A DNA stretch of 64,000 nucleotides, taken from positions 64,604,001 through 64,668,000 of the forward strand of contig NC_086373.1 in the NCBI RefSeq assembly GCF_036588685.1, written 5' to 3'. The position numbers and the translations under genes were made by a program. The notes below the pieces were generated by a model. The model worked only from the letters and a program-made list of their open reading frames with translations. It was not told where the DNA came from and made no database searches. The stretch comes from Mytilus trossulus. Its lineage: Eukaryota. This document shows positions 1-64,000 of this stretch, piece by piece (position 1 is the stretch's first letter; every line of letters begins with the position of its first letter).

Positions 1-127
1 TGTCAGATCTCCTTGATTTACCATCTCTCGATTTTTTTTTTATTGAAAGCTAAGGATGTACAAGTACTATCATATACGCTGGGAGCTATTTGATTTAAAA
101 ATTCGTCCAAGGAAAACTTTGCTTGAG

Positions 128-2129
128 CACTGGTGGTAAGCGGATGTTCGTAACGTAAACTAACGGTTAGCCGCAAATTGGAGACAACTCTAGAGATAAG
201 GTGTTTTTTTTCAATTTTCCTGCAGTAAAAGATTTATTTGAGCCAAACCGCTTGACTCATAAAATCTAATAGTGAGTGCGTTGATATTGAAATAAAATTT
301 GATGCATACAATCATTGGAATACTCGTAAAATAGTCATTCAAAAATTCGAGCATGATGGTCGTAACGACAACTATAGTATTTTGGATGATGGTCGTAACC
401 GATGCAAGATGGTCGTTACTCGTGTATGAAGACGAACTTTTTATTAAAGAATTTTAAAAGTGTTGTGCACATAACCAAGTTTATAAACTCAGATGTAATA
501 TACGGTTTACTACAAATAATAGTATTTGTTACTCTGATAATGGTATGCAGAAACTAAGTTAAAGAAATATAAGCAAACACAGTTCTGATGTATTCCAAAC
601 GCCCATCATTTAAGAATAACAAAGAAAACTAATCAAACTCGCAGTAAGCAAAACAATATGTTAGGTTGAGTATGTAAGTATTTTCTACAATACAGTAAAG
701 CAAACAATGGTTCAATTCACGTGTTTCCCCTCATATTTGTTTTTAAAAATATTTTGTTTTATATACGACTTAGTTTTTATTATCTACAATCATGTCTGCA
801 AACGAAATTATTGAATGTAGAATTTTGAACAGTCATCTTTAATTTTAAATCAACTATTGTAGTTCTCATAAATCATTGGCCTTCAAATATTCGGCTTTTG
901 ATCGTTCCTAATGAAGGTAATTCCAGAAATGCGCTTCAGAGTCATGCAGTTTTTAACGTGTAGTTTTCGTTTTTTGTCGATTGCATGACGATCATATATT
1001 GCGTTTTATCATTGATATTAGTTCTTAGTATTCGTACGACAGGAATACCTAATACATGGTGTCGCAATGAATGTCATGTAAGCCTCGAAAGTAGGATGTT
1101 GTTGATATATATTTGATACTGCTACACGCTATACACGTTGCATTTTAGATTAATAAAACCAAATATTATCCTGGCTCCAAGCTACTCATACATGTATTTG
1201 TTTTAGTTCATAACTTTAATGTGTATAGCAAATAGCAGTGAAGAAAAGATAGCAACAACCTCCTTCGTTTGATAAAAAAAACAACGTTCATTGCGACCCC
1301 ATGGATTTAGTATACCAACCCATGTCAAGAGATTTTCGCTCATAACTCACACGGACCTCCTACGGTACCATCAGTAGTTAACGATTTGATGACCAGCATG
1401 TACGTGTGGCGTAGAACACGGCTATGATATTAATCGTCCGTGTTATTTGCTTTATAAAATGATTGCATAATTTCAAAGGAGGCACTATTCATTTCATTTT
1501 GTTTTGTTTCATTCGACTCGTTCCACTTTTTTCCGTTTCGTTTTGTACGGCTTCTCCTCTTTTCACCCCTTTTAGTTTTTATTACCGTTCTAAACTTTAT
1601 AATTTCCAAAAAATCAAAAATTTGGAATTTTAATATTTCAAGTCTTTGATTAAAATTCTAAAAAACTTAAATTTTAAAATTATTAATTGATACATAGTGT
1701 TACACGGACTGAAATTGCTTTATCTTGTGTTGTATGTAAAAAAAAACACTTTACAAATATAATGTATATCATATAATATATTCATATAATAAAGGACACA
1801 TTTAAAACTCTTGACTTGCCTTACTCGAGCCTATTACATAAAGAGTTACGACCATCATAGATTTTCATTACGACTATCCTCAAGATTTTTGTTGTTTTAG
1901 TTACGAACATCATGCTCGAATTTTTAAATGACTATTTTACAAAAATTCGAATGATTTTATGTATCAAATTTATTTTAATATAATAAACGCACTAAAGATT
2001 AGTATGTATGAAGCAAGCGGTTTGGCTCAAATGAATTTTTTACTACACGAAAATGGGAAAAGAAAAACTGACTTCAAGAATTGTCTTCCATTTTCAGCTC
2101 ACTTTACGACCATGTGCTTACCACCAGTG
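128..2129. mobile_element. Non-autonomous DNA transposon with long (~250-300 bp) diverged terminal inverted repeats
   Basis: cactggtggtaagc at 128 is the reverse complement of gcttaccaccagtg ending at 2129. Inverted similarity continues over ~128-420 vs ~1840-2129 (e.g. atttgagccaaaccgcttg / caagcggtttggctcaaat; aaattcgagcatgatg / catcatgctcgaattt). No TSD or transposase seen. Confidence 0.75.
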
Positions 2130-2130
2130 T

Positions 2131-2380
2131 CAGGCGCCTGTAATTCAGTGGTTGTCGTTTGTTTATTTGTTACATATTTTCGTTCATTTTTGAGGCCGTT
2201 AGTTTTCTCGTTTGAATTGTTTTACATTGTCCTATCGGGGCCTTTTATAGCTAACTATGCGGTATGGGCTTTGCTCATTGTTGAAGGTCGTGCGATGACC
2301 TTTAGTTGTTAATGTTTGTGTCATTTTGGTCTTTTCTGGATAGTTGTCTCATTGGCAATCATACCACATCTTTTTTTTTA
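2131..2380 (-). repeat. Dispersed SINE-like repeat, family A
   Basis: Reverse complement of 18815-19070 (agatgtggtatgattgccaatgagacaact...aaagcccataccgcatagt...ccactgaat). Fragments also near 21085, 30940, 31890, 40850-41140, 46490, 51620 and 51850. Confidence 0.8.
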
Positions 2381-2830
2381 TATTGAGGGAGTAAGGTTTC
2401 TTAGTCCCTTAAATTTTCTTAACTTATCAAAAGGTGTATTACGTAGTAAATAAAATAAAGTCAATCTGTGACTTGAAACTTACGTATTCTCATACGGTTC
2501 TTACTCAAGTCAGTAGATGTTTTGTTATTATGTTGTTTGACTTGAAAAGCCCTTCAATCATTATAAAGGTTTTTTTTATAGAATCAAGCTGGGATAATAA
2601 GAAAACTTGAAAGAACTGTTACTTCGGAATGGCTGAATATTGAATATAATTTAATTTTGGATGTAACGTATCTTCTGATTGGCTGACGCCGTTTTGTTTA
2701 TCAGCCCATAGACATAATTTCGTCATGTGACCGTGACGTCATCAACGTTCTTTCATGATTTACTCCGGTTTAAAATGGAATTAAGAATTTAATGATAAGA
2801 AATTACTGTAATTTTTTTTCTGCCTATTCG

Positions 2831-2911
2831 AAATAACATAAAAATGTGGTACATCTTAAAATAACCCGCTACGAGCGGTATTCAGTGTGCACCACATTTT
2901 TTATGTTATTT
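2831..2911. repeat. Long imperfect palindrome inside a non-autonomous repeat (~2650-2945)
   Basis: aaataacataaaaatgtggtaca...tgcaccacattttttatgttattt, with inner taacccgct/agcggta arms. Confidence 0.65.
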
Positions 2912-3981
2912 CTTCATAGACAGAAACAAATATTACCGAATTTCTTAAATAAAAAGTTACAGCCCTAAATAAAGATCCAATGTATGACGAAAAGGTGTAT
3001 TTATTTTCCTTGAAATATTTTCACATTTTAAGAACTGTGATACCATAAATGTACCTTATATTGACTACATATAGTGTTTTACGTAGTTCTGTTTTTACAA
3101 ATGGGCATATTTTGGCATATGTATGATTGGTTATCTCATTAGCATATGCATCCTTGTTTGCATACCTTTATTTCATTATAATGTTGTCAGAATATGCATT
3201 AATGCTGACATCTTCAAAGGTAAACAATTGTCCGTCGTTGACCTTTGATCCCGTTTTTGATTTGAAATATTTTCCTTATTTGCATACCTTGTTTTATTAT
3301 CAGAATGACATAATATGCAGCAATAATGATGCCATCTTAAAACAAATTTGTCCGTATTCGAGCTTTGATGGAAATAGTCCCGTTCGAATATAGATTGTTT
3401 TTCTAATTCAGCAGGCAACTGTTTGCAGCCTAAAACACACCTGTATGTAACCTGATTTCCTCGCCTCGGTTGATAATATTTTTTTGGTGCAACATTCTGC
3501 TCTATCACCCTCTCAGCTATGTGAAATTTATATAGTGTATTATAAAAACCAAAACTTATTTATTGTAGTATGTATGACAAATAAAGTCATACTCCCAGTT
3601 GTCATATATTTTACTGTAACTATGTATTTGTTCGACTTACGGGTTTATGACAGGTACTTCGGATTTATACAACCCTAAAAATGAGGCTAGCTATGTAATA
3701 TAGATCAGTAAGTTATATAAGAAATTATTTCTAAAGACGATAAAGTCATAACTTGAATTAAACTATTATAGTAAGAAACATACTGGCATGAAAATACGGA
3801 TTTTTTTGTGTTATTAAAATTTGCTATTACCAAATAATAGAAATTATTATAAATTAAGGAATGTATCTCCCTCATGCAAAGCTCTGATTCCTTTCACGGT
3901 TTTGCTATACTTTTTGGACCTTTTGGATTATAGCTCTTTACCTTTTATATAAGCGTTAGATTTCAAATATTTTGGCCACTA

Positions 3982-4025
3982 GCATCACTGAAGAGACATG
4001 TATTGTCAAAATGCGCATATGGTGC
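3982..4025 (+). ncRNA. Type I minimal hammerhead ribozyme, GAAA->AAAA mutant (probably inactive); identical copy at 4812-4855
   Basis: Stem I gcatca/tggtgc; core CUGAAGA; stem II gaca-tgtat-tgtc; AAAA in place of GAAA; palindromic stem III tgcgca; AUA at the cleavage site. Confidence 0.75.
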
Positions 4026-4333
4026 AGGAAAATTAGTACCGTTCATGTTATTATTACCACTGGTTCGATGTCTCTAATAGTGGACTGTTAGTCCCTGAGA
4101 GTATCACCAGCCCAGTAGCCGGTACTTCGGTACTGGCATAAAATACGGATTTTTTTGTATTATTAAAATTTGCTCTAACAAAATGTTAGAGAAATTATTA
4201 TAAATTAAGGAATGTAACTCCCTCATGCAAAGATCTGATTCCTTTCGCGGATTTTGCTATACGTTTTGGACCTTTTGGATTATAGCTCTTCATCTTTTAT
4301 ATAAGCTTTGGATTTAAAATATTTTGGCCATGA

Positions 4334-4377
4334 GCATCATTGAAGAGACAAGTAGTGTCGAAATGCGCATCTGGTGC
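4334..4377 (+). ncRNA. Type I minimal hammerhead ribozyme, C3U variant; identical copy at 5164-5207
   Basis: gcatca-UUGAAGA-gaca agtag tgtc-GAAA-tgcgca-UC-tggtgc; lies 352 nt after the previous hammerhead. Confidence 0.78.
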
Positions 4378-5656
4378 AGGAAAATTGTTATTGAATCTTG
4401 TTAGGAACAGTTTTGCCTTACTTTTTCATATAAAGATCAAATCATTTCAAAACTTTACTGAAGTTGGTTCCATGTGTATCTTGTTTATCATGCACTTAAC
4501 ACTGTTCTGAACGTTTGTTATTTACTATGGTTGTCATCAAATGAGTTCATACAATTATTTCTAAAGACGATAAAGTCATAACTTGAATTAAACTATTATA
4601 GTAAGAAACATACTGGCATGAAAATACGGATTTTTTTGTGTTATTAAAATTTGCTATTACCAAATAATAGAAATTATTATAAATTAAGGAATGTATCTCC
4701 CTCATGCAAAGCTCTGATTCCTTTCACGGTTTTGCTATACTTTTTGGACCTTTTGGATTATAGCTCTTTACCTTTTATATAAGCGTTAGATTTCAAATAT
4801 TTTGGCCACTAGCATCACTGAAGAGACATGTATTGTCAAAATGCGCATATGGTGCAGGAAAATTAGTACCGTTCATGTTATTATTACCACTGGTTCGATG
4901 TCTCTAATAGTGGACTGTTAGTCCCTGAGAGTATCACCAGCCCAGTAGCCGGTACTTCGGTACTGGCATAAAATACGGATTTTTTTGTATTATTAAAATT
5001 TGCTCTAACAAAATGTTAGAGAAATTATTATAAATTAAGGAATGTAACTCCCTCATGCAAAGATCTGATTCCTTTCGCGGATTTTGCTATACGTTTTGGA
5101 CCTTTTGGATTATAGCTCTTCATCTTTTATATAAGCTTTGGATTTAAAATATTTTGGCCATGAGCATCATTGAAGAGACAAGTAGTGTCGAAATGCGCAT
5201 CTGGTGCAGGAAAATTGTTATTGAATCTTGTTAGGAACAGTTTTGCCTTACTTTTTCATATAAAGATCAAATCATTTCAAAACTTTACTGAAGTTGGTTC
5301 CATGTGTATCTTGTTTATCATGCACTTAACACTGTTCTGAACGTTTGTTATTTACTATGGTTGTCATCAAATGAGTTCATACCATTAGTGATAAATATTT
5401 CGTGTACCGTTAAATTGATTTTATATGGATATTACCCTATTAGACCCTCGTTCTAAAAGGATTTTACCACTTACAAAGAAATAATTTTTGAATTGTGTTT
5501 ACAAACAATCATAAACTTAAAGTAATTTTTAAAGACTTTTAGATAAACACCGGGAATAAACCATAAAAATCTATCTGTATATACAGATGTTAAGATAATT
5601 TAAAGAACACACATTATACATAAACGGTACCTATTTAAAAGTTTGGTTGATAAACA

Positions 5657-7322
5657 ATGGCTTACTCTGAATCATTCAGTCAAGCCCAAATTGCATTCTG
5701 CTCATTTTGTAGACTAGAAAAAATTACTGAATGGAAATATGTAGATTGTGATAAGCAACTTTGTTATGAGTGCAAAAGATTTCATCTGTGGGAATTTGAT
5801 TGGACTGTACATAACGTAGTGTGTACTAGGCCTTCATTAGCGGACGGATTAAGTGATCTGCCAGAATTTGCTAAAACCTGTTGCACTAAGCACACAGAAT
5901 TTGGTTATACAAACTTTTGTTTGGATTGTCAGCAACTCGTTTGCCCAGAATATATAGCGTTAGGCTCAGTACATTTGAAACATGAAAACATAACAATAGT
6001 GAAGTGCCGTGAGAAAAGGTTGGGAGCTCTTGAACTTTTGAAGACGAACATTGAAAGTAGAATCCTTCCAAATATTGAGGATAAAAGCAAATCGTTAACT
6101 GGATTAGATATCGCTTTTGAAGAAAGGCATGAAAACGAAAAGAAAAAAATAACGAGGTCAAGCAGAAAAGTTGAAAGATCAAATAACGCAATGTACGAAT
6201 ATGCAACTCTTGTATTTAGAAAAGTTTTGGAAAAAGAACAAAGATATCATAGAAAAAGAAAAATCGCAGCTTATAAAAATACAGAAAGAATTAAATAACG
6301 AAATCAAAAATATAATGTCCATCAGAATGAAAAACTATATCGAAGAAATAGTACACGAATCTGCAGAAATTTCGAGTCGTATCCAACTAAACAGTAATCC
6401 ACTAGTCAGCTTTCCACAAGACATTATTATGTTTCACCCTAAAAACAATACTACAACTGACATCAGTACGATCATGGGAGGTTTTAAGAACCACAATATG
6501 GCAAGTGAGGTGAAAGGTCGGATTCGTTCATACCAGTTAATACAACAGATCAAACAAAATTCTTCACTGGCGGTTGCCAGAGATGAAAAAATAAATATCA
6601 CGGACGATGATTGTGTTTCTATTGAACTGAAGCCCCATGAAAAGACCAAAATTACAAGAGTAAAACATGGTATTTTAGATATGGCTACATTGGATTTATC
6701 AAACCTGCTCTTTATATCAAGGGAAGACCATCGTGTTATGACAAAAAATGAAAGTGGTGGAACCAACTCATTTTACACACTTCGAAACAGCAAAAATATA
6801 GCATTAGCTCTTTGTTTCTGTGGAGACGGAAGGGTATTAGTGCTTTACGCTAAGGAAGTTCCCTCATCAAAACGTAGGAGTGAGTGCCTATTAAAACTTA
6901 AAATCGATATGTTGTCATGCAAAGGAACATTAATGAAAATAATAAAATGCAATTATCCATCGCAGTGGTATACATTCTCAACGGGCAGATTTAGAATGAG
7001 ACAGAATATTAATGGACATATATGTATCTTGTGTGAAGAGCATGGCGAAGTAGCTGATATGAGCCTGGACGGAACGGTAAACTGGAAATACAAAAACTAC
7101 CTTGCTCGTGATATAGAGACCACACTGATTGGCAATATTATTGTTTTGGAAAGATATTCAAATGAGTTGACAATTCTACACTCTGGTGGAGAACTATTGC
7201 AAGCAATGAACTTAAACTTGCAAAAGCCTGAAACAAACAGCATATGTTTTAAAAACTGCAAAGAATTTGTGATCATTAGCAGAGAAGAAATCTTTATTTT
7301 AGAGCTATCTTTTCCAATATAA
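5657..7322 (+). pseudogene. TRIM-like B-box/B-box/coiled-coil/beta-propeller (NHL-like) gene, copy 1, frameshifted
   Basis: ORFs 5657-6298 and 6171-7322 join if one A is removed at ~6151 (ata[a]cga ggt caa gca gaa aag ttg), giving colinearity with the paralog at 14640. B-box patterns CxxC...CxxCxxxH and CxxH...CxxCxxxxC are present, but two Cys are Tyr (KYVDC, CPEYI). No RING domain. Confidence 0.8.
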
Positions 7323-8755
7323 CAGTGCTTTTGTTTATTTACAACTGAGTGTACAGTGATACCATTTTCATAATTGTTTAATGCTTAATCAGTTTCATTT
7401 TTACATATACAAAAAAGTTCAAATGATGTGTATAGTCGTACAAATTTACATTATGGTTTCTTGGGATCTGAATGGTGTTACAATAGGTATAACAGAGGGA
7501 CGAAAGATACCAAAGGGACAGTCAAACTATAACATTTTCGGTTAACTAGAAAGAAATGGAATTCTTGCATAAGTATCTTAAGAAATAGAAATTAAAAATA
7601 TATTTTAAATCATATCTAAACAAACACCACATCCAGTTGGAAAATTAACAATATTCAAAACACGAATTATTTCAAGGTTAGATTATATGTTTTAACATTA
7701 AAAGCACCATGTTATAATACTACTAGAGAACTTATTAGTTCAATCTATTCATTTTTTTTGGAAATCAACCCGCACAAGATGAAAAGATAAATATTATTTA
7801 TGGATCATAAATTAAAATAATCATGTTTGATGCAATTTTATTCTAATTTTTAACCATAGTTGTTGTATAATTCTACTCAATTTCATATTTTTTTGTGTCT
7901 ACCACAATTACACAGAATAACTATTAACGATTAAGCGAAAACAAATAAAATTAAAAACACACACGCACACATAGATACTTAGAAACACATGCTTTAGAGA
8001 ATTAAATGTGAGCAGTTATGTTCCATGCTCGCCATCAGACGAAAACAAAAGGTATACAAATAGATGTAATCAATGAAAAATAAATTGTTCATCGTGCAAT
8101 CTAACTTAGTGTGAATATTTCCCCTGTTTGACACTTGTATAAAAGGCATTTTAGAATTTCACTACAAGAATTTTATATGTGGATTTATTTTATTTTACAA
8201 TCTATATATCATTGATTTAAGATTTCTTTTCATATGACGTTTAGATAAAAAAAAAATCCCTCTGTATGCTAAACTGTTGAATCAATTATGATCCTGACTG
8301 ATAGCAATGGCTTCCTATGAATCATTAAACGAAGCCCGAATTCTGTTCTGTTCACTTTGAACACAGAGGGGGGGGGGGTAATGGAAATGTGTTGTTTGTG
8401 ATAAGAAACTTTGAAATGAGTGTTAAAGGTTTCATCTATGGAAACTTGATTGAATGCACTGAACCAAAGCAAAGTGTATACAAAGGCTTCTGAAGAAGGA
8501 CTAAGTGATAAAACCTAAATAAGCTAAAATTAATGAACACGAAGAATTTTACCATACAAACTTTTGTTTGGATTATAATAATTATAAAAGTAATAAATAA
8601 TTTGACATCTTGTGGAAGTTTAATCACTGTATTGAGATTGCTTTTAAAGTGAAAATAAGTAACATTTAAACAATGAAACTGGACAAAGAAAACATAGAAG
8701 TTACGTTTAAAGTGAATGTGAATAGTTATCAAAGATACCAGGCTTATAATTTGAT

Positions 8756-8803
8756 AAACCAGACGCGTGTTTCGTCTACAAAAGACTCATAATTTAGTGA
8801 CGC
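8756..8803 (-). repeat. Degenerate hammerhead-bearing repeat (core interrupted)
   Basis: Matches 25205-25248 but CUGAUGA is disrupted (reverse complement reads cactaaattatgagtc). A second degenerate + copy lies at 9031-9062 (ttgatga gtc ttttgtg gac gaaa cacgca tc). Confidence 0.65.
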
Positions 8804-10305
8804 TCTTATCAAAATAGTAAGAAAGCCAAACATATATTGTAAGATTTTCTATACATTGTATTTTGGCGATCGAATTCAAAAACAAACACATTTTTGTAAG
8901 TTATAAAGTTCACCTAAATATTGTCGTAAAACTAAATGACGAAAACTACCGAAATTTGTTGTGCTGATATTTTAGGGAGTACCTGTTTTATACTATAACT
9001 AAATGACAATAAATTTGTATTGATCTTGTATTGATGAGTCTTTTGTGGACGAAACACGCATCCATCGTACAAAATCGTTAGCCTGTAATTTTGTTGTACT
9101 GTCCTATAATATACGTGTACAATATTGATTGAATTTTCATTTATATTTCATAAGCTGTCTATTTTGGAATTGGCATCTTCATAAACTATCATGTCTATTT
9201 CAGCTGTATAGCGTTTCATAATTTATTTTAAATAAAACTATATCACTCACATTTCTGTCGTCAATTTCTTCCTATCGGAAAGCCTTCTTTCAAATTCAAA
9301 CCGTTTCGTTTAGACAATCTGTAAATTCAAAAATTGAATGTTGTGGGTTTTTCCTATTGATGCGAAATGAAGGCCGTTACATTTAAGCAATACTGAATTA
9401 CGTAAGCATCGCTGCGCTTCATGCTAAATGTAATGATTACTTTTATTTTATAATTTACAGACACATCTTTCAATTCTATATTGAAGTATTGTGGTAATTT
9501 TAAGAATCATTTCTTTTAAATCGACATCTTCATTATGTTGCTTTCAACTATATGTCCTATATGACGTATAATAATCGATTTCACGTGACATGTCACTTCG
9601 ATCTGTCAAATTTTTGTGATCACATAATTTTTTTATGGCCTTCAATTTTCCAATGTTTTTTTTTATATAGGAACTAAGGTTGTTTTTATACATTTGATTT
9701 ATGAGATGAAAGCATACTTTATCTTTGTCATTTCAATCTCCAGACTATTCAACAAAATATATACTGTGTTTCTTAAATGTTTCAAAAGAAAGAATCAAGT
9801 GGAACATGACAAAGATAAAGGCCGGGTGAACAATGATATAAATTTACAATTTTGATACGGTGATCAGCTAAAAACGGGGAAGTTCGGGCAGTTGAAGTTC
9901 CAACCAATTGTCTAGAATTAACTTATCTAGTGTCGTTATATATACCTTTTTAGCAGTGTTTTCTGTTCCCATTCTTATAGCTATGGGCACAAATAATTAA
10001 AATAAATAAACACAGTCGCTAGGCTCTTTAAAGTGAAAAAAGACTGCTAAATTTTGGTACGAATGCATATTTGAAATTTTAAACAAAATAAGCATGTCAA
10101 ACACTAACAATTCTTTGGTGTATGTTGTCAATTCATATTTGTAAGCTGTTCCAATATCATTTCTTTTTTAAAATAGTTTATGACGACTATTTGTTCCATC
10201 TGCAACAAATCCGTCTCATGGATAAAAAAAACCAATGCTCAAAAGAGATTGTGTCTTTGACATAGTACTAACGAGAGATGTCACCCTAAATGGCGATTTT
10301 TACCA

Positions 10306-11180
10306 TTTTTGTCGAGCCTTCGACTTTAGTCGAAAAAGCGAGACTAAGCGATCCTACATTCCATCGGCGTCGTCGTCGTCGGCGGCGTCCACAAATATTC
10401 ACTTTGTGGTTAAAGTTTTTGAAATTTAAATAACTTTCTTAAACTATACTGGATTTCTATCAAACTTGGACAGAAGCTTGTTTATGATCATAAGATAGTA
10501 TGCAGAAGTAAATTTTGTAAAAATAAAATTCCTTTTTTTCCGTATTTTACTTATAAATGGACTTAGTTTTTTCTGCGGGGAAACATAATATTCACTCTGT
10601 GGTTAAAGTTTTTGAAATTTTAATAACTTTCTTAAACTATACTGGATTTCTATCAAACTTGGACAGAAGCTTGTTTATGATCATAAGATAGTATGCAGAA
10701 GTAAATTTTGTAAAAATAAAATTCCTTTTTTTCCGTATTTTACTTATAAATGGACTTAGTTTTTTCTGCGGGGAAACATAATATTCACTCTGTGGTTAAA
10801 GTTTTTGAAATTTTAATAACTTTCTTAAACTATACTGGATTTCTACCAAACTTGAACAGAAGCTTTTTTATGATCATAAGATAGTATCTATCTAGAAGTA
10901 AATTTTGTAAAAAAATAAATCCATTTTTTCCGTATTTTACTTTTAAATGGACTTAGATTTTCTTCCAGTTTACATTACACAGTCTGCAGTTAAAGTTTTC
11001 AAAACATTTATAAGATTCATAACCTATCCTAAATTTTACCAAACTTGGACAGAAGCTTTATACAATCATAAGATAGTATCAAGAGGAATATTTTTATTGA
11101 TTTTTTTTCACATTTTTGTTGAGACTGCGATTTACAGCAAAAGTAGGCGAGACACTGGGTTCCGCGGAACCCTTACAATT
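10306..11180 (+). mobile_element. Non-autonomous Helentron-like (HINE/DINE-type) element with internal 193-bp tandem repeats
   Basis: T-run insertion site, 5' inverted motif ttcgact/agtcgaa, (gtc)n microsatellite, 193-bp units (10406, 10599, 10792), subterminal gcgagac at both ends, and a 3' hairpin gggttccgcggaaccc. Confidence 0.8.
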
Positions 11181-11334
11181 ATTTTAAAACAGAAGTAAAG
11201 ATGATAAAGAACCTTATAAATGTAAAACAACAAATCAGCAAGACGAGACTGAAAACGCACATGTATGCAAGACCTCTACTGCTATTTCATGTGTCTTTTA
11301 TATTTTACCATGAAAATGGAACTTTCTTCGTTTC

Positions 11335-12518
11335 TAATAAAATTGAGAAAGGTAGTGGGGAATGTGCCCAAGCGACAGCACCCCGACCATAGTGCAGACA
11401 ACAGCCGAAGGCCACCAATGGGTCTTCAATGTAGCGAGAAACTCCCGTACCCGTATGCGTCCTTCAGCTGGCCCCTTAAAAGATATGTATACTAGTACAG
11501 TGATAATGGACGTCATACTAAACTCCGAATTATACACAGGAAACTTAAATTAAAAATTTGTAAGGGTTCCGCGGAACCCAGTGTCTCGCCTACTTTTGCT
11601 GTAAATTGCAGGCTCAACAAAAATGAGGTAAAAAATCAATAAAAATATTCCTCTTGATACTATCTTATGATTGTAAGAAGCTTCTGTCGAAGTTTGGTAA
11701 AAATTAAAAATAGTTGATGAATCTAATAAATGTTTTGAAAACTTTAACTGCAGACTGTATGTTATGTTAACTGGAAGAAAAATTCAGTCCATTTAAAAGT
11801 AAAATACGGAAAAAATGGATTTATTTTTTTACAAAATTTACTTCTGGATACTATCTTATGATCATAAATAAGCTTCTGTCCAAGTTTGGTACAAACCCAG
11901 GATAGTTTAAGAAAGTTATTAAAATTTAAAAAACTTTAACCACAGAGTGAATGTAATGTTTCCCCGCAGAAAAACTAAGTCCATTTAAAAGTAAAATACG
12001 GAAAAAATGGATTTATTTTTTTTACAAAATTTACTTCTGGATACTATCTTATAATCATAAATAAGCTTCTGTCCAAGTTTGGTACAAACCCAGGATAGTT
12101 TAAGAAAGTTATTAAAATTTTAAAAACTTTAACCACAGAGTGAATGTAATGTTTCCCCGCAGAAAAGTCCATTTATAAGTAAAATACAGAAAACCTGGAA
12201 TTTTATTTTTACAAAATTTACTTCTGGATACTATCTTATGATCATAAACAAGCTTCTGTCCAAGTTTGGTAGAAATCCAGTATAGTTTAAGAAAGTTATT
12301 AAAATTTCAAAAACTTTAACCACAGAGTGAATATTTGTGGACGCCGCCGACGACGACGACGACGGAATGTAGGATCACTTAGTCTCGCTTTTTCGACTAA
12401 AGTCGAAGGCTCGACAAAAATCATACAAGACTAGCAAAGGCCAGAGGCTTCTGACTTGGGACATGCGCAAAATTGCTGCGGGGTTAAACATGTTTATGAG
12501 ATCTCAACACTCCCCCTT
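11335..12518 (+). repeat. Dispersed repeat family B, split by the Helentron-like insertion at 11556-12420
   Basis: 11335-11555 joined to 12421-12518 is colinear with the uninterrupted reverse copy at ~47700-47997. Other copies near 21780, 45390 and 60810. Confidence 0.8.
11556..12420 (-). mobile_element. Second copy of the same Helentron-like element, inverted
   Basis: Reverse complement of 10306-11180 (tgtaagggttccgcggaacccagtgtctcgcc ... agtcgaaggctcgacaaaaa); inserted in an A/T run with no TSD. Confidence 0.82.
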
Positions 12519-12760
12519 AATTATTATGTCTCCTGTTATGACAAGGGAAATGGGGCCATAAGTGTGTTCGGAATTACTGCAATTTCATGACATAGGTGTA
12601 TTTTTAATGATATTTACATCTTTACACAATTGGCTATTACTAAACACATATTTCCGGGTAGATTTCTTGTAAATATAACAAATACGAGGGAGTTCAGTAT
12701 TATCAAAATATCCAAGAATTTGGTCTTTAAGTTTTTTATTGTCTTATTGTTAGTTGTTTA

Positions 12761-12910
12761 TTATAGGATTAGATACATTATTTCTAGAGGTTATTGATGT
12801 TTAAACCGGGGCGATTAACTCACAAACTGAATAAAAGTCCGAGTTTGTGAGTAAGAGCCCTGGTTAACACATCAATAACCTCTAGAAAAAAATGTTTTTA
12901 ATCCTTATAA
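12761..12910. repeat. 150-bp imperfect palindrome, probably the end of a non-autonomous element extending to ~13530
   Basis: tttctagaggttattgatgt / acatcaataacctctagaaa and actcacaaact / agtttgtgagt arms. Confidence 0.7.
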
Positions 12911-14639
12911 TTCTTCAGCCAAACATTTGTGATATTTAATTAACATTTTTTTTTGTTGATGGCTACTATATATATATTTACCATCAAAAGCACAATGGCA
13001 AGTCGTAACTAAGGAGTACGCCGCAATCTTGACTTTCTAAAAACCAGAAATGTCCGATAAATACAACGGAATCTTAAATGAAATAGCACGTACCTACCTC
13101 AAAACTTTCATTTTAATTTTAAATGTTATTTGAAGCGTACACGTAACGAAATAATCATTCCCTTGAAAAATTCCATGCATAATTATGACGTCGTGTTTTG
13201 CCATGACGTAAATTCGCCAAATCCTTCATGAAATTTCGCGGAATTTTATTAAATTTTATTTATAAATTATACATTTTCAAAGCTTTAGTGCATTAAATTA
13301 TTTGTTTTGTTATATATGCACTAGAATAGTCACAACCGTTCTGAAATTGTTTTTAAATCTCAAATTATCGGGAAATCCCGGAATTACTGAAAGCTTGTGT
13401 ATCGCGCATGAATAGATTACAGAAGTGGTTTCGGAAACATGGATTGGTTTATCAAATTGTAAACTTAGAGAAAAATTCTAATTGACCAATCCAATTCAAG
13501 TATTTATAGATATGCAAATCATATAAGAATTATATGAAAATAACACTTTTGAAATTTTGTGCATTCAAAAAGCGATTCTAGATTAACCTTCACCATGAAC
13601 CTTTTAAAAACCCGAAAATTTGAAGCCAAAGATGTTTATTAAATACATGAATACGCGAAATTCTATATAACCAAGTTGCATAGTTATTGAAGAAACAGCA
13701 TAACCTAGCAATGTCTAGTTTTGAGTTGGGACCTTGATTTCTTTAAAAGTTCTTAATTATCAACGATCAGGGAAATATGCAGTTCGTCAGGACAATATCA
13801 CACAAAAATAATAAACAATTCCAGAACACGATATTATGATGAATAAATTTTCATCTCTACGGGAGGATTTCACAATACTAGTTCGATACAGGGTTAAAAA
13901 CGGCAAATTATAACAACTCTTATACAACTAGTTTTAAGAAAATAAATTTTATAAAAGGTTTCTTACAAGCTGAGCTATATAAACTTCAGTGGGCCTCAAA
14001 ATATGAGTCTTGCATCTTTAGCAATAAATCCTTACACAATTTAAAGTTTTATTGGTTTACATTTCAAACTGAAAGTATTTTGTGTACTTAAAAGTGCCTT
14101 ATTAAATATGAAGTAATGAATTACAACAGTTTATTTCTTAAATACGAACCCATTACAATTTCACTATAGAAACACTATACATTGTACTGGACCGGTTTTA
14201 CTAGTCAATAAACTAAAATTGTAATTGTATCATTCTTATTTCAAAGGGCACCAAGATAGCGGATGATCTATGAATGTTATCTTGCCTTGACTATTCCTTA
14301 TTGGTTAACAAGATTTGAACATCGGTTAAGTATTATATCTCCGCATGTTGACATTTTAATGGCAAAACAGTAGTTATATTTCAAACTTTTGACAACTCAA
14401 AGTATTTTGATTTTATAAAAATGGATTGTTCATGTATTGAATTATAAGATTTACTATAATATATATAATATAAAATTAAAACTATATTTGATTTACTATC
14501 ATAAAGTAAAGCTATCGTGAATATTTGTCATGTTTATATTTTAAATGCCTTTAAGATCAGCAAACAATCTATCTGTATATAAGTATAATGAGATTTTTGA
14601 ACTAGTAGCTTTGAGAAGCTTAGTTGAGTAAAGATCATC

Positions 14640-16302
14640 ATGGCTTCCTTTGAATCATTACAAAAAGCTCAAATTCCACTCTGCTCATTCTGTAAACTAG
14701 AAAAGAAAACAGAATGGAAATGCATAGATTGCGATAAGCATCTCTGTTATGAGTGCAAAATGTTTCATCTGTGGAATATTAATTGGAGTGAACATAAAAT
14801 ATTATGGACCAGGTCTTCAGTTACAGAGGGATTAAGTGATAGTGCAGAACTTGTTGACATTTGTTGCACAAAACATGAAAGCTATTACAATACAAATTAT
14901 TGTTTGCATTGTAAGCAACTTGTTTGTCCAGAATGTATAGCTTTGGGACCGCTACATTTCCAACATGACAACGTAACAATATATAAGCGTCATGAAGAGA
15001 GTTTGAAAGAACTTGAAAATTTAAGAAAAACAATTGAAAAAGATATTTTTCCAATTATTCAGAAAAAAAAAGGAATCTTTAATATCATTTGACATTACCT
15101 GTGAAGAAAAATATGAAACCGAAAGAAAAAAAATTGAAGAGCAGGCAGAAAAGTTGAAAGACCTTATTTCGCTATGTACAAGTAACGTAGTAGAGTCTTT
15201 AGGAAATGTTTTGATCAGGAACAGGAATTTAATAAGAGAAGAAATATCACAGCTTGAACAAATACAGAAAGAGTTGAAAATTGAAATTAAAAATATAAAT
15301 GTAACAAGAATGAATGATAACATTAGGGACATATTACGTGAGGTTGTAAACATTTCAAGTCGCATTCAAAAGAACAGTGATATATCAGTTTACTTTCCTC
15401 GAGAATTGGCTACGTTTTATCCTTTAAACGCCACATCATCCGACATCAATGCTGTTATAGGATGTTTAGAGTACCACAATATAGCAACTGAAGTGCATAT
15501 TGGACATCCTATTCATTCTTATAAATTAGCTCAACAGATTAGTGATAATAGCTCACTAGCGGTTGCTAAAGATGGAACCATATATGTTTCCGATCATTGT
15601 GTTTCCATTGAATTGAAACCCAATGAGAAGCCTAAAAGAATTACACATCAATCAGATATTGTAGATTTGGCTACGTCGGAACAATCAGAACTGCTTTTTC
15701 TTACAAAGGGAGACAATTGTGATCAGATAAGAAGTGGCAGTGCAGACGTTATGGCAATTTACTCACTTCCAAACAGCAAAAATGTAACTCTAGCACTTTG
15801 TGTTTGTGAAAAGGGCAAAGTCTTGGTTCTTTACGTCAAAGAGGTCGCATCATCCACATTCAAAAGCGAATTTTCAGTTAAACTTAGAATTGATATAATC
15901 TCAAAAGATGGAATATTGATAAAAATAATAAAATGTCAGTTTCCTTACAAATGGAATACATCCTCAATAAACAGATTTAGAATGAAAGAGAATATTAATG
16001 GACATATTTGTATCTTGTGCGTAGAACAAGACGAAGTTTTCGATTTGAATAAAGACGGAAAGGTCAATTGGAAATACTCGATGTGTCAGGTAAACGATAT
16101 AGAGACAACATCGGTCGGCAATATTATCGTATCAGGAAGATACTGTAAAACACTGAGAGTTCTAAGCTGTGATGGAAAACTACTAACAACAATACAACTT
16201 AACCTTAGAAGACCCGAAACATACAATATATGTTTGAAAAACTGTAGAGAACTTGTAATCGTTAGCAGAAAGGAAATTTTTATTCTATCTTTTCCAATAT
16301 GA
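14640..16302 (+). CDS. TRIM-like B-box/B-box/coiled-coil/beta-propeller gene, copy 2; one frameshift in an A9 run
   Basis: ORFs 14640-15092 and 15034-16302 join if A9 (15063-15071) is A8 (cag aaa aaa aag gaa tct = QKKKES), matching copy 1 IEDKSKS. Zn ligands are intact (CSFC, CIDC, CYEC..H, CTKH, CLHC, CPEC). Shares its C-terminus (LSFPI) and the upstream motif aatctatctgtatat with copy 1. Confidence 0.8.
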
Positions 16303-17005
16303 AAATAGCTAGTCTATTTTGGGACGCATGTCATCCTATAATATCTAGTTAAACACACTGTGATATATATCGTTTGATACTCCATCAATTTAGTAACTTG
16401 TCAGCTTTAAAAAAAATAAGTAAAGCGTTTTATCATTGCCGTCTCTGGTCGTTTGTTCCTGCATTTATCAGTTCCGTCAAAAACAGGAGATGATAAAATA
16501 TTGTCTTGGCGAATATCCATCTACTTTGATATTCAAGAGTTATGGTGTTTAAACCAATTTGTATTCATAATGTATAGTAGATGCTTAACTTTTGTTGGGC
16601 GAAAGACTAATCACTTGTTTTTGTTTTGAAATCAACCCAATGTTATAGAATGAGATGGGTTAAGCTAATTTATCAACAATATGCATTGTTATTGAATTTC
16701 TTGCAAAACGTTTTGTATATTGTATTGATTAAGAATGAAATGCACTGTTAATTTTATATTTATAATTTCATTCGTTTAAACGGGCAGTGCATTAGAATGA
16801 AATTAATTTCTCCTGGGTGTTTCATCATATGTAGCATAGAGGGCGTAATGTTTTCCCGCTTTAAAATTATTTTCGCGGTATTTTAATGCCTATGTAATCA
16901 TTCACCACGACATCGTCAATCTGAGCAGTCGAATTTTCTTGGTAAATTTTAATTCTGGTTAAAGTTTATTCAGCTTTTATTTGGAGAGTTTTTTGTTTGA
17001 TACTG

Positions 17006-17118
17006 ATGTTTGAATTATATATTATATGTGTAGATATATATGTTTGAATTATATATTATATGTGTAGATATATATGTTTGAATTATATATTATATGTGTA
17101 GATATATATGTTTGAATT
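17006..17118. repeat. 34-bp minisatellite, ~3.3 copies
   Basis: atgtttgaattatatattatatgtgtagatatat at 17006, 17040 and 17074. Confidence 0.9.
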
Positions 17119-17233
17119 GTATTCATTTCTTATTAAATATAGAGCATCGGCGTTGTCGTTCGACTATCAACTTTACAAAGTCTTTTTTATTTATTATAGC
17201 CTTTTATGGCGTGTATATTCAGAGTGTATATGT

Positions 17234-17323
17234 ATACTTAGATATTTGGTACAAGTATTGGTTATACTTGGATAATTGGTACAAGTATTGATTATACTTG
17301 GTTATTTGGTGCAAGTATTGGTT
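17234..17323. repeat. 30-bp minisatellite, 3 copies
   Basis: tatactt(a/g)ga..tttggtacaagtattg repeated at a 30-bp period. Confidence 0.8.
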
Positions 17324-18814
17324 TTATGTCTACATTGATCATGGGTGGTTTGTACCAGGAGAAATTGAAATCTTAATACAAAAATTGAACGATAAATAAT
17401 TATCCTATTCATCGGATGAAAGATGAGTCAATTATTTCCGTCATATGCTTTCATGTCGTTAGACCTTACTACTTATAAAAACAATACCTTTTCTTTTTGT
17501 TCATACTAATGATAATTCTTTTTGTAGTGACATTAATATAAACAGTTACATCCGCTGCTAATTGATACTGTGACAGTTTCTATGTATCTATCATTTCGAC
17601 CACACACGGGTTCATTATCTGCACATAGTTTCATAAGGCTTTTAATAGGATTATAATCATTCTGTAACTGTAGTTCGATCGTTTGAGTTGTATAATAAAT
17701 ATTAGTATTTTACTTGGAGTCTACTTGATATATATGTAGCAAAAGATGCCACACTTTTAAATACGCAAAGTGTGTGCATATGCAAAAGTAGTCGACAATG
17801 TGGGAAAGGAAAATAGTTTCGGAACAAAATTGAATAATTCGGCTTCCCAATTGTTAATTTTAATTTTTGGACCAGGAGTTCCAAATGGTGAAGTTGAAAT
17901 CAACACTTTGTAAATTTTACGGACGCCATCATGGGTTGGTTGACCGTTGTGTTATATCCGTTGCATATATGGTATCGGATATGTTCCTTGTGTCGTAACT
18001 ACAAAACAGTTCCCTTTAAACAAATGTGACCAATCTAGTTAGACTATTTACCGACTTGGTAATAACATGAGCAATACGACGGGTGCCGCGTGATGAGCAG
18101 GATCAGCTTCCAACCCGGGGCACCTGCGATCGCCCCCAGGTTTTGGTGGGGTTCGTGTTGCTGTTGTACCCCTATTTGTGACATGCTTACCTATTGTGTC
18201 TGTTTGTTTTGTTCACAGATGCGACTGTCATACAAGTGAGAGGTTGAGCGCTTTAAAACCAGCTTCAATCAACTTCATGTTCTACATAAGTCTTCCTAGC
18301 CAGGAATATGATAGTTGTTATCCATTCGTTTGATGTGCTTGAGTTTTTGATTTTGTCATTTGATTAGGAACTTTTCCTCAGAGTTCAGTATTTTTGTGAT
18401 TTCACTTTATACAGAGTTAGCTCAAAGAAGGAACGTTATGAAACATTCACAAATTGAACAGCGCCAACGGAACAATTGTTCAGTGTAGTCAATGGTATTT
18501 GAGATACAATATTTTTTTTTTGACGCTTATAAATACAGAAACGAATTAATGCTGGTAACGTCTGATGTTTAGCCAAATGCTGGACACAACCAAGACTTCT
18601 TTCTGAAGTATTTCGAGAAGCATTCGTCACATATTTTAATGAAAAATTATAAATTGATACTGGCAGAACCTTTCGGAATATTATGTTCTAAATGCTCTTC
18701 AATTGGGATTTTTTATTTGGCCTTTTATTTATATATCGTTTTAATAATTTAGCATCACGGTTGAGTCTTTTGAGGAGGGAACATACGTAAAAATGGCGTA
18801 AATAACTATAATAT

Positions 18815-19070
18815 AAAAAAGAAGATGTGGTATGATTGCCAATGAGACAACTATCCACAAAAGACCAAAATGACACACACATTTTAAACAACTATAAGTC
18901 ACCAAACGGCTTCAACAATGAGCAAAGCCCATACCGCATAGTCAGCTATAAAAGGCCCCGATAAGACAATGTAAAACAATTCAAACGAGAAAACTAACGG
19001 CCTTATTTATGTAAAAATAATGAACGAAAAACAAATATGTAACACATAAACAAACGGCAACCACTGAATA
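18815..19070 (+). repeat. Dispersed SINE-like repeat, family A
   Basis: Near-identical reverse complement of 2131-2380. Confidence 0.8.
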
Positions 19071-19550
19071 ACATGTAGAATGAAACTGATACTTTTTATA
19101 TCACTGAAGAATTTCTGCCGAGTTTTTGTTGTGCTAATAGTCACAGGGACTCGGTTAGCAGATTAAAATTTTGTAAATCAATGTTTTCAATTTCTTTTTT
19201 ATTATTTCCTGTCTATTTGCATTACTTTATTAAAACGTATTTCACGTTGCCATCACTATTTACCTGTGCTAATAGTTTGACTTTTAGATTAAAAACCAGA
19301 AAAACATAGGACTGAGTCTAGTATTAAATGTTTTTCTTTCGAAAATGTTTAAATATAGAAATTAAATATTGTGATTTTGAAACTTTATACGAAATGTAAG
19401 CAAGTGGTCGTCACATTTTAGAAAGACTGAATTAAGTACTACTGATCTTCATTTAAACAAACTTACTTTCTTCTCGCATTATGAAATAATTCTTTACTCA
19501 TTCTTTAAACGACTAAATAAGGGATCCCGCACGTAGGTAACCTGTTGGTT

Positions 19551-22500
19551 TAGTCTCGATAACCCAGACGCATATTTAAATATAGCGTCTGGGGTGATTA
19601 ACCGGACTGGTCAGAAATTTATAGGGGGCGTATCAAATAATTAAATATAGAACATATCTATCTATAGCACTTCCGTTATCCCCATTATATTTCAAAATAA
19701 CAACAGTAAACAGTGTAACATTACATGTATATCACTATATGCGACTATTAAAACTGACATTCTTGTAGCTGATCCTATGTTGCCCAACTTGCAGATGAGC
19801 AATTTTAAAAGAACGATCAAAAGCTGTAATTAGCGGTGATCTCTTGTCTGAATTTCAAGTGTACACATTTAAAAAATAAATTAAAGAAAGACATGATTTT
19901 TTTTCGTGGGAAAAATTTGGTTGATTATAGAAGGAAACACTGTAGCATGACTGTATAGTGCCCTCCTTATAACAAGTTCTTGATCAGCAACTGGTTGTGT
20001 ATAGAGGATACCACGCGTAGAGAGGGATCGGTAGGTGGACCGTTGTACTTAAAGCTGCAATACAATATACCTCAAGTTTCTGGCGAGTTATGATATTTCG
20101 AACATGTATCCCGAAAAAGCTATAATTTAGGACATCATCTTTATAATTATTATTTTTTTTCGTCCTGAACATTACCATTATTTACCACATAACCAAGCAA
20201 CCCAAAAGTCAATCTATTTTCATATTATAACACACCACGTCAATATTCTCTTATCTTCATACTATAAAGTACCATTTTTCTCTATTTTCATACCACTATA
20301 TATATTCTCTAATCTTTATATTGTATCACATCGTCCTGAACATGCACGAAATATTTCCCACTTGACCTTAAGCAACCAACAGTCGGTATATTGTAGCCAC
20401 ATTATGTATTCCTTATTTTTAATTTTAATCTCTGGTTTTGTCTCATTTTTAGTTCTGTAAATTCTTGTTATAATTCATGCTTTCCTTTTTATAATAATCT
20501 TTCAGATATTTGACGCACTTACCTTACTCGAAAAGCACACATCAAGTTACGTTTATGGAAAGAAAAACAACAAAAATGATTACAATGGTGAAAACCTTGC
20601 TCAACTTATCACTGGCAGATCAATGAGATCACACAACGAGTCAACTCAATGTTTATTTACACAATTTTAACTGATCTTAAAATTGCTAACTATAGAATAG
20701 TCTGAATGTTTCACCAATAATCTAAATCGCCTTATCCCTTTGGGAAGAAATCATTTGAGGACCAACCGTCACACAATACCACTTTACATTTGGGGACCAA
20801 CCTTCACACAAAACCACTTTGCCAGTCTCTGTGTCTATTAAGAAATACAGAAGTTTACTAGTCATTCATGAAACCCAATACTCTTTGAATGCATGTTTGA
20901 ATCAATCACATGGAAAAGATGGAATGGGATTTATCCCATACTGCATGATAACTTGTACAAAAAATAACTGAAAAGTGATTTCCCCTACTACAAACTATTA
21001 AAATATCCATTATGTATTAAAGGGCAGCTTAAAAAAAACCAACAACTTCGAATTCTCCTGTACATGTGTACCTTTATATAAAATAAGGAGATTGGTATGA
21101 TTGCTAATGAGGCAACAACCCAGCAGAGTTCAAATGACATGGATATTCGCAAATATAATCACTGCTCGGCCTTCAATATTAAGAAAACTCCATACCAGAT
21201 AGTTAACTGAGAAGGGCAATACATGTAAATGAGATACAACGTGAAAACTGTTAAATTGTTTATATGATTTTTAATTCGTTAATACAGATCTTAATTATCT
21301 GACATATCTGAAAACAATGTGATGTTTGTTGTATTTACTTAATATATGGCTGTGTACCTTTTTTTCGCTTTGTGGTTGCTGTCAAAATAATGTTAACCCA
21401 TAATTTTTTATACTGCGATTTATTTATAATGATTGTGGCTTCAGTAATGAAAAATAAAATGTTTGAATCTTTTTTCTTATAAAATTGAAAATGTTTATGA
21501 TACAATGAAAATTCGAATATTTATTTAGATTTTTTTTTAATTCTTCACATTTTGCACATAACATCTGTGTCCCGAAATCATCATTGGTTTGTCTACAAAA
21601 TAAAGTAAATGTTAAATTCATATTACTTTTTGGTCACAAGCATAGAATATATATGAAAAACAAAATGTTTGGAAAAAAAACATTATATATAGAAATATAC
21701 ATTTAAAAATGTATTGGTGCAAGCGGAATCCCGCTACGGGATGAGAGATTATCTCGCTGTGGTGATGACACGACCCATTTGTGGCATTGGGTTGTTTCCT
21801 GCTCTTTTGTCGGGTTGCTGTCTCTTTGACACATTCCCTGTTTGCATTCTCTATCAAAATCATGCATGAATTTTTATCATTGTTAAAGGCCATACAGTTG
21901 CCTATACATGCTCTCGTCCACCTCATTGGAACTTGGGGTGGATAGTTGTCTCATTGGTATTCATACCGCATGTTCTTACATGTATAATGTTGACCTTTTG
22001 GTACTTTTATGCTCAACTTTTGTTTAAATCAACAGTTTGTACTCTTAATCATGTTGATGTCTACTTTTCGTAATTTATGTCATTGGGTTCACCGGTTGCT
22101 GTCTCATTGACACCTCCTTTCATTGATGCTGCATCTATTGTTTTACTGTCTATTGTTTTGCATAAAATCGAATTTTCAGTGTATTCCTCATGCCATGGTT
22201 TTGTTTCAAATTTTAGATAGCCAATTGGTATATATTCACTGACAACATTTGTAACCTTTTATGGACTGTTTTTGAGTGTGAAAAAATGCCTCTTAAAAGT
22301 GCAAAAAAGTATTTATCTTTATTTAGGTGACCAGTCCAGACTTTGTTTACTAACAGTATATTAAAATTACTTTTCATAACAACGTGTCCCACTTCTTATA
22401 TGTTTGTATAAGCTAAATGCATTTGCTTTAAAAAAAAAATCGAGCATACATCATTTTGACCGTTTGGTGTATGTACAAAATCAGTGACATCTTCTATATA

Positions 22501-23699
22501 TAGCTAGATATACTTTGTTTGTTTTTCTTCTGCGTATGGTTTTGGATTGCGTTCCCTCCTTCAAATGTGTATAACATTGCGCATCTCTCCTCTCCCCCCC
22601 CTTTTTTTTTTTTACACATATCAAGATGCAAACTCCCTTTAATATACACTACAGATAAATACAACAAACTTGTCTTGGATGAAGTTCATATTTCGGCGAC
22701 ATATCACTTTTCCATCAAGTATTTTTAAAGGTAACAACCCCAAATATATTTATAGCGTACACACGACACTTCGAGTGTTCCCAGTCAATACAAAAATTGC
22801 CATTTATTGTATAATTATTTACTTGCTTGCGAAGCACGGACATGCATGAAAGAATATAACTACTCGATGTTTCAGGTTGCATAAAAATTTATGTAACAGT
22901 TTGTGTTGTTATATTATCTTACCAAGGTTTGATGTGCTGTTATTTTCCTTCGCGGTCATGGAAGCCATGCTGTCTGGTGTTTTCCAGGATTTGTATGTCG
23001 TCACAAAAAATATATAAATAGCTTTAAACAACAATCGGTACACTCGGGCTTTTCAATAGTATTATCGTAAGACAATTTCTTCCGAAGTCAATAACCAACT
23101 TCTTGGTTATTCGTCTTGGTCATTATCTTTAAAAACAAGCTAAAAAGCCGATACAATTCCGAGTGTCATAAATTACCATTTTTATGGCCACAGACCACAA
23201 TTAATTCCTCTATCTGTTCTTTAGAACGTTTTGTATCATTAAAAAAATTGCACCGAATCTTTTTGTCTAGTTTTTTGTGTGAGTAATGTATAGTTCAAGT
23301 CCAAAAATATATCCAAAATTCAGAAAGATTGCTTTCACACATCTTACAAATTTAGCCAATACACATCCATACCCCTATTGACAAGTCAAGAGATGTTCCG
23401 AAAACTTTAAATATTACCTTTTTGCACTTGGCCTAATCACTCATTCCATATCAAAATCAGTTTGAATACAACATGCAAACAATTATTTCACCTCTCTTCT
23501 TCCATTTCCACCCAAAAAAATCTAAGAAATGAGTGAGGAAGGGAAAGAAAAAAAATTAAGGCAAAATACACTGTAATTAAAAGGAACTATATTCGTGGAC
23601 AACGAAAAGCGGGGTCATTAATTGTGGTCTTGGGCCTTATATCACTTGTCATCCAGACGCTCTACTTTGAAAAATAAAGCGGCTGGATGATCGAGACTA
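19551..23699. mobile_element. 4149-bp non-autonomous DNA transposon with TAG...CTA termini, subterminal hairpins and a 9-bp TSD (Academ/AcademH-like by termini)
   Basis: Left end tagtctcgataacccagacgc; reverse complement of right end tagtctcgatcatccagccgc (10-bp perfect, 21-bp imperfect TIR). Direct repeat ctgttggtt at 19542-19550 and 23700-23708. ccagacgc...gcg(t/g)ctgg hairpins just inside both ends. Confidence 0.8.
23184..23639. mobile_element. MITE nested in the 4.15-kb element
   Basis: tatggccacagaccacaattaat vs attaattgtggtcttgggcctta. Confidence 0.65.
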
Positions 23700-23884
23700 C
23701 TGTTGGTTGTGATTTTAAGGCAATATGTCTGCATATATCCACCACGCCCCTAGCGGCAGTCCTTATTATCACAGTTCACATTACATGTGTACTTTATTCT
23801 CTTCCTGGATCAGTATAAAATGTTTTGGCATTGGACGTTAAGTTAGCAAAAATCAATCGATCAGATACAAAGGGATTGCGTTAA

Positions 23885-24621
23885 GGTTTATGTACCCTTC
23901 TGTAGCCATTTTTGTACGAATTTTTCAAACCTCAATTGTATCAAAACTACAGATATAATGAATAATAGAGATAGACCTTTTAGTACATATTCCAAGGGGA
24001 AACTTGATGCAAAGCATTAATTTTTACTGTTTCATTGCATTTGGTAGAAAAAGAGGACTTTGTGGCAAATAAATCAAGATTTTTATAGAAAATCCACAGC
24101 CTTTAATACAGAGATTTTTGTTATAAAATTTGAAACATAAATTACTCACTTGATTTTCTATGATGTGCTAGTGTTTATTTTTTAAAAAGTTCTAAGCAAC
24201 CAGGAAATTCCAAAACACCTCGTGCTGAGTCACTAAAGTCGAGCGCACCCTAAAAGGTGTACTTGATTTTGGCCATATTTATATTTGTTTTAACCAATAA
24301 CTACATTTATAAACTTGTTTTAAGGAAATCAATGCTAGCACTGCATGCAATAATCCTATATCTATCAGTCATCAATTGGCCAAATATGAGAGTACAAGGA
24401 TAAAGGCTGTGGATTTTCTATAAAAATCTTGATTTATTTGCCACAAAGTCCACTTTTTCTATGAAATGCAATGGAAGAGTAAACAATTATGCTTTACATC
24501 AAGTTTCCCCTAGGAATATGTACAAAAGGCCCTATCTCTATTAATCATTATATCTGTAGTTTTGATACAATTGAAGTTTAAAAAGTTCGTACAAAAATGG
24601 CTACAGAAGGGTACATAAACC
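23885..24621. mobile_element. MITE with ~225-bp TIRs and TTAA TSD (Kolobok-like GG...CC termini)
   Basis: ttaa|ggtttatgtacccttctgtagccatttttgtacgaa ... ttcgtacaaaaatggctacagaagggtacataaacc|ttaa. Confidence 0.88.
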
Positions 24622-24755
24622 TTAAGGTTATTTTATTATTGCTGAATTCCATTTCGATAACCGTTTTGTAATAAACCAGGACGATCGACATAGCTTCAAA
24701 TGATACTGTAGGGAATAATCTTTATATCCTGTGAGGTTTTTTTTATTTACTTCAG

Positions 24756-27312
24756 AGGGAAAACACCAGAAGAAGCAACAAATGATGTCATTTCCGTTCA
24801 GTTACCGAAGATAGTAAAACTGATGTCGGATGGTTTATTGAAAGTTGACAATATTGATGTATTTTGTGAGAAAGGAGTATTTGATGTTGATCAATCAAAA
24901 AGAATCCTTGTGGCTGGAAAAGATGCAGGTCTACAAATAAATTTTCATGGTGATGAACTCAATCCATTAGAAGGAGCTGAGGTATACATAATGATATAGG
25001 AACTATACAAGTCCTTGTTTTGGCTGTTAGCCTTAACGGGACTCTTTAATGCGATAAATTGAATATGACAATAATTTCAAAGTACTTTAGTTTCTCGTTA
25101 GATATAATAGGTAAGAGGGGACGACACGCTTTTGGAATGTGGGATATAGGGGTAAACATTTTGGGATAAACTCATCATAGATACCAGGACTAAATTTAGT
25201 ATATACGCCAGACACGCGTTTCGTCTACAAAAGACTCATCAGTGACGCTCGAATCCAAAAAAGTTAAAAAGGCCAAATAATGTGGGTTAAAAGTTGGGAT
25301 CTAGAGAAAAGATAGAAAAAGTTCATTACAAACGAAGTGTGATTTGGGAAATGAGCAGGAATCCGTGAAAAACTTTTATGAATCATAAAATATGTCATCA
25401 CGATCAAAAACATTTGAAAAAATCCCTTACGTTTGAAGTCAAGTAGAGAACGTAAAACAACGATCACATTCATTGCTATGAAATTTAAAAACACTCGCAT
25501 TTATTTTTTAAATCACGCTGAAAGATGCTTGAAGGTCTTCAGCAATAAACTGAATACTAAGCATCTTAAAAGTGACCAACTTTGCCATTATCGTTGGTTA
25601 TGTGTTACCAGAAACAAAGGTACCTGTCTCCTATATCCAACGCAACTAAATCTTATAGCCTATGTAATGTTAAAGCATAAGAATTTTGTATATATGGTGA
25701 TTTTGTTTTTGTTTTTTAATAACCACACAGAGGGCAACAAGAGAAAAGAAAAGCACTAAGTGGTATCGTATGCATATAATAAACCGGAATGCCGACATTT
25801 TTTGTGCAACTGCCCAAGTTTTTTCAAACTATTCTTTTTAGATGGGTGCCGAATTGGGAGCTTTAGCAATAAGCCATCTAGAGGAAATTTCAGAACAAGG
25901 AATAAGAGCAATGGTAGAAGCTGGAAGTATTGGTGTTGTTTTACCTACAACTGCATACATTCTCAGAATAAAACCACCACCCGTGAGGTTGATGATAGAT
26001 TCGGGTATGGCAGTTGCTCTTGGATCCGACTATAATCCTAATGCTCACTGCTCATCAATGGTAAGTACAACAAAAATAATTATCACTATATTAGGTTTCT
26101 ACTACAGGCTTATAATGTGAAGAACAAAAAATGAAAATGGAAATATTTTTCTTTGACTCCGACTTTAAATATATGTTTTTGGTAGGACTAGAATTATAAT
26201 TTACCTAAACTTATACCTCAATGAAAATTTTTAACTGGGATTAAGGCTAATCGTATTTTAAATTACTTAAATAGCATCTATATATCATTTGGTTTTGGCA
26301 GCCTATGGTTATGCATTTAGCATGTGTGTTGATGCACATGTCGATGCCAGAAGCCTTAATAGCTGCAACACTCAATGCTGCTGCGGCCTTGGGATTAGCT
26401 GAAACTCATGGTTCAATAGAAGTTGGTAAATATGGAGACTTGGTTGTCATTGGTGCTAATAGGTAAACTTACTTTACAGTTGAATATATATTAATAAGTA
26501 AAATACGAGGTACAGAAGTTTTGTCCATATAAGCTTTTGTATCTATTAGAATTATACACTATACAGTCAATTGAAACTGTTCCAACATTACCAATCAAAT
26601 TCAAACATATGTCATTTACTAATTTACAGACTATTTACTGCATTTATACTAGACTGAATGTTCATCAAAATAGTCAGACGGGGAGTACCCCAAAAAAAAG
26701 CACTTTGTCTTGTTTAAACTATTTTGTTGTTGTTGAATTAATGTTTTGATTTGTGAAAAACGAGAAGTTACTATTATCAAATGAAATAAAATTAACCGTA
26801 CCAATTTTCTTGCACCAGATGCGCATTTCGACAATACATGTCTCTTCAGTGATGCTCGTGGCCAAAATATTTGAAATCCAAAAGTATCTTTTTTTAAATT
26901 TAGGAATATACCTCTCTCATACAAAGCTTTATTCACTAGCCCGATTTTGGTCATTCTTATTAGGACTTTTTACTAATAAGCTCTTTGTTTATTTGAATAA
27001 GCTTGGAATTTTTAAAAATTTGGCCTTTGGCATCACTGAATGGTCAGTTCTTTTCAAAATGTGTATCTTGTGCAAAAACAGTGTTATTAAGAACTAAGAA
27101 TAGAAATGAAACAGCTCCATAACATTATTTATTTGAACATAAAACTGTACTCTTTATAGACATCTTTTATTCAAATATATTTTTTAATCATTTTCATTTA
27201 TTTGAGAATTTGTACTTTCAGATGGGAGCATTTGATATACCAGCTTGGATCACATGATAAACTTATTGACTGTGTAATAAGACATGGTGATATAGTGTAC
27301 CAGAGAGTGTGA
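24756..27312 (+). CDS. AMDHD1: Imidazolonepropionase (HutI-like amidohydrolase), last four coding exons
   Basis: GT-AG exons 24756-24981, 25842-26060, 26302-26462 and 27222-27312 splice in frame: GKTPEEA...DNIDVFCEKGVFD...INFHGDEL...AISHLEE...LPTTAYILR...VALGSDYNPNAHCSSMPMVMHLAC...GSIEVGKYGDLVVI...RWEHLIYQLG...RV*. This matches the metazoan AMDHD1 C-terminal half. Confidence 0.95.
25205..25248 (-). ncRNA. Type I minimal hammerhead ribozyme, intact core
   Basis: Reverse complement: gcgtca-CUGAUGA-gtct tttgt agac-GAAA-cgcgtg-UC-tggcgt (GUC cleavage triplet; stem I gcgtca/tggcgt). Confidence 0.85.
26812..26855 (-). ncRNA. Type I minimal hammerhead ribozyme, intact core
   Basis: Reverse complement: gcatca-CUGAAGA-gaca tgtat tgtc-GAAA-tgcgca-UC-tggtgc; same family as the 3.7-5.4 kb array. 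A decayed inverted copy lies at ~27030-27073. Confidence 0.87.
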
Positions 27313-27729
27313 AACATATGATTTTTTAAAGATCATTGTTTTTTTAAATTACATATTGATGAAATGATGAAAACATGAAAAAGGGAGATAGGTGTATGAG
27401 ACACTTCAGGATAAATGACATATTTGTAAAAACTAAGTGTCAAGAAATTGGTGCATTATGTAAAAGATTATTTCCAATTACAGTGACTTGACTGTTAGTG
27501 TTGCTATCCACCAATTGCAACTCATTCAAGTTTTGACCAAATTGCAATTTGTTTTATTAAACCAAATTGTTCAACTGGTCAGAAATTTGAACCAACTGCT
27601 GTAGAAAACCACAGTCAAGTCCCGAAAGTGCAAGGTGATAAAATAAAACATCCTTATAATCCTATAAGACTTTAACTCCACTTTAATAATGTTGTGACAA
27701 AATTAGTCTATCAGTTTGTATATGTATAT

Positions 27730-28168
27730 TATAGTCATTACCATGCTTAAGGTGAACTTGTTATTTTGAATTGCTGTAAAAATTTCCAAGCTAAGCTTTC
27801 ATATAGTTTTTTTTTTAAAAGTCTTTTATATTAATAAGAATCAGACATTATGTGAATTATATCATTTCATATTCAGTAAAATTGCAATATGTTTGAAGGA
27901 AGTTTCCATGGGGAGATAATATTTTTTTCTTTCAAAAAGTCTGTATTCAAAAGCATAATATTTTAGGTTATCTCCCCATGAAAACTTATCAATAGCATAT
28001 TGTTATTTCACACATATTTTCCTGAATATATGATGTTTTATTTAAAATGATATCTGGTTCTTATGAATATAGAATACCTTAGAAAGAAAAACTATATGAA
28101 TGCTTAGTTTGGACATTTTTATAGCAATTCAAAATAACAATTTCACCGTAAGCATGGTAATGACTATA
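27730..28168. mobile_element. Nested palindromic MITE A
   Basis: tatagtcattaccatgctta / taagcatggtaatgactata; inverted similarity runs to the centre (catgggggagataa / ttatctccccatg). Confidence 0.85.
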
Positions 28169-29103
28169 TAGTCTAGTCAATCTAGCGTAAATTTGACCCT
28201 AACCCGAAAGAAATTGCAACAGAAGATTTTTAAGTTTTAATCTTTAGCATTATACCCCAAATATACACAGAAAAAAGTCCCATAAAATATAATTTGAGGA
28301 AGACTAAAAAAATCACCATTTAAAATTCCTATGGAGATTTGCATTGGAAAGGGAAATAACTCTTGCAAAAAAAGCAGAAATATCAATAAAAATTGGTACT
28401 AAATTATAACTTTACCGCTTCTATTCATCAGAATGTATTGATTATTGATTTTTTAGCGGTCTTTAGAGTATAACAAACAACTCTAAAGGTGTTTTCATAT
28501 CTTTTATGAAGCTATAATCTAGATTTCGTAATTCATTAGTTGACCATTTATTGAATTTTTCAACATGTCAAGGTAAATAATCTCAAATTTAATAAAAATA
28601 ATTAAGCATGTTTTCTTCTTTTTGTGGTTTAAAGTTTCTTTAGATAAGTAAGTTGCTTAAAAAATATAATGTACAGATATAAACAATACCAAATTTTCAC
28701 ATTAATTTTTCAAAATAGTCACAAAGCTTCAAATTTGTAATTTCTTTAATGAAAAATGCTTGAAAAAAATAAAACTACCCATACAATTCAGTTTTGTATA
28801 TTTCATGAGCAGAATATTATATAGTTTAGTAAAATACAAACTTTTAATCCCATCGAAGTAACATACATAAATTTCATGAAAAACAACCAAAAGCTGACCA
28901 AAAAAGACTTATTTTTGCTAGAGTTATCTCCCCTTCCAATGTTAAATTCCATAGGAAATTAAAAATGCTGATTTTGAGATTTCCTCAAGTCAGATTTTAT
29001 GGGACATTTTTCTGTGTATGTAAAGGGCATAATGCTATAGATTAGAACTAAAACATTTTCTGTTGCAATTAGTTTTAGGTTAAATCTTAGTTTGACTGAA
29101 CTA
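28169..29103. mobile_element. Nested MITE B with ~210-bp TIRs
   Basis: aattgcaacagaa / ttctgttgcaatt, gtcccataaaat / attttatgggac, ttcctatgga / tccataggaa, ataactct / agagttat. Confidence 0.82.
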
Positions 29104-30423
29104 ATAATATACATATACAAACTGATAGACTGAACTTGTCACAACATCATCAAAGTGGAGTTAAAGCCTTATAGGATTGTTAGTATGTTTTATTTTATCA
29201 CCTTGCACTTTCACATTTTGACTGAACAATTTGTTCAATATTCTGACCAGTTGAACAATTTGGTTTAATAAAACAAATTGCAATTTGGTCAAAATTTTGA
29301 ATGAGTTGCAATTGGTGGAAAGCAACACTAACAGTCAAGTCACTGTAAAAAGTTGTATGGTATTTTGCATTAAAAAGTATGAAACAGATGGTAAAATTAT
29401 CTTCAGAGTTTTTGTCAGAACAGAGAACATGGTAAAAGAAGACAAAATCACATCCACAAAAACATCACTAATTAAGCAACAGGATATCCAATCATAAATG
29501 GATGGGCTTCCTTGGAAAGATGCACATTTGTGCTCCAATATAGCTATAAATAATATTTTATATCATTGGTGTTGAAATATTTGCCTCTTTTACTATGCTT
29601 TGCAGACAATTTGGTCAGTTTTAATATAAGATAGAATAAAAATAAAATAGCAAACACTATCAATCAACAGAAATAGTGAAAATAATCAGGTTTAGAATAG
29701 CTTTGTAGTTGTGTACAAGCCTCTGATCGTCATGCTTTCTGGCAACTTAAAATTCTACATTTAACATGAAAAACTGTCAGTGTTCAATTTGTATAGTTTT
29801 ATTTGTTTCTTAGCTACTTTAAGCAACTTGTCAACTATATTTAATACATAGATTGATTGTGGGGTGAATATGTGTGTCTGGCATGGTTTTCTGACCTTGA
29901 CTTCAAAGTTGTATTTCAAGTTTGGTTTATCTGACCTTGACTGTGTGCACTCTTTTATACAATAATCATGATAATGGATCAAAACCAAAAATATAATAAC
30001 ATGAAGAATGAACATAAAAGAACGTTTAAAATATTGTATTTTGTTTCAAATAAAAAACAAATGTAAGATAAATAGATTTCAATATCACAACAATTTATAA
30101 ACACCAGTGAAAGATAAAAACTTTCACAAATATTCCATTTTTATCACAATATATAAAATGCATTTTAGTAAGAATACTACGTGTTTACCTCCAAATGCAT
30201 GTGGAAACAAAATAACACATTTTTAGTTTGTAAATTAAAATTGAAGTGTACTATCACCTTGCTATAGTTACATATGAAATCTGCCACACTAAGATCAATG
30301 GCTAGAAATCATAATTGGTTTGGCTTTTCTGAACACTTATGCTATGTCTATTTGAAGTCCATCAAATTTTTATCACATACAACACTCCCTCCTTCTTTAG
30401 AATCATTGTGTCCTCATTTTATT

Positions 30424-47074
<16,651 letters not shown>

Positions 47075-47519
47075 TTTGTATTAATTCTGAAATATAACAA
47101 TATAAAATATGAAGTCATCAGGTTTATCTCATTGAAATCTGTTTTCCAATGGGATTTGTTTGTATATTTTTTTGTATCCTAGCTGCTCTACACTATTCAA
47201 TGAAGAATTATAATATCCATTCATTTTTGCTAGAACATGTACATTTTTTTTTAATGTTTTCCCATGATTCATTGCATCAAAGCAAAGAATGAATTCTGTT
47301 TCCTAAAAAGTTCGAAATATTAAAAAATAAGGACCATTTGATTCACATATCAATTAGAAAATATGTTATGTACAACTGCTGTATTTATATTACATGTGTG
47401 TCCTTATTTGGAAATCTGTGTGACCGTTGCTTGACCCTAGGATCTGCACACCTTGAACTATTGATAATCACATTATACAACAATCTCTTTTCCATTGTAA
47501 CTTCAATACTTTGAGGTCT

Positions 47520-47997
47520 GAATCTGGCATGTCAGTATACATAACTGCTAGTAGTCTGTTGTTATTTATGTAGTGTTTTATTGTCATTTTGTTTATTTTC
47601 TTTTGTTACATCTTCTGACATCTGACTTCTCTTGAACTGAATTTTACTGTGCGTATTGTTGTGCGTTTACTTTTCTTCATTGGCTAAAGGTATGGGAGGA
47701 GATCTCAAAAAACATCTTTAACCCCGCCACATTTTTGCGCCTGTCCCAAGTCAGGAGCCTCTTGCCTTTGTTAGTCTTGTATGGTTTTTAATTTTAGTTT
47801 CTTGTGTATAATTTGGAGTTTAGTATGATGTCCATTATCATTGAACTAGTATTTAAATTTGTTTAGGAGCCAGCGTCTCGGGGTGTGTGAAGTTCTCGCT
47901 GCATTGAAGACCTGTTGGTAACCTTTTGCTGTTGTATATTCTATGGTCGGGTTGTTGTCTCTTTGACACATTCCCCAATTGCATTTTCAATTTTATT
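47520..47997 (-). repeat. Dispersed repeat family B, uninterrupted copy
   Basis: Reverse complement of 11335-11555 plus 12421-12518. Confidence 0.75.
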
Positions 47998-48599
47998 GTA
48001 ACATCAAATGTTTATTATGACCTCAAAATTTTACAAAAACCGTTGTAATATTCGGTAATGGCAATCAAATCATGATTACTCAAAAGGTGTATTTTGACAT
48101 ATGATACATGTATATACAGAAAATGCAGAAAATCCAATTAAAAATATTTTTTTTCTTAGTTTTAGACAATGAAAATATATTTTGTATCCTATATAACCAT
48201 CAAGAGATCATTACATAGAATACCTCAAAGTATCTGAGCAATTTCAAATGTGTCTTAACTAAAGTCTATATGGTTTATACAAATTTATACATTAATTTTA
48301 TTTTTGTAATATCTGCAATTACTACTGGAAACCTTTCGAAAGTATCAAATAAACCTACATGTATGGGACATTAATGTATTATGTAATGTTGCTGCAGCAT
48401 TAAAGGATTTATACAAAGGCCTTTACACAAATCCTTGCTTCAGGGTAAAACAATTTCAAAGTTTACGCTTGAAAAAAGCAGAAACTACTTGCATGATTCC
48501 CAAATGTTATGAGTATTCATATCATTTATTCAAAAGAATTATTCATGGGACATTTGCATTATTATAAAAAGCTAAAGTTACCAATAAATGTAAATTCAG

Positions 48600-48685
48600 G
48601 CACCCACTGTTTACAATTTCCGTGGTTACTAACTCCGGAAGTAAATTTGTATGAAAAGGGGAAGTAAGCAATATTGACTTCCGGA
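48600..48685. promoter_or_regulatory. Putative bidirectional promoter CFAP100/RPP30 with ETS sites and an RFX X-box-like motif
   Basis: ccggaagt (48635-48642), gggaagt and acttccgg (48677-48684) are ETS cores. atttccgtggttac (48616-48629) resembles the X-box GTTNCCATGGNAAC. The CFAP100 ATG exon has an acceptor at 47087-47088, so a 5' UTR exon must lie upstream. Confidence 0.6.
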
Positions 48686-51600
48686 ATGGCTAACTTCATG
48701 GATTTCAACGTGCAGGTTAGCGAGAAGCAACCTTTAGCCAAAACACTTGCTATGGCAGCAAAATGTAAATATCATATTCTTGTTAAATCAAAATATTGAA
48801 TAAGTTCTTCACTGACAAACCTTGTGTGTTTATGAAATCAAAGCAACATAACTCCAGTTCAGTTGTCCCGACCTAGTCCAAATAAATTATGTTTTCGAGA
48901 CTTTTGGCCATACACCACTTCGGCATTGGTCGTTTCGACCCATTATTCACTTTTTTTAATTTCTGTGCCTATTAATATTTTGAATAAAAAAAAGGAGGTC
49001 AGTGTATTATCAAATAACATGGAATAAGACTGCTAATATAAAACTAATGATTTGAAAACAAAAAAATAATGTATTATTTTGCCTCCTAATCTTATAGAAA
49101 AAAACTAGGTCCCTTTGCCTGAAAACTGTTAATCCTCTTAATTTTATTGCTAGTCTTTAAAAAAAAAAAAAGGTTCATCTGTACAATTATGAATAACATT
49201 TGTAATTAAGATATATATATTTATCCCGAAATCTCGAGCTTATAAACACGAAATCCCGAAATCCTGGGCTTAAAAAATACGGAATCTTGAGGTCCTGAAA
49301 TTTGAAAAAAGAATCTGGATCCCAAAAGGGTCAATCCCGAAATCCTGAGCTTAAAAACACCCGATTCCAGAGTCCCGATAAAGGTCCTATCCCCCCTCAT
49401 ATATAGATTTCCAGAGTCCCATATTAGTGTTTTATTATAACACTTTTAAAGCCGATTATATTTAAGGGAGGCGGTGATGTTGCCTTCAAATGCTACATGT
49501 ACATCTTCATTTGAAATTTGGTGGATACATGTAGTTGTCACATTGGCATTCATATCATTTCTCCTTATTTTTCATATTTTACAGTCTAAGCGAAATTTAA
49601 GGTAATCATCGTGATGATGTTGTCCCATATTCCATGTATTCTCGAAAATGGTTTACTTTTGAAAAGTGATATCAGCTTGACATTAGACAAGGATTTGTAT
49701 AGTAAAATTATACAATGTTAAACTATGTTAGCTAATATACCACATGTACCAGGCATGCCATATGACATGTATGATGGGTTACCTGTGAAAGAGGATTTCA
49801 TATTGATTCATCAGAAAAAAAGCATAAACGAAAATGACAATAATACAGCTACCCAGCAAATTTCATCTGCAAAAATTTTTACTCTGTTGATAATCATTTT
49901 TCTTTATCATTGATCAAGGACCAGCACAATATGAAATATGGCAGCTCTTAATTTTTTTAGAATTATATTATTGTAAACTTCTAAATCTTTGAAATATAAT
50001 ATGGCTATATGTTGTTTTTTTTGTTTAAACAGTGGGCTATAGTGTTGCTGCTGTCAATCATTGTGCACCAAGTATAGACAGTATTGTAAAGAAGAAGAAA
50101 AAAGACAAAGATTATGTAAGTACATGTGCTGTAACAAATTTGTATAGATAATGTATATACACATTTGTAGATAGTAACAATTATATTCATGATATATACA
50201 TTGTACATGTGTAAAATATGTAGATTCTTGTTAGAAAATGATGGATTTGAGAAATGAGTCTTTTTTGCATCATTTACATGTAGATATGTGATCATGTAAT
50301 AGTAAGTGAAAATAACTGGATCTCAATTTTTTAATGTTTGCTGTAAATATGAAAAAAATATAAAAAATCTGTCTTAAGATTTTATAGAATTTGATTGCTA
50401 AGTACACAGTCTTTACTATGATTATATTGAACATGCTTAAGAGGCAATTCCAGAGAAAACCAGGCAGAACTTGGAAATTTTGTTCAACAGCCTTTTTGAG
50501 ATAAACGTGTTTTTGTAATGTATCCACCTTGTTTTGTTGGGAAATGACATTTTTAAAAGTCATATTGGGTTCTTATGTATAAAAAAATTAATTTGATTTT
50601 TCAGTAAATTTGACTGCTTATATAGGGAAATAGGGGTATTAATTTCTCAACAAAAACAGCCTACAATATAACAATTGATATATATTCTAAAAGATGACCA
50701 TGAATACAGCAGGAAATGATAATAACATCTTTGGTATCTGTTGATATGTAAATGTTCTAATGCAGTAAACTGTCAGGAAACAGCAGTTTACTTTCGTCTT
50801 TTTGGTGTTTAGACATACCAAAAGTGATGCTCTTCAATTTAAAAACCGATAAAGGTTGTAACCAGCTGGTAATGTTTTGACAGAAAAATGAACTTCTGTT
50901 GTATATTTTTATACATAATTGAACATTTTGATAAGATTTAAGAAAAGTACATAACTTTGTGGTGTTGGGAAACTTATTTCCCTCACCAGGAGATTGTTGC
51001 ATACATGTACGGGTGATCACTTCCAGACAGAGGCAGTTACAATATCTACGGGAATGAGGATTATTTATAAGACTGAAATTATTGTATTATTTGCTGGAAA
51101 TGTGGAATATGAGGAATTTAAAGCCATCCGTGAGTAGTTTTAGATGATTCAGCTGGACAAATGCTGGAAATTATACAGTTTTCTCCCACCTTAAAACAGT
51201 ACATGGTATATCATGGACACCAAAAGCAAACTATAAAGATCTAAATGCCATAATTTTGTGCATCTTGAAAACTGGAAAGGCGGATCACTTTGAAGCAGAT
51301 GATAGTGATAGTGTTTAAAAGAATTCTTTGCGACAGTTATACCAGTTGGAACAGGTAATAGTTTAAATTATGAAAGTTTAAAATTACTTCTAGAATAAAT
51401 CATGTGGCCCGTTGAATAATTTTAATACATCCCCCCTTTCCCTCATATTTTTAGTTACAATGTGAAATTATTCTCTGCAAATGTATGATCTGTGCTGAAA
51501 GCAATTTTATTCAATTTTATTCATCATGTTCAAACATTATTTGAATAAGATAATGATTTAAAATTAAAAAAAAATAAACTACATGTATCAGACTCAAAAG

Positions 51601-54600
51601 TTACAAAAAAAAAGAAGATTTGGTTATGATCATGATGATTGCCAATGAGAAAATCACATGTACAACTATCCTCCATATACACAACAGACCATACATGTCT
51701 GTCACCTTATTTATTATGCTTATCATTAATATGTACATGTCAGTAAGTTATGTTCATGTGCCAAAATGGATGAACATGTAGGCAAAATGTGACTTCAACT
51801 GAATACATTTGCATGTACATGTACATGTAGAATAGATAAATGTATAAAAAGATGTGGTATGAGTGTCAATGATAGATCATGATACAACTCTCCATCCAAG
51901 TCACAATTTATAAAAGTAAAGACAATCCTACAGTTATCAGGATAGTCATACATGTATGTATGTTTATGTCAGATATACATGTAAACAGTAAGCTTAATTT
52001 GTTAAAAAATCAGGAACATCAAATTTAAATTTTCTGTAATTTTGATTGCTACATATACAGTGTACCTATATATTATGACATATGAAAGACACACATATAT
52101 TGAAAAGTGATTATCATGATTACATATATATATTTATTTATGAAAATAAAACTTGTATATCAAATCTTAAGATAATTAGATTCTTAATCCACTATTTAGA
52201 TGGGATCTTTTGGGACGGCAATACCTTTGTTTCATAAAATTGTTGTTTATTGTCCTTCGTGTCCTTAGAAACTAAATTAGACATATGATATATACATGAT
52301 ACAATTGCAAGGATTTCAAACTTTTAACATTTAGTTCAAAACTGAAAAAAATATTTTAAAATTAGCACATTTTGAGATCTTGTCATTATAATTAAGATAA
52401 ATTTACATGTACATGTACATGTGTGATCCTGAAGCGCATAACATATAAGGTTAATTTGACTCAAATATATCAAGTAAAGTTGTTTAGTAATTAGTTAATC
52501 ACAATTTACCTTTCTGCTTTAAAGTGTTCATTTAGATCATTTTATACATTAACCTGTCCATTTAGAAATAGAATTAATCATACAAAAAAGTCTTGTAACT
52601 TTGAATGTTTTAATGTAGTAAGATGCTAACAGCTCATTATATATTTTCCACTGGTTCTTAAGATAAGAAAATAACTAATTTGATTTTAAACACAATTTTC
52701 CAAATTCAATTCCAAGAATAATTGATCACCTTATAATCTGTTATTTCTTTAAACAGATAAAAGATACATCAGATGACAGACTTACATATAGAGGAGCCTA
52801 TAATTAGAGAAATTGATCAACTTGATTTTGAAGTTAACCTACTGCATTAATATGAAAATTCATAAGTGAGTACCAATATCTCTTAGAGTACATTTTTTAC
52901 ATGTTTATCTTTATTTTGATACAGTACCATATGAGATACATAGATAAAGTATGTGAAATCTTAAATCCTGTAAATATACTAGACATTACATCAGTACATA
53001 ATGTAAATCAGAATAAGAATGCATAACAAATGAATTGTTAAACATTTTAATATGAACTGTGTCGGCTTAATTTAAGAACAAATTAAAACACAGATGACAC
53101 ACATATAAAAATTAATGATACCAAGTGTGTATTTTCAAGATATGCAAGAAGGGTTTTAATCTCTCACTACAAATGTATTTGAAGTCCTGAATGTGAAATC
53201 TTCTAAAAAATTATACTAAACTTCAAATATGTGTACTTGAATATATGTATATAATATTAAAATTCATCTTATTTAACATAATTAATTTAAAACATTTTCA
53301 AGCAAAAAACTGATGTATAAATGTATAGCTTGACTATTCCTTCATTTGTTTTCAGGTGACTGAGCTTAAAGAAAATCACACATGAAACTGTAACCAGTTT
53401 GGGAGACTCATACAACAGAACATTTCAATACCTATTAAGTTTTTTATGTATATGTTTGACTTTTGGTAATATTTTGGAAGTTACTTTAGTAATTTAGAGA
53501 CCTCAATGTTGAAAATGAAAATTTTGATAGAGGACAATTTTAAGAATATCAACTTAGTTGTTTATGGATCTTTATCTTTTAAAATATTACTGGGTGTCTG
53601 AAAGAATATTTCAAATTTTTCTGAAACTATTTAGATATTTATCATGTTTCATGTGTTTATATAGGCAAATATTTATACATGTCATTTATGTTATGCAAGG
53701 GTTTATATGAATTTCCAAAAAGATGTATATGTGTTGATAAAATAAGTTCCAAATTATTACAGAGTAACAAAAAATGGGATTAATGTATATTAAAACAAAT
53801 CTGTTAAAAGGAAATGAAAGGTCAAAAATTGTATTTTTTAAAATAATTGTGTTAACATTTTTGTGCTATTTAGAAATATGTACACCAAAAAAAAAAAAAA
53901 TTAATATAAGTATCAATGTAGTATGCCCTCATTATTTTTTGTTTTGTGCAGTACATGCATTTGAATCTTGATCAAAATTTATGGATTGAATTAATAAACA
54001 GCCAATTTCAAGGCTACATGTACCTATCACAGTTCTCTTTAGGCCATAATCATTGTGATGTATGGGAATAATTCTCTGTTGTCATATTCTGACTTTTATA
54101 CAAACCAAGTGATGAAGATAAAGGGTGCTTCTATTTCCAAAGGTTTTGAAGAAACTGCTATGGAACACAATAAAAATGATAAGATGTAGTATAACAGTGG
54201 CGGATCCAGATATTTTCATAAGAGGGGGGCCCACTGACTGACCTAAGGGGGGCCCACTCAAGTCACGCGTCAGTGATTCCCTATATGAGCCCCCCTCCCC
54301 CCCCCCTAAATCCACCTCTGCATAATTGTAATCAGACAACTCTCCATTAAGAGACCATACAATGTAAAAGTTTATAGTAATAGGTACAGCCTTCAATAAA
54401 GATTTAAACCACTCTGCATAATCATATTTGATTTTGCAAAAACAAAGAGCATGCTTATTTATAGATTTTGTCACTATAAATTATATATGTGCATGTACTA
54501 ATGTATTCATGTGGTGCCTGTCCTTGATTTGAAATCCCCCCTCCAAAAAAAAAAATAAAAATGGACAAGATTGATGGTCATGCCAGTTGGGAGTTCAGAA

Positions 54601-57600
54601 TATATAAGGTTGAGAAATGAGGATCTAATCATTTATTATTCGACCGCAAACAATTTTTGGGAATGTATAATGGAATGATGTCGTCATTGTTGTTGTCTGA
54701 AGACACATTGGTTTCCGGACAATAACTGTAGTTTAAATTAATGGATATCTATGAAATTTTGTTATAAGGTTCAATTCCCCTAAAGGAAGGTTTGGATAAA
54801 TTTGGAGATGATGGTCCTTGGAACACAACAGATTGTCTTGAGGTGCTGCACACATGTGCCAAATATCAAAAGATTTTATCAAAGGGCAAACAGATAATGC
54901 TCCTGACACAAAATTGTAAACAAAAGTCATATTTTTACTTTGAGGTCAAAGGTCAAAGTACAGCAAAAAATTGTATTATAGGTATCTGTGGAATTGACTT
55001 ATGATCTAGATGCCAATTCAGTGAGAATTTTCTTGCATCTTCCAACTAAGAACTTTCATGGTGAAAATTTGTACAAAAAAGGCCTACAGGAAAGGAATAG
55101 TGTACATTTTATGCTTGCTATGGCAACCAAAGGAACAAAGTGGCGACAAGACTACAACTTTTTTTCTTTATTTTTTTCATCAAAAACTCACTAAAACATG
55201 ATAAATACAATAAAGATGCAAAAGTGTATTGGTATTTTGCATCTTAATCCATGTAATACCATTTTGGTTTGCCAAAGCATAATTTTCTCAATATTACAAT
55301 TTTCCTTATTTTTGGCATTTTTTTACTGAATTGTTTTAAAAAGAGTAAAAAAGATACCAAAAATTGTACTTTCATATTTTTATGCCCCACCTACGATAGT
55401 GCCTCCGTTCGTCTGTCCGTTCGTCGTCTGTCCCGCTTCAGGTTAAAGTTTTTGGTCAAGGTAGTTTTTGATGAAGATGAAGTCCAATCAACTTGAAACT
55501 TAGTAACATGTGCCCTATGATATGTTTTTTCTAATTTAAATGCCAAATTAGAGTTTTGACCCCAATTTTACGGTTCACTGAACATAGAAAATGATAGTGT
55601 AAATTTCAGGTTAAAGTTTTTGGTCAAGGTAGTTTTTGATAAAGTAGAAGTTTAATCAACTTGAAACTAAGTGTACATGTTCCCTTTGATAACATCATTA
55701 TAATTTTAATGCCGAATTAGAGAATTTATTCCAATTTCACGGTCCACTAGACATAGAAAATGATAGTGCGAGTGGAGCATCCGTGTACTGTGGACACATT
55801 CTTGTTTTAAACCAACATAGTTCTAGACTTCCATATCAGTAGTAAGTCATAAATGTTGTTTTCCTCTGGTGATGGATAATTGAAAACGGTTAGAAACTGG
55901 CTTTTCTTAAATTTTCTCTATTTTTCTTATTTTAGCATTTTTTTTACCTTATTTTTTTTTTTAAATCAAAAAGATACCAAAAATTTCATTTTCATCATTT
56001 TTCACACCAAAATAGTACTAGACTTGCATATAGGTAGTTTATTCATAAGTGTTGTTTTCCTCTGGTGATGGATAATTGAAAACGGTCAGAAAACGGCTTT
56101 TCTCAATTTTTCTCAATTTTCCCTATTTTAGCATTTTTTTACCTTATTTCTTGAAAAAAATCAAAAAGACACCAAACATTTTATTCTCATTAGTTTTTAC
56201 ACCAACATAGTACAAGACTTACATATAGGTAGTTAATTCATAAAGGCTGGTTTTCTCCAATGATTGATCATTTAAAACGGTTAGAAACTGGCAGTTCTCA
56301 ATTTTCCTTATTTTAGCATTTTTTGACCTTATTTTTTGAAAAAAATCAAAAAAGATACCAAAAATTTTATTTCAATTATTTTTACACCAACATAGTTCTA
56401 AACTTCCATATAGATAGTTTAGTCATAAGGGCTGTTTTTCTCCAATGATGGATCATTGAAAACGGTTAGAAACTGGCATTTCTCAATTTTCTCAATTTTC
56501 CTTATTTTAGCTTTTTTTTACCTTATTTTTTGAAAAAAATCAAAAAGATACCAAAAAATTTTATTTTCATTATTTTTTACACAAACATAGTACTAGACTT
56601 CCATATAGGTAATTTTGTCATAAGTATTGTTTTTCTCCGATGACGGATAATTGAAAACAGTAAGAAACTGGCTTTTTCCCCATACATTTCAATGGAAAAT
56701 AGCGGTTTGAGCCCTTATATTGAATTTCATTTAAAAAAATGTCAAATTCACAAAAAATTGAAAAAAAAATTATATGTTCCCAGTCAGTATGTTATACTGA
56801 AAGGGTAAAATATAAGTTAGACCAATTTTTTTTTTTTTAGTTGAACAGTCCTGCCTGGTGCTCTCTGACATTGCCTCTTAAAACATATACATAAAAAAAA
56901 TAGAGATGAGGAATCTTCCAAAGGGCAAACAAAATACCCTAATTTGGACGAAACTCAAAACCAGGATGAAACTAGTGAATTCCAAGTGGTAACAATCACC
57001 CAATTTGTTATGTTTATGTGTTGTACAAAAAAAGATGCAGCTTATTATGAGTCTCTGCCAAAGCACACTCTCAGAAACAACAAACTGTTAATATATAAAT
57101 TATGTATGACTTTATTTCTTTTCTTTTTTCGTAGCATGCAATTCCATTACCAGAATCTTTGAAAGTTGATGCAGAAACTTTAAAGAATATTATGGTACGT
57201 AAGATACATGTATATGTTTGAAATTCTGCGAAGACATCATATTTTTGGTTGCCTGCTGTTATATGATTATTTTAGATAGCCTTATTCATACCATTTATTT
57301 AAGATTCATCATTATCATTGTTCATAATCATATTAAAGGATGAAAATTTAACTGCATTATTTTGATGAAATTTTCAAATTGGTGTGTTTAATTTTTGCAC
57401 TTTATATTAAATAACGAGCACAAAATAAACTAATATTTATGATGAAGTAAGAAAGGGAGATAAATATTGTATATATTTCATACATTGGATTATTTGATAT
57501 AGAAGTCAGACATATAATTGTGAAACACACTTTAAGTTTATATACTTAAAAATAGTAAAGAATGAACTATATATTCAACTCTAAAGTAAGATGTAGGAAA

Positions 57601-60600
57601 ATTAAAAAAAAGACATTAAAAGGAGAAGATGAATCACCAATACATCAACGAATAAAATTGAGAATGGAAATGGGGAACAACCACATCCCAACCATGCAAA
57701 CCACTCCAAAACCACAGACAATAACTGTAACAGATCACATCAACCACAGCAGACAAAATGGACAATGCAAACAAACCAAGACAAACAATACACATTATAG
57801 GTAGCCTGATTTGGTACAGACACACAATAATGTAGGTTTAACCAAGTTTTGAGGGCACATCAACCTCATTTTACCTTCTTAGACTGTTTTGTAAAACTAA
57901 AACACACAATAAAAACAGTGCACAATGCAGCTACCAACACAAAGTCCAGAATCAGAAATTATGATAAAATTAACTTTGCTTTTTAGATAGGAACAAAAAA
58001 ATTCCGACAGTTATCAAGATTTAGCACCATAATGGAAGATGTTGCACAGTTACAAAAATTAGTAAGTTTAATTACATCAGTTGATATAAAAAAAAAAGAA
58101 AAATAAAGTATTTCTGTAACATTTTGACTAAAATGAATGACAATTCAGTAAAGAAGTTAATTAGAGATGAAAAATACTTTTTAACACAAGTCTTGTATAT
58201 CATAGAAATACATCTTATACTTTTGAATACTTGAATATCATAGAAATACACACAGATACATTTGTGTTTTACATGTTTTATGCTTATAAGGAATCATATC
58301 ATGACACAATTCCTGTTGTGAACAAATTGTAAAGCGAAACAGAGTTACTTACAGCATAAATGATATCTGTATAAGCACTTTATCGGTAATTCGTATATTT
58401 TCCCTTTGATTTTACTGCCTAATATTTTCAAGTATCAACATACTGGCTGTATCACTAAAATTATTAGGCAATACATTGTGTGACATCATAATTACCGATA
58501 AACAGAATAATAGGTAGTTTCGTTTTTGATACTGACTATATTATATGAAATATCTCAACTAACCCTAACAGGCTCGTGTAGATATTCCACATGATATCAG
58601 AGTTGGGGTAATTGTAATTGTAATTGTTAATCAGCTGTAATTGATTACAATTTTTAAAGTAATCATTGTAATCACATAGATGCCAACCATTACGATTTGC
58701 CCTTAGTTTTTCTGATTTTGCAATAAAAACTACGCTATTACGGTCAAAGTCAAATAGTTACGGATTCCCAATCATCACCGTTCAATTTTGTAAAACGCGG
58801 ATTTTTATCATGACTTTTCCGTCATGGTCCGGTGCTTAGAAAATGCCAATGTAATGCTTCCGGTTTCCCGGGAGTTATCAACCTATTGTTAGGTAACTAA
58901 CTGACTTCCGAAGAGGCAAACTTGCATTTTATGAATTAGCTTTCCCCCTTTCTCTACTTCTCCTTGACAAAACGAAAATGTACGAGTCGAGAACATCTGA
59001 ACAATTAATGAATGGAATACATACCACAGACAACATGTTAAACAACAAATTTTAGTGCATATTACTTTGCAACCACTCATCAGTAATTTTTATTGGTAAA
59101 TGCACGTTTATGAATGATTACTGAAAACTTTTCAAAAATACGGAAAATTTGATAGTTTGTTACTGATTGTGTCAAAAGGGGGTTGGCATCTATGTAATCA
59201 TTAATTAGCCAAAAATCTGATTACATGTAATTTAATTTAATCAATTACTTTTCAAAATACCCTGTAATCCTGATTACTTTATGATTACATTCTGATTACA
59301 ATGAAAAACATCTTAAACTGTGTTTATGGTCAATAAAGGAAACTTTTTATTTTTCTTATTCAATTTATATTGAACATGTCATCATGTAAAGATAGTTTGA
59401 TTTACTTTTTTTTTATAAAGCATGACAATTGGTTTGTATACTTCAGTAAAATAAAAACTGTTACAGTATTGAAAAGTCGTCAATAGCCTAAGAAGAGACA
59501 TATAAATTAATACAATGATGATATAGTCAGTATCAAAAACGAAACTACCTATTATTCTATATGTTTTTGACATTTAAATTGTATCTAAATCAATTTGAAA
59601 AATTGTTACCATTGATACAGATATAATATCTTTTACAGAATACTCCAGAGATACAAGCATTTGATTTGGTGGCAGTACAACCCTTAACAGAAAAGATTTT
59701 CCATGTAAGCGAACAAAATATTTTAGCATAAAATTTTGATTGCAAAAGGGAGTATTAAAATTTATTGTATTAGATTTTATAAAGTATAGTTTAACATATG
59801 AAAAAGCGCATTGAATAATGTTATTTATTCAAGAAATCAATAAACATAAGTACTGGTCATTATTATTTGAGACTCCAAAAGAAATTAAACAGTTCTATTA
59901 AATCTTTTCACTAAAACTTAAACTATGGCAGATCTGAAGTATTTTCTTTACACATGTATGAAATATAAAACAGATATTGGGTTTACAGATTATTTTATAA
60001 AGTAGATTAAAAAGGTTTTGCCTAAGAAACAGACATGACGAAAATCATTATCTTTTGATGATATTTTCCTTTATGTCTAGTGGCAAATATTTCATACAAG
60101 ACATTTAATTCTGAAGTAACATTCAATGTATTTTATACCATTGTCACAGGAGAAATGAATAGAGTAATAAGAATAATAGTTGTAGAATGGATAAGGGGAG
60201 ATAATTAGAATAAAATCCTATTTGCTACTATTTTGTTAAAAAAATCAACTTATATTACCAAGCACACAAAAAAATGAAGATGTCTGTATATTGTAATGTC
60301 AGATTGCCTTATCAATGGAATATACACCACATCTCATTTATGTATAAAATACTTAACATTACCAATTTAAGACAAATTATGTGTTTAGTCGGAATATATT
60401 TTTATGCCAAAGTCAGTGTCCAGGACACAGAAAAAATGTTACTTAACAGAGTTTGTCAATGCTTCTGTTTTGTATAAGTTGAGTGACATGTAACATTTTT
60501 TCCAGTTTACCCACTTTTCACTTAGTAAAAAGCGCAGAAAATTAGTTACCATCTAGGTCATATATGACATAATCATTCTGTTTGTTTACTATGTTTTTAG

Positions 60601-63600
60601 AATTTATTATGTTCACTTCTCTGAAGAAGAGTAATACAAACAATTTATGCAAATGAAAATATTCTCTTCATTAGGTTGCAGTGAGTTCATTGAAGATTGA
60701 CATAATTACAGTAGATGTAACACAGAAGTTACCTTATCCAATAAAAAGACCTCTAATTAATGTGGTAAGTTAATGAAATCATTTATATAGAAGTAACTAC
60801 ATTGTATATAAAATTGATAATGGAAATGGGGAATGTGTCAAAGAGACAACAACCTGACCGTAGAAAAAAAACAACAACAAAACAGCAGAAGGTCAACAAC
60901 AGGTCTTCAATGTAGCAAGAAATTCCCGCACTCGGAGGCGTCCTTCAGCTGGACCCCAAACAAATATATACTAGTTCAGTGATAATGAACGCCATACTAA
61001 TTTCCAAATTGTACACAAGAAACTAAAATTAAAATAATACATTAGATAGAAGACTTTTTAAACTATTCATTATAGATAAAGATATATCAAGGGTAATACA
61101 ACATTTCACCAATTAAGATTTACCAAATTTGAATTATGCAAGAGCAGAGAAACATTGTATTACACTAGATTTTATCGTTTTTGATGTGCAATAATTAAAG
61201 TTACAAAATATTGTATTTCACAGAAAATTTGAAACGAAAAGTCCAGTATTTAAATGGCAACTCTAAAAGCTCAAACACGCTCAAATGACTGGACAAACTG
61301 ACATATTTGTGACAATAATAGGCCAAAGCCATTACAATTTCTAATAAAGTAAACTGATGAAGTTACAGTTCCAAGAAAGACCAATTACTTTACACATTCC
61401 TCTTGGGGTGTTTCATCCTTGCCTTTATTACCTTCTCAACATTGCATGATTTTTTTGGGAGCAGCAAATGTCAATTTTAATGTCTTTGTTTGATCTGGTG
61501 TGTAATTAAACCCCCAACCTACGATTTTATGTAGGTTGACAACATTTTTAAGGAGCAGTAGAGGCAGTTTAATTTACTTTGATGTATAGCTTGGCTTGCC
61601 TGTGCATGCAATCAATTTATAATGATAGAAGTTAAATATCGTGTATGACAAAAACATTATAGATTACTATTCATAATAATGAAATTTCTGATTATTTTTC
61701 AGGCATTAGAACGGGGAATATATTTTGAAATCCAGTATAGTCCTGCTATAAGAGATAGTACAAGTAGAAAATATATGATAGCAAATGCACAGACTTTAAT
61801 AAGAGTTTGCAAAGGAAAGGTTAGTCAGACTGAGTATAAAAGTTATTTTCATTGTTTAGCAACTGGTTAGAATATTTTTTCTTTTCATGTGAATTTCTAA
61901 CATATTATGAATAATGGATATTATATTTGGTACATGTAATTCTGGCTAATTCTACATAAATTTCAGACAGATATTAACCGTTTTCAGAATAATTAGATTT
62001 TTTTCCTGAAATAAATTTTCAGAATTACTGGTTCACCAAAATATTATATTCACATCTATATATTATCCACAACAACTGTGCAAAAAAGTTGAAAATGTTT
62101 GGCCTTTTCCCTATACTTTTAGATTTTTTGTATTTACAAAAATTGTTGTCAGAAAAACAAAGTGGGGTTTGCATACCCTCGATGTGGGGTCCTGGAGGAT
62201 GCAGGGGTTTAATAAAGTCTGAAATGTGTTCATAACTGTACTATTAATGATGAATAATTCTATTGCAGAATGTGATCATTAGTAGTGGCTGCCTAAAGGT
62301 AAGTTATATTTTCAAGGTACTTTAACTAAACTTTTTGACAGGATCCCATCAAAACATGATTCATTTGATCCTTCACTTGTTATTTTGGAAACATGATAAA
62401 AGGGAATGTGGTATTTATCAATGAAACAGCAATACATGAACACCCAAAAATTAAGAAATTTATTTTACATTAGTTTAGGCTGCGATGAACATCCTCTGAA
62501 TGTCTGATAAGAAACACTTGAGATGTATTTTCTAAAACCAGTTTTTGAAGTGTTAACAAGGGGAAATTACTGTATATATGAAGGTCAGAATAGGATTTGG
62601 GTATTTACTTTTTAAATTTTTAGCTCACCTGGCCCAAAGGGCCAAGTGAGCTTTTCTCATAACTTGGCGTCCGTCGTCTGTCGTCGTCCGATGTTAGCTT
62701 TTACAAAAATCTTCTCCTCTGAAACTACTGGGCCAAATCAAACCAAACTTGGCCACAATCATCATTGGGGTATCTAGTTTAAAAAATGTGTGGCGTGACC
62801 CGGTCATCCAACCAAGATGGCCGCCACGGCTAAAAATAGAACATAGGGGTAAAATGCAGTTTTTGGCTTATAACTCAAAAACCAAAGCATTTAGAGGAAA
62901 TCTGACATGGGGTAAAAATGTTTATCAGGTCAATATCTATCTGCCCTGAAATTTTCAGATGAATTGGACAATCGGTTGTTGGCTTGCTGCCCTCCAATTG
63001 GTAATTTTTAAAGAAATTTTGCCGTTTTTGGTTATTATCTTGAATACTATTATAGATAGAGATAAACTGTAAACAGCAATAATGTTCAGCAAAGTAAGAT
63101 CTACAAATAAGTCAACATGACCTAAATGGTCAATTGACCCCTTAAGGAGTAATTGCCCTTTATAGTCAATTTTTAACAATTTTTATTAATTCAGTAAATT
63201 TATGTAAATTTTTACCAAATTTTTTTCTCTGTTACTAATGGGCAAGATTCATTATAGATATAATTGTAAGAAGCAAGAACGTTCAGTAAAGTAAGAACTT
63301 CAAATTCATAACCATCACCAAAATACAATTTTGTCATGAATCCATTTGTGTCCTTTGTTTAATATGCACATAGACCAAGGTGAGCGACACAGGCTCTTTA
63401 GAGCCTCTAGTTAATTATAACGAAGCAATTTACAAATAACTAATATGACAGATGTGACCTAACTAACAACTGTTCTAGTACAGGCTGCCACTTGGGACAT
63501 GCACATATAAACAAATGTTTGGGATTTAGATAAGTATGTGAACAATTCCTTTAATTTGGACTGTGGTGTATCATGTAGAGCACAACGGGAAAAAATTCGG

Positions 63601-63854
63601 TACAATTGGCTTTACTCAATAGATGAGTTCAATGGCACAAAATTGACTAATATTAAAAAAAAAATAGACATAGACATGTTAAGTACACAAATAAAAGTTC
63701 TCACAACTACTGTACTTTTTTAAATCCAATTACCAGTAGTAAACATGTTCTTTCACACTAAAGTGTATTTTTGTGGATTCTCATAAAAATTTTAAAACAA
63801 ATTTGTATATTTTTAGGCAATGGATTTGAGAGGACCACATGATGTTGCTAATTT
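48686..63854 (+). CDS. RPP30: Ribonuclease P/MRP protein subunit p30, exons 1-9 (3' end outside the window)
   Basis: In-frame exons 48686-48764, 50033-50115, 57135-57194, 57987-58061, 59639-59704, 60675-60764, 61703-61819, 62269-62298 and 63817-63854: MANFMDFNV...AAKLGYSVAAVNH...FDLVAVQPLTEKIFH...IDIITVDVTQKLPYPIKRPLINVALERGIYFEIQYSPAIRDSTSRKYMI...KGKNVIISSG..MDLRGPHDVAN. Confidence 0.93.
49223..49397. repeat. Short repeat element built of atcccgaaatc-like units
   Basis: Repeated (a)atcccgaaatc(c/t)..gcttaaaaa units ending ggtcctatcccccc. Confidence 0.65.
54195..54320. mobile_element. Short GC-rich MITE
   Basis: cagtggcggatccag ... taaatccacctctg imperfect TIRs around ggggggcccact repeats. 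Confidence 0.65.
55290..56690. repeat. ~190-bp satellite-like tandem array (5-6 diverged units), interrupted by a Helentron-like insertion
   Basis: accaa(c/a)atagt(t/a)ctagactt at 55811, 56006, 56201, 56386 and 56581; the first unit is split at 55376-55808. Confidence 0.85.
55376..55808 (+). mobile_element. Helentron-like non-autonomous element
   Basis: tttttatgccccacc 5' end, gtcc/gttc microsatellite, two ~170-bp internal repeats, 3' gtggagcat plus hairpin; inserted in a T run. Confidence 0.75.
58675..59194. mobile_element. 520-bp MITE with 14-bp perfect TIRs and a 6-bp TSD, nested in a gtaatc/gattac-rich repeat
   Basis: taatca|catagatgccaacc ... ggttggcatctatg|taatca. Confidence 0.85.
62617..63413 (+). 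mobile_element. Helentron-like non-autonomous element
   Basis: tttttagctcacctggcccaaagggccaagtgagc 5' hairpin, gtc microsatellite, 3' ggtgagcga plus hairpin aggctctttagagcct, TT flank. Confidence 0.8.
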
Positions 63855-63863
63855 GTATCCTTT
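63855..63863 (+). other. RPP30: U12-type (minor spliceosome) 5' splice site of RPP30 intron 9
   Basis: The exon ends gct aat tt and is followed by GTATCCTTT, the exact U12 donor consensus. Confidence 0.85.
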
Positions 63864-64000
63864 GTCATTTTGATAGTCTGTCCCCCACTGATAGTCATGA
63901 TGATTTCATCTAATGGTTCATTCAACTCATGATTAAATTCACTGACAAGTTCTATTGATCAGATCAGGGAACATTTTTACAATGCATCCATTATATTAGG

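What the first reader, a model, noticed from the sequence alone, without database searches (positions are those of the whole stretch)
3723..5382. Tandem hammerhead-ribozyme (retrozyme-like) array just upstream of a TRIM-like gene
Seen: four type I hammerhead motifs (3982, 4334, 4812, 5164) spaced 352/478/352 nt, each with a 6-nt palindromic stem III (tgcgca), plus a Pol III B-box-like ggttcgatgtc at 4062 and 4892. Known: tandem ~350-nt repeats with minimal type I hammerheads are the architecture of metazoan non-LTR retrozymes, which self-cleave (often as dimers) to give circular RNAs and are thought to be mobilised by Penelope-like elements. Inference: this locus is a decaying retrozyme multimer, since copies alternate GAAA->AAAA and C3U core changes. 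It ends 450 nt before the ATG of TRIM-like copy 1, on the same strand.
Basis: partly seen in the sequence, partly recalled or inferred. Interest (0 to 1): 0.72.

Follow-up and report, generated by a model that had tools for sequence, protein, structure and literature searches.

The report
Broken mussel retrozyme copy, duplicated once
The four ribozyme motifs are two mutated hammerheads repeated by an exact 830-base duplication; they likely belong to an already described mussel repeat family whose intact copies make small RNA circles, and these copies are predicted to cut poorly or not at all, so the locus is ordinary.

Summary
The motifs are real, but this is not a four-unit array. One 607-nt insertion (3781-4387; 1.7 units of 352 nt; two type I hammerheads) was copied with its host flanks as an exact 830/830-nt duplication. 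That duplication explains both the 352/478/352 spacing and the alternating mutations. A model built without these copies scores them 52-57 bits. The family is very abundant: 8,174 contigs of one DNA run lie on it, with G12 and C17 intact in over 93% of depth. The neighbouring proteins point to a Mytilus host. Mytilus retrozymes of 350-390 bp that make circular RNA were published in 2020 (PMC7229834); I could not compare sequences. Hammerhead A carries G12A (about 10^6-fold slower in PMC2553840) and B carries C3U against G8, so no 352-nt circle is expected from this locus. The B-box-like motif is inconclusive. Nothing links the element to the TRIM-like gene, which is itself frameshifted. Whether the duplication is real or an assembly artefact is unresolved. 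Verdict: a decayed copy of a known family, low interest.

The parts
3723..4552 (.). 830-nt block, first copy: left host flank, retrozyme insertion, right host flank
   Evidence: Identical to 4553-5382 at 830 of 830 positions
4553..5382 (.). 830-nt block, second copy (recent tandem duplication or assembly artefact)
   Evidence: a contig of run X1 ends exactly at 4552 (table 8)
3723..3780 (.). Left non-family flank, about 58 nt (repeated at 4553-4610)
   Evidence: No match to family copy L014; depth about 100-150 against 10^5-10^6 inside the element
3781..4387 (+). Retrozyme insertion, 607 nt = 1.72 units of 352 nt; 5'-truncated inside the UUCG hairpin; 3' end 16 nt past the second cleavage site
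   Evidence: 91-93% identical to the intact copy L014; boundaries from loose ends at 4387 and 4611
3982..4026 (+). Type I hammerhead A; G12A at 4008, C17A at 4019; cleavage site would be 4019/4020; predicted inactive
   Evidence: 52.5 bits with model R1; family majority has G and C at the equivalent positions 4838 and 4849; PMC2553840
4334..4378 (+). Type I hammerhead B; C3U at 4340 with G8 kept; cleavage site would be 4371/4372; predicted impaired
   Evidence: 56.6 bits with R1; C3-G8 pair described in PMC3088659
4020..4371 (+). The one complete monomer between cleavage sites, 352 nt
   Evidence: 26 substitutions in 349 aligned bases (7.4%) against the 350-nt monomer of L014
4060..4138 (+). 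GC-rich structured domain: long hairpin holding the B-box-like GGTTCGATGTC (4062-4072), then an 8-bp stem with a UUCG loop
   Evidence: z -3.9 here and -4.2 in L014; hairpin covaries in the family-2 copy L019; B-box test
4388..4552 (.). Right non-family flank, about 165 nt (repeated at 5218-5382)
   Evidence: X1 contig of 167 nt matches 4386-4552 with 0 differences; X2 contig matches 4405-4530 with 1 difference
4611..5217 (+). Duplicate of the retrozyme insertion
4812..4856 (+). Duplicate of hammerhead A (G12A, C17A)
5164..5208 (+). Duplicate of hammerhead B (C3U)
5657..7322 (+). Neighbour only: single-exon B-box (TRIM-like) gene, frameshifted near codon 168-173
   Evidence: Two frames match the intact M. 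edulis protein P0003 at 82% and 88%; weak zf-B_box hit below Pfam's cut-off

Best explanation
This is a 1.7-unit insertion of an abundant hammerhead-bearing repeat, likely the described mussel non-LTR retrozyme family, whose two hammerheads carry core mutations that are predicted to stop efficient self-cleavage, and which is present twice as an exact 830-nt block with its flanks. Likely history: (1) An active copy elsewhere was transcribed, cut at successive hammerheads and ligated into a circle of about 350 nt (shown for the Mytilus family in PMC7229834; inferred for this sequence). (2) A reverse transcriptase from an autonomous non-LTR element, possibly Penelope-like, copied the circle for more than one turn and inserted a 5'-truncated 1.7-mer (inferred). 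(3) The two units then decayed independently (divergence shown; neutrality inferred), giving G12A in one hammerhead and C3U in the other (shown). (4) Much later the insertion and about 220 nt of flank were duplicated in tandem (identity shown; biological reality not settled). It most likely does nothing now, and it lies near the TRIM-like gene by chance.
For: Exact 830-nt duplication including non-family flanks. Hammerhead fold: 96.5% of 228 cells pair, and 6 of 12 pairs change on both sides across 19 motifs; 0 of 500 shuffles reach the covariation score. The window copies score 52-57 bits with a model that excludes them. High copy number: 8,174 contigs of run X1 and 4,464 of X2 lie on the stretch, and 4 further hammerheads or relics with E below 0.001 lie elsewhere in the window. 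The family core is intact elsewhere: G12 in 93-99% and C17 in 94-100% of depth in three runs, and in the copy at 26811-26855. Units A and B differ from intact L014 by 5.0% and 6.3% and from each other by 9.2%, as expected if two once-identical units decayed separately. At that divergence the chance that both hammerheads take a core hit is about 0.22, so no selection is needed. The 3' ends run 16 nt (here) and about 33 nt (copy at 26.8 kb) past the cleavage site, which fits copying from a circle or multimer rather than from a cleaved linear monomer (inference). RNA run X21 holds one 381-nt family contig that returns to its own start, a closed loop of about 351 nt with an intact core. Named relatives of the neighbouring proteins are from Mytilus. 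PMC7229834 describes about 5,000 type I hammerheads in two families within 350-390-bp repeats in M. galloprovincialis; two related families appear in my data too.
Against: No target-site duplication was found; the best flank alignment is matched by 52% of random pairs. Covariation is between families, not among copies of this family; the search pattern fixed stem III and part of stem I, and I dropped 11 of 26 loci as non-hammerhead before aligning. I found no measured rate for C3U with G8, and natural core variants can keep some activity (PMC3088659). The X21 loop could come from a tandem transcript or from DNA, and it is about 93% identical to this locus, so it is the family and not this copy. 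No listed contig spans the duplication junction.
Confidence: 0.88

Rival explanations
1. The second 830-nt block is an assembly artefact (false duplication), and the genome holds a single two-hammerhead insertion. This changes the copy count, not the identity of the element.
For: 100% identity over 830 nt next to units that differ by 9%. No junction-spanning contig is among the pieces listed (13,018 pieces and 73 joints were not shown).
Against: In run X1 a 167-nt contig matches 4386-4552 without a difference and stops exactly at the breakpoint, with about 53 of extra depth starting 30 nt earlier. This is the branch expected if reads continue in two ways from 4552. X1 may be the window's own sample, and a heterozygous boundary could give the same break.
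Confidence: 0.3
2. The family is a SINE-like, Pol III-driven element like Schistosoma Sm-alpha: an A-box-like stretch at the cleavage site and a B box 42 nt downstream drive its transcription.
For: A match within one mismatch of GGTTCGANNCC sits at monomer position 43 in both the window and L014; 21 of 1,500 shuffles give such a match (a post hoc test). One contig of RNA run X19 reads as an exact match, and G accounts for only 46% of X1 depth at 4894. A partial A-box-like TGGTGCAG starts 42 nt upstream. Hammerhead SINEs of Schistosoma appear to be Pol III transcripts (PMC6765202).
Against: No exact GWTCRANNC or full A-box match in the window element or in L014. The family majority reads GGGTCGATGCC (L014, X21, loose-end consensus of 61 and 32 contigs, 91% of X2 depth), and that G pairs in the predicted hairpin. 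The monomer has 6 runs of four or more T, one of 7 T about 130 nt after the cleavage site, which would stop Pol III before the next hammerhead (established knowledge). The A-box-like letters are also the 3' strand of stem I. Four such B-box-like matches occur in the whole window.
Confidence: 0.1
3. The element has been co-opted as a regulator of the downstream TRIM-like gene, as a weakened ribozyme in the 5' region of its transcript or as a dosage-changing upstream duplication.
For: Same strand, 439 nt upstream of the ATG. Both cores are weakened, as would be expected if cleavage of a pre-mRNA were selected against.
Against: The gene is frameshifted against intact relatives. Two core hits are expected by chance with probability about 0.22. 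With 5-8 independent family relics in 64 kb, one lies within 500 nt upstream of one of three TRIM-like starts with probability 0.11-0.17. No transcript linking the two was seen; the transcription start of the gene is unknown.
Confidence: 0.04
4. The duplication created a new, longer retrozyme unit: A is dead, B keeps residual activity, and cleavage at 4371/4372 and 5201/5202 releases an 830-nt RNA with about 220 nt of host DNA that can circularise.
For: The geometry follows directly from the sequence. Stems I and II of B still form in the predicted fold.
Against: C3U breaks the C3-G8 pair without the compensating A8 (PMC3088659). No transcript of this locus is known. No dispersed copies of the 830-nt unit were seen: flank depth is that of a low-copy sequence. 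The duplication may be an artefact.
Confidence: 0.03

Closest known systems
Mytilus galloprovincialis non-LTR retrozymes (Cervera and de la Pena 2020, PMC7229834)
   Same: Type I hammerhead in a low-GC repeat of about 350 bp; two related families; thousands of copies; Mytilus-type host; the paper's construct name DRtz_Mg353 suggests a 353-nt monomer against 352 nt here.
   Different: This copy has mutated cores (G12A, C3U), is only 1.7 units long and is duplicated with its flanks. Sequence identity to the published clones could not be checked.
Other metazoan non-LTR retrozymes (coral Acropora, axolotl and newt satellite 2)
   Same: Short tandem units cut by type I hammerheads; palindromic stem III.
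   Different: Amphibian hammerheads need dimers; the mussel type is reported to cleave as a monomer. Unit sequences are species-specific (PMC7229834).
Schistosoma Sm-alpha hammerhead SINEs (Rfam RF00163 Hammerhead_1 is the matching model)
   Same: Type I hammerhead with a short self-complementary stem III in a repeat; the sister family-2 motif in L009 scores 33 bits on RF00163.
   Different: Sm-alpha appears to be Pol III-driven (PMC6765202); here the B box is imperfect and followed by T runs. RF00163 does not detect this family, intact or not.
Penelope-like element hammerheads
   Same: Tandem, 5'-truncated insertions with short 3' tails and occasional adjacent inverted copies are described for PLEs (PMC8557442).
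   Different: No reverse transcriptase frame here (no ORF of 120 aa or more in 3723-5382); stem II is complete.

Membership tests
Metazoan non-LTR retrozyme | Type I hammerhead motif in each unit | tested here: met
   the cores at this locus are mutated
Metazoan non-LTR retrozyme | Short head-to-tail repeat, monomer 150-450 bp, dimer or longer | tested here: met
   352-nt monomer, 1.72 units with two hammerheads; head-to-tail joints 4960 to 4611 in all four runs
Metazoan non-LTR retrozyme | Low GC (below 45-50%) and non-coding | tested here: met
   GC 0.32-0.33 over 2001-6000; no ORF of 120 aa or more in 3723-5382
Metazoan non-LTR retrozyme | Dispersed, high copy number in the genome | tested here: met
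   8,174 contigs laid from X1 and 4,464 from X2 (not a copy count); 4 more motifs with E below 0.001 elsewhere in the window
Metazoan non-LTR retrozyme | No LTR, primer-binding site or polypurine tract | not tested
   No LTR-like layout is evident; PBS and PPT were not searched
Metazoan non-LTR retrozyme | Target-site duplication (optional in the paper: 'when present') | tested here: not met
   Longest shared flank word 6 nt; alignment no better than 52% of random pairs
Metazoan non-LTR retrozyme | Expressed as circular RNA of unit length | tested here: inconclusive
   One closed-loop contig of about 351 nt in RNA run X21, family level only; contigs cannot tell a circle from a tandem transcript or DNA
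Metazoan non-LTR retrozyme | Self-cleavage | not testable with these tools
   Predicted lost at this locus from G12A (PMC2553840) and C3U
M. galloprovincialis retrozyme family of PMC7229834 | Sequence similarity to the published clones MN642551-MN642576 | not testable with these tools
Host genus inferred
Pol III SINE (Sm-alpha-like) | Internal A and B boxes | tested here: inconclusive
   B box one mismatch from consensus in the window and L014, exact in one X19 contig; A box partial
Pol III SINE (Sm-alpha-like) | No Pol III terminator inside the transcribed unit | tested here: not met
   6 runs of four or more T in the window monomer, 5 in L014, the longest 7 and 6
Rfam RF00163 Hammerhead_1 | Score at or above the gathering threshold of 34 bits | tested here: not met
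   No hit at E up to 10; intact family copies are missed too, so this does not bear on the fold

The most novel reading that the evidence does not exclude
Mussel retrozymes carry a tRNA-type internal promoter relic right after the cleavage site (A-box-like at +1, B box at +43, a conserved structured domain with a UUCG hairpin, then a T6-7 run at about +130). They would then be hammerhead SINEs with a Pol III head that makes a short RNA of about 140 nt, apart from the 350-nt circle. This would bear on which polymerase transcribes metazoan retrozymes, a point the passages I read do not settle. A second, less likely reading (about 0.03) is that this duplication has produced an 830-nt retrozyme unit that captured host DNA.
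Probability: 0.1. Interest if true: 0.45.

Novelty: already known. Interest (0 to 1): 0.14.

Why it matters
As it stands it matters little: it is one decayed copy among thousands of a family whose cleavage and circular RNAs were shown in mussels in 2020. It is a clean example of how a retrozyme copy dies: a 1.7-unit insertion, independent decay of the two units, then a local duplication that mimics a tetramer. If the B-box reading held for the family, it would point to the polymerase that drives these circles.

Tried and rejected
Rfam scans gave no hammerhead in 1-12000 or 3940-4420; the control made this uninformative. Tandem Repeats Finder did not list the locus among its 12 rows (longest period 500). 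Minimum-energy folding alone does not single out the motifs (z near 0). No whole genome is held, so no genome-wide count or orthologous-site comparison was possible. Pattern scans found nothing in viral contigs or prokaryotic genomes, so I have no full-length family-2 copy in which to test the B box. Of 26 metagenome loci, 11 were dropped as chance matches without paired stems (L003, L004, L006, L008, L012, L013, L016, L021, L024, L025, L026); model R1 left out a further four imperfect motifs (second L014 copy, L007, L017, L019) and the window's A and B, and includes the window's 26.8-kb copy, which therefore matches by construction. A target-site duplication was sought and not found. The bacterial promoter scan is irrelevant to an animal locus. 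RNA runs X19 and X21 have no cover on the unique flanks; they are other organisms or mixed samples, so this says nothing about expression of this locus. The uneven depth along the unit is confounded by divergence and was not used. Rescue of G12A and C3U by dimer formation was rejected by inference. Searches for a measured C3U rate found none. PMC10886601 (Helenus/Ajax; passages) is unrelated. The search on Mytilus TRIM genes was seen as a listing only.

Full report
Observation. The four motifs are at the stated places with the stated spacing, palindromes and core changes. Each reads: stem I 5' strand GCATCA, core CTGAAGA, a 4-bp stem II with a 5-nt loop, GAAA, stem III ATGCGCAT, the cleavage base, and stem I 3' strand TGGTGC. 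Hammerhead A (3982) has A at G12 (4008) and A at C17 (4019). Hammerhead B (4334) has T at C3 (4340) with G8 unchanged. The locus is one insertion of 607 nt (1.72 units, two hammerheads), present twice. The 478-nt gap and the alternation of mutations follow from that.

Is it a hammerhead? Rfam reports nothing in the window. In a control on 8 related loci RF00163 hit 4 and missed the intact copies of this same family in L014 and L015, so the miss is a limit of the model. A pattern scan of metagenome contigs gave 26 loci. I kept 15 whose stems pair: 3 of this family, 6 of a sister family and 6 unrelated outside the ribozyme; 11 were dropped. Across 19 motifs, 96.5% of 228 cells pair, 6 of 12 pairs change on both sides, and neither the shuffles (0 of 500 for the covariation score) nor the slid controls come close. 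The pattern fixed stem III and part of stem I, the rows were hand-picked, and the covariation is between families. A model built from 13 intact motifs without A and B scores A at 52.5 and B at 56.6 bits, against 11 bits or less for background. Of its 17 window hits, 8 have E below 0.001: the four motifs, an intact copy at 26811-26855, and sister-family motifs at 25204, 8755 and 9028.

The family. Locus L014 holds an intact 350-nt monomer, 7.4% different from the window's. Laying four public runs on 4350-4960 placed 8,174 contigs from DNA run X1 and 4,464 from X2 on the element, with summed depth about four orders of magnitude above the flank (not a copy count). The family majority has G12 (93%, 98% and 99% of depth in X1, X2 and X19) and C17 (94%, 98% and 100%), so the changes here are private damage. 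Head-to-tail joints from 4960 back to 4611 occur in all four runs. RNA run X21 gave a single 381-nt contig that runs off the end of the unit and back to its own start with about 30 nt of overlap, a closed loop of about 351 nt with an intact core. That fits a circular RNA but also a tandem transcript or DNA, and it is about 93% identical to this copy.

Host and literature. A search with the second TRIM-like protein returned 4 relatives, the two named ones from Mytilus coruscus and M. edulis; the M. edulis protein matches the gene beside the element at 82-88%. PMC7229834 (parts 1-4 of 6 of the text read; supplement unreadable) reports about 5,000 type I hammerheads in two families within 350-390-bp repeats of M. 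galloprovincialis. It also reports cleavage of a cloned repeat at about 0.1 per minute, abundant circular RNA, ligation by RtcB, and Penelope-like elements as candidate mobilisers. Size, two-family structure, abundance and host all agree with this element. I could not compare sequences, and the unseen supplement (figures S4, S5) holds them. I saw passages only of the preprint 10.1101/721605, PMC7761336, PMC8557442, PMC2553840, PMC3088659, PMC7151607, PMC6765202 and PMC10886601. Searches for Mytilus with retrozyme or hammerhead ribozyme each returned the same 5 papers.

How it most likely works. Active family copies are transcribed, cut at successive hammerheads and closed into circles (shown in the paper, inferred for this sequence family). 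A borrowed reverse transcriptase copies a circle for more than one turn and inserts it (inferred). The anatomy here fits: a 5'-truncated start, 1.7 units, and a 3' end 16 nt beyond the cleavage site (about 33 nt in the 26.8-kb copy), which a cleaved linear monomer could not template. Units A and B are 5.0% and 6.3% from L014 and 9.2% from each other, as for two once-identical units decaying separately. G12 is the general base, and G12A slowed a full-length hammerhead about 10^6-fold (PMC2553840). C3 pairs with G8, and the natural U3 variants described have A8 (PMC3088659). That U3 with G8 is strongly impaired is my recollection; two searches found no measurement. A 352-nt monomer needs both cuts, so this locus is predicted to make none. 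Two core hits are expected by chance with probability about 0.22. No target-site duplication was found; the paper treats it as optional.

The duplication. In X1 a 167-nt contig matches 4386-4552 with no difference and ends exactly at the breakpoint, with extra depth of about 53 beginning 30 nt before it. That is what an assembly graph does where reads continue in two ways, and it favours a real breakpoint. No junction-spanning contig was among those listed, X1 may be the window's own sample, and a heterozygous boundary would look similar, so an artefact keeps about 30%. The same contig also starts exactly at the element's 3' end, which hints at an empty-site allele; this was not shown.

The B box. 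The window reads GGTTCGATGTC and L014 reads GGGTCGATGCC; each is one mismatch from the recalled consensus GGTTCGANNCC, at different positions, and one X19 contig is exact. Such a match arises in 21 of 1,500 shuffles of either monomer (post hoc). Against a promoter role: the majority G pairs in a stable hairpin (z -4.2), the A box is partial and overlaps stem I, and runs of 6-7 T lie about 130 nt after the cleavage site. This stays open, at about 10%.

The TRIM-like gene. The ATG is at 5657. The gene is frameshifted near codon 168-173, the second copy near codon 143, and a third copy is a 5' fragment. B-box hits are below or just above Pfam's cut-off. Family relics are common enough here that one near a TRIM-like start has probability 0.11-0.17. 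I found no evidence of a functional link.

Verdict. Novelty: already known. Interest 0.14.

Noticed in passing
window 26785-26882 (-) and 26889-27086 (+): A short copy with a fully intact hammerhead (96-97% to L014) sits head-to-head, a few bases apart, with a much older inverted copy (about 70%) whose hammerhead is decayed. It resembles the inverted 5'-truncated neighbours described for Penelope-like insertions, or is a nested insertion.
   Followed up: partly
window 8715-8832 (-), 9028-9093 (+), 18661-18812 (+), 25162-25283 (-), 44872-44972 (+): Relics of the sister retrozyme family; 25204-25248 keeps an intact core with one change in the stem III loop.
   Followed up: partly
window 4119-4138; L014 925-944; L019 (family 2): An 8-bp hairpin with a UUCG loop is kept in both families with compensatory changes, preceded by a conserved stretch of about 25 nt. 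Only one family-2 copy was available. The insertion's 5' end falls inside this hairpin.
   Followed up: partly
window 5657-7322, 14640-16302, 8307-8573: Three B-box (TRIM-like) paralogues: two full-length but each frameshifted once (the second in an A run, so possibly a sequencing error), and one 5' fragment.
   Followed up: partly
L014 and L017, downstream of the last hammerhead: Two different contigs share the same several hundred bases after the retrozyme's 3' end but differ upstream, as if orthologous sites or a second repeat carried the hammerhead.
   Followed up: no
L001, L005, L010, L018, L022, L023: Type I hammerheads with the same short palindromic stem III in contigs of higher GC that are unrelated to the mussel-type repeat; L010, L018 and L023 have internal repeats of about 100-145 nt near the motif.
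   Followed up: no
window 10394-11079, 11652-12332, 55797-56676: Tandem repeats of 193-195 nt; the first two lie in opposite orientation.
   Followed up: no
window 32480-33238 (+) and 38157-39227 (-): Two long frames without Pfam hits; by eye the first looks like the C-terminal end of a LINE ORF2 and the second like an ORF1-type coiled-coil protein (recalled resemblance).
   Followed up: no
window 2796-2947: A 32-nt imperfect inverted repeat with a hairpin-like interior, probably a miniature DNA transposon.
   Followed up: no
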